The notes under the pieces are model-generated. The model saw nothing but the letters and a program-made list of their open reading frames with translations, had not been told where the DNA came from and did not search any database. Below, in pieces: positions 1-64,000 of a stretch of 64,000 bases of DNA. The DNA is from Octopus vulgaris. Its lineage: Eukaryota. The DNA is taken from positions 30,938,001-31,002,000 of the forward strand of contig OX597815.1 in NCBI GenBank assembly GCA_951406725.2, written 5' to 3'. A program made the translations under genes and the position numbers. The stretch's first letter is position 1. Every line of letters begins with the position of its first letter.

Positions 1-15
1 CATTCTCTGTCATAG

Positions 16-77
<62 letters not shown>

Positions 78-101
78 TATATATATATGTATATACGCAT
101 A

Positions 102-612
<511 letters not shown>

Positions 613-614
613 GT

Positions 615-1110
615 CTCTCACCCAAATCTTCAGTGATAATTGAATGAACTCAACAGTACCCAATCTGCACGTCCGTTGATAACTCACGGATGGTGATTCG
701 ACGATTTCCCCGTCACAGCTGCACGCACATCTACGATGATTCTTTCATTTCTGCTGGTTGCGGGTCTCCCAGAACGTTTGTCAATATCGACATTTTTCAG
801 CCATCTTCGAAACGCCTGAACTCCTCGTACACCTGCATGCGGCTCATGCATTCCTCCCCATGCACTTTCAGAAACTCTGTGTAGGCCTCTGAGCAAGTTT
901 TGCCCTAACAACATTCTCTGTCATAGTCAATGCGACGATCACATGCTACACATTTTCCTTCCAAGCACTGCTCTAAAGAGTGGAAGTAGGGTAGAAGTTT
1001 AAACTTAGTGCGCATGCACAACAGAGTTCCAAATCAATCTTTGCCTTCACTCTGCTTGCTTTAGCTTCGTTAATATGGCAGCGGTACGGATACTTATTGA
1101 TCAGACCTCG
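615..1110 (-). mobile_element. Mariner-type DNA transposon 5' fragment (TIR plus N-terminal HTH region, pseudogenised)
   Basis: Minus-strand frames give ECMSRMQVYEEFRRFEDG and DKRSGRPATSRNE..VRAAV, typical of the mariner transposase HTH region. Mariner-like terminus cgaggtctgatcaataagtatc at 1089-1110 is flanked by TA. Confidence 0.75.
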
Positions 1111-1117
1111 TATATTG

Positions 1118-1310
1118 TTTTACTGTTTTATTGTTTTACTTGTTTCAGTCATTTGACTGCGACCAGGCTGGAGCATCGCCTTTATTCGAAGAGATCGACC
1201 GCAGGACTTATTCTTTGTTAGCCTACTAGTATGTTTCAGGGATGTAAACGCACCAACATCAGTCGTTAAAATATTATAGGGGTACAAATACAGACACGCA
1301 TCCACATAAA
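1118..1310 (-). mobile_element. SINE family A, 3' half
   Basis: Reverse complement of the A tail (ttttacttgtttcagtcatttgactgcg...ggagcatcgcc). Confidence 0.8.
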
Positions 1311-1332
1311 CATTATATATATATACATGCAT

Positions 1333-1670
1333 GTGGAGGCGCAATGGCTCAGTGGTTGGGGCATGGGACTCGCGGTTTCGATTTCCAGACCGGATGTTGT
1401 GAGTGTTTGAGTAAAATCACCTGAAGCTCCACGAAACCTGCTGTACTCTTTCACCATAACTTTCTCTCACTCTTCCTGCTTTTGCTGTACCTGTATTTCA
1501 CAGGGCCATCCTTGTCACATTCTGTGTCACGCTGAAACTCCCCGAGAACTACGTTAAGTGAACACGTGTCTGTGGAGTGCTCAGTCACTTGCACGTTAAT
1601 GTCACGACCAAGCTGTTTCGTTGATCAGTACAACTGGAACCCTCGCCGCCGTAACAGACAGAGTGCCACG
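1333..1670 (+). mobile_element. SINE family C (head C1 plus tail T1)
   Basis: gtggaggcgcaatggctcagtggtt (A box) ... gtttcgatttcc (B box) ... ggaaccctcgccgccgtaacagacagagtgcca; homologous to 51366-51725. Confidence 0.85.
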
Positions 1671-1671
1671 A

Positions 1672-1720
<49 letters not shown>

Positions 1721-1893
1721 CATGATTGTTTGTATGTATATACATTTATTGATACCTCATCCGGGCACATACGTCTTCATAATGTTCAGCAAATCTTACT
1801 GATGCAGTAACTTCATCACTGATTCAAAAAACAATATTCATGCACAACTCGTTTAAGGATTGTCATGAAGTAAAGGTTGGAGCCGAAATACTG

Positions 1894-2250
1894 TTTACTC
1901 TTTTACTCTCTTTTACTTGTTTCAGTCATTTGACTGCGACCATACTGGAGCACCGACTTTAGTCGAGCAATTCGACCCCAAGACTTATTCTTTGTAAGCC
2001 TAGTACTTATTCTATCGGTCTCTTTTGCTGAACCGCTAATTTACGGGGACGTAAACACCAGCATCGGTTGTCAAGCGATGTTGGGGGTACAAACACAGAC
2101 GCACAAACATATACACACACATACATATATATATATATACATATATATGACGGGCTTCTTTCAGTTTCCGTCTACCAAATCCATTCACAAGGCTTTGGTC
2201 GGCCCGAGTTGTGGTTGTTAAGCAAGCTACTTACCACACAGCCACTCCTA
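1894..2250 (-). mobile_element. SINE family A with internal deletion
   Basis: Tail (ttttactc)n, body, microsatellite and head (ttaccacacagccactcctacg) all present. Confidence 0.9.
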
Positions 2251-2606
2251 CGTTTTTAAATAATATTTTCTTTACAAGGCCAAAACTGTGGCTCGCTCAG
2301 AAAATAGAAAATCCGCCAAAATGATGATGTAGGACCAAATTAAGGAAATGAATGAAATAATGACGTAAGAAAAAACATCTCCCGAATATAATGAAATAAA
2401 GCACTGTTAATATCAGATGTATACTAGAATAAATGTCAGTTTCCTAGGAGAGTTCTAAAACCTGGGAGTGAATAAATAATTTGCTATAAGTATTCAACAA
2501 CTCGGAACTATGAGTAGCAACCGAGAGTAATTTTTGTACTAAGTATGTGTGTTTATGTAAGTATTTGAGAGTGCTTGCATGTTTATAAATGTCTTCGTCT
2601 TTGAGC

Positions 2607-2607
<1 letters not shown>

Positions 2608-2687
<80 letters not shown>
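2608..2687. repeat. (GATA)n microsatellite
   Basis: Seen directly; a second array lies at about 3245-3368. Confidence 0.97.
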
Positions 2688-2688
<1 letters not shown>

Positions 2689-3006
2689 TTTGATATCGTG
2701 TATAGTCAGATATGCAAAGAGCTCCTCGGCGAAGAGTGTGTCAGGTGAAAATTGTCTTTTGTGTGCCATGTGCATGAATAGCACACCAGGGAACCAGAAA
2801 TGAGGTTATTGGACCATAGAATTCGGATTTCTAACTTGTTATGTTTCATCAGCTACTGATTTCGTCTCCGCCATTGAAAACTGGCGCATAATTGCCTTTC
2901 TTATGTTTAAACAGAAAATAAGACATTTGCTGATGTGAGAACAAAGCTATAAGTTTAATTAATTACACACGCGCACAAAAGAAGAAACACACAGACGTAA
3001 ATACAA

Positions 3007-3045
<39 letters not shown>

Positions 3046-3244
3046 TTTATAGCGTAGCTAGTTCCTCTGTACGTGTTGGGTTCACGTAGATTTTGGTGTA
3101 GCGATAGAATGTAGAATTACTATATTTTACAATCGGTAATGCGTACTTTTAGTTTCGGATGTATACACACACACACACATACACACGCACACACACACAC
3201 ACACACACACACGCGCGCATATATGAATATAGGTTTGTGTATGG

Positions 3245-3369
<125 letters not shown>

Positions 3370-3728
3370 GAAGGTAGAATAAATGAATAGTTTGACAGAT
3401 AGACGAGCTAGCAGAGTAATAGATGTAACGATTGTTATTTACTGACAATACTGTTAATCAAAAACATTGTCTTCGTGCATCGCAAAGTATAATTGAAACT
3501 TGTATATCCTACCACAACAAAGACTGTTATTTCCTCCAACGGAATCAACAAACAAATCAGTAACTTCCTGCATAATTAAAATAATTTCACTTCTCGAAAT
3601 ACTAACATCAAAACCAATTATTCTCAATTAAATTATCATCTCATGGCAACTTTCGATATTAATTCAATTCGTCGGTGTTCTACTAAATCACATTTTAGAT
3701 GTTATTCATGGCTAATTATATATATAGA

Positions 3729-3784
<56 letters not shown>

Positions 3785-4085
3785 TCGTCAATTTTTCCGT
3801 TCTTCTCAAATAGAGATGAAATTTCGAATTCTAAACACCCAAATTAATAAGAAGTATACCTATTTCTAACGTTGGCACAAGGCCACACATCAATATTTCA
3901 TTGATACTTGTTTAATCCATCCGGGGTGGGGGTGGGTGTTGATATGAGCGACAGTTTGTCCCAACAGATATCAGAACTGAAACTGAGGTAAAATATATCC
4001 GGAACGAAATTTTAACTGGTGCTCCGATGAGTTTATGTCACCGTCTGATATTATGTTAGACATTGATTTCTACCTTACGTACAAA

Positions 4086-4129
<44 letters not shown>

Positions 4130-4363
4130 GAAGTTATGTATTGTTCATTGGATTGACTCCCAGCCGTTTTCTTCTTATTAGTTTCGTTCCATGCTCGACT
4201 GCACATTGAGTCTTCCAGTGACATCTGTGCATTCTTGTACTTTTTATGAGATGCCTTTGCCTGTACTGCTCTCTTGGTTGTTCTGCCTTTCAGGAGAAAT
4301 CCCTCTTGTGAGTGGTTGCCCACGTCCCTTTCCACGCGCATTGTAGAACATTCTGGAGAGAGA

Positions 4364-4394
<31 letters not shown>

Positions 4395-4395
4395 C

Positions 4396-4434
<39 letters not shown>

Positions 4435-6960
4435 ACAGACAGAAAGAGAGTAACAGAAAGGCAGAGACAGAGACAGATGTAGAGAGACGAGGATAGAATA
4501 AAAGGAAGTAGAAATTGAATCTAGTAAATGACTGAGTCAGAGAATTCGGATAGGTTGCCACGTGGTATGTGTTCCTGCTTTATGTATATACTCTGAGTTA
4601 CAAATTGTCTCGTCGTAGGATCATAAATCTATGTCCTCTACTTTCCAATTACGTAACTGCTAAATATATTATCAAACTCAATCAGACCGACTTTCGAGCT
4701 CACAACAGTAAAGACATAACCAAATACCTCAAGGAATTACATTGCTATTCTAATACCATCCTTTTCATTCTCTAATAAATGAACCTCTACATGGTGTAGG
4801 ATCCTGTAATCTGATTGGGTGGGAAAGTACAATCGATTAGATCTATCTCAGTTCATAAATGGTACTTATTTCAAAGATCTCGGAAAACATAAAATGGATT
4901 TGAACTTAGAATGTAAGCGAACACAATGAACTTGTATTTTGTAAATGAAACATTATTGTATCCAGATTATTAGATTTGTGACTCTGTGACTCTTGAATCT
5001 GTAATGCATGATCAAATTGCTCCTTCTCTTTACACTGAGGCTTTTTTTATCGACTTTTGTTTTTGCAAGAGATTCGCTCGTGTTGACCATTTCAGATAAT
5101 CAATGAATAATTAAATAAATAATGTAAACAATATCGATGTTGTGCTTAGACATTGGCTATAAGAAATTGGAGTGGAACATGCGCTAAAGACACTTCAATA
5201 ATGTCCATCTAGTCTTTTAGTAAATTGGAACTCCTTTGATGAATGTGGCCATCTTTATATAAGACGATAATGTTTGCATTGAAGATAAATTGATTGCTAC
5301 TTCTAACATGCTTCGCTAATGCCTAGAAGCTCTCCTGTTGACTAGTAAATAATGGTGTTAATTCAACAGAGAGAAAAATCTACATCATGCATCCCGTTTA
5401 GCACCACAATCTCGCCCTTCAGTGCCTTTAGTGGAGTTCATTCCTTTCAGATATTTGAGCCAGGTTTAAGATCTGTGGTTAATTCTTATTATTATCAATT
5501 GGTATCGAAGGCCCTATGAACGTCATTGGATAATCTCTTTCACTTTTCCCCCAAAACCATTATCAAATAAAATAGAAAAATATTCCTGTAACGCAAGACT
5601 GCGATCGTGTTTCGCTTTCAGGCTAATGATGTTTATTTTTCAATTCGAATACACCATTAAGGTCATTGGAATAGACCACGTTACAGCATTCTTGTACTTC
5701 CCTCTATATCTAAAGCATTGTGAAATCGAGAGATATTCTGTTACAGAGGAAAGCAATAAAAATAACATAAAATGTGTTATTGTTTTTGTTTTTGTTGGAA
5801 CGAATATTTTGTATTTGGTAATAGTGGAATTTTAGAAAAGGAAAAGGAGTGATTTTATTTTCGAAATGTCTGAAAGGCGTAATTTTTATGAATTGGCTTC
5901 AACCCCAATAAACTGGATACAATAACGATTCTTTTACTGCGTGAAAGACGCGTGGTTCTTAGGGAAGTAGATGGGAAATTTATGACCTACATGTGTTCGC
6001 CAAAGGTATTAAAGATTAAATTTGCGTTTACTATCGTTGACTTTTAAAATATTTTAGACTGAGAAAACGCTTAGGTCAATAGACTTCGCTGGTTCTATTT
6101 CAAACCCTGTTTAAACAATGTTGTTGATGTTCGTGAACGACTTCAGGTCAACGACCTCAGGATAAACAAGGGCAGTGAAGAACACATCGCGATATAACGT
6201 TCTGGAAGGGAAACAATTGTGTGAAAGGACCAGTGCAGGGTCTGACGTAGGTGAAAAGAACAATATAGGTAGAAAGAAGAGGAGAGACGAATATGTTGGG
6301 CGAGTAGAAGTGGAATTAGCAGGAATCCTTCCGGCCAGTTCCAAGGGACAGAGGAACTTAGTCTGGTGCGAATACAAAATATAGTGTGAGGAAATAGATC
6401 GTCCATGTTTTAAATGTTTACTGCGTTGTTGAGCGATATCATACCAACCGGAACTTTAATATGATAATCATAATTAAGTATGGAGCAAAGGGATCTTTTC
6501 AATGATTTTGTACACATCTAAAGTTATCTAACGCTTTATGCCATTTTGTGTTATTATTTTGTACAATCTTTTATCTTATATTCTACTATTTTGTTTTCTA
6601 AATACTGGTCAAGTTTTAATTAAATTCTACGTTAACCTAACATTGATCGCCTGTTCTATAAAACCAACAGAGAATATTTTAATCTGCGCGTTTAACATGA
6701 ATCATTCCAATGTTTATCGCTTATCCTCAAGAAATTACTTAAGGGATCGAATATATTTACTGCCAGAACAATGTCTTCAAATCTATAGAGTTCGATATAC
6801 CTAGGATATTTACACAAACAAAGAATAATTAACTTTTAAATCTGTTTTAAATTAAGCAGGTAAAATTTTGTGAAATTGTGATAAGTTGGGATCATAAATC
6901 ATATCACTTTAACTACCCACTGCTACTCTAAAATATGACCTCTATGAGTATTTGCCATAC

Positions 6961-7194
6961 CTATTTCTTTACTACCCACAAGGGGCTAAACACAGAGAGA
7001 ACAAACAAGGACAGACAAACGGTTTAAGTCGATTATATCGACCCCAGTGCGTAACTGGTACTTATTTAATCGACCCCGAAAGGATGAAAGGCAAAGTCGA
7101 CCTCAGCGGAATTTGAACTCAGAACGTAGCGGCAGACGAAATACCGTTAAGCATTTCGCCCGGCGTGCTAACGATTCTGCCAGCTCGCCGCCTT
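6961..7194 (-). mobile_element. SINE family B (tRNA-like head, central gcctttcatcctttcggggtcgat domain, tail ending aagaaatag)
   Basis: Full-length copy, near-identical to 7579-7808, 35420-35633 and 50401-50626. Confidence 0.92.
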
Positions 7195-7578
7195 GGTAGC
7201 AAATTTCTCCGAAATCACATCCTACAGTATTAAAAAAGGAAAGAGATATTAGATAATATAGCCCTTGATATACAAAAAGACTGGGTAGTTAGCGCTGGAA
7301 TGTATTTCACTTCATTCACCTTAATACTGTTCGCTCAGAACTGAGCCGAGTCTAACAACAACAGCAACACATTCGGAACAAACCAACGAGGGAAACATCT
7401 AGCCGGTCACACATTCTTCTAGGAAAAATAGCCAAATCTCCTCTAACCCACGCCCGATAGTTGTAGAAAAATTGGAAAATATATACGAGTCAATCATGGC
7501 TGAAATATCTTTATTCCATTATACGTCTGCTTCATAAGGGTTGACCTGTGGTTGAAAAACAACAGCGACTATATTTAA

Positions 7579-7808
7579 AAGGCGGCGAGCTGGCAGAAAT
7601 GTTAGCACGCCGGGCGAAATGCGTAGCCGTATTTCGTCTGTCGTTAGGTTCTGAGTTCAAATTCCGCCGGTCAATTTTGCCTTTCATCCTTTCGGGGTCG
7701 ATAAATTAAGTACTAGTTACGCACTTGGGTCGATATAATCGACTTAATCCGTTTGTCTGTCCTTGTTTGTCACATCTGTGTTTAGCCCCTTGTGGGTAGT
7801 AAAGAAAT
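7579..7808 (+). mobile_element. SINE family B
   Basis: ggcggcgagctggcagaaatgttagcacg ... gagttcaaattcc ... ttagccccttgtgggtagtaaagaaata. Confidence 0.92.
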
Positions 7809-9083
7809 ATATATATATTCAAATGTCCGAAGCAGAAATGCTTAGACCGCATTCAACAGGACAATTTAATTTCTGCAACTAAATATTTTACTTAAAATTG
7901 ATTTAAAAGACAAATATATCCACCACAATTTGTTGTAAACTAGTGTATTGTGATCAAATTAGTCTGATAAGGCCTAACCAATTCCATGTTGTCAACTACG
8001 GTACAATTCAATGGCCTGAAGAATATCTAGGTTACTCTGCCTTCAATACTCATCTAGAAGAACGAATAAACTCACATTCTAGTGGGATTTACTGTCACTC
8101 TACCTAAGTTGTCATTTTGTTGTATTTAATTTTTATTTTTAATTATTTACTTTTTATATTTTTACATAACTTCCTTTTCCTAGAATTTGTTGGTAACCTC
8201 AAATGTTTCAAGCAACAACTTTTTCAACGTATTTTCTAAGTTCAAAAGCTCTGACAACGTCAGAATGAGAGATTCCACGGGATGTGCAGTTGTGATTATT
8301 CAATCATCTCATTTGTTTTCTTTATAATATTAACGAATGATTTGTATGTCGACTACAACAGGGACCTCAATTTAATTTTCAAGCTTAATTTATTAATATT
8401 CTACTCAGCTCTTTAGCTGGAATTTCCCCAAAACTAAAAGCCCCCTTTGGAGTTCTTTCAATTTCTACCCACATTAAATTTTAAACAGGTAAAGCATCTA
8501 TTTACAGCATTACAATGATTAAGGGATCTAGCTACAGGATAAAGCATCTAGATTTAAAAGGAATTCAAGTTCAAAGAATCATCATTTGCAACTAAATCTG
8601 TTAGTTACTCGAACATGTTCGCAATATCAAACAAAGTCACTCATTTATCATTTATGCACACTGCTAAAATTATTTTGGAGAGCACTGCCAATCATACCTA
8701 CCGCGGTACTTGATTGATGCTTTATTTTATCAATATTGGATGGAAAGCAAACGTTCGAGGGATTTGAACTCAGAACACAAAGAGTTGGAACAAATCGGAT
8801 TCATTTTAACCTCCTCCTATTTTATTTCAGCTGAAGGTAAAATTTTGGCACAAGGCCAGCAATTTCAGGGGATGCCGATAGTCAGTTACACCCACCCGGT
8901 GATCAACTGGTACTTATTTTATCGACTTGTAAGGATGAAAAGCAACAGCGGTCAGGACGGCACTTGAAACCTCGGGTAAAAACGGACGAAATTCTGCTAA
9001 GCATTTTGCTCGTTTACGTTCTGAGCTAACACACTTCTGCTAGTTCGCTGCCTTTCGCGCTACTAATTAATAACATGTGTTGT

Positions 9084-9372
9084 GTGGAGGCGCGCGGCTT
9101 AGTGGTTAGAGTGTCAGTATCATGATCGTAAGATCGTGGTTTCGACTCCTGGACCGGGCGACGCGTTGTATTCTTGAGCAAAACACTTTATTTCACGTTG
9201 CTCCAGTCCACTCAGCTTGCAAAAATGAGTAACGCTGCGATGGACTGGCGTCTCGTCCAGCTGGGGAAGACATACGCCATTGAAATCGGGAAACCGGGGC
9301 CATGAGCGTGGCGAGGCTTGGACAGAGCGCATTTATTTAAGAAATTTCGCCCCCTGTGGGTAATAAAGAAAT
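9084..9372 (+). mobile_element. SINE family C (head C2, tail T2, short B-type terminus) with 17-bp TSD
   Basis: A and B boxes; CORE-like ttcttgagcaaaacactttatttcac; TSD ttaataacat(g/c)tgttgt at 9067-9083 and 9373-9389. Confidence 0.85.
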
Positions 9373-9840
9373 TTAATAACATCTGTTGTATGTAGCATAG
9401 TATAGACGGCAAATATTTCTCACTCGTGATAATTTCTCATTGTTCGGAAGGTTCACTTCACACACTTTCGAAGTGAATAGATTTTAAAAACAGAAAAAAA
9501 GAAAGAAAAATAAATACTGAGTAAAGATTATGGCATTCGCAACAATACATCGCAAGACTGGCGGTATTGGTGATATGAAAGTACATCTCTGTGCTTAAAT
9601 CATTGGGATTATCGTTTGTTTTCAAATATTTCAGAGACGGTTTGCGACAGAAAAATAAGAAAAAAATATATTTGAACTTTTCAAATAATAAAATATAAAA
9701 CAAAGTTTTGTTTTGAATGTAAAGTATTATTGCTTGTGAGGTTTATAAGGTCAATTATATTTCACAAGTATGTCACTGGGATTGAAAACAGCAACAAATA
9801 TTACACACATTAGCACACTCACACACACACATTATATATA

Positions 9841-9884
<44 letters not shown>

Positions 9885-11469
9885 TATATATATAATCATG
9901 AATATGTGTACACACACACAGACACACAAACGTGTTCGTGAGTCTATGTGCACCTCTGTGTGTTTGTGTGCGTATGTGTGTGAGAGTCTCTGTGTGCATG
10001 CAGTGTGTGTACGTGTGTGTGTATGTGTGTGTATATGTGTGTGTGTGCATATGTACGTGCGCGAGTTATATGACATTAACTTTTTGAACTTGGAGTCTCC
10101 GATGCTTTCTTGCATTCCTGAACAAAAGAATAGCGCGCAATTTTTTCCAGTAGCCAAAATATCAACTGACTCAACATAGCAACTCTGTTTACATTTGAAT
10201 CACTATTTCAAAGGTCAAATCGTGTATAAAATCTATCAATTTTTTCAGATATTTTCTTTATGGCAATGGCGCTATACGGATGTTGTTTATAAAACGTTTT
10301 ATCATTTTTCCTGTTGTTCCCTGTTAATCTCTTCGCTGTCACTTAGAATGGAGAATGATTGTTCATTTAAGCGAGAGACTATACGTGATTTCTTCTAATG
10401 GTGGCTGAGTGGGTACAGGGTGTAAATAACAAAACAGATTTTTCATAACGGCATGCTTTCTATCTTTGTTGATGTGTCTCACTGTCGCAAATCTTCTACT
10501 AATAGCATAGAATTCTTCCACCTTCAGGATTTGAACTCAAAATTGTAAACAATTGAACAGTTCCTCAAGTAAACAACTTTATCCTAGCAATAACAATATG
10601 TTGCTCATGATTTATTTATTTATGTATTTATTTATGTATTTATTTATATTTATTTTGAGGTAGAAACATTAAATCCGTTAATACTTACAACTAGATCGTA
10701 CATTCTTGTGTCATTTGTAAACATACTTATTTCCCGCTGTTATAATCCAACTTGCTGTAAATAAAATATCATGACAGGTAGAGTTCTTATGTAAGCAGTA
10801 TAATAAGATCTGTATAACTGACAAATGTTTATTTAGTTATTAGTCCTGGGTAAGTAGATAGATATTATCATAATTGAAAGGGTGTTGCAGCATTCATGCT
10901 TTTAGCAAGAAACACAAAAACACTTCATTTCTTTTCTTTATAAATCAGAGAACTTTTATGAAACTAACAAAGAAAACAGTATCGATTTGAATTAAAGGTC
11001 AGCGTTGTAAAGTAGTAACCTCGACAACACCGTTTCAATCTTTGTTTGAAGCAAGTATGCTTAATTTACAGCTTTAAATTCCATACGAAAATATAATCAT
11101 CACATTTACCACTGTCATAGTAGATGAAAAATTTTTATCTAGCCAGAGAGGAATCAATATTAAACAGAACAACGACCTTTTTAGATGAGCTAATTAAATG
11201 CTTAAATACTTTAAGCATTTTACTTTGTTCGACTCTGTTGGGAATTTGAATTCTGTCAAAGTTATACAAAACTTTGATATTGGTTTCGGAGGAGGGAGTA
11301 AATCGATTACATCGACCCCAGTGCTCAGCTGCCACTTATTTTGTCGACCTCCGTGGAATTTGAACTCAGAATGAAAAGACGGACGAAAAGCCGCTAAGCA
11401 TTTTTTCTTACACGTCGGCAATTCTGCCAACTCACAGCTCTATACTAAACTCTGATATTAGTACCAACT

Positions 11470-11890
11470 AAGGCAGCGAGCAGGCATAATCGGTAGCGCG
11501 CTGGGTATAATGCTTAGCAGCATTTCGTCCGTTTTCACGTTCTGAGTTCAAGCCCCACCGAGGTGATGTTGCTTTTACCCTTCAAGGTCGATAAGATAAG
11601 TACCTATTTCTTTACTACCCACAAGGGGCTAAAAATAGAGGGTACAAACAAAGACAGATATAGGTATTAAGTCGATTATATCGACCCCAGTGCGTAACTG
11701 GTACTTAATTTATCGACCCCGAAAGGATGAAAGGCAAAGTCGACCTCGGTGGAATTTGAACTCGTCGGCGTGCTAACGTTTCTGCCAGCTCGCCGCCGAT
11801 AAGATACGTACCATTTGAACACTGGACCGATGTATTACACTTATCCATCCCACTAAATCATAGGCCTTGTGGCAGAATTTAAAACCAGTA
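11470..11890 (+). mobile_element. Old SINE B interrupted by a younger antisense SINE B (11605-11797)
   Basis: 15-bp TSD gataagata(a/c)gtacc at 11590-11604 and 11798-11812. Confidence 0.85.
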
Positions 11891-12446
11891 TTAGTACTAG
11901 CTTCAAAAGATGTCAACAATCCGGTACCGTTTACAATTCAGTAAATTATAAACCTCATTTTTATAATTAATCTGCACCAGATTACGTCAATTCAAGAATG
12001 CGAGAGATACCGGAGAGGAACACAAACTTTCTACCATTCAAAACCTGGCATGATTTCGACATATAACGCTTTTGAGAAAAGTATTAATGACACCTAATCT
12101 CATATTTTCTTAGTATAAAAGCGTACACACACACACACTGACGCACACACACACACACACACACGCACACACCACACCCATACACGCATACCCACACACA
12201 TCTGCACGCTTGTGGTTTTATAACTATGTACTTAATTTTAATGCACAATTAACAAAACTGAGGGTAAATTCTTAGAGTGCTGGACACAGTGCGCGTAACA
12301 TAAATATATTTAATTATGTTTTAATACAATATTAGATTTCATTATATTTTATATGACAATAATTAGCTTATCTAAACTTGTCGCTGTTCTATTTAATTTT
12401 GGAATACTTCTCTGTGACTAGCCATTAGATATATATATGATGTACA

Positions 12447-12610
12447 TAGGCGCAGGAGTGGCTGTGTGGTAAGTAGCTTGCTATCCAATCACACGGTTCC
12501 AGGTTCAGTCCCACTGCGTGGCATCTTGGGCAAGTGTCTTCTGCTATAGCCCCGGGCCGACCAATGCCTTGTGAGTGGATTTGGTACACGGAAACTGAAA
12601 GAAGCCTGTC

Positions 12611-12685
<75 letters not shown>

Positions 12686-12898
12686 TGTCTGTGTTTGTCC
12701 CCCTAGCATTGCTTGACAACCGATGCTGGTGTGTTTACGTCCCCGTCACTTAGCGGTTCGGCAAAAGAGACCGATAGAATAAGTACAGGGCTTACAGAGA
12801 ATAAGTCCCGGGGTCGATTTGCTCGACTAAAGGCGGTGCTCCAGCATGGCCGCAGTCAAATGACTGAAACAAGTAAAAGAGTAAAAGAGTAAAAGAGA
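12447..12898 (+). mobile_element. SINE family A, full-length
   Basis: Head taggcgcaggagtggctgtgtggtaag; B box ggttcagtccc; internal (TA)n(TG)n; tail aaggcggtgctccagcatggccgcagtcaaatgactgaaacaa(gtaaaaga)n. Confidence 0.93.
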
Positions 12899-13242
12899 TA
12901 AGATCACCCTGGCTCGTCTTCTTTGTCTTTCCTCTCAGTTCATCAGCAGTTTCTACATATGTTTGAACAATTTTAACCATTATGAATAGCTACATTGTCT
13001 CTTAACATGCATTGTGCAAACGTGTGTGAGGTCTGTACATTCATTAACTTCACTACAGATAAAACTTGGTTCTTGTAATTCGTTCGGCATTGTCACAGAT
13101 GCTGAATTGTTTGAGATTCTGAATTCTCTACACCAAGTAATATCCACACGTACCTGCATCTCACACCCACATACTGCTGCTGCTCCAAAACAGATTTAAA
13201 CACTGCTACTCCAAACAGATTTACTTAGAGAATTTCTCATCT

Positions 13243-13269
13243 TTATATATATATATGTGTGTGCGTATG

Positions 13270-13302
<33 letters not shown>

Positions 13303-13336
13303 ATATGTAGATATATATATGTATGTATGTCTATTA

Positions 13337-13382
<46 letters not shown>

Positions 13383-13457
13383 ATATGTATATGTATATAT
13401 ATATATGTATGTATGTATAAATATATATATGTATGTATATATATATATATATGTATG

Positions 13458-13489
<32 letters not shown>

Positions 13490-13523
13490 TGTATGTATAT
13501 ATATATATGCATATATATGTATG

Positions 13524-13554
<31 letters not shown>

Positions 13555-13614
13555 GTATGTATATATATATATGTATATATATATATGTATGTATATATAT
13601 ATATATATGTATAT
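13243..13614. repeat. Compound (TA)n/(TATG)n microsatellite at the LINE 3' end
   Basis: Seen directly. Confidence 0.95.
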
Positions 13615-15897
13615 ACTCTTTTACTCTTTTACTCTTTTACCTGTTTCAGCCATCCGGCTGAGGCCATGCTGGGGCACCGCCCTTGTTGCTACCCTCTCTA
13701 AGTCCAGTTTGCCGTGGCTGGCCACTGATCTAAGAGAGAGTTTGTAGCTGCTGCCCTTAGGTTACCTTCGTACCTTGCAGTGGGTTCATCTGGGATCCCG
13801 GAAAGCAGCTTGTCTAGATGTTTTTTGAAAATGTCCACATCCGCATCATGTAGATCTCTTAGTTTTCTTGGCAGTTTGTTGAACAGCTGAGGGCCCCTGA
13901 ACCTCAGGCTATTACAGTATCTGCTCCTTACCCTGGATGTGGAAGACGGGACCTTTGGCACCACACAGTGACGTCCTGTACGGGGATTGGAACAGCTCTC
14001 AATTCCAAAATTTGGTGCTAGTCCCTCCAGGATTTTCCATATGTATATCACTGCATATCTCTCTCGTCTTCGTTCCAAGGAGTACAAATTGAGTTCCCTA
14101 AGCCTCTCCCAATAGTTCTTTTCTTTCATGGTGGAAATCCTCTTGGTGAAATGTCTTTGGATTGTCTCAAGCTCTGTGGTTAGTTTGACACTATGCGGTG
14201 ACCACAGTTGGGAGCAGTAGTCCAGGCGGCTTAGGACAAATGTCCTCCATAGTGTCAACATGGTCTCGCAGTCTCTTGTCCGGAATGTCCTCAGGATCCA
14301 GCCAGTGAGTCGTCTGCACATTTTCGCCACCTTCGCGATGTGTGAAGAAAAAGATGCATCGTCACTCATGTCTATCCCCAGGTCCCGTATTGATTTCGAT
14401 ACTGGGATTTCGATCCCTCCTGGACCAGTATAGTTGTGTTGTAATGCATATGTGTTTACAGCTTGATATTGTAAGGCTTGAAATTTACCAGCATTAAATT
14501 GCATGTTGTTGTCTTCAGCCCATTTGTATATGGCATCCAGATCTTGTTGTAAAAGGTCAGCATCAGCTGGGTTTTTTGATTGCCTGTGCTACCTTTGTGT
14601 CATCAGCATAGCTAGTGAGGGATGTTGTTTGTGCTACCAAGGGCATGTCAGAGAGCGCCACCAAAAACAGCAAGGGTCCCAAGACTGTGCCCTGTGGCAC
14701 CCCGCTTGCTATTGGTGTCTTTCCCGAGAGGGCTCCATTGGCTGCAACCATCTGGCTTCTGTCCTTCAGGAAGTCATGTATCCACTCACCTACTTTTCCT
14801 GTTATGCCAAGTCTGAGTAATTTGTGACATATCACTCCGTGGTCGACTTTGTCAAAGGCCTTCGCAAAGTCGAGATATACCACATCCACCTGTGAGCGAT
14901 CCAGTAGTTGTTTCAGTACCCAGTCGTAGTGTTGTAACAGCTGCGTAAGGCAGCTTCTTCCTGGGCGAAAGCCATGCTGTGTGTCAGTGAGACGGTTAGT
15001 TTCTTCGAGGAACGTGATCAGTTTTTTTCTGATGATTCGTTCCATGACCTTACTTATGTGTGACGTCAGGGAGACTGGCCTGTAGTTTTTGGCCTCTGCT
15101 CTACTCCCTCCTTTGTGGATAGGGCATATGGTGCCTTCTTTTAGCGCCCTGGGCAGTTTACCGTTAGCCAAGGAACCACTGAAGAGCTTCTTCAGTGGTC
15201 CCGCTAGGGCATGCCTGCATGTTTTTAGGAGGACTGCTGGGAATCCATCTGGTCCAGCAGCTGAGTTTATTCTCATTTCTTCTATGGCAGATATTACATC
15301 CCTCTCTGTTATGTCTATGTGGTCGATGGTTGTTGTTTGGTTTTGGAGTGTTGTGGCATCAAAGAAAACTTCTGGGTTTGTGATTTGCATGTGCCCCAGA
15401 GGGGATGTGAACACACTTTTATACTGTTCCTTTAGTATTTCACTTATCCCTTGGGGGTCCTCAGTTAGAGAGCCCTTTTTATCAAAGAGTGGGCCAATCT
15501 TGCAGTGTACCGAGGTGGTTTCTTTCGCAAATTTAAAGAAAGCTTTAGGGTTTGTTTTAATATTCTCTATGGCCCTGGCTTCTCTCTCTGCCCTCTCCTT
15601 CTCATAGGAAAGTTTGAGTGCAGTTTCCGTTTCAAAAAGTTTCAGGTGGAGTCCCTCATTGTTTCTCTGCCGTGCATTCAGTTGCTTCGAGAGCTTAGCT
15701 CTTCGCCTCATAAGTATTTTCCTGTCTCTGGGAATAACGTTCCTATGCCCGCTGGCTTTTTTCTCCGGGACAAACTTATGGCATATGTTCTGTATTGTTG
15801 TCATGAAATGTTGGAAATGTGTGTTGGTGTCTTGTGTGGTGATGAAGTCACTCCAGTCATGTTTTCGGATCTCTTCGTTGATCTTCTTCCAGTTTGC
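13615..15897 (-). mobile_element. 5'-truncated non-LTR retrotransposon (CR1/L2, Jockey-group LINE): RT, C-terminal domain and short 3' UTR
   Basis: RT motifs NYRPVSLTS, QHGFRPGRSC, YLDFAKAFDKV, GVPQGTVLGP, YADD. C-terminal SLERRRERY. 3' tail ends in (gtaaaaga)3. Both ends abut TA-rich microsatellites. Confidence 0.95.
13698..15897 (-). pseudogene. LINE ORF2 reverse transcriptase, about 730 codons with a single +1 frameshift; endonuclease domain absent
   Basis: ORFs 14563-15804 and 13698-14504 join (KVAQAIKNPADADLLQQDLDAIYKWAEDNNMQFN) if one A of the A6 run at 14572-14577 is removed. The frame extends upstream as [15 protein letters not shown] to 15897. Confidence 0.9.
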
Positions 15898-15944
15898 CTA
15901 TATATATATGTATATATATGTATGTATTTATGTGTATATATATG

Positions 15945-15984
<40 letters not shown>

Positions 15985-16015
15985 TACATGTAAATATACA
16001 TACATATATATATAC

Positions 16016-16048
<33 letters not shown>

Positions 16049-16151
16049 TACATGTAAATATACATACATATATACATACATATATACAAATATACATACA
16101 TACATATATACATACATATATATATACATATATACATACATACATACATAT

Positions 16152-16211
<60 letters not shown>

Positions 16212-16212
16212 A
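15898..16212. repeat. Compound TA/CATA/TG microsatellite
   Basis: Seen directly. Confidence 0.95.
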
Positions 16213-16405
16213 TAGGGAGAATTCACAAACAAAAAACAAAAGTCGAAGACAGGTGGTGTAGAAAACAAACAGATGTATTAGTATAACGCTCGGGAAGTGA
16301 AAAAGTTTTTAACGTTTCGAGCCTACGCTTTTCCACAGAAAGGAACACAGAAAGAAACAAAGAGAGAAAATAAATGAAGAATGTGTAGTGGCTCGCGATC
16401 TATTT
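16213..16405 (-). mobile_element. Short repeat carrying a hammerhead-like motif (16307-16342); probable Penelope-like pLTR relic
   Basis: Homologous to 26525-26706. Minus strand reads cttt-CTGTGGA-a-aagc-gtag-gctc-GAAA-cg-TT-aaaa. Confidence 0.65.
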
Positions 16406-17038
16406 CCGCAACTTTCTCCATTATTGCATCTACATACAGGTTTGGCCATTACTGATATAACCCCACATAATTTTATAGTACACCTCAACCAACAATTAAA
16501 CACTGTAGTACTTTGAGTCAACTGGTCGGAGCTCTGCCATTTTATGCTGATTACTCTTGATGACAATGCGTTCGAACACGAGTCCAACAGAAAATATATG
16601 TCTTGGAATATCCTTCACACAATAGAATACTTTAAAGTAAAAAAGCAAAAATAAAATAAGCTGAAGCGATTCACTCGCAACTCAAAAATACAAACAGAAA
16701 CATTAATTATGCACAAATGAAAATGATTTTCTCACTGCCTCACTGCTTGTAAGACAGCGATCCGAGAATCTAGGAATATTTTCCTAGACTGATCCGTCCC
16801 GAATTAAAGCAAAGCTTTCTGCTTTTTTTTTAACCCCAGAAGAGTCTCTGACAACATTTTGAAATCCTCCTAGTCACCACATCACACGAAAAATATTCTG
16901 TGAATAGCTTCGTTGTATGTCTTTCATCTTTCTCTCGTTTTATACATCAGTTCTAATCTATAGAGTAAAATAGAGTGTTTCATTCCCATGATAGGCAAAT
17001 TCAAGAATGCAGCTATGTACAAGCATAAATACATACAT

Positions 17039-17039
<1 letters not shown>

Positions 17040-17085
<46 letters not shown>

Positions 17086-17135
17086 AAGTATATACATCCT
17101 CATATGCATACGTGAGTATGTAGGTACAGACACAT

Positions 17136-17191
<56 letters not shown>

Positions 17192-17444
17192 GTATATATA
17201 TGTATATATATATATGTATATATATGTATATATATATGTATATATATGTATATATATATGTATATATATGTATATATATATGTATATATATATATGTATA
17301 TATATGTATATATATGTATATATATATGTATATATATACGTATATATATGTATATACATGTATGTATATATATATATATGTATATATATGTATATATATA
17401 TATGTATATATATATATGTATATATATATGTATATATATATATG

Positions 17445-17507
<63 letters not shown>
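17040..17507. repeat. Compound (TA)n/(TATG)n microsatellite
   Basis: Seen directly. Confidence 0.93.
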
Positions 17508-17513
<6 letters not shown>

Positions 17514-17524
17514 TATATAGAAGG

Positions 17525-17575
17525 AGCTTCTACAGGACTAGTACTGTTTCATTCAAGAGAAATCTTCAGGAAGCT
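17525..17575 (-). ncRNA. Type-I hammerhead ribozyme motif (inverted-arm copy)
   Basis: Exact reverse complement of 17886-17936. Confidence 0.8.
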
Positions 17576-17885
17576 ATTTAACAAGAATTGTATTAGCATT
17601 TATACATTTAGGCAGGTTTAAAGGAGTGGTGGTGGGGGACTTTTTGGGGGTAGGCATAGCGCAAAATATCATACTTGGGGGAGTGGTCAAGGAGTCAGTG
17701 GTAAGTTAGATGAAAGAATAGATAAATAAATAAATAAATAAATAGTGGTTACTTACCACTAACTTACCACTGACTCCTTGACCACTCCCCCAAGTATGAT
17801 ATTTTGCGCTATGCCTACCCCCAAAAAAGTCCCCCACCACCACTCCTTTAAACCTGCCTAAATGCTAATACAATTCTTGTTAAAT

Positions 17886-17936
17886 AGCTTCCTGAAGATT
17901 TCTCTTGAATGAAACAGTACTAGTCCTGTAGAAGCT
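17886..17936 (+). ncRNA. Type-I hammerhead ribozyme motif
   Basis: agcttc-CTGAAGA-tttc tctt gaat-GAAA-cag tactagtc ctg-TA-gaagct: 6-bp stem I, intact core, GUA cleavage triplet. Confidence 0.82.
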
Positions 17937-18023
17937 CCTTCTATATAATAAATTAATTTTACTCTGCTATGCATTGAGTACCTTACTTACTGTGGTTAAC
18001 CCCGAATCAACCCGGGACCTACA

Positions 18024-18054
<31 letters not shown>

Positions 18055-19252
18055 GTATACATATATGTATATTATATATAGGTGTGTATGTGTGCTTGCG
18101 TGTCTTTCTATGTTATGCGGTTTAGATATATTGTGTGTGTGTGTTTTAGATATATTATTACATGCGTATCATACATATCAATATATCTTTTCATATGTAT
18201 GTTGCGCGTAGGAGCATGTGTGGGTGAGAGAAAGACAAAATGGGTTCGTGTCTAGAGCTGTTTGCATATATATGTTATGAATAATTATAGGAAAGTTGCA
18301 TCGAGATAAATATACGTACATCTTCCTACGTAAAAGACAATTAATGTTTGTAAACGTATACATGACTAGTAAAATCTTGCTGTAATTACATCAGGAAAGG
18401 ATAGCGAATTATCAGAATGGGCAATTTTTATTACTTATAATATTCTTCTAAATTAGGGCACTGAAAACTCACAATTGCATATTGCTTTCTGGCTGGTTAG
18501 ATACTTCTTTATCTGAATCACATCTGTTCCGTTATTTTTTTCATTTCTGTTTTATTAATTTTTTTTTATTTTTATTTTTCATTATTTATTTATTTTATCT
18601 CTGTTTCTTTCTTCTCTCTTTTTCCTTCTGTTTTGCATTGTAGCTGGACAGTAGTTTTTCAAGAGACAGCCCAGAGCTAAATTTCCTTGAGAGATTTTCA
18701 TATCTAACGAATATAATGAATTTAGGAAAGAAGGAGAAAATTAGATTTTTACCAAATAAATATCTTTTTTCTTGTCGCAGTCCCACATATAATACAAAAA
18801 TTACATTTTAAAAATGTATAAATTCGCTGCATTTATAGCATGCACACACACATACATATGTATGTGTGTGCGAGTGTATTCTCTTATATTTTTACTAGTC
18901 TTAGCCATTTGACTGCGGCCATGCTGGTACATATATACGTGAATATCATGTGATTTTTAGTAGCCTTTATGAATGAATATGAATGAATATATATATGTAT
19001 GCATAAAAAACAGATAAGAAACAAGTATGTCCAGGTATTACGGCCGTTTCAAGCGGCTCTATTTGATGTGCGTATGCATATATATTACATATGAATATAT
19101 ATGTGTGTGTGGGAGAGAGAGAGATTTATATATATATACACCCATCTCTATTTAAATTTCTCCCTCTCCGTCGCATGTATATATATATATATTTTTTCTA
19201 GTTTCTGCTCAGAGCTGCGGCCATGCTGATGCACCGCCGTTAATTATCTTTG

Positions 19253-19323
19253 TACATCAGCAGGGAAACGAACCCGGGCCGCCCGCGTGGCAGGCGAGCA
19301 TTCTACCACTGAACCACCGATAT
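19253..19323 (-). pseudogene. tRNA-Gly(GCC), probably a pseudogene
   Basis: Minus strand atatcggtggttcagtggtagaatgctcgcctgccacgcgggcggcccgggttcgtttccctgctgatgta. D and anticodon arms are canonical for metazoan tRNA-Gly(GCC); A58->T in the T loop/B box, a T-stem mismatch and an altered acceptor stem. Confidence 0.85.
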
Positions 19324-19344
19324 ATATGTAAGGATTTAAGGATA

Positions 19345-19596
19345 TATATATATATATATATATATAAAACTGAGAATGTGTGTCTGTCTGTGTGAATCCC
19401 TAAAACCTGAGAAGTACAAAACCAATTTCATTCAAATTTTACACATGCCTTACTTAGGGTCCATGTAGTGTCATGGGCAAAAAGGTTGTTTAACTTCTTG
19501 CCTAGGGCGAGCCCACAGCAATATCACATCTTCTCCACTATTTCCGTATTACGTGTTAAAAGTGAAACAAAAACATCTCTCTATTGTATGTAAATG

Positions 19597-19648
<52 letters not shown>

Positions 19649-20219
19649 TACATACATGTATATATATAGATGTATATGTATACATGTATATGTATAGTTT
19701 TATATGTATACATGTATATGTAAACATGTATATATAGATGTACATGTAATATGTACACATATATATACATATATATACATGCATACATATATACACCCAT
19801 ACACACACACACCCATACACACAAACACACACACACACGCATATATATATACATAGGTGCAGGTGTGGCTTTGTGGTAACAAACTTGGTTCCAAAACACA
19901 TGGTCCTCAGTTCAGTCCCATTTTGTGGTAACTTGGCATGTGTCTTCTGCTATAGCCCCAGACAAACCAAAGCCTTGTCAGTGGATTTTGTAGACAGAAA
20001 CTGAAAGAAATGAATTGTATGTATATGTACGAATATATGTAAGTAGGAGTGACTGTAGGCATAGGAGTGGCTGTGTGGAAAGTAGCTTGCTTACTAACTA
20101 CATGGTTCCTGTTTCAGTCCCACTGCGTGGCAACTTGGGCAAGTGTCTTTTACTATAGCCTCGGGCCGACCAAAGCCGTGTGGGTAGATTTGGTAGACAG
20201 AAACTAAAGGAAGCCTGTC

Positions 20220-20295
<76 letters not shown>

Positions 20296-20743
20296 ATGTG
20301 TGTATATATGCTTGTGTGTCTGTGTTTGTCCTCCCAACATCGCTTGACAACCGATGCTGGTGTGTTACGTCCCCGTAACTGAGCGGTTCGGCAAAAGAGA
20401 CCGATAGAATAAGTACTAGGCTTATAAAGAATAAGTCCTGCGATCAATTTGCTCGACTAAAGACGGTGCTCCTGCATGGCCACAGTCAAATGAGTGAAAC
20501 AAGTAAAAGAGTAAATCTATGTGTGTGTCTTTGTGTTTCTCCCTCATCACTGTTTCACAACTGGTGTTCGTTTATTTACATCCCCATAACTTACTGGTTT
20601 CACAAGAAGAAACTGATAGAATAAGTACCAGGCTTGTCAAAATATAAAAAAGCACTACGAAGTGTCTCATATTTTTGTTTGCCCACTCAGTTGTATCTAT
20701 CAATTTATCTTTGTGTGTGTATGTGTGTTTTTGTGTATGTGTG

Positions 20744-20774
<31 letters not shown>

Positions 20775-21335
20775 GTATAAACACATACACACACGCACAC
20801 ACACACATATATATATAAAACATAGTTCTTGAATCGGTACTTCAAGTAACGACTAGGGTAGGGTAACTGACTGCTTATTGTGATCATTCGTCTTTTGGTT
20901 TCCTGTAGCTTTGCACTCTTTTACAAACCCGGTGAACATATATTTCCTATTTCAAAGAAATTCAAACAATAGATATAAGACCTAAGTTAAAAAGATTTTC
21001 AACAATTCAACTTCTCTGGTTGACATTAAGATGCCCACCCCCAACAGGGGCCTTAACTCTCACATTTTAGAGCTCCATGACCTTCATTTTTTAGGAGCAA
21101 AATCTTTTTAACAGGTTCAATAACACTGGAATTTTGGAATATGAGCATAAAAATCAGTAGTATGGGATACATGTGGCACGATTACACATTTTTAGGGTGT
21201 GTAAAGAGAGAAATAACCCTCATCTACAATTTGATGAAATTCGAAACAGATATTCCAGTTCATTACAGAAAATATAACAGAAAAGTCTAATTCTTCAATT
21301 GAATGTAACCGACCAACGCCGGGTATCTCTGCTAG
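19345..21335 (+). mobile_element. Probable non-autonomous Helitron containing nested SINE A copies
   Basis: 5' (ta)n-aaactgagaatgtgtgtctgtctgtg...ccaatttcattcaaattttacacatg; 3' GC-rich degenerate hairpin accgaccaacgccgggta followed by CTAG|T at 21332-21336. That both ends belong to one element is inferred. Confidence 0.65.
19853..20640 (+). mobile_element. Cluster of SINE A copies (5' half 19853-20020, full 20055-20515, partial 3' 20520-20640)
   Basis: Homology to 12447-12898. Confidence 0.85.
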
Positions 21336-22544
21336 TATATATATATATATACACACGTGTGTGTGTATGCATATATATATAGAGAGAGAGATATATAGAG
21401 ATATATATACGTGTGTGTGTATGCATATATATATATATGCGTGTGTGTGTATGCATATATAAGCATATGTATGTGTGTCTGCGTGTGCGTTTTTGATCTA
21501 AAATACTTTGCTACGGAGAGGGTCATACCCGGATTGTTTGTTCACAATATCTACTTAATCAGGTCTGACCTAGGGCTAAATATCTACAACCTATATATGA
21601 AATAACTTAAGCTAAAAACCTTTACGAAGCTTACAGACTGTTAAACTATGAAGAATAATGCTTTGCCAATTAACGATTGTACATTCGTCTGAGAAGTTAG
21701 ACACAACTCGACAAAAACATCCATATGCTCATACACATACATATATATATATATACAAACAATAATAAAGTTTATAATATAACATATTTTGATCAAAAGG
21801 TGTATTTCAGGAAATATTATGAGCTTCGTTGAATAGTTTTATGTCATGTTATTTACATATCCATCGTTATTTCGACGTTCAGTTAGCATCAGAGGACTTA
21901 ATATAGCAAAGTTGTGACATTGGCTGTCATGATTTTGTATTTCTCTACCATTTTCTATTATGCTCTATTTGAATAAATGGAGTATTTTAATTCACAGATA
22001 TTCATATATTCATAGATCTCTTGAAAAGAACTTATTTTATATTTCAATATTATCTTAAGAAATATTATATATATATATATACATGTGTGCGTGTATCTAT
22101 GCATGCATCTGCTCATTAACTTACAGATATATACTTGTTTACCTCTATGAAAATGCCTTCACGTATATTCATACATAGACACACGATCGCATACGCACAC
22201 ACATATATGTTTATGTGTGTGGTGTGGTGTATGTGTGTGTGGTGAAGGTGCGTCGTCAAGTAATTACTGCATTGTGCTCACAGTCGTAAGCTCGTGAGTT
22301 CGATTCACATATTAGGCGGCACGTTAAGTTCTTGAACAAAACACTTCATTCCACTCAGCTGCAAACTGAGTACCAGGTGGATGATGTATAAATTTTTCTT
22401 TCTCTCTCCTCATATGTCACATCCTGGGTCAATCTGGGTCAAGCTGATGCACCTAAATCTTGCTACGGATCGCGCTTGCTGACATGTGACACATACACAC
22501 ATAAACACAAACCCACACCCATACACGAATATATATATATATAG

Positions 22545-22890
22545 GTATAAAATTTATATATAAAAAGGGACAAGAACGTGAAATACACAAAGAGGCGACA
22601 CAAAAAACGGACGGGTCATTCGAAGTCTTTAAACTTCAGTCAGGAACCGGATCATCATAGCAAATTTCGGCTGATTAATCCTGATATTGCTCCGAAACGG
22701 CCAGCCCCAATGAAAAACTAAGCTGCGAGCATTAGATTTATTGGAAAAAGGATCGAATGTAAACGAAACAAGGACAGAAAAACGGACGAAGCCACACGAA
22801 TATAAATACAAAAAACAAAAATAAAATTAAAAACAAGAATGATAATAACAGGACAACAGCAGGTGTCTTACGACTTAAGACAAATTTAAC
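22545..22890. repeat. Unclassified interspersed repeat beginning at (TA)n; second copy at about 30497-30770
   Basis: Shared gggacaagaacg...ttcgaag..cttcagtca..aac.ggatcatc...atttcggctgattaat...ttgctccga...ggccagcccca...ttagatt. Confidence 0.75.
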
Positions 22891-23025
22891 TTTGAGTTTA
22901 TATTTATGTATACACTATGACTAACATATATAATAGTCTAGACACTTCAATAAAACATAAAACAGTTATATCTCCAACCAGAAACCAAGCATAAACGTAG
23001 ACATAGTCACCTGCAAATACAAAAT

Positions 23026-23073
<48 letters not shown>

Positions 23074-23382
23074 ACATGAGAGTGAATGAACAAACGAAAG
23101 AAAGAAGCGCTCAACACATTCGCATTGAAAAAAATGTGAATGAGCTCAGGATGAGTTTTGGTTTCCTCGCTGCTATAAAGCTGTCGACGGCTGGCAATCC
23201 AAAAGTTCCAGTTCATATGCCATGTATAAATTAATATATATGCCTTCAACTGAAAAGTATTAAAAACTCCTTCAGTTAAATATTTAAACGTTTTTATATA
23301 ATTTTTTACATAATAACAAACATTAATGTATAAGAGGCGGCGAGCTGACAGAACCGTCTTGCAACGTCTTGACGCTCTGTAC

Positions 23383-23969
23383 GTTGGTACAGAATCGATG
23401 AGCTTTTACCTTCCTTGAGTTGTCTCCAATGTTCATTCACCCGCTCACCAATGCTTCTTGCAGTTTCCCCTACGTATGTTACTGTCTTGTTACTGCATTG
23501 TCCCTCTATACATCTTATACTATAGACCACATTTCTGGCTTTACAGTTCGTTTGTGGGCTAAATCTACATACAGTGCAATAGTTATCCGTACAGAGAGTT
23601 CTACTAAAAGGATAGGTTCTACCAATTATAGATCTGATAGGGTTGCCTGGCTTTTCAACAACCTTAATTCTTAGTTTAAGTTTAAGTTTATCTAGGGTCC
23701 TTCTAAAGCGGTACGCTAGTTCACCTCCAGGGGTGGTGTCAACGAACATGACACTCTGGTATTTATGGCTATCATACCAAGAGTTGGCCTTCCTTATTTT
23801 CTTTTTTGTCCTTTCTATAGTGTTCCATGACTTGTTCCTATAGAGTGGGCAAATCCCATTCCTATCATTACATAATATATTATCAAATTTCTTCATGGCT
23901 CCTTTGTATACTCTGATCCTTTCTTTATGGCTGTAACCTGAGAACTGCATGCGGTGAATGAAATACTGT
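23383..23969 (-). pseudogene. PLE RT-thumb/linker and N-terminal half of a GIY-YIG endonuclease
   Basis: [12 protein letters not shown]...KVVEKPG...C-x4-C-x2-C...C...VVY-x3-C-x4-C...YVGET-x6-R-x2-EH. Confidence 0.88.
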
Positions 23970-23970
23970 A

Positions 23971-24200
23971 TGAATGAACATTGGAGACAACTCAAGGAAG
24001 GTAAAAGCTCATCGATTCTGTACCAACACGCCGAACAAGAACACGGGGGATCAATCAATAACATAGAGATTAAGATATTGTCCACACATAGAACAGATGC
24101 AACAATTAGACAAATTACAGAAGCTACACATATAATAGAAAATAAACCTAGCCTGAATAGAAAACTAGAATGGAGCAATAGCGCACACCACAACATATGA
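23971..24200 (+). pseudogene. C-terminal half of the same GIY-YIG endonuclease
   Basis: [24 protein letters not shown]...[17 protein letters not shown] with the conserved E and N; stop at 24198-24200. Confidence 0.85.
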
Positions 24201-24717
24201 CAATAGTGGATCCTGCAAACATAATAAATACACAGGTAATTAAAGAAATAGAAATGAATATCTATGTGTATGTATATGTGTATATATATGTATATGTATA
24301 TGTGTATATATGTGTGTATATATGTATATATATATATGTATATGTATGTGTATGTATATATATATATATATGTATATGTATATTCTTTTTTTTTTTTTTT
24401 TTTTCTCGATTAGATTTATTATTATTATTACTAATATTGTTGTTATACATACATACAAGCATATGTAATGATAATAATGGGTGGATGTAAACACATGAAC
24501 AAAATTAGAACAAAAGCAACAACAACAAAAACAAAATACAAATTACAAGAATGTATATAACCAGAAGATACAAATATTACAGACATGCCCCCCCAAACAC
24601 TAAATAAACATAGACGCACATAGAGATATAAGCATGCGCAAATGAAGACATACAATAGAAATACAAAATGGCTGACGGTTAGTAAGGAGAGACACAAGTA
24701 AGTGAGAAGAAAACAAA

Positions 24718-24762
24718 GGACCACTGATGCGGTCACAGGAGTGTGACGAAAGAACTTTGGCC
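24718..24762 (+). ncRNA. Variant minimal hammerhead motif in the PLE 3' UTR/pLTR
   Basis: gg-a-cca-CTGATGC-g-gtcaca ggag tgtgac-GAAA-gaac-TT-tgg-cc; all three stems in register, with A9->C. Confidence 0.6.
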
Positions 24763-24876
24763 GAAATAAGATTAAGATTAATGTAAAAAATAAATATCAC
24801 TGAAGCAAAATAACACCAAATATATAGTGCGTGTGTTTTTATTGGCTAAACTGGCAATATGACCATTCCGAAATAT

Positions 24877-24939
<63 letters not shown>

Positions 24940-24940
<1 letters not shown>

Positions 24941-25174
24941 ATAAATGAAAGAATGGAGTCGAACGAAGATGTTAATAAAATTTTGTTAACATCTTCGTTC
25001 GACTCCATTCTTTCATTTATTCATATACAACACACATATTTCTGCACATGAACCCGGAGTTTCTACCCTTAGACAGGTTGCTTCAACCGTGTTTCTGACG
25101 TGAATTTGCTACCCTGGTTTCGGTGCAACGAATTTTCCATGCTGACGATAAACAGGATAATTCATTCACCTATT

Positions 25175-25178
<4 letters not shown>
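24940..25178 (+). repeat. Fold-back element: 80-bp near-perfect palindrome (24941-25020) plus a unique extension, flanked by (TA)n
   Basis: ataaatgaaagaatggagtcgaacgaagatgttaa taaaattttg ttaacatcttcgttcgactccattctttcatttat. Confidence 0.8.
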
Positions 25179-25231
<53 letters not shown>

Positions 25232-25235
25232 TGGA

Positions 25236-26508
25236 TATTGGGTTGTCTGGAAAGTTCGTGCCGATTTTTAAAGGAAAGAAAAAGGTCAATAAATACTTGC
25301 CATTACACTTTTAATCATCCAAATATGAACAATTTTATTACACAATGCGTCTTCATCTTTCCTTTAACTTGAAATTTACCCTCTTCCCAGAATTGAGGTA
25401 GTTTCATGGCAAAGAATTCATAAAGGTATCTTTTTACGTCATCCAAGGAATTGAAATTCTTACCATTAAGACTATTCTGCAGAGACCTGAATAAGTGGAA
25501 AGCCGAAGGAGCAATATCTGGTGAATATGGAGGGTGGGGTAACACATCCCATCCGAGCTGCAGCAATTTTTGTCTGGTTCTTAAAGAAACATGCGGTCTT
25601 GCATTATCATGTTGGAGAACAACACCTTTCCTGTTGGCCAATTCCGGACGTTTCTCTTGAATTGCTGCTTTTAACTGGTCCAGTTGTGTGCAATATTTCT
25701 CAGAATTAATTGTCTGTTTACTTGGGAGAAGGTCATAGTACAGAATTCCTTTCCAATTCCACCAGACACAAAGCAAGACATTTTTTAGTGTGAAGACCCG
25801 CTTTTGGGGTGGCTAAAGGTGGTTCATGTCGATTACTCCAGAATCGCTATCTCTGAACATTTCGATAGATAATCCATTTCTCATCACCTGTCACAATTTG
25901 CTTTAAAAATGCGTTTTCATTCCGTTTATAAAGCGAATCACAGATGGAAATGCGATCCAAAAGGTTCACACTCAACCCATGTGGTACCCAATCATCGTAG
26001 CGATTTGTGTACCCAAGCTTTACCAGACGCTCATGAACGACGGATTTTGATAAGTTGAGGCTTTCTGCCAATTCCTGAGTTGTGCAATGTGGGTTAATCT
26101 CAATTAATGACTTGATTTAGTCCTCATCTGTAGTGGATGGTCTGCCTGATCGCTCTGTATCAATAAGGCTACGATCTCCAGCTCGGAACCTTGCGCATTT
26201 CTTCCGTAGAGTTCTTTCGGATAAAGAAACATCACCATAAACTGCGCATATTTCTTTGGTTGCTTGTGAGGCATTTTTCCCTTTACGGAAAAAGAAAAGC
26301 ATCAAGTGTCAAAAATGAACTTTCTTATCTTCAATTTTAAAGGGTTACAGAATTAACACAGGATATAGGAACATAAACCTTCTTCCACAAAAAAATAGCT
26401 TAAACTGTGCTTTAAATGGAGGTGTAGTCAAATTTTATGGACTCAACAATGTTCTAAAATAAGTCGAAAGTTAAGCTATTATAAGTTGGCATGAACTTTC
26501 CGGACAAC
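25236..26508 (-). mobile_element. Mariner (DD34D) DNA transposon, near full-length and inactive
   Basis: TIRs gttgtc(t/c)ggaaagttc(g/a)tgcc at 25242-25262 and 26488-26508. Transposase in at least 3 frameshifted pieces with WVPHGL, VTGDEKW, HDNARPH, YSPDIAPSAFHLF (third catalytic D->A). Confidence 0.95.
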
Positions 26509-26524
26509 GTCCGAGTCAGACGCC

Positions 26525-26704
26525 ATAATAGATCGTTAGCTACTGCACACATTTTTTCTCTCCTTGTTTTTTCTGTGTACCTTTCTGTAGAAGAGCGTAG
26601 GCTCGAAACGTAAAAGACTTTTTCTATTCCTGAGCGCTATACTAATACATCTGTTTGTTTGTACACCACCTGCCTTCGTCTTTTGTTTATTTCGTAGACA
26701 TTCC

Positions 26705-26706
<2 letters not shown>
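26525..26706 (+). mobile_element. Short repeat with hammerhead-like motif (26581-26616); same family as 16213-16405
   Basis: cttt-CTGTAGA-a-gagc gtag gctc-GAAA-cg-TA-aaag; ends at (TA)n. Confidence 0.68.
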
Positions 26707-26752
<46 letters not shown>

Positions 26753-27421
26753 GTATGTGTGCTTGTGTTTGTGCATTCACAAAGAGCGAAACCGTGTAAA
26801 ATTGATTAAAAGAGACAGGAGGAGCGAAGTTTTATTTACATCTCCAAAATCGTTCGCCATCCGAACAATCAATATTGGTTTCATGTTCCGGTTCCGGCAC
26901 ACAAGAGCAATAATTTTAGGAAAGAGGTTTAAGATAACATAGAGTACGGTGCTCAACCGCTACTTTCATTCTCGAACTCGAAAGGATGAATGATAAAGTC
27001 GACGTCAGCGAAATACGAACTGCGAACTTAATTAGCCGGAGGAAATGTTGATAAATATAATGGCCGACGTGATAACAATTCTGCCAATTCGCCGCCTTCA
27101 TTCGGACAATCAATGCTGAAACGAAAATTCAATTCTACATCCTTGGAATGGTCTATATGACAAGAATGGCTAGAAGTGCTTGAAGAAATAATCTGTAATT
27201 ATGCATTTAGCAGATAATTTTGGATAAACTGCTTAGCAGTTTAATCTCGTGTGGTTTTGAAACAATGAAAATTAGAAGCATACGGATATTCTAATGAAAG
27301 TGCACACAAGCACATACGGACACACACACACACACACAAACGTATGTATGTAAGGATGGATGTGTGTGTGTGTATATATATATAAATATATAAATATATA
27401 TTATATATATATATATATATA

Positions 27422-27810
27422 TAGGCGTAGGAGTGGATGTGTGGTAAGTAGCTTGCTTACCAACCACATGGTCCCGGGTTCAGTCCCACTGCGTGGCTTC
27501 TACTATAGCCTCGGGCCGATCAAAGCCTTGTGAGTGGATTTGGTAGACGGAAACTGAAAGAAGCCCGACGTATATATGTATATATATATATGTATGAGTG
27601 TGTTTGTGTGTCTGCGTTTGTCCTCCCAACATCGCTTGACAACCGATGCTATTGGTGTGTTTACGCCCCCGTAACTTAGCGGTTCGGCAAAAGAGACCGA
27701 TAGAATAAGTACTAGGTTTCCAAAGAATAAGTCCTGGGATCGATTTGCTCGACTAAAGGCGGTGCTCCAGCGTGGCCACAGTCAAATGACTGAAACAAGT
27801 AAAAGAGTAT
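27422..27810 (+). mobile_element. SINE family A
   Basis: Homology to 12447-12898; both ends lie in (TA)n. Confidence 0.92.
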
Positions 27811-27941
27811 ATATATATATATATACATACAGACAAACACAGATATATATACATATAATATGTACATATGTTTCGTTTTGAAATATATATGCATTGAGTT
27901 CTAACACCAGGTTTTTATTATTACTATGCCTCAGTGAAATG

Positions 27942-28000
<59 letters not shown>

Positions 28001-28004
28001 TGTC

Positions 28005-28225
28005 TTATTCTTTTATTTGTTTCAGTCATTTGACTTCGGCCATGGTCGAGCACCGCTTTTAGTGGTACAAATCGACCCCAGGACATATTCTTAGTAAGCC
28101 TAGTACTTATTCTATCGGCCTCTTTTACCGAAACTCTAAATTACGGGGACGTAAACACCCCAACAACGGTTGTCAAACGATGATGGGGAAACAAACACAG
28201 ACACACATACAGTCACATAAACACA

Positions 28226-28321
<96 letters not shown>

Positions 28322-28478
28322 CGACGGGTTTCTTTCAGTTTCCGTCTCCCAAACCCACTCACGAGACTTTGGTCGGCCCTAGGCTATAGTAGAAGACACT
28401 TGCCCAAGGTGCCACGCAGTGTGACTGAACCCGGAACTATGTGGTTGGTAATCAAGTTCTTGACACTTAACCACTCCT
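28005..28478 (-). mobile_element. SINE family A
   Basis: Tail, body, microsatellite and head present; diverged. Confidence 0.88.
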
Positions 28479-28668
28479 AAAGTATAGGTATTTATATGTT
28501 TATCATTCTTGTCATATTTTGTCGTGTTTTTCTCTGTACACAATTCGTATTTTGGTATGGCATTCCGCTTTCATGTCATATTTAGATTCACTGGACATTT
28601 TCGCATTCTTGGATGTAAATGTTTTGATATATCTGAAAACACAAACACAACTGCAGACATATTCATAT

Positions 28669-28733
<65 letters not shown>

Positions 28734-29175
28734 CATACATGTACTTATATGCATATACGTGTGTAAATATATATATATGTATGCATATGTATGTATATAT
28801 ATGCATGTGTCTGTGTATTATTATTGTATTAGCTAAATCTGCTTTTTAAATTTAAATCCGGATTGTTGTGCACTTTAATGTAAAATTCACAAAGCTTTCG
28901 TATATGAATGCACGATATTTCAAAATTTACAATATGACTGAAGTTTTAGTTTATGGCGACGATAGCGTATGTACGTATATACCATGAGTAATGTTATTAT
29001 GTTGTTCTATTTGTGCCTCCTAGAGAAGGTAAGAGATCCGTGTATAATATCTATGACCTGAGAGTAGGTACTATGCTACTGGTTGCCACCAAGACAATTA
29101 TGTGTCTAGGGATTTATATATGGGTTTAGTATGTGTGTGTGTGTGTGTGCAGGTATATATATATATATATATATA

Positions 29176-29408
29176 CCGGAGTAAACACATGAATGTGAAA
29201 CAAGGTGGAAAAAAAGAGTACTCAAATACCAGGGGTAGAGTAATATGCTTTATTTAAAGGGCAGCAGAAATTCAACAAAATCTGTTACTCGGAGTTTCAC
29301 GTTCCCGTTCGTCGGACAGTTCGGACAGTTTTAACTGTCCGACGAACGGGAACGCGAAACTCCGAGTAACAGGTTTTGTTGCATTTCTGCTGCTTTTTAA
29401 ATAAAGTA
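29176..29408 (-). mobile_element. Fold-back element with about 75-bp inverted arms, each carrying a hammerhead motif (29282-29319 minus; 29335-29372 plus), within (TA)n
   Basis: ctgt-CCGACGA-acg ggaa cg(t/c)-GAAA-ctc c gag-TA-acag; the left arm has an extra extension of about 70 bp. Confidence 0.82.
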
Positions 29409-29434
29409 TATATATACATATATATTAATATATG

Positions 29435-29583
<149 letters not shown>

Positions 29584-30382
29584 CACGCACGCATATGTGT
29601 CTGTGTGTGTCTTTATGCTTGTGATTATTTCCCACCGCCACTTCATAACTAGTACTGGTTTGTTTACGTCCTCGTAAGCTACATTGCGGCATATGTAGCC
29701 GATAGATTAAGCAACAAGGTTTTAGAAGAGTACTAGAGTCGATTCTTTCGTTGAAAGATTCTTCAAAGTGGTGCACCGGCATGGCCGCAGTCTAACGAAT
29801 GAAACAAAGAAAAGAAAAATTATATATATTTCCTTTATGCCAGCACAAGCGTATATATGTTTGCGCACGCGCATGCCCTGGAGGAATTTTTCTCAGTGAC
29901 TTTTTGTTATGTTTTTGTATATGCACTGATTCAGGCTGAGTTTACTTCATTCATCGATTCTAGATTTATTTTTCCCTGGGATGATCTCCATCCTCCTTTT
30001 TCATACTGACATCAGCTTCCTGAAAATGACACTGTGCATCCTCCTTAGCCTCAGTTTCTGTGTGTCCTGCGCTTCTTCCTCAGCTGGCTTCAAAGTCTGT
30101 TATAACTGTGACCGTTCTCTTGTTCACCAACTGTCGCCTAGCTCTTCATTAGAGAAACGGCTGCAAATACATTTCGTTGAAAGAGACCTCTTTGAGGCCA
30201 CTAGAGCTGCTGGAAAGATCAATCAAAATTTCCATAACATAACACTTCACGTTTTTTGAAAATGTAACGTTTTAGACATATTGTTTGAAGAAAAGCTGGT
30301 CATGTCTAGAACTCTTTTCGTGATACATGTAATTGGTAATAACAGAACTTAAGCAAAATAACAATAACAAGTAAGAATAATA

Positions 30383-30498
<116 letters not shown>

Positions 30499-31781
30499 AT
30501 AAATTTTAAAAAACACAAACTGGGACAAGAACGCAAAACATTTAGAAGACGATACAAAAAAGCGATTCGAAGCCTTCGATCTTCAGTCAAAAACTGGATC
30601 ATCTTTGCAATTTCGGCTGATTAATTTTGAGATTGCTCCGACCTGGCCAGCCCCAAAGGAAAATTTAAGCCAAGCGCCTTAGATTCCTTGGAAGAAAGCC
30701 TCGAATGTATACAAAACAAGGACGGGAACGGATAAGAATACAAAAATACGTAAAAACAATAATGATAATAATAATAACAAAAAATATGAGCAATAAAAGA
30801 TATGGAGTATTAGTAAAGATTATATAACATTAATGAATGAACTCAAAATTATTCAAACACGTATTTCTGGTGAACGCACGACGTTTTATCAGCTCCGTAA
30901 GCAAATAACATAGCTTTTAGTTGATCTCTAAGATTGCTAGAAATGGCAATAGCAGCGAAATATCCTTTATCACACCTTGTTAAAAAATAAAAGGGTATAT
31001 TTTGCAACGTTGTAGATAATCGACTTAGAATTGCTAAAATATTTTAGGTCGTTGGTTAGTTGTATCACGTGTTGCAGTGGGCTAAATGTACTGCGAATAC
31101 TTCATTCTATGGGATATGAGTGAAGACATTTGGTATAATTTTCTAGGGTAATGGGTCAGATCACGAGTTCTATTCAAAGACTGGACTGTGCGTTGTGTCT
31201 TTCATCAAGGCACTTCATTTCGCTTTACTTTAGCTCAAAAAGAATAGCAGTGGCGCATGAGACTTAACCTTGGAGCAAACTAGCGACTCTGTCGGGAATG
31301 AATCTTACACTCGCAGCTTAAACAGTTTTATAATCTGAAGAATAAGATCCGAACTCATGACCTTTGTAGTCTCGTAGCATAAAGAACATAGCATATAACT
31401 AACAAACGGCCCATGGTTGAAACGACATTGATAATGTTTTTGTTGGGTCGGGGTTAAAGTAAGTAAACAACAACAGCAAAGGCAACAACAACAACAACGA
31501 GAGCAACAAAAAGAACAGCAACAGCAGCCTCAAAAATAAAAAAAGTTGTTTAATATATTTTTCTGTGTTTTCTGTCTGTTTTTTTTTTTTTTTCTATATC
31601 TGTTATCGAATACTTGAAACGTTCACGTTTTGCTTGTTTGCTTTTAAAGCTCTGTTAAAGGTGTAAAGACAGAATATTGAAAAAAATGTCTTTTGAAATA
31701 TTCGATGTTTTTTTTTTTTTAATGTCTATCTATATTTTTTCTAGACACATACATTCATAAATACACACACACATAAATACA

Positions 31782-31817
<36 letters not shown>

Positions 31818-31856
31818 TATATGTACAGAGAGAGAGACACTAATATATATATATAT

Positions 31857-31935
<79 letters not shown>

Positions 31936-32279
31936 ACACACACATACACATATGTATACTTATACTTATAAAAGTTATATCAGTGTGTGTGCATGCATAT
32001 ATATATATATATATATGGACGTATGTATGAATTCGGTTAGTTAAATGAGTTAAATATTTTTTTCGATTACAAATTTGTTTGGTTCCTGTGTATGTAGTTA
32101 AGTTAAAAATTTACTTGATTAGTTGGCTGTAACCATCTCGAAGTCCAGACACACACACTCGCTCGTGTACACACACACACACATACACATATCTGTGTGT
32201 GTAAGTGACTCTATGCGTGTGATTCTATGTCTGTACTTGTGTACAAATATATGGAAATACACACGATGCGCGCGCGCGC

Positions 32280-32710
32280 ACACACACATGCATACATACA
32301 TACATAAACACACACACGCATAGATACATACATACACACATACATACATGCATACATACATACATAAACACATACATACATACATTCATATATACATACA
32401 TACATACATACATACACACACGCATACATACATACATACATACACACACATACATACATACATAAACACACACACACATACATACATACATACACACATA
32501 CATACATACATACACACACGTACATACACACATAGATACATAATACATACATACATACACACATACATACATTCATACATACGTACATACATACACAGAC
32601 ACATACATACATACATACATACATACATACATACATACATACATACATACATACATACATACATACATACATACATACATACATGAATACATACATACAT
32701 ACATAAACAC

Positions 32711-32741
<31 letters not shown>

Positions 32742-33110
32742 CATACACACACACACATACATACACGCGTACATACATACATACACACATACATATATAC
32801 ATTCATACATACATAGATACATACATAGACACATACATACATACATACATACACACATACATACATACATTCATACATACGTACATACATACACACATAT
32901 ACATACATACGTACACACATACATACGTACATACATACACACATACATACATACATACATACATACATACATTCATACATACGTACATTCATACATACGT
33001 ACATACATACACACATACATACATACATAATACATACATACATAAACACTTACATACATACATACATACATATACACACACATACATACATACATACACA
33101 CACACATACA

Positions 33111-33141
<31 letters not shown>

Positions 33142-33171
33142 GCATACATACATACACACACACATACACAC

Positions 33172-33202
<31 letters not shown>

Positions 33203-33253
33203 CATACATACATACACTCATACATACATACATACATACATACATACATACAT
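32280..33253. repeat. About 1-kb degenerate (CATA)n/(CA)n array
   Basis: Seen directly. Confidence 0.96.
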
Positions 33254-34049
33254 AGATTTTTCTCATTTCCGAAGCCTACAATAGAATAAGTTTTTTACTG
33301 CTTCTCTTATCTAATTTTCTTCCAAGAAAAGCAAAACAAAATAATTAAATATAAAATAAATGGACGAAGACGACGAAAAAGAAGCGGGAAATGCTAAATC
33401 TCTTCTTTTAATCTCCTCTATTCAGTTATCTTTTGATAGCCTTCTTCTTCTTCTTCCGACTTTATTAATCTGTTTTTTAGTCACCCGCACCCCTCACTAC
33501 GAGTTCCTTCTACCACTACATTCGTCACTATCTTACTCTTTTGTTATCAGTAAAGTCTATTTTTTTCCACCCCGACCCTTTAGATTTTAGTTTTATTTTA
33601 TTTTATTTTATTTATTTGTTTATTTATTTATTTATTTTTTTACCTAACCCTAACATGAAATGCCTCTCCATTGCAGCAACATTCATCTCAGGGCGCCGTT
33701 CTTACTCGGGATGGTTGGAGAAAACCTGGAGGAGGAGAAGGAGGAGAAGTAGGAGGAAGAGAGGAGAAGTGAGGATGGATGAAGGAATACTGATGATAAG
33801 AAAATGCATAAACAGATGAAGAAGACGATGAAGAAAGAGAAGACGTACAAGGGAAGGAACCAAAATATACAGATTAGTAGTAGTGGTGGTGGTGGAGGTA
33901 GTAGTAGTAGTAGTAGTAGTAGGGAAAGTATGAACCCTTTTCGTTTCCCCACCCCTAGCGTATACTCTGTAACTCCACCCATTATTCGAGCATTTTTTTC
34001 TACAATGTCTCTCATTCGCTGCCCTTGCGGTAAATGAAGAAATCATTAT

Positions 34050-34760
34050 CACTAGCTGGCAGAATCGTTAGCACACCGGGCAGCATTTTGTCCGTCTTTA
34101 TGTTCTGAGTTCAAATACTGTCGAGTTCGACTTTGCCTTTCATCCTTTTCGGGGGTCGATAAATTAAATACTTGTTGAGTACTAGAATCGATGTAGACGA
34201 CTTAGCGCCGGCCCCCAAAAAACAGGCCCTGTGCCTTTAGCAGAAAGAATTATTACGCTTATTATTAAAGCATCGAACTGGCAGAATACTTAGTCTGCCG
34301 GACAAAATGATTAGCGGAATTTCGTCCGACTTTAAGTTCTGAGTTCAAATTCTGCCGAGGTCAACTTTGCCTTTCATCCTTTCAGTGTCGATAAAACAAG
34401 TACCACGTGAGCACTTGGGTTGATGCAATCGACTTACTTCCTCCTCCGACATTGCTGGCCTTGTGCCAAAATTTGAAATCACTATTATTACTAAGTCTGC
34501 GAATTGGTAGAATCGTTTCTACACCGGGCAAGATGCTTAACGGCATATCGTCCATCTTGAAATTTCACCGAGGTCGACATGTACTTCATCGTTTCGAGGT
34601 TGATAAAATAAAGTACCTGTTGAGTATTGGGGCCGATATAATCTACTAGCTCCCATACCCCATAATAGAAAGAATTTTTATTATTCTTAAGTGGAGAGCT
34701 GACGGAATCGTTAGCATGCCGTCGCAGTGTTTTGTCTGAGTTAGTGAGTTGGAAGTGTAT
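34050..34760 (+). mobile_element. Head-to-tail cluster of 3-4 old SINE B variants (tail ...ggccttgtgcc...agaaagaattatta)
   Basis: Repeated ggcagaatcgttagca...gttctgagttcaaat...gcctttcatccttt...gtcgataaa units. Confidence 0.8.
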
Positions 34761-35419
34761 ATGTTCCTTGAGAGCACCGTTTTTGTTTAACCGTTAATTA
34801 TTGAATTGTTGGATTGTTGTTATCTGTTGAACTTGTTACCGTTTTAAAATTTTCTTCCCCATTTACGGGTGAAGTGGTGAATAACATAGAAAGAAAAGAG
34901 AAGAAAACGTTAATTCACCACCCAAAGTCCACAGAAAAAGAGAAAAGAAAATATATAGGAGAATCAATGGGAAAGACCAGAGATACAAAAAAAGGAAAAT
35001 TACGGGGGAGATAAGAAGTGCGCAGAAAGAAAAGGAAGAGAGAAGAGAGATAGCCACAACAAAGTGTAAGAGAGATACAGAGAAGGATGAGACACGAATA
35101 CCAGGAATATCAGGAGAGAATAACGACGGGAAACGAGAGTTGGTAACAAAAGGAAAACACACTCGAATAATGATAACCTATAAAAAGAGTGTAGAGATCG
35201 AGAGGAAGATTATAAAAATGAAAAATGTAATTAGAGTCAAGTTATCAGGGAGGGAGAGTACCGAGGACGACAGGACGGTCTTGCTCGAGAGAGAAGGAGA
35301 CGTGAAAGGTTAAAGGAACTATTTGGTGAAAAAAATTGAAATATCGCCGTTCAACGTTCGATACGACAAGATGCCGCCAGTGGTGGTATTTGTAGATATA
35401 ATACAATATTTACCATGAA

Positions 35420-35633
35420 GGCGGCGAGCTGGCAGAAACGTTAGCACGCCGGGCGAAATGGGTAGCCGTATTTCGTCTACCTTTACGTTTTGAGTTCAAA
35501 TTCCGCCGAGGTCGACTTGCCTTTTATCCTTTCGGGGTTGATAAATTAAGTACCAGTTACGTAGTAGGGTCGATATAATCGACTTAATCCGTTTGTCGTC
35601 TCTGTGTTTAGCCCCTTGTGGGTAGTGAAGAAA
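35420..35633 (+). mobile_element. SINE family B with 27-bp TSD
   Basis: tagatataat(a/g)caatatttac(c/t)atgaa at 35393-35419 and 35634-35660. Confidence 0.9.
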
Positions 35634-36959
35634 TAGATATAATGCAATATTTACTATGAAAGTAAGTGAAATACTTAGAATTTCAAAATAAGGACTTCTA
35701 AAACAAAGAAAAAAACGATGCAAAATAAGAATAGTGAACTGTAAAGTTAATACGTGATACATAAACAGTAAAATGGAACTACCTGCTTTGGGGGGTTAGG
35801 AAAGCCATTTCATTCTCATTGTCATTATATCACAATTCATAGGCTATGTGTTCTATGTACCCTAATGTATTGTTTTGTCTTTTCTCTACTGAGGCCTTGT
35901 GCCTAATTAAAGAAATCAGAATCGTTAGCACGCAGAGCAAAAAGCTAAGCAGTCTTTCTTCCGTTTTTGTTCTGAGTTCAAATGTCGATGAGGTCGACGT
36001 ATCTTTTATCCTTTCGGAGTCGATAAAATATAGTACCAGTTGATCATTTGGTCAAAGTAATCCTTCAAAATTACTTGCCATGTGCTTACAAAAGAATGAA
36101 TTATTACTCTTATTGTTATTTACAGAATCGCAAGAGCATCCATCAAAATACTTTGTGCTATTTAGTTATGGTCCTATAAGATACGAGTTCAATTCCTGCT
36201 GAGGTTAACTTTTCTTTCCATCTTCCAAGAATCGATAAATTATTCAATACCAGTCAAAAACTTGAATCGACTTAGTAGACCATTTTTGCTCCTGGTCTTC
36301 TGTCTATCCGAGAGATCATTATTATCTGCAGAATCGTTACAACTAGGTAATAATTCGTTACGGTCTTGTACGTTTTGAATTCAAAATCTTGCCTTGGTTC
36401 TCATTGACTTCCTTCGGGGGAAGATGTAATAAAGTTCTAGGAATATACTGGGATTAATATAAACGATTGTTTCCTCAAAACCTTTTTGGCCTTATATCTT
36501 TATAACAAAAAAAGTGTTATAGCTAACGATCAACGGATGTCAGTGAAATCTGGGAAAGGGTGCCGTCGAGATCGATCTTGTTTTTCATCCTTTCGGGGTC
36601 AGTAAAATAAATACTAGTTGAGCACTGGGGTCGACGTAATCGACTTACCACCCTCACCTCCTCATCCGAAATTATTTGCCGTGTGCCAAAGTTTGAAATC
36701 ATTACTAGTGGCAGCAGAATGATCATTTAGCTGTGACATTAGAACTTCGGTTAAAATTATTACTTTTATTTGTTCCGGTTTTTATGTTCTGAGTTCAAAT
36801 CTGGCTGAGATCCTTTCATACTTGCAGCGTCTATAAAGTAAAGAACCAACCTAGTATTGGTGTTAATTTCATCTGTTAAAGAATATCCTCAGAACTAATT
36901 ACCTTACACTCCAATTAAAATTTTAAACTATTTATTTGTTTCGGGGCAATGAATGTTAG

Positions 36960-37610
36960 TATTCTTTTCTACTCTAGGCACAAAGACCGAAATTTTGGGT
37001 GAGGGGGTCATTCGATTAGATCGACACAGTACGCAACTGGTACTTAATTTATCGACTCCGAAAGGATGAAAGGCAAAGTCGACCTCGGCGGAATTTGAAC
37101 TCAGAACGTAACGGCAGACGAAATACCGCTAAACATTTCGCCCAGCGTGCTAACGTTTCTTATTTCTTTATTGCCCATAAGGGGCTAAGCACAGAGGGGA
37201 CAAACAAGGGCAGACAAATGGATTAAGTCGATTACATCGACCCTAGTGCGTAACTGGTACTTATTTAATCGACCCCGAAAGGATGAAAGGCAAAGTCGAC
37301 CTCGACGGAATTTGAACTCAGAACGTAACGGCAGACGAAATACCGCTAAACATTTCGCCCAGCGTGCTAACGTTTCTTATTTCTTTATTGCCCACAAGGG
37401 GCTAAACACAGAGGGGACAAACAAGGACAGACAAATGGATTAAGTCGATTACATCGACCCTAGTGCGTAACTGGTACTTATTTAATCGACCCCGAAAGGA
37501 TGAAAGGCAAAGTCGACCTCGGCGGAATTTGAACTCAGAACATAACGGCAGACGAAATACCGCTAAGCATTTCGCCTGGCGTGCTAACGTTTCTGTCAGT
37601 TCACCACCTT
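36960..37610 (-). mobile_element. Tandem trimer of SINE B
   Basis: Period about 218 bp; on the minus strand each tail (...gggcaataaagaaataa) runs directly into gaaacgttagcacg of the next head. Confidence 0.9.
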
Positions 37611-37792
37611 AATGAATGTTAGTCTTGTCCATATCATTAGACTGTTTATTTGATTAATGAATAAAATGTATGCTCTTCTTATAGTCGTTATTGCTGCTGG
37701 TGGTCGTAGTTATAGCACTGGCGATGAAGATGGTAATGTTGATGTTGTGGTGGTGATTCGGTAGAATTACTGGTGTTGGGGTTATTAGAGAT

Positions 37793-37823
37793 TGCAGCAG
37801 CAGCAGTTGAAGTAGTAGTAGTT

Positions 37824-37872
<49 letters not shown>

Positions 37873-37898
37873 GAGCAGAAGCAGCAGCAGCAGCAGTG

Positions 37899-37952
<54 letters not shown>

Positions 37953-38150
37953 CTGACGGCGGAATATGCAAAGGAGACGCAGAAGGAGAATGTTAATAGA
38001 TTGTAGGAATGAGAAGAAGAAGAAGAAGAAGAAGAAGAAGAAGAAGAAGAAGAAGAAGAAGAAGAAGAAGGAGAAGAAGAAGAAGAAGAAGAAGAAGAAG
38101 AAGAAGGAGGAGAAGAAGAAGAAGAAGAAGAAGAAGAAGAAGAAGAAGAA
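37793..38150. repeat. (TAG)n/(CAG)n and (GAA)n trinucleotide arrays
   Basis: Seen directly. Confidence 0.95.
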
Positions 38151-38801
38151 AGGGAAAGGGAAATACGAAGAAATATGAAGAAAGAAAAAAGACATATACA
38201 AAACAGACATAAGAAGGAATAAGTCGACGACGACGACGATTATGATGACAACGACGAGGGTGGTAGTGGTAGTGGTAGTGGTAGTGACGAAGAAGTAGAA
38301 GCAGAGAGAAGAAGAAAAAAAAAAAGGAAGGAGTGAAGATGATGAGAATGCGATATGTTTGAAAGGATAGGAGAGATGGTACAAACAGATCTGATGTAGT
38401 CTCACGAAGAAACCGCTCCGACGGCAACGATGCGAAACTTTTCTCGCCCACCTCCCGCCCTTTCACACTTTCCTACGTTCTTATATGATGTCCTACACGT
38501 TATGTATGTGTTGGGGGCTCGGGCTCATGTTGTTGGTGCTGTTGATGATGTCTGTGCGGCTGTGACTGCTTGCCTGCCCGTGAGTGCGCTTGCGTATGTG
38601 TCTATATATACAATATAAGGAGATATATATATTGAAGTTTATACAGCGCACATATAAATATATGTACATGTCTATTTCCCTACCTATACAGGTTTTATAT
38701 GCACGCGCGCGCATACACGGACACGCGCGCGAACATACATTATACTCAGATATGTTTCCGTCTGAAATGGGCCACACTATGACTAACTTAATAGCGCTAC
38801 C

Positions 38802-39720
<919 letters not shown>

Positions 39721-40029
39721 ATCACTCATTATTTGAGTGAATATCTGTCGTGCTGTCCTTCGATTTTGATTTATTTATTTTTTTGTGGTTTTAGTTGGTG
39801 TTTTTCTTTTGCGTGATTTTATCTATTTCTTTTTCTTTCTTTTTTTTTTGGGGGGGGGGTATTTTCAAACCCTTAAATTATTGGTTTTCGTTGCATGTTC
39901 TTCAGGACGGGAGAACGCCACCCATGACATATCAATTCTTTTAATCTTCTTTTGAGTCTCAAGAGTTGAGAACTGTCTGGAATAGTTGCTACCTCGATGA
40001 GGGGGTATAGAGGGAGTGCAAACGGACGA

Positions 40030-40108
40030 GAGAGAGAAGGAGAGAGAAAGAGTCTGATAGACAGAGAAAACCAGACAGACAGATAGATAAATAGATAGAT
40101 AGATAGGA

Positions 40109-40140
<32 letters not shown>

Positions 40141-40430
40141 AAGTAGAGAGTGAGAGAAGTAGAGAGTGAGAGAAGGAGAGAGAGAGAAAGAGTGCGAGAG
40201 AGAAGTAGAGAGTGAGAGAGAGAGAAAGATTGCGTGAGAGAAGTAGGGAGTAAGAGAGAGAGAGAGAAAGAGTGCGTGAGAGAAGGAGAGAGTGAGAGAG
40301 AAAGAGTCTGATAGACAGAGAAAACCAGACAGACAGATATATAAATAGATAGATAGACAGATAGAGAGAGATGGAGAGAGAGAGAGAGAGAGAGCGAGAG
40401 GAGAGAGTGAGAGAGAAAGAGAGAGATGAC
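40030..40430. repeat. GA-rich/GATA low-complexity tract with internal duplication
   Basis: gaaagagtctgatagacagagaaaaccagacagacagata occurs at about 40046 and 40300. Confidence 0.9.
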
Positions 40431-41419
40431 AGCAGAAGGTGGGAAGCAGATAATGTACATGAATTCATTTTCCCCGTCGTTGAAGCAAGAAATCAAATAT
40501 ATTATTAATCCCAGCGAATTGTCTGTCATTTTGCCGAGTCTGTAACCGCCGTGACACATTACCAATTATCTACCCTTCTATTTCGCTTCACTTAGATAGT
40601 ACCAAGTACCAAGCCTTGTTGCCTCACGCGTCTCGCCCGATACAATATTTTAATAACATTTGTTACACGGCCAGTCACATAGGATTCCATTGGCGCAGAT
40701 ATTCATTCGCACACATATACGTTCATTCGCACACATTGCACGTTTATCGTTGTAATATACGGTAGACGTCCGCACATACAATTGTGATATGCAGAATAAC
40801 TAATAACGTAAAAATCTTTGATGCAGTATAATGAAATATTCGATGCTTAGTGAATATGAGTCTACTTTTAAGTCAAATCACTACAAGCAAGAAATGAACA
40901 CCACAGCTTCCAGATTGCTCAATTTCTCACGTTCAGAAAATATCTGGCTTGATGCTTACATAAGAAGTCAGAGAAACATTAATATTGCGTATACATATGT
41001 ATATGTGTATTTGTGTGTATATTTACGTTTTGCATTTATATATCTGCATATGTATGTGGTCTGTGTACATCTATCTGTGTATTTTGATGTATATATGTAT
41101 ATTGATAGTTTAGTATGAATATATACTGTTGTGAAATATTTTAATATATTTTAATTTTTATGTGTTAATTGTATTAATCGAATTATATTTCTATATAATT
41201 AATGGCAGTATGTATTTTGAATCCGCTCTTCGATTTAAGGTTTTTCCTCGATTTTTTTAATAATTTATAATTTATATTGAATCCATTTATTTTGTTTATT
41301 TTGTTTATCGCATGCTTACGACCGTTATTTGAAAAGACCAATGAAACAAATCCATTTTTAATGGTGTATCCTTCAACTAGTTTTGACCAAATTGATATTT
41401 CTGTTCTATTTTAACAAAA

Positions 41420-41492
41420 TTGTCCGACGAACGGGAAAGTGAAACTCTGAGTAACAACTTTCGTCATATTTCTGCTGCTTAGAAATAAAGTA
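41420..41492 (+). mobile_element. Single arm of the 29176-29408 family with hammerhead motif (41420-41457)
   Basis: ttgt-CCGACGA-ac gggaaa gt-GAAA-ctc t gag-TA-acaa ... atttctgctgct..aaataaagtata. Confidence 0.75.
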
Positions 41493-41579
41493 TATATATA
41501 TATATACTTTATATATATATATATACTCTTTCTCTATCATATATATATATATATATATATGATATATATATATATATAT

Positions 41580-41810
41580 ACTCTTTACTCTCTTTTACTT
41601 GTTTCAGTCATTTGACTGCGGCCATGCTGGAGCAACGCCTTTAGTCGAGCAAATCAACCCCGGGACTTATTCTTTGTAAGCCCAGTACTTATTCTATCGG
41701 TCTATTTTGCCAAACCGCTAAGTGACGGGGACGTAAACACACCAGCATCGGTTGTCAAGCAATGCTAGGGGGACAGACACAGACACACAAACATATACAC
41801 ACACACTTAC

Positions 41811-41815
<5 letters not shown>
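41580..41815 (-). mobile_element. SINE family A, 3' half
   Basis: Tail and body up to the internal microsatellite. Confidence 0.9.
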
Positions 41816-41861
<46 letters not shown>

Positions 41862-41868
41862 GTATGGA

Positions 41869-41924
<56 letters not shown>

Positions 41925-42408
41925 AATGGGAAGATCTAAGTAGGTTAGCTTCAAGCAAACCATAGAAAATATAAAAAACAATTTTCGGGAACAATAGTGG
42001 TTTATTGAGGCGGAAGGCTGTGGATATTTTCTGTATCGAAGTATGATAAGCTGAAAAGAATTGTTTTATATTTCAACAGTAGGCTGCAAGGGTTGGCAGA
42101 TATGCGAATAAAATACAAGAATTCAGGAATCGAGTAGATAATATCCGGCTACATAGGTTTCAAAGCGAGCGGAACTTGATCAGAACTTCATCGAATCGTC
42201 CGTGTGTTAACATGTATCTCCCTAATGACAGTGTAAACTTTCATCAAGATACCCTTGGTTTGAAGAGAAGCCTGCGGTATATACCTCGCTTCGATATTTA
42301 CCACTTCCGAGGTTCCGCTCGCTATGAAACATATGTAGTCTGTATATTAATCTACTCAACTTCTTAACCCTTGTATATGTACATACATTACACACAAACA
42401 CACACACA

Positions 42409-42457
<49 letters not shown>

Positions 42458-42471
42458 AGACACACACATAT

Positions 42472-42820
42472 ATAGGTGCAGGTATGGCAGTGTGGTAAGT
42501 AGATTGCTTCCCATCCACATGATTCCATGTTCAGTCCCACTGCTCGTCACCTTGTGTGTCTTCTACTATAGCCTCAGGCCGACCAAAGCCTTGTGGGTGG
42601 ATTTGATAGATGGAAACTTAAGGAAGCCCGTCATATGTGTGTGTGTGTTTGTGTGCCTGTGTTTGCCCCGCACCCAACATCGCTTGACAACCGATGCTGG
42701 TACATTTTCGTCCCCGTAACTTAGCGTTTCGGCGATAGCGACCAATAGAATAAGTACCAGGCGGTGCTCCAGTATGGCCGTAGTTAAATGACTGAAACAA
42801 GTAAAAGAAAAGAATAAAAG
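42472..42820 (+). mobile_element. SINE family A
   Basis: Homology to 12447-12898 with an internal deletion. Confidence 0.88.
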
Positions 42821-43007
42821 AATATATATACATACACACACACACACTTATATATACATACATACATACATATAACATTTGTAACGTTTTACCGTAAGGG
42901 AAAGTTATAGTCATGAACTAAACTTTTCTAAGGGTGTGAATAACCCCTACATTGATAGAAATAGGAGCTAAAATGATGTTACAAAGCACATAACGTATAC
43001 TCGGATA

Positions 43008-43200
43008 GGGGTTACAACCGCCCCGATTACCGAACCGAGAATTGCTTAGGCTGACCAGTCAGTTTCAGCTATTGTTGTAGCCATCTTCAGTAGGGCCAGC
43101 TCGTTCGTTTGATTCGGGGCTAGCACATAAGCAATCTGCTAAATCATCAGTGGTCAGTCAAAGGAATTCTCGCTTCGGTGTTCGGGGCGATTGCAAACCT
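43008..43200. repeat. Hairpin/MITE-like element with about 50-bp imperfect terminal inverted repeats
   Basis: ggttacaaccgccccgattaccgaaccgagaattgcttaggctgacca versus the reverse complement of tggtcagtcaaaggaattctcgcttcggtgttcggggcgattgcaaacc. Confidence 0.7.
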
Positions 43201-43214
43201 TATTTTCTATAATG

Positions 43215-43850
43215 TTATACAATAAGGCTACCTTAAGCTTCAACAACTGTTTCTCTATGGGATCTAAATCATCTACATGCCCGAATCAATTGGTACTGGT
43301 TCTTTTTGGACATTACTCTGAATACTGCAGCTTTCAAAGAATCTTCTGTGTTATGGGCGTGTTCATTGACCTCTCATTCAATAACGCTCCATATGTCATT
43401 GTCCACCGGATTGAGATCTGGGGAATTAGGAGGCCAAATGTTAGGGGTTATGTGATCATGAAAATTTTCAGCCATCCATTCCTATGTTACGAGAGCCATG
43501 TGTGATAGTGCTGAGTCTTACTGAAGCACATATGGCCTTCCATTACATACACTATCTATCCAGGGCTTAACAATTATTCTCAGGACCTCAATGTAGGCGG
43601 TAGAGTTAACTCTAAGCCTTGTGGAAAGAAGTAAGGAGGCATCACATGTCCTTCATTGTTGACAAGCCCTAAGACTATGACAGTTGCAGGAAAGTTTGCA
43701 TACATAACACTTCGAACTTCAGAAGGGTCTGCACATAACCATCTGTCATTTCTTCTGTTAACTTTTTGATGTTGGTCGAAGTTTTTATCGTCTCAGAAAA
43801 AAAACAAATCAAATCTTCTTCTGCTGGATTTTTCAGTTTGTATAAGAGCT
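43215..43850 (-). pseudogene. Tc1/mariner superfamily (maT/DD37D-like) transposase catalytic domain, degenerate
   Basis: Minus frame: DDKNFDQHQKVNRRNDRWLCADPSEV...EGHVMPPYFFPQGLRVN...YVLQ*DSALSH...WPPNSPDLNPVD, with several stops. Confidence 0.88.
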
Positions 43851-43879
43851 GTTTAACCTCTATTTAACCATCTCACATC

Positions 43880-43927
43880 GTCTCTGATGAAGGGATATCC
43901 ATAATATCCCAGAAACAGCTGTAAGAC
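43880..43927 (+). ncRNA. Type-I minimal hammerhead ribozyme motif, canonical core
   Basis: gtct-CTGATGA-a gggatat ccata atatccc a-GAAA-cagctg-TA-agac; palindromic stem III, GUA triplet; lies in a short element at about 43850-44005. Confidence 0.88.
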
Positions 43928-44015
43928 TATATCTATATCTCTTTACTTATAAATGTCCTGGAAACTCCTCACAGCCTTGGCTTGGTTATCTCTTTTTGCC
44001 TAATACATACGTACA

Positions 44016-44051
<36 letters not shown>

Positions 44052-44210
44052 TGTGTGTGTGTATGTGTGTGGGGGGGTGTATGCATGCTAATACAAGAGC
44101 CACATTAAATTCCTCTCTCGTATCATTATCGAACCAAGAGATGAACTAGAGTCTGTCCATAGCACTTAGCGGTACCTGCCACTCCTTGGATCCTCTAGAA
44201 AGGAATGCCT

Positions 44211-44251
<41 letters not shown>

Positions 44252-44253
44252 GT

Positions 44254-44269
<16 letters not shown>

Positions 44270-44285
<16 letters not shown>

Positions 44286-44495
44286 AATTGTGTGTCTGTT
44301 TGTCCCACCACCATCCCTTGACAAGGGATGATGGCCTGATTACTCCTTCGTAACTTAGTGATTCGGTAAAAGCGACCAATAGAATAAGTACTGGGCTATC
44401 AAAGAATAAGTCCTGGGGTCGATTTGTTCGATTAAGTCGGTGCTCCAACATGGCCGCAGTCAAATGACTGAAACAAATAGAAGACTAAAAGAAAA
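44270..44495 (+). mobile_element. SINE family A, 3' half
   Basis: Body and tail follow (TA)n(TG)n. Confidence 0.82.
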
Positions 44496-45099
44496 AGAAT
44501 GCACACATACATGAATACACACGCACACACACATACGCACGCGCACACACACATACACACACATACACACGCACACACACACACACACATACAAACTCAC
44601 ATATGTATATTACGTCTTTTTCTTTTTCATGAATGGATTTAAATCTATTCCAATTACACAGTTTTTGTTTTTTATGTTGATGAACTAAAGAAAAATTTGA
44701 GTGTTTATATTATCTCTTTAATTGTGAAGTATCTAAGGGAATAAAATGTTGAATTGTTTGGTCTACATATTGTGATTTATTATTATTCGGAAAAGCCATT
44801 CTATTGTCACGCTGAGTCAGACACTAAATTCTGAAAGTTAGTACAAAATGCCTCTTGTCGAAAATAGTTTTGACATCATCTTGAAAACATTAGTTACCAT
44901 CTCAAAGGGAATAGATCCTGAATACTCGCAACTAGATTACTGCCTCTGTGCACTAAGAGTTTATAGAAGGAATTAAAAGGAGATGTTAACTACCTGATAT
45001 TTAAAACATTTGTGGAAAAACTTCAGTTTGCTTTGTGCTGAAATAAAGCAATATTTAAATGTTGTGGAATTTGGTATTTTAGATAAAGGTGTGTAATAC

Positions 45100-45250
45100 C
45101 TACGAAATGTGCTCGTCTTACGGGACTCATCAGATCGATATGCTTGGTGGTCATCTTCAACTTACATATCGAGTGTGGATGGGTGTTCCAGAACTCTGCA
45201 GTTCTAGGAACAAACGACTTTGCAAAAGGATTAGTACATGGTCTGATGAG
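45100..45250 (-). mobile_element. Degenerate 3' end of a CR1/L2-type LINE ORF2
   Basis: RPCTNPFAKSFVPRTAEFWNTHP resembles the SF.PRT...WN.LP C-terminal motif. Confidence 0.55.
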
Positions 45251-45572
45251 TGGGAGAAAAAAACAGATAAGGAGAGAAGAGGCAGATATATGCCGATTCG
45301 TCTTAAGGCATGGGCACACCGGACAATTGCCCAGAGACCTCATGAGTTTAGCATGATCTGTACATGCTAAGATGTGTTATAGAGAAATAATTCATATAAG
45401 GCCCAATGCCTTATATGAATTGCCTAGGGTCCTGTAATGCTACGCAGATAGCTCTGGATACATGAGATGGGCTTAAAAAAATCTTAGACATGGCTTTTAA
45501 GAGAGAAAAGTAGAGCAACCACCGTATGGTTGTTGTAGTAATGGTGAAATTAGATTTTGCCAATGAACCTAG

Positions 45573-45623
<51 letters not shown>

Positions 45624-45651
45624 GTTGTTGTTGTTACTGTTATTGTTGTTG

Positions 45652-45710
<59 letters not shown>

Positions 45711-45717
45711 GTTGTTG

Positions 45718-45797
<80 letters not shown>
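45573..45797. repeat. (TTA)n/(TTG)n microsatellite
   Basis: Seen directly. Confidence 0.97.
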
Positions 45798-45799
<2 letters not shown>

Positions 45800-48700
45800 A
45801 TGCAATCTGGGCTGTTGTGCAGTAATGAGACTGTCCCAGATTTACAAGCAGCTCTTTAATATAAAGCGGCAAAAGTGACAGCCTTAGGTACTCTTTCACC
45901 CTAATATAGTAAGCTTGGGATTCAGTTTTAGCAATGTTCTATATGTGAGCCCGTCCTGAAAAATCATTAGAGATCTGTAAGGCGTAACATTTTAAAGAGT
46001 TTAAAATTTTATTTATGTATCCTTCATGGACATCGAAAATATAAAGGCCTCTGCTGCGTACGTAGCAATTCGTACTTTCGATAGATCTGGTTCTACGGAA
46101 ACCATACTGTAAATTATAAGGAGCTGAAACGTAGACGCATGTAAGTGACATATTCATTATTGTGAAGCAGTCATTGGTGAAGAGAAGAGTTACGGTGACA
46201 TTTTGTTATCTATATGAAAATGTAATCAAAATGAGTAACAAATATAGTGACTTTATCTACGAGAATGTTACTTGTAGAGCATATCGGATGTGGAGTGAGG
46301 GATAGATAGATTTCGTAGTGCCGGAAAAACTATGCATTATATTATTTAACATCCCCTCTTTTGTGCTCCAATTTCAAAGACTGTTGCGTTGACATTACTT
46401 TTAATTTCCCCCCTGGGCCACAATTACTTGCAATGTAATGAGCTTAATCTATTGGTCATACCCCTTCCCTATAACATTTTTAGGTCTGTTCAAATGATTT
46501 GACACCTTGAAGATCTAACACTTCAGTTGAGTTTCACATGAAACGAACCCATGTATATATCTACAGACATCTAATGAATATTGTTTAATCGTTATGTCCG
46601 ATGATTGGAGATTGCATTACCAGAATGGATGGAAATGGATGAGAATATCAGCGTCGAAAGTTGGAAATTAGTGTAGCACAATCTTGTGCCACATATTCTG
46701 ACATGACTAAGAATATGTTGCGCAGTTGTGAAGATAATTATTTAGAATATATTAAATATATTTTAAATGGCCGGAGACATAACTAAAATATATATTTACA
46801 TAAGATTTATCCCATCATGTTCAAAAGGCCATTGCTTAAAATCATTAAGAGAATAATTCGTGCAGGAGCCGAAATTTGTGTTTTGATCTGATTGCAATTA
46901 AAAGAGATGCAGCAAGGAAAATTTTTGGAATATATTATTTAAGAGAGATTCCTACACATGAGATTGTTTGCAACACGCTGGTAATGGCTTCGACTACTTC
47001 TAATCTCATTCACCCCTTTTATTACTAATTGCATAAACCACAGAATCTAAAGATGTTACAAACGGGCATGCCGCTATTTGTCTTAGAATTCCCATGATGG
47101 TGACGTGCTATTTCAGCTTGAAACTTACTATTCAGTTTTGTTATCTGTATGGATTTTTTCCTTCTACAAAATCCCACAGCATACTAACGGATAACACGTC
47201 TCCTACTTTACAAAAAAAAAAAAAAAAGAAAATCTCTTATCTCCTTAGTTAATTTAATCTTACACTTCTCTTTATATCTCCTTCTCCATCTCTTTCCCGT
47301 CTCCCTCTCTCTCTCTTTGTCTATGTATGAACCATTTGTTTGTACTCTGTTTACGTTGTATAACATACGTACACTTCCAACGTATACCTTATCAAAAACA
47401 TTCATGCAAACAAACACAATGTAATTAACACATACGCACGCATCTATATTCATAAACATATATACAGACACATTCATGGGCGCGCACGTACTCACACGCC
47501 TGCGCACTCGGGTATTTATTCAAATACAGATACCAGCATTACCACATCCTTTTACATATAGACACACACAACTCATGCTTCAGCACGATCATAATATATA
47601 TTTACACTCTCACTCATATGAACATACACGCATTCATACAAAGACAAACTCACAGATTCATACATGAAAAAAACCATGTATATGCGCAGGTACTTCTGAA
47701 CATACACACACACACACACACACAGCCTCCCAATTATGAAGGTACATGCACACACATACACAGACACACACACATACACACACACACACACACACACGCA
47801 TACATTCACTATAGATGTGAGGTATGTGGACACATACACTCATTCATACAGGCACACTTACTTTAAGACACTCCAGTAAAATCACGGACACACAAAGTAT
47901 CCGCATCAGAGACACGAGGAGAAATACACACGCGCATACTAAAACTATCACGATTTAACAAGTCACCCATATAGACCCACATACGCACCAGCTGACCATT
48001 CACGTAGTAACATGACTACAGACATGACTACAGACAAATTTAAAGGAAGACAGAGGAATAAAACATCCTTAAAAGCAGTCAAGCCGGCGCTTAGATATAC
48101 ACACACATCCACATTCACACCAACATCATATACATATACAACAGCTCATGTTATCACACCCGTACAAACAAGGGAACAAGCATCTATATACCCTCGAATG
48201 TACACAATCGCATACATACACGCACAAACACATATGCGTGTGTAGGTGTACATATATATATACATTATGAATACAGACGAGCGCACGTGCACACACACAC
48301 TACATATACATTATATATATAAACATGTATACACATACATATATATATCTAAGTATGTATATTCGTATGTATATACATTCGCACAAGATCCCATAGATTG
48401 AAACAAAGAAAAATATCCTCTCTTTCCCAATCACATATGTGATTATATACAAGAGAGGGAGAAAGAGAGAGAGAGAAGGAAAGAAAGCGAGGCGCATTCA
48501 GAAAAGCATCCAAAACTCACAACAAACGCCCAAAGATCATTTGCTTACATAAAACATACATCTGAACCAATCCAACGCTTCGCTATCTAATCTCAATGTC
48601 TGACAGAGTTGATGTTTATCGCTTAAAGTTAATTGCATTTCATTCTGTCTTAATAGCTCATATTTCTTGCTAAACAGACAAAAGCAAAACATGAAACAGA

Positions 48701-49209
48701 GTTTGAGACAAGGATAAAGGATAGGGAAAAAAGAGAATACCCGAATGGGAAAGGATTTGTGGAAAGGAAGTTTAGAGACTTGTCAACAATAATGCTTGCT
48801 TTGCTATAACATCGCTTGTCAGTGTTTCGTCTAGATTCAAAGAAACATTCAATAATCGGAGAACCCCTGTTTGTCTATGAATGTATGTATATTTGTAAGC
48901 GTTGTACATGGAGAAGAAGTACATATGTATGTAAGTATGGGTGTGGCGATGCTGAGGGAGAATTTGTTGAGGCGTTTCTAGATAACGGTTTTTTTCTACG
49001 GTCATTGTGAAGAATGTGCCTTTGAAGTGCGTTGATAAGACTAAGCTATCGGGAAGGTTTTGTTTTATTTTATTTCTGTTTGAAAATCAAAATCAAACAG
49101 TCCGTTGTACTTTGGACTGATTTGCTGGTGGTTTAGGTTTACACTCGTTGAAATATTTCTCAAACTTTCCAGCTAGAAAACAGTCAATCAAGCAATCAAT
49201 CAAAAAGCA

Positions 49210-49301
<92 letters not shown>

Positions 49302-49302
<1 letters not shown>

Positions 49303-49771
49303 TAAAGGATGGGATACAGCAAATATTCTGCTTAATACTACAGTTTGCTTGTCAGTTGTTTGACCTTAACCAGTTGAGCATGTCCCTTAGTGGCTGACGA
49401 TATGTGCATCTCTGATCACGAGCAGAAGTAGTGGAGGAGCATCATGGCCGTGTGTTGAAAGGAATTCTTAGAGGTTTAGATAGTTCACCTTTGGAAACAT
49501 AGGTGGTTTGTTCAACATCCTTAAACGATCCTTGTTCAGGGACCTTTTGAGCGGGATGGGCTACTCAACCAGAAGAAAATTCTAACTGGGCCCCACCAGC
49601 AAGGTCATGAGCTGTTTATCTTAATATGTGATCACCATGTTGCGCACAAAGGGTTGTGATGCATGTGCCTGGTGTGCCCTTATCAGACGTTTAGTCATGA
49701 TGGGTATACTGGGCTTCGTATATTTTACCCCAGTCTCACTTTGATGACATGCACTGCTCTCTCACTCACTC
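49302..49771 (+). mobile_element. About 470-bp insertion bracketed by (TAA)n on both sides; possible 3' UTR or derivative of a TAA-targeting R4/Dong-type element
   Basis: GC-richer non-coding block precisely flanked by (TAA)n; family assignment is inference. Confidence 0.5.
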
Positions 49772-49840
<69 letters not shown>

Positions 49841-49994
49841 CCCTTCTACTATAGGCACAAGGGCCTGGACATTTGGGGAAGGAGGCTAGTTGATTACATC
49901 GACCCCAGTACGCAACTAGTTTGTGTAGTAACTAATTTCAGTTATGGAAACTTATTCTAACCCTATCAACTGGCCTATAGAGTACACCATGTTG

Positions 49995-50330
49995 GTACGA
50001 TCTGGATGACACGATGTTGATTTTCCCGTGTATATATTAACACATTCGGGAAATCGAGTCTGTATCTATCAGACAGTTGGAGACGTCCGAGCAGATTTGG
50101 GAAGCTTTTCCACTCCCAGCTTATAAGCTGGTCTGACACAATCGAAACGTACATATTCGATGTTTCGGCGGGAGGTTTCTAGAAAGAACTCCATATGCCA
50201 GAACATATTCTGCTGTCCTGCTCTTGCCGGAGCATAAACTACGACTAATATGGAGGCAACTCCTTCACTACTGTCCACATCCAGGACATCAACGTTCCTT
50301 CTTTAAGAAGATATCCAAACCATTCTGGAA
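49995..50330 (-). pseudogene. Degenerate APE endonuclease of an L1/Tx1-type LINE
   Basis: VLDVDSSEG...LVVVYAP...FLETSR ... DRYRLDFPNV ... SSRSY across frameshifts. Confidence 0.65.
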
Positions 50331-50400
50331 CTTTCGACTTGGATAATAGATGTAATATCCACCCAAAATGTGAATGAAAGCTTGCCGTCCTATACATATA

Positions 50401-50626
50401 CCTATTTCTTCAAGGGGCTAAACATAGAGGGGACAAACAAGGACAGACATAGGTATTAAGTCGATTACATCGACCCCAGTGCGTAACTCGTACTTTAATT
50501 TATCGACCCCGAAAGGATGAAAGGCAAAGTCGAGCTCGGCGGAATTTGAACTCAGAACGTAACGGCAGACGAAATACCGCAAAGCATTTCGCCCGGCGTG
50601 CTAACGTTTCTGCCAGCTCGCTGCCT
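50401..50626 (-). mobile_element. SINE family B
   Basis: Near full-length match to 6961-7194. Confidence 0.92.
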
Positions 50627-50846
50627 TTAAATATACCTGTACATATACCTATACATATACCTAAATATACCTATACATATACCTGTGATCTGAAGACGTT
50701 GAACACGTAGCTCTACTTCCAGAGTGTCTCCAAGTCACGTAATATTTACGTTGCTTCTTCTGAGCAAAGCCATATTGGATAGATGATGGAAGGAATGAAA
50801 TGATTCCTATGGAGAGATATGTGTGTCGGTGTATTTGAAAAATTGT

Positions 50847-51174
50847 GGGGAGCACTCCGTCGGTTGCGACGACGAGAGTCCCAGCTGATATGATCAACGG
50901 AACAGCTTGCTCGTGAAATTAACGTGTAATTGGCTGAGCACGCCACAAACACGTGTACCCATAACGCAGTTCTCGGGGATATTCAGCGTGACATAGAGTG
51001 TAACAAGGCTGGCCCTTCAAAATACAGGTACTACTCATTTTTGCCAGCTGAGTGGACTGGAGCAACGTGAAATAAAGTGTCTTGCTCAAAGACACAACGC
51101 GCCGCCGGGAATTGAACTCACGACCTTACGATCATGAGCCAAATGCCCCTAACCACTAAGCCACGCGCCTTCAC
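50847..51174 (-). mobile_element. SINE family C (head C2 plus tail T1) with 11-bp TSD
   Basis: TSD tgaaaaattgt at 50836-50846 and 51175-51185. Confidence 0.9.
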
Positions 51175-51365
51175 TGAAAAATTGTAATGTATAAGCAAGA
51201 GGCACATGCTGGATTGCTCTCTGGGAGGAATAACAGGAATTAAGAAGAAAATAGCATTGCTAGACTCAGCCCACAACCTACGTAAAAACCCTTTCATATC
51301 ATTAACACAATACACACAATACAGTTTAAGAAATATGCATCTTTGTAATAGCCACCTAATATAAT

Positions 51366-51725
51366 GGATGGAAGCACTCCGTCGGTTACGACGACGAGGG
51401 TTCCGGTGAAATTAACGTGTAAGTGGCTGAGCACTCCACAGACACGTGCACCCTTAACGTAGTTCTCGGGGATATTCAGCGTGACACAGAGAGTGACAAG
51501 GCCGGCCCCTTGAAATACAGGTACAACAGAAACAGGAAGTAAGAGTGAGAGAAATTTGTGGTGAAAGAGTACAGTAAGGATAACTACCATCCCTTGCCGG
51601 AGCCTCGTGGAACTTTTAGGTGTTTTCGCTCAATAAACACTCACAACGCCCGGTCTGGGAATCGAAACCGCGATCCTACGACCGCGAGTCCGCTGCCCTA
51701 ACCACTGGGCCATTGCGCCTCCACT
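51366..51725 (-). mobile_element. SINE family C (head C1 plus tail T1) with 12-bp TSD
   Basis: TSD acctaatataat at 51354-51365 and 51726-51737; clear A and B boxes. Confidence 0.92.
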
Positions 51726-52171
51726 ACCTAATATAATAACTAAGCTCGTATTGCATACATTAAAAACACAGACAAAACACCGAAGTATAATAGTTTAAAT
51801 TTATAAACACATTTCTACATACGTGAACAAACGAAACAATAGGCCTGAAATTTGGGGGAAGGGGCTAGTCGACTACATCGACTCCAGTGATGGATTGCTA
51901 TTTCTTTCATCGAGCCTAAAAGGAAGAACAGTGAAGTCAAATTTGAACATATGGACGAAGTGCTACTAAGTATTTTGTCCAGCAAACTAACGGTTCTGCC
52001 ACTTCATTGCCTTAATTGTTATTTCTATATTTGGCACAAGGCCTGAAATTTTGGGGCAGGGGCAAGTCATTTACATTGACCGCATTACTCAACTCGTTCT
52101 TATTTGATCGACCGGGAAAGGACGAAAGGCAAGGTCGACTTCGGTGGAATTTCAATTCAGATCTTAAAAGT

Positions 52172-52562
52172 GGTGGAAGTGGAAGCACTCCGTCGGTTAC
52201 GACGACGAGGGTTCCGGTTGATCCGATCAACGGAACAGCCTGCTCGTGAAATTAACGTGTAAGTGGCTGAGCACTCCACAGACACGTGCACCCTTAACGT
52301 AGTTCTCGGGGATATTCAGCGTGACACAGAGAATGACAAGGCCGGCCCTTTGAAATACAGGTACAACAGAAACAGGAAGTAAGAGTGAGAGAAAGTTGTG
52401 GTGAAAGAGTACAGCAGGGATCACCACCATCCTTGCCGGAGCTCGTGGGGCTTTTAGGTGTTTTCGCTCAATAAACACTCACAACGCCCGGTCTGGGAAT
52501 CGAAACCGCGATCCTCTGACCGTGAGTCCGCTGCCCTAACCACTGGGCCATTGCGCCTCCTC
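52172..52562 (-). mobile_element. SINE family C (head C1 plus tail T1) nested in an old SINE B
   Basis: TSD atc(t/g)taaaagt at 52161-52171 and 52565-52575; SINE B sequence resumes on both sides. Confidence 0.9.
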
Positions 52563-53451
52563 AATCGTAAAAGTACTCGAAAAGCCACTGAGCATTTTGT
52601 CCGGCGTGCTAAATGATTCCGCCAGCTCGCTGAATACTGTCTACTTTAGCACAAGGCCAGCAAATTTAAGGAAGCTTAGTCGATTACACCGACTCTGGTA
52701 CTTCGCTTGTATGCTGTTTTATCGACCCCGAAAACATGAATATCACAGTCGATTTCGGTGGGATTGGAACTCAGAATATAAAAAGCTAGAACCAAATAAC
52801 GCAAGTGATTTTTTTCGACACCCCAGCGATTCTTCCTAAATTAATATGAATTAAGTGTTATGAAGTCGTTACCAAAAATAATTATAATGGTTCATACTGT
52901 AGATCGAACCCGTATAACGGATTACATTTGCTGAGAAATAATTATTGCCTACATGTCAGGGAACTTTCCACAAGTATATTGCATTAAACCATGCTAACTT
53001 TATAATGAAGCACAGATCTAAAAGGTTTGTTGTAGCCAATTACCGATGCACAGTAAGTTTGAATTTCCTCTAGAAATAACGATCAAGCGTCACTGAGACG
53101 AGAGCGTTTGATCATCTCTTAACGAATGTGCCCTTGCTATTTGAGCGGAAAAGAAGTCATAGTTGAACTGATCATTTATCAAATGATGTGAGAAATCAGA
53201 CAGGAGATTAACGAATATGCATAATGCCTGATTTATTATCAGGAAAAGCCTACGATAAGTTAGCGTATCCAACCACAAAATAATAGAGGTATTTGAAAAT
53301 TGATATAGATACAATCACTGTTTAGGTTTAGTATGGAGCAGACAAACAAAGGTTCAATTCCCAGTTGGAAATTTTATACTATATTTCTGCCTAGGTCTCT
53401 GCCCCTTTGTTTAGAATCCTGATTTATTTTCAGGAGATATCAACGATATTT

Positions 53452-53903
53452 TAGGCGCAGGAGTGGCTATAGGCGCAGGAGTGGCTATAGGCGCAGGAGT
53501 GGCTATAGGCGCAGGAGTGGCTGTGTGGTAAGTAGCTTGCTAACCAACCACATGGTTCCGGGTTCAGTCCCACTGCGTGGCATCTTGGGCAAGTGTCTTC
53601 TGCTATAGCCCCGGGCCGACCAATGCCTTGTGAGTGGATTTGGTAGACGGAAACTGAAAGAAGCCTGTCGTATATATGTATATATGTATGTGTGTGTGTG
53701 TGTTTGTGTTTGTGTTTGTCCCCCTAGCATTGCTTGACCACCGATGCTGGTGTGTTTACGTCCCCGTCACTTAGCGGTTCGGCAAAAGAGACCGATAGAA
53801 TAAGTACTGGGCTTACAAAGAATAAGTCCCTGGGTCGATTTGCTCGACTAAAGGTGGTGCTCCAGCATGGCCGCAGTCAAATGACTGAAACAAGTAAAGA
53901 GAG
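53452..53903 (+). mobile_element. SINE family A with its first 18 bp present four times in tandem
   Basis: (taggcgcaggagtggcta)x3 followed by the normal head. Confidence 0.93.
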
Positions 53904-55117
53904 TATATCCAACCACAGAATAATGTGATTGCTGAATGTAAGGTAGATGCCAGTAGTGTTAAATGTTGCTACGTATCAGATAAACCAAGTTTCGATTTCC
54001 AGTTCCAAGCTTTATATTATGTTTCTGCCTAGGTCTCTGCCCTGTTATTGTTTAGAAAAGAATAATTTCATTGACGCAAACACACATAAGGACAGTATTG
54101 TGTACATTTACTTCAAATATATTTTACTTTATCTACATTTAGTAAACATATTAAATGGAGATATTCTTTCCTTATTTCTCTTTTGCCTTCAATTTTACTA
54201 CAAATAACTATTTAGGAATGTAGAAATAAAATGGAAAATTAACTCTAAGAAGAAAGAACCCTAAGCTTTAGTTGACATTTAGTTCATCATGTATCATGTG
54301 AAGCTCTTTCAAAAGAATAAAGTAAATTAAAACTCGATGTAGATGTTTTATATTTTTGCTCGTTCATAGCCGAGAGGGAAAACCTGTAAATCTTGACTTA
54401 CGTAACGATCTCTTATCACAAACTTATATCAAATATATAAGTTTCATTTTCTTTTATTATGTCTATTTTTAACTGTTCATCTTCGTTGCTAACTGATGAA
54501 AATTTGTGTGTATCTTGTACAATGAGGCTTGTTAGCTCTTTGCATCACTTCTTATATAATTTATGCGAATGGTCTCCTGTTAATGACTGACAAAATTCAA
54601 TGATTCTTAATTACTGAGATTGATTTTGCCTGTCATTATTTCATAACCATATATTCAAGTATATTTCGAGAAAAAAAAGGGGGGATTAGAGCAGAATTCG
54701 GTACTTCAAATTTTAACACATTGACGATAATTTAAAATTATTCATGAAATAGAATTCACTTGAAAAGGAAAAAAGGGTTAACTTTAAATGGGTGTGGTAC
54801 GAATGAGAATAGAATAAGATAAGATATGAACCGAATATGGAAATAAAAGACCGTGTGAAGAGAACTGTAACGTGTTAATACACAATGCGCAAAAATTGTA
54901 TCACAGTAACAGCTGCCAGGTGTGTGTGTGATAAAATATACCAACTACTAAATAGAAATTATATTATTTGTGTTCAATAGAACGTTGATGACACAATATA
55001 TCTATTCTCACCTGCTACCTAATGCACGATTCTGAAAAATACAGAGTTTAATAGAGAGTTTCTAATAGATTAGAAACTTCAAGCAAATCTTTTCTCAAAA
55101 TCTTTGATGCAGTAATA

Positions 55118-55182
<65 letters not shown>

Positions 55183-55797
55183 GGGTGTACTTCAGTTAAA
55201 TTAGGGATGAATTTTATAGCTTTTATATAAACGGTTGAATTGTTATGTTATATTAGTCATTTAAAGCAGCTTCCCTGGCTTGACTCATCTATCTGTCCAA
55301 ATGAAGTCAGAATAATGATAATAGCGAGAGCGCAAAATAAACTACTTGAGCGATAACGAAAATCACATACTGTTCAGCTGCTCACCATTGTACACCTTCC
55401 TATGTTTGTCGAATATTTAAGTTCTAGCGTAAACAAAATGAAACTAATACAAAGTTGCAGGTATCTGGACAATAATATAAAACTTTCCGTTACTTGTGTA
55501 TTTGGAATAAAAATTATTTATTAGGTACCAGTTTTCAAGGGTGACGTTGACGATTTCACATAAGCTTTCAATTGTTATATTACATTAGTCTTTTGAAATA
55601 CTTAACTGTAATGGTAGCCATATGACAACATTATCCAGCCAGTGAATCACTCATTTTATAGCAATAAATTGTATTATACGATTCATAAATTGATAGGAAA
55701 AATACGTATACATATATACGTATACATAAATACGTATACATAAATACGTGTACATATATAAGTATACATAAATACGTATACATCTCTCTCCCCAACA

Positions 55798-55834
<37 letters not shown>

Positions 55835-56557
55835 CAACTGTGGAACTATTAAGACTCTATAATAGGAGAGTTGTATTGGTAAAACATAAAAAATAGATGG
55901 CGATTAATGTAATTAATATTAGCATCTAAACATAAAGCAATGATTAACAGCATAATACAATAGGGAGACAAGCGACATTAATGATTTTTATCTATAATAT
56001 TATTGATAAGTGACCTTTCTATGTTCGATCTAGTCGGTGTTTGGAGTCATCGACCGCTAAATTTATATGATGTTCATATTTACGTTTGATTGAAACTTAT
56101 TAAAAAAAAAAAATGGATGACAAGGGAAAACTCTCCTGTGTATACTAAAATCAACTTCTGAAAGTAATCTTTTCAGTACTAATTCAAACACAGCTCTACT
56201 AACAATAATTCTATTTGCAACTTTAATCTTAATCTGCAGAATTGTTTCCGGCACACATTCAAACACAGCTTTGCATATGTCTATGAAACCAGAAGTGTAT
56301 TTATGTGTGTGAAGAAATGTATGTTATAGTGTAAAAGTACCGAACGTGCTCAACGGGATTCCTTTAGGGATAGTTGACTATAAGAAATGAGTTGTGGGCT
56401 CGAATTACGTGACATCCTTCGTGTTATTCGGTTCTTGTTCTAGACACTTGGCACCATTTGTTTTGAACTCCTTCAATGACTGAGGTCTCGGCTCCAATCT
56501 GTCATTGTTAAAAATACAGGAAATAAGTGTTAGTACGAAAGAATCTGTAAGCTACAC

Positions 56558-56613
<56 letters not shown>

Positions 56614-56651
56614 CGGCGCAGACGTGACTGTGTAGAAAGAATCTCGCTCCC

Positions 56652-57467
56652 GGTTTCCCAGGATTCATTTGGTTTGTTAGTTTGGAGCGAGACGGACGTA
56701 TTTTTGGGCTGTGTGACGATTTTCCTCTTGTGATGGAGGGTCGTCGAGCGATAAGTTGGGAAGAGTTAAGGTGTTTTTCCCTAGAATGTGATACGTTTGA
56801 TGAGGAATTGGTTGAGTACTTGAACAAGATGGACAAGGAAATAGAGAAGAAGAATTATGCAGCGGCAGCAAGAGGAGAAAAAAAAATTGAAGAAATAAAC
56901 CTGGAAGAGCTGAGCAAGTTCAAGGAAATACTTAAAAGGGAAGGGAACAAAGTGAAGGTGTTCCCCACCCCGAAAAGCAGTATTAAAAGACAAGGCAGAA
57001 AAGACTATTGTTTATAGAACTTACGCAACAGCAACAAGGAAAATTGAAATAGTGTCGGATGCACCGGAGGAAAAGGCACAGAGGTCAGTCTGGCTGGAAA
57101 TATCATACCTTGTCAGAGGAAGGAAATATGGAACGGTAGAGGTGCAGCTTAGAGACATAACAACTGCTAAACTGTACTCGGCCACACCGTTGAAAACGGA
57201 TGGGGTAGTACTGCTACACGTGTACTTTGGGACACGGACTACCAGAGTGAGGGTGGAGGACATACCACCAGAAGTAAATGATGTTGCAAAGGGTTCAAAA
57301 AATCGCTCGGAGGTGAGGCGGGGCGACTTCATTTCATCTTTCCTGACATAAACACATATAGGGGACAACACATATTAGGGACAAAAAGAAATAAATGAAA
57401 TGAAATGAAGTTACACCATGAAAGATGAAATGAAGTCGCCTATTTATGGCCAATTTTCATGAAATAT
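56652..57467 (+). mobile_element. ORF1-only L1/Tx1-like element, unit 1 (5' UTR, degenerate gag-like ORF1, 3' tail)
   Basis: EELVEYLNKMDKEIEKKNYAAAAR...ISYLVRGRKYGTVEV...TRVRVEDIPPEV; ends atggccaattttcatgaaatat. Confidence 0.75.
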
Positions 57468-57481
57468 AGAAGCTCGCTTCC

Positions 57482-58725
57482 AGTTTATGGTCGTTCAGTT
57501 GTAGTGTTGGATTTGTTTGGTACACACTGTTTTTGGCTGTCCTGGTGAGCGATGTTTTGCCTCTTGAGTGTCGAGCGAGAAGTTGGGAGAAGTTAAAGTA
57601 TTTTTCGCAAGAGTCTGATTCGTCAGAGGAAGAATTAGTTGAATACTTGAACAAGATAGACAAAGAGATGGAGAAGAGTGATTATGCAGCAGCGGCTAGA
57701 GAAGAAATATTGAAGAAGTGAATCTGAAAGAGTTGAGTGAATTGAAGGAAATGCTTGAAAGGGAGGGGAACGATGTGAAGGTGTTTATCGCCCCCAAAAC
57801 AAAATAAATATTAAAGAACAAGGAAGACAGGACGATTGTCTAAATAACCTACCCTACAGCAACAAGGAAAATTGAAGCAGTATCGGAGGCACAGGTGGAA
57901 AAGGCACTGAAGTCAGGTTTGGCAGGAGATATCATACCTTGCCAGGGGATGAAAATTTGGAAAGGTGAAGGTGCAGTTTAAGGAGATAGCAACTGCCAGA
58001 CCACTGCTCGGCCACACTGCTGAAGACAGACGTGGTGGTGCTTCTACCCATGTACCTTGGGAGGTGTACTTCCTGGGTTCGGGTGTAAGACATACCGCCA
58101 GAAGCGAATGTGGCTTGGCTGGTGGCTGCCTGCTGGACATTGAAGAGAAGGTGGTTGTTCTGCAGGCCACCAAAACGCCCCATGGAAATTAGAAAAGGCA
58201 AATCCTTGAAATGGTGGTACAGGTCGCGGAGGAGGACCTAGAAAAGATGATAGAAAATATCTCAGTAGGAGAAACTACCTTGAAATTTAGAGTGGAGGGA
58301 AGGATTACGCCCTGAAGGGCCACATAAGAGCTGAGTGCCCTCCATCACCAGAAAAGGCTGCGGAGAGTGAAAAAGTGATAGCCGCTCCACAGCCTGCAGA
58401 GGGAAAACACATGATACTACAGTGGAAGACAAGTACCAGCATTGAAGAAGAGACAAACGACAGCTGGGAGATAGCAGAGAATAAAAGAAAAAGGACACAT
58501 GTGGTAAAAAATGACCCCTCCAGCACCCACCCGGCCCTCACCCACAACCACTCTACCCCCAACCATGCCCTACAAACTCCAACCATCCTCATGCCCAGTC
58601 TGACAGGAAAAAAAAACAATTGCAACCACACAGGAACCTCAAATTTGCCCACCTCCGCCCTGTAAGGAAAAATATGTATTGATGTACAATGGACAGGATG
58701 AGGAACTGGATAATGAGGTAAATTC
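57482..58725 (+). mobile_element. ORF1-only L1/Tx1-like element, unit 2
   Basis: Paralogous ORF1 (EELVEYLNKIDKEMEKSDYAAAAR) with a partial zinc knuckle GHIRAECP at about 58318-58341. Confidence 0.75.
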
Positions 58726-58739
58726 GTTTATCGTTATTC

Positions 58740-59677
58740 CGGTTTATCGTTATTCAGATGGATTGTTGGTTTTGTTTGGTACACACGTGTTTTTTTTTTG
58801 GTTTTTTTGCAATCTTGGCGGTGCAACGTCTTCCCTTTGGTTTAATGGAGGGGCTGAGCAAGTTCAAAGAAATACATATAAGGGAGGGGAACGACATGAA
58901 AGTGTCCCCAGCCCAAACAAGTGTTAAAGGATAAGGAAGAGAGAACGATTGTTTACAGAACATACGTGGTGGCAACAAGAAAAATAGAAGTAGTGATGGA
59001 GGCATAAGTTGAAAAGGCGTTGAGGCCCGTCTGGCAAGAGATATCCTAGCTTGCCAAGGGAAGAACGTACAGAACGGTGGAAGTGTAGTTTCGGGAGTTA
59101 GCTACCGCCGGACTGCACTCAGCCACACCATTAAAAACTGAAGAAGTGGTGCTTCTACCTGTATACCTTGGGAGACGTGTTTCCAGAGTTAGTGTAGAAG
59201 ACATACCACCAGAAGCTGATGGCTGCCATACTGCTAGGCATGGAAAAAGAGGTGGTGGTCCTGCAGGCCACCAGAACACCCTACAGTAACTGGTAATGGC
59301 AGAGACTGAACGTGGTGGTATAGATTAACCCAGAAGATATTGAAAGTATGGTGGAAACAATCACGGTTGCAGACGTGACGCTGAAAGTCAGAGTGGAAGG
59401 GAAGATACGACGGTGCTATAAATGTGGTCTGAAAGGCCAATTAGAGTGGATTGTACTCCACCACCTGTGAAGACTAAAGAAAGGCTGAAAGGCAAGAGAG
59501 GGAGAAGGTTGGTGCTTCACTGCCCACGGAGGCTGAGGAAAAGTACGAGAAGGGGCCGAACGGCTTCATTCCATTTCTTCATTATATTCAATTCATCTTT
59601 TCCATTCGTTTGCTTTTTTCCCCCACCATGTGCTGTCCCCTCTATGTACGGCCTTCATGGCCAATTTCCTGAAATAG
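58740..59677 (+). mobile_element. ORF1-only L1/Tx1-like element, unit 3 with 3' tail
   Basis: VRVEGKIRRCYKCGLKG../IRVDC (frameshifted CCHC knuckle) at about 59390-59455; pyrimidine-rich 3' UTR ending tgtcccctctatgtacggccttcatggccaatttcctgaaatag. Confidence 0.75.
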
Positions 59678-59804
59678 AGAATCTTGCTTCCTAAACACAT
59701 GACTCACTGCGTGGCACCTTGAGCAAATTTATTCTATGAGAGCCACGGCCCGACTAAAACCTTGTGATTGGATGTGATTGAGGGAAACAGAAAGAAACCC
59801 GTCG

Positions 59805-59854
<50 letters not shown>

Positions 59855-60282
59855 TGTGTGTGTGTATGTGTGTGTGTGTGTGTCACCACCATCGCTTGAC
59901 AACCGATGCTGGTATGTCTATGTCCCCTGGCAAAAGGGTCCGATAGAATAAGTACTAGGCTTACAAAGAATAAGTCCTGGGGTCGATTTCTTCTACTGAA
60001 AGGCGGTGCTCCAGCATGGCCGCAGTCACGTGACCGAAACATAGAAAATGAATAAGAACAGAATAACGAAGATATATATATATATATTCCATGCAATATA
60101 AACATAACGTCACAAGAAATTTGAAAAGCTACACGCGAAACCGGTATTTCTTTTAATTTATGTCATTATAAGAAGGAAAAAAATTTTTTTTTTTTAATTT
60201 TCTAATATTCTTCAGACATATTGACGCAAATATATATATTTTTTAATATTCAAGCCTTCTGTCGTTTTTTCGCTCTACTATT

Positions 60283-60323
<41 letters not shown>

Positions 60324-61424
60324 CACTCACACACACACTCAGACACATATGCATATAGAATAAAAAGTAAATTCAGCTCCGGTTCATGTATTAAAGTCGA
60401 TTGGACAACATGCTGTTATTATACATATATATAAATTTGTAATTTTCCAACAATGTAACCGAGTCAAGCTCGGTGGAGAGAGGCTTGACGGTAGAGTGTG
60501 AAGCCAGCTGCGTAGTTTAAATGTTGCACAAATTTCGTTGTGTTTACATCAGATCTTTATAAAACTGCTTAAAGCAAATTTATGGTATCTTTACTAGAGT
60601 TTATTTTATCGATTTTATGCAAAAATTGTTCTGTGCCTATTCCACAGATCTCGGTATTAATTCGGAGTCAATGAAATAGTCTGTGTCACACTCCGATAAA
60701 TTTTCTAGAGCCTTAGTTAGAAGGAATCCGTTTTTCTTATTCACTGAAGTTGTATTTCACCACGAAAATTATTCAATTACAAGAAAAATGTTTCGCTTAC
60801 TGAATTATGCTAACCTTCACTGATAATTATTTTTGAGCAAGATGGAACATCCCAGCACTGGATGACTACAATCAGGATTCGATATGTAGTAGGAATTAGT
60901 ATCTCATCATTTTCTGTTTCCTTAGATAATAAAGAAGAAAAAAAAGACCCTGCTGCTTCACCATTGAAATAAAAAGAGAAAAAAAACAAACAAACAAATA
61001 ATTAAATGGTATATCCTTTTACATTCGGATTTCAAATTCCTGCCGACGTCGACTTTACTTCTCCTGTGCCCGGGGATCAATAAATTCAGTATCAGTAAAG
61101 TAGTATATCATATTTAACCTTTACTTATAAATTACCACAAAAATGATGGCTTACGTGTTTATATTTATTATCGTATTTCCTGCATTCTGTTCAGTTTTTT
61201 AATACTCGTGAGTCATAGTAGCACTCTCAATATTTTTTTTCAACATTTATGTGATGTATCTTATCTGTCTCAACTGCTTTGTACGAATGATTCCGGGCCT
61301 ATATTAAGATTTTGGTGGCGTGTATAATTTAATAAACTCAGTTGTATTTAAATTGCTTCTTCATGCAGTAACTTTGGCATATTTGTTAACTTCATACAAT
61401 TTCTTGTTTGACATTATGCACGAT

Positions 61425-61581
61425 AAATTATTTACATTTTGATGGATTTTGTCCTCATCTTTGTTCTTAACACAACGTTTCGGCTGATATACTCTCCAGC
61501 CTTCATCAGGCGTCTTGGGGAAGTTTCGAACCTGGGTTCTCATTCCTGAGGTATTTTTCGATGTTGTTGTTGTTATTATTA

Positions 61582-61635
<54 letters not shown>

Positions 61636-61946
61636 TCACTGCCTGGAATCGAACTCGGAATCTTGGGGTTAGTAGCCCGCGCTCTTAACCACTACGCCAT
61701 ATGCCCGTGGACATATCGAGGGCTACTAACCGCAAGATTCCGAGTTCTGCTAATAATAACAACACCGAAAAATACCTTAGGAATGAGAACCCAGATTCGA
61801 AACTTCTCCAAGACACCTGATAAAGGCTGGAGGATAGATCAGCCGAAACGTTGTGCCAACAACAAAGAAGATGAGGACAAAATTCGTCAAAACCTAAATA
61901 ATGTAAATAATATACATATTTCCTCATCTCTTAAATATAGAACTGT
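61425..61946. mobile_element. Head-to-head inverted dimer of a tRNA-headed, hammerhead-bearing short element with 12-bp TSD
   Basis: TSD attatgcacgat at 61413-61424 and 61947-61958; symmetry centre about 61707; tRNA-like head 61632-61707 on minus; hammerheads at 61470-61513 (minus) and 61814-61855 (plus). Confidence 0.85.
61470..61513 (-). ncRNA. Type-I minimal hammerhead motif, canonical core
   Basis: acgc-CTGATGA-a-ggctg gagagtatat cagcc-GAAA-cg-TT-gtgt. Confidence 0.8.
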
Positions 61947-62309
61947 ATTATGCACGATGTTTTCAAAATTGTTCCTTGCTGCATATTTTCACTCATCAGT
62001 AGCTTTAAATCATTCATATAGAAGACATTATTTAATAGTTTGTTCGTTGTCTTTACATCTGTTTCTGGTTTTGTCTAATGTCTTAATGAGTGGAGTAAGG
62101 TTATTCTTATGCTCGTTTATTCTTTTACTTGTTTTAGACATTGGAAGGTAACCACGAGGTTTTAAGTTTGGTATTCATTTCTACTTGTTTTGCCGAACAG
62201 CTAAGTTATGTGAACGAAGCAACTTTGGGAGGCGAGGGTACAAGCACATAAACACACACGCACACACACACACACACATATATCTATATGTATATATATA
62301 CGCACAACT

Positions 62310-62540
62310 ATGAAAGACTTTCTCCTTTGTGTAAGTCCTCATCGACTTTTTAAAATTTCATTTGGAAAGGGAGTTGACAATGGAGAAGCAAGTGCTGCTT
62401 AACATAAACTTTTTTGTAGGGTTGGTGAATGTGGCGAAGGTGGGCCGAATGAGTAGGCCTATGCTAGACTGTCACCAGAGGAATGGGTAAAAGGGATGGG
62501 AGAGATGTTCCTTTTTGGTGAAACCAGGGTATTGTTCTTT
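62310..62540 (+). mobile_element. Degenerate C-terminus of an L1/Tx1-type ORF2
   Basis: VLIDFLKFHLERELTMEKQVL..F..LVNVAKVGRM resembles Tx1-type ORF2 ends; recognised by pattern only. Confidence 0.45.
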
Positions 62541-62989
62541 TTTCTCCTAATTGGAAAATTTCAGTTTCATAATGTACTTGTTCATTGTTATTAATTTATT
62601 TTGCATTGATGAGACGCCGTCTTTATGGTAATTTCTACAGCTTTTTCTCTTCGTAAGTTTTTGCAGCCCAGTTGAGAAAATATCATCATCATTATCATCA
62701 TCATCACCATTACTGCGGCAAGCTACCAGATTCCTTAGCAAGCCCTACAAATTGCTTATCGGAATTTCGTCCGTCTTTACGTTCTAGTGCAAATATCGAC
62801 TCTGCCTTATAATTTTCCTGTTGAACCAGTTAAACACTGGATCAATGTAATCAAAAAGCCCCCTTTTCCAAAATTTTCCGCCGTCAGGTAGCAAAATCGT
62901 TACCATGCGGGACATAATGTTTAGCAGCATTTCTTCTGATTTAACATTAAGATTAAATTCGACAACATCGAGTTTACATTTCATCCTTT

Positions 62990-63287
62990 CTTCGCCCTTT
63001 ACAAGCCTATCCAGGCTCATGGGCCCGGTTTCCCGGTTTCCGTGGTATATGTGTTCCCCCCAGCTGGACGAGACTCCAGTTCATCGCAGCGTTACCAAAG
63101 GAAGAAAGAGTGAGAGAAAGTTGGAGCGAAAGAGTACAACGGGGGTCACCACACCCCCTGCCGGAGCCTCGTGGAGCTTTAGGTGTTTTCGCTCAATAAA
63201 CACACACAGTGCCCTGTTTGCGAATCGAAAGCGCATCCTCCGACCGCGAGTCCCCTGCCCTAACCACTGGGCCATTGCGCCTCCACT
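62990..63287 (-). mobile_element. SINE family C (head C1 plus tail T2) nested in an old SINE B
   Basis: Head as at 51725; tail gcgatgaactggagtctcgtccagctggggg...gggaaaccgggcccatgagc as at 9238-9308. Confidence 0.82.
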
Positions 63288-63289
63288 AT

Positions 63290-63830
63290 TTCATCTTTTG
63301 GCGATCGATTAAATAAGTACCTGTCAAACTCTTGGGACAATGTATTCGACTAGCTACCATCACCAGCTTTCCCGCGTTGTACCCATAGTAGAAATGATAG
63401 AAAATTAATATTATCATTATTAATAAGGCGGTGAACTGGCAGAATCGTTAGTAATGCCGAGCAAAATGCTTAGCCGCATTTCATCTGAGTTCGGAGTTCA
63501 AATTCTGCCGAGGTTGATTTTGCCTTTCGTCCTCTTGCGGTCGACAAAATAAGTTCCAGTTGAGCACGGAGGTTGATGTGATCAACTTACCCCCTCCCCC
63601 AAAATATAGGCCTCGTGCCAAGATTTAAAACCATTATTATTAAGGCAACGAGCTGACTAGTAAAATTTCTTCCGCCTCTTTACGATCTGAGTTCAAATAG
63701 CGTTGGGATCATCTTCCCTTTCATCTTTCAGGATCGATAAAATAAGTACCAGATAAGCATTGGAGCTAATGTAATCGACTAATCCCCAACCCTGAATCTT
63801 TGGCCATGTACAATAATTTCACAGATTTAT
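63290..63830 (+). mobile_element. Head-to-tail cluster of old SINE B variants
   Basis: Repeated ggcggtgaactggcagaatcgttag...gagttcaaattc...gtcgacaaaataag units separated by (att)n. Confidence 0.8.
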
Positions 63831-64000
63831 TATTATGTGGGGGAAAGAATAGTGGAAAAGTGTGATGATAGTGCAGGTGAGGTATTTTTATGCTCTTCAG
63901 AGTGAAGGAAAAAAGTAAGAACTGTCCATTTACTAGTGCCAATTACAGCAACCGCGTCACGAAAAAGAAAGAAATTTGTCAACTCAGGAATCAGTATATT

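What the first reader, a model, noticed from the sequence alone, without database searches (positions are those of the whole stretch)
56613..59691. Repeated insertion of ORF1-only L1/Tx1-like elements into the same 14-bp site of a SINE tRNA head
Seen: a SINE A is split just after its A box. The 14-mer agaa(t/g)ct(c/t)gct(t/c)cc, which is part of the SINE head, occurs at 56638-56651, 57468-57481 and 59678-59691. That is at the left edge, between units 1 and 2, and at the right edge; the latter two directly follow the element 3' end (atggccaattt...tgaaata). The units are diverged paralogs with 5' UTR, gag-like ORF1 (CCHC knuckle remnants in units 2 and 3) and no ORF2. Established: Tx1-clade LINEs are often target-specific for repeats and small-RNA genes. 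Inference: at least two independent target-primed insertions at the same nucleotide, implying a sequence-specific endonuclease that uses an abundant SINE (or its parent tRNA) as a landing site. The unit 2/3 junction lacks the 14-mer and instead has a gtttatcgttattc duplication.
Basis: partly seen in the sequence, partly recalled or inferred. Interest (0 to 1): 0.8.

Follow-up and report, generated by a model that had tools for sequence, protein, structure and literature searches.

The report
Retrotransposons stacked inside a SINE head
In what is probably an octopus genome, three old, broken one-gene jumping elements sit head to tail at one exact base of a very common short repeat; many relatives, including an intact full-size element that likely supplies the missing enzymes, use the same base, and the young full-size family sits in the newer version of the repeat and was never seen in the older one.

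Summary
Observation confirmed; the 14-mer is 14 of a 15-bp target duplication just after the A box of the genome's abundant tRNA-like SINE. The three units are decayed copies of one ~1.7-kb ORF1-only family (two RRM folds + CCHC predicted for the family) from different subfamilies, not sisters. 29 of 38 dispersed loci lie at the same base. An intact L1-group partner (APE-RT-zf-RVT, 5.44 kb, copies ~99% identical) uses it too: 99 of 100 3' ends. Additions: (1) young copies hit only the newer SINE variant (0 of 94 in the older one; 14% of sites are older type); (2) full-length copies bring their own few bases of target at the 5' end (38 of 38); (3) a tail motif antisense to the target switches with it, but the window's family lacks it. 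The unit 2/3 junction is a 440-bp loss plus a local duplication. Parent-tRNA targeting is unsupported; Tx1 membership is untested. The scan reported this system several times before on other DNA of this genome. Tx1 elements aimed at other transposons and half-L1s are known; SINE-head targeting was not found in 10 paper searches. New variant of a known kind.

The parts
56615..56636 (+). 5' part of host SINE head (A box), older A-type variant, after an (AT)n run
   Evidence: matches heads of intact SINE copies at 12449 and 53508, 76%
56637..56651 (+). target 15-mer, left copy
56652..57466 (+). unit 1: ORF1-only element; 5' UTR and ORF1 front (to 57280), ~870-bp deletion, 3' UTR with an inversion at about 57354-57439, terminal TGAAATA
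   Evidence: blastn to full-length copies L331, L344, L362; nearest ORF1 relatives L054, L016
57467..57481 (+). target 15-mer, middle copy
57482..58727 (+). unit 2: ORF1-only element, intact 5' end, decayed ORF1 with CCHC remnant, last ~440 bp missing
   Evidence: 77% to full-length L002/L331 over reference bases 2-1236
58726..58740 (+). unit 2/3 junction: 14-bp copy of unit 3's own first bases; its last four bases equal the last four of the target 15-mer
   Evidence: same four-base leader in off-site copies L341, L349
58741..59676 (+). unit 3: ORF1-only element of another subfamily, two internal deletions (~140 and ~610 bp), CCHC remnant, intact 3' tail
   Evidence: 83% to L257, L354, L356; clade with L029/L030, support 100/100
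59677..59691 (+). target 15-mer, right copy
59692..60055 (+). rest of the host SINE (B-box region partly deleted, central (TG)n, tail)
   Evidence: 77-80% to other SINE copies in the window

Best explanation
The array is three decayed copies of a ~1.7-kb ORF1-only retrotransposon family, from different subfamilies, sitting at one fixed base of a SINE head, and they likely arrived by separate target-primed insertions using enzymes borrowed from an L1-group (probably Tx1-type) LINE that targets this base. Shown: fixed site, 15-bp duplication, one orientation, non-sister units, an intact APE-RT partner with a similar 3' end at the same site, mixed arrays elsewhere. Inferred: the partner's endonuclease nicks the bottom strand right after the A box and the top strand 15-16 bases further on; reverse transcription starts on the RNA end ...UGAAAUA; the cDNA of a full-length RNA ends in a few target-like bases and pairs with the overhang, so every insertion rebuilds two usable sites and invites the next one. 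The ORF1-only families keep their own RNA-binding protein in cis and take ORF2 in trans. The enzyme that moved these particular copies was an older relative (like L031, L032, L051) matched to the older SINE variant, not today's young family. After or during insertion, unit 2 lost its 3' end and the junction was patched with a copy of unit 3's first bases.
For: Family of the window: 38 other loci read; 25 have the 5' end and 20 the 3' end at the site, 29 have either. 230 exact tail+site junctions genome-wide, control 0; 511 older-type and 1,421 newer-type short junctions, controls 5 and 42. Tree of 28 rows: unit 3 in a 100/100 clade with L029/L030; units share 72-77% while best dispersed relatives are 86-88%. 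Partner L097: ORF1 frame 488 aa with zf-CCHC, ORF2 frame 1150 aa with PF03372+PF00078+PF13966, best solved relative human L1 ORF2p E 7e-67 versus R2 6e-20; ORF1 35% identical to the family's ORF1; nine full copies 98.4-99% alike. 99 of 100 partner 3' ends read (of 104) begin with the site, 90 continue into SINE body. Truncated copies carry private target variants on both sides (L265, L295; L283 nearly), which shows true duplication. 38 of 38 full-length partner copies have the same last target bases at the 5' junction although 23 of 38 3' copies differ. ORF1 of the family shows more third-position than first- or second-position changes (14-23 versus 2-10 in 65 codons, five overlapping pairs). 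Mixed arrays: L101, L106+L254, L259, L357, L365.
Against: 7 of 38 family loci are off-site; 5 of these have a shortened end with an A-rich tail (L335, L341, L349, L352, L358). Some arrays are homogeneous (L315-L317 98% alike; a triple at C9 shares a frame break), so local duplication or template jumping also builds arrays in this genome. The unit 2/3 junction has no full 15-mer, so the third insertion is less clean. No nick, no RNA end and no trans-mobilisation was observed. No intact partner of the right age was found; its copies are fragments.
Confidence: 0.85

Rival explanations
1. The array arose in one insertion event: the reverse transcriptase jumped between three different RNAs, or copied a read-through transcript of an existing mixed array.
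For: Arrays are more common than site occupancy predicts: 6 of 29 on-site family loci against about 2.3% occupancy (511 of 21,842), and 4 of 94 loci against about 1.1% (1,421 of 131,333). The odd unit 2/3 junction looks like an aborted restart. Extra-template 5' junctions are a named class for R2 (PMC11331408, passages).
Against: It needs three subfamilies 72-77% alike to be active together; the unit 1/2 junction has a complete 15-mer as expected from insertion into a rebuilt site; no second locus with the same unit order was seen among 38.
Confidence: 0.1
2. One insertion was duplicated locally and the copies then diverged.
For: Homogeneous tandem runs exist elsewhere (L315-L317; C9 triple).
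Against: Each unit is closer to dispersed copies on other contigs than to its neighbours, and unit 3 sits in a 100/100 clade without them; units 1 and 2 have different subfamily 5' ends.
Confidence: 0.02
3. Same insertions, but site choice comes mainly from something other than endonuclease base reading: tethering to Pol III factors on young, active SINE heads, or pairing of element RNA with the site.
For: The site lies between A and B boxes. A tail motif antisense to the site matches the site type in 19 of 19 newer-type and 16 of 17 older-type junctions that have it, of 30 each. Copies with an altered 3' end are off-site (5 of 5). Positions 7-15 of the site tolerate changes.
Against: 0 of 30 tRNA genes read carry the 15-mer and none of the 100 partner ends was in a tRNA gene. 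Inner array sites lack an adjacent A or B box yet are used. The window's family lacks the tail motif (0 of 11 tails, and units 1 and 3) and still hits the site. One subfamily with the newer motif sits in both site types (L303 versus L043, L055). Independent pairs: 4 same way, 0 opposite, 1 no change; not significant.
Confidence: 0.25

Closest known systems
Transposon-targeting Tx1 elements: Xenopus Tx1 into Tx1D; crocodilian Tx1-Mar into Mariner-N4_AMi, Tx1-8_Crp and Tx1-4_AMi into LTR elements, Tx1-9_AMi into Harbinger (PMC4494074; passages and section 15 read)
   Same: L1-group LINE with apurinic-type endonuclease whose copies prefer a site in another mobile element; passengers share the site.
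   Different: Target here is the tRNA-like head of a SINE; specificity is near absolute (99 of 100); passengers are ORF1-only elements rather than SINEU; head-to-tail mixed arrays; site variant follows SINE subfamily turnover.
HAL1 (half-L1) of mammals (PMC5753468, passages; the primary paper was not held)
   Same: Non-autonomous L1 derivative that encodes only ORF1; arose several times.
   Different: These are site-specific, several deeply split families (25-46% ORF1 identity) share one site, and ORF1 is RRM-RRM-CCHC rather than the mammalian type (mammalian architecture recalled).
Small-RNA-gene-specific Tx1 families such as Keno (U2), and microsatellite-specific Kibi/Koshi (as cited in PMC4494074)
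   Same: Fixed site in a multicopy target.
   Different: Target is a selfish, fast-changing repeat, not a conserved gene; sampled tRNA genes lack the site.
R2 5' 'anneal' junctions (PMC11331408, passages) and SART1/R1 target-like RNA bases (PMC7265360, passages)
   Same: Element RNA carries target bases that pair at the junction.
   Different: Here only a few bases, in an L1-group element; no ribozyme match at the 5' end; the tail motif is antisense to the site, not a sense copy.

Membership tests
L1 group of non-LTR retrotransposons (partner) | ORF2 with N-terminal apurinic-like endonuclease, RT and C-terminal zinc motif, after an ORF1 | tested here: met
L1 group of non-LTR retrotransposons (partner) | ORF2 closer to L1 than to R2 | tested here: met
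   E 7e-67 versus 6e-20; only these two kinds of LINE have solved structures in the list
L1 group of non-LTR retrotransposons (partner) | Target-site duplication and 5'-truncated copies | tested here: met
Tx1 clade | RT tree groups with named Tx1 elements | not testable with these tools
   homologues returned were unnamed apart from an Argonauta and a Paramuricea protein
Tx1 clade | ORF1 with RRM domains and CCHC knuckle (feature recalled) | tested here: met
   model pLDDT 73 of the partner ORF1 matches tandem RRMs, best E 7e-5; zf-CCHC at cut-off; single-sequence model of the family ORF1 failed
Tx1 clade | Target preference (over 20% of flanks in one repeat, criterion of PMC4494074) | tested here: met
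   29 of 38 and 99 of 100
HAL1-like ORF1-only element | Full-length copies hold ORF1 but no ORF2, between target duplications | tested here: met
   1.68-1.81-kb copies, no ORF2 hit below E 0.77 in 10 copies and the array
HAL1-like ORF1-only element | ORF1 homologous to an autonomous partner's, and shared 3' end | tested here: met
   35% identity, E 5e-34; shared terminal hairpin and TGAAATA
HAL1-like ORF1-only element | Mobilised in trans by the partner | not testable with these tools
   inferred from shared site, end and mixed arrays
HAL1 proper (mammalian L1 derivative) | Derived from mammalian L1 | tested here: not met
   nearest named relative is an octopod protein, 64%; parallel origin
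tRNA-derived SINE (host) | tRNA-like head with A and B boxes | tested here: inconclusive
   best alignment to tRNA-Lys-like genes, score 48.5-51.5 versus 42.5 best of 200 shuffles; no Rfam tRNA hit
LINE/SINE partner pair with shared tail | SINE tail homologous to the LINE 3' end | tested here: not met
   no blastn match better than E 0.15 between one SINE copy and two element tails

The most novel reading that the evidence does not exclude
A LINE lineage and its ORF1-only passengers have chased one SINE through successive subfamilies: the SINE changed bases inside the cut site, and the LINEs re-tuned each time, partly through short RNA tags (a 5' leader that rebuilds the site and a tail motif antisense to it). 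Target choice would then be partly programmed by RNA in an L1-group element, and LINE attack next to the promoter would be a driver of SINE subfamily turnover.
Probability: 0.25. Interest if true: 0.82.

Novelty: new variant of a known kind. Interest (0 to 1): 0.58.

Why it matters
It turns the usual relation round: a SINE serves as landing pad for a LINE, which splits the SINE's promoter. Because target and attacker both left dated layers in one genome, it offers a natural series for asking how an apurinic-type endonuclease changes specificity, a question that is hard to test with conserved targets such as rDNA. An intact, young, near-perfectly site-specific L1-group element is also directly assayable. 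The window's array itself is an old dead example.

Tried and rejected
Local tandem duplication: rejected by tree and identities. Parent tRNA as target: 0 of 30 tRNA genes carry the 15-mer, but only 5-6 isotypes were returned. This SINE as passenger of this LINE by shared tail: no match. Ribozyme or known RNA at the partner's 5' end: nothing near a gathering score; SINE in Rfam: nothing. Extra T in 5' junctions as an inherited mark: one form is scattered (5 changes for 5 rows), the other only partly clustered (8 changes for 13 rows; 12 of 500 shuffles as low), so left open. Pfam on family ORF1 fragments: only a sub-threshold zf-CCHC. Single-sequence fold failed, pLDDT 31. Naming homologues to fix the clade failed. 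One search returned nothing through a script fault and was redone. Independent-pairs test of tail motif versus site type is not significant.

Full report
Observation. Each is the end of a 15-mer at 56637, 57467 and 59677; 0 of 500 shuffles of the region gave three such matches. The outer two join the array to the two halves of a SINE that has about ten other copies in the window. The window is G000:C2:30938001-31002000 of a 2.8-Gb assembly. The nearest named protein relative of the partner element is from Argonauta hians (64%), so the host is probably an octopod.

Anatomy of the units. A search with unit 2 gave 42 matches, 38 loci outside the window (163 candidates, 40 scored, so a lower bound biased to unit-2-like copies). 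Full-length copies are 1.68-1.81 kb, with a 5' UTR, one ORF and a 3' UTR ending in a small hairpin and TGAAATA, flanked by the 15-mer. ORF2 gives no tblastn hit in 10 such copies or in the array. Against them, unit 1 has lost ~870 bp between short microhomologies and has an ~86-bp inversion in its 3' UTR; unit 2 stops at reference base ~1236; unit 3 has lost ~140 and ~610 bp. At the unit 2/3 junction, unit 2 runs into a 14-bp copy of unit 3's first bases, whose end equals the last four bases of the target. The family ORF1 shows third-position excess between copies, which suggests it was under selection while the family spread without ORF2 (inference; pairs are not independent). The homologous partner ORF1 folds as two RRMs plus a CCHC knuckle; the single-sequence model of the family's own ORF1 failed.

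Independent origin. In a 28-row tree of a ~380-bp ORF1 stretch, unit 3 lies in a 100/100 clade with L029 and L030; unit 1 groups weakly (82/94) with L016 and L054; unit 2 is unresolved. Units share 72-77% with each other and 86-88% with their best dispersed relatives. Local duplication is therefore rejected for unit 3 and unlikely for units 1 and 2.

Site specificity of the family. Of 38 loci, 25 have a 5' end at the site, 5 a readable 5' end elsewhere and 8 no readable 5' end; 20 have a 3' end at the site, 5 elsewhere and 13 none; 29 have either end at the site, 7 are off-site, 2 unreadable. L347/L351 and L337/L345 are probably duplicated pairs. All 20 loci with the normal end are on-site and of the older SINE type; all 5 with a shortened end and A-rich tail are off-site, one with a clean 17-bp duplication. 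Genome-wide there are 230 exact tail-plus-site junctions (control 0). They belong to several ORF1-only families, 25-46% alike in ORF1, and to ORF2-ending elements.

The partner. A search with one ORF2 end found a young family. L097 is 5.44 kb with frames of 488 and 1150 aa: zf-CCHC; endonuclease, RT and zf-RVT. It is far closer to human L1 ORF2p than to R2. Its ORF1 is 35% identical to the family's. Nine full copies are 98.4-99% alike. Of 104 exact 3' ends I read 100: 99 begin with the site, 94 match it in register at <=3 changes, 90 run on into SINE body, 6 into another element's 5' end, 1 is unrelated. Older ORF2-bearing fragments sit in the older site type (L031, L032, L051). Clade: L1 group shown; Tx1 likely but untested, as no named reference was obtainable.

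Tracking of SINE variants. The SINE has three variants inside the 15-mer, with median pairwise identity 0.80 (older type, 30 copies), 0.87 (21) and 0.92 (9). Exact 16-base cores number 21,842 older and 131,333 newer; 32-base matches 3,363 and 54,990. None of 94 young partner sites is of the older type; binomial P is 5e-7 at 14.3% and 0.004 at 5.8%. This exceeds simple availability but could also reflect decay or chromatin of old copies. Conversely, 20 of 20 on-site 3' ends of the window's family are older type, which mainly reflects age.

RNA-borne target bases. In 38 of 38 full-length young copies the 5' junction ends in the youngest variant's bases, although 23 of 38 3' copies carry another variant (these loci were chosen to be rich in variants). 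Truncated copies instead repeat private variants on both sides (L265, L295). So the 3' copy is the target and the last few bases of the 5' copy come with the element, as in R2 'anneal' junctions (PMC11331408, passages). The old family has the matching leader even off-site (L341, L349), and so has unit 3. An earlier scan note (e1-8667107) pointed to a tail motif antisense to the site; I tested it: 19 of 19 newer-type and 16 of 17 older-type junctions bearing the motif match their site, of 30 each. Against a strong role: the window's family lacks it (0 of 11 tails and units 1, 3), one subfamily with the newer motif uses both site types, and independent pairs give 4 for, 0 against, 1 neutral, not significant. 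Target-like RNA bases aid priming in SART1 and R1 (PMC7265360, passages).

Arrays. 6 of 29 on-site family loci are arrays against ~2.3% occupancy, and 4 of 94 loci in the first 100 newer-type junctions against ~1.1%; occupancy rests on exact-match counts and is rough. Some arrays mix families and the partner (L101, L106, L259, L357, L365); some are homogeneous runs. Rebuilt sites seem favoured, or template jumping contributes; I could not separate these. One shared base in the outer two 15-mers hints that unit 1 came first; this is weak.

The host. The head aligns best to tRNA-Lys-like genes among 30 read, none of which has the 15-mer (few isotypes). Its tail does not match the LINE tail, so I found no sign that this SINE is the LINE's passenger; earlier notes that report a SINE with a similar tail may concern another SINE, which I could not check.

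Literature. PMC4494074 (passages, section 15) lists Tx1 families that target DNA transposons, LTR elements, U2 genes and microsatellites, none a SINE in what I read. PMC5753468 (passages) defines HAL1. PMC13282606 (first third read, term search of the whole text) counts 13 recently active L1-Tx1 families in Octopus vulgaris and never uses the word 'target'; its supplements and repeat library were not seen and may bear on novelty. PMC4758252 (passages) cites three tRNA-derived octopus SINEs; I did not match this SINE to one. Ten searches (listings only unless stated) showed no report of a LINE specific for a SINE head. Repbase, Dfam and subscription papers were out of reach. The scan's own notes describe the same system at several other places in this genome and similar cases in other genomes; they are not independent evidence.

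Verdict. New variant of a known kind: target-specific L1-group LINE plus half-element passengers, with a SINE head as target. Confidence 0.85; interest 0.58; the co-evolution and RNA-tag reading has probability 0.25.

Noticed in passing
window 13698-15897 (-): 3' part of another LINE with long open RT frames (444 and 296 aa), only 24% identical to the partner ORF2; a different, CR1-like group by recall.
   Followed up: no
window 19252-19323 (-): ARAGORN tRNA-Gly(GCC) call; the sequence is decayed at both ends and is followed by a SINE-tail-like piece, so it may be a pseudogene or a SINE head.
   Followed up: partly
window 53490-53530: An intact young SINE directly preceded by the first 15 bases of another SINE head and ATA: possible SINE-into-SINE insertion at a different base.
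   Followed up: no
window 23306-24409 (-): Open frame ending in a GIY-YIG-like motif (recalled), probably a Penelope-like element end.
   Followed up: no
window 61452-61874: Inverted pair of 124-bp arms, 87% complementary, around an (ATT)n run; looks like two opposed copies of another repeat.
   Followed up: no
L335, L341, L349, L352, L358: Family copies with a shortened 3' end and A-rich tail are all off-site: a sub-lineage that lost specificity or was moved by another LINE.
   Followed up: partly
L337 and L345, 5' flanks: Two off-site copies share about 100 bases of upstream flank on different contigs; a family fragment captured in another repeat.
   Followed up: partly
L106+L254 (G000:C1 about 223.688-223.703 Mb) and L315-L318, L370: Young arrays: at least five ~2-kb ORF1-only units plus a full-size element; another with three 98%-identical units plus a different family.
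   Followed up: partly
5' junctions of L261-L300, L091-L105: 18 of 38 full-length partner copies have one extra T at either of two places in the 5' target copy; origin unexplained.
   Followed up: partly
L299 (G000:C13 about 64.560 Mb): A truncated partner copy inserted in a short tandem repeat that happens to resemble the site, with a 16-bp duplication: sequence alone can suffice without a SINE.
   Followed up: partly
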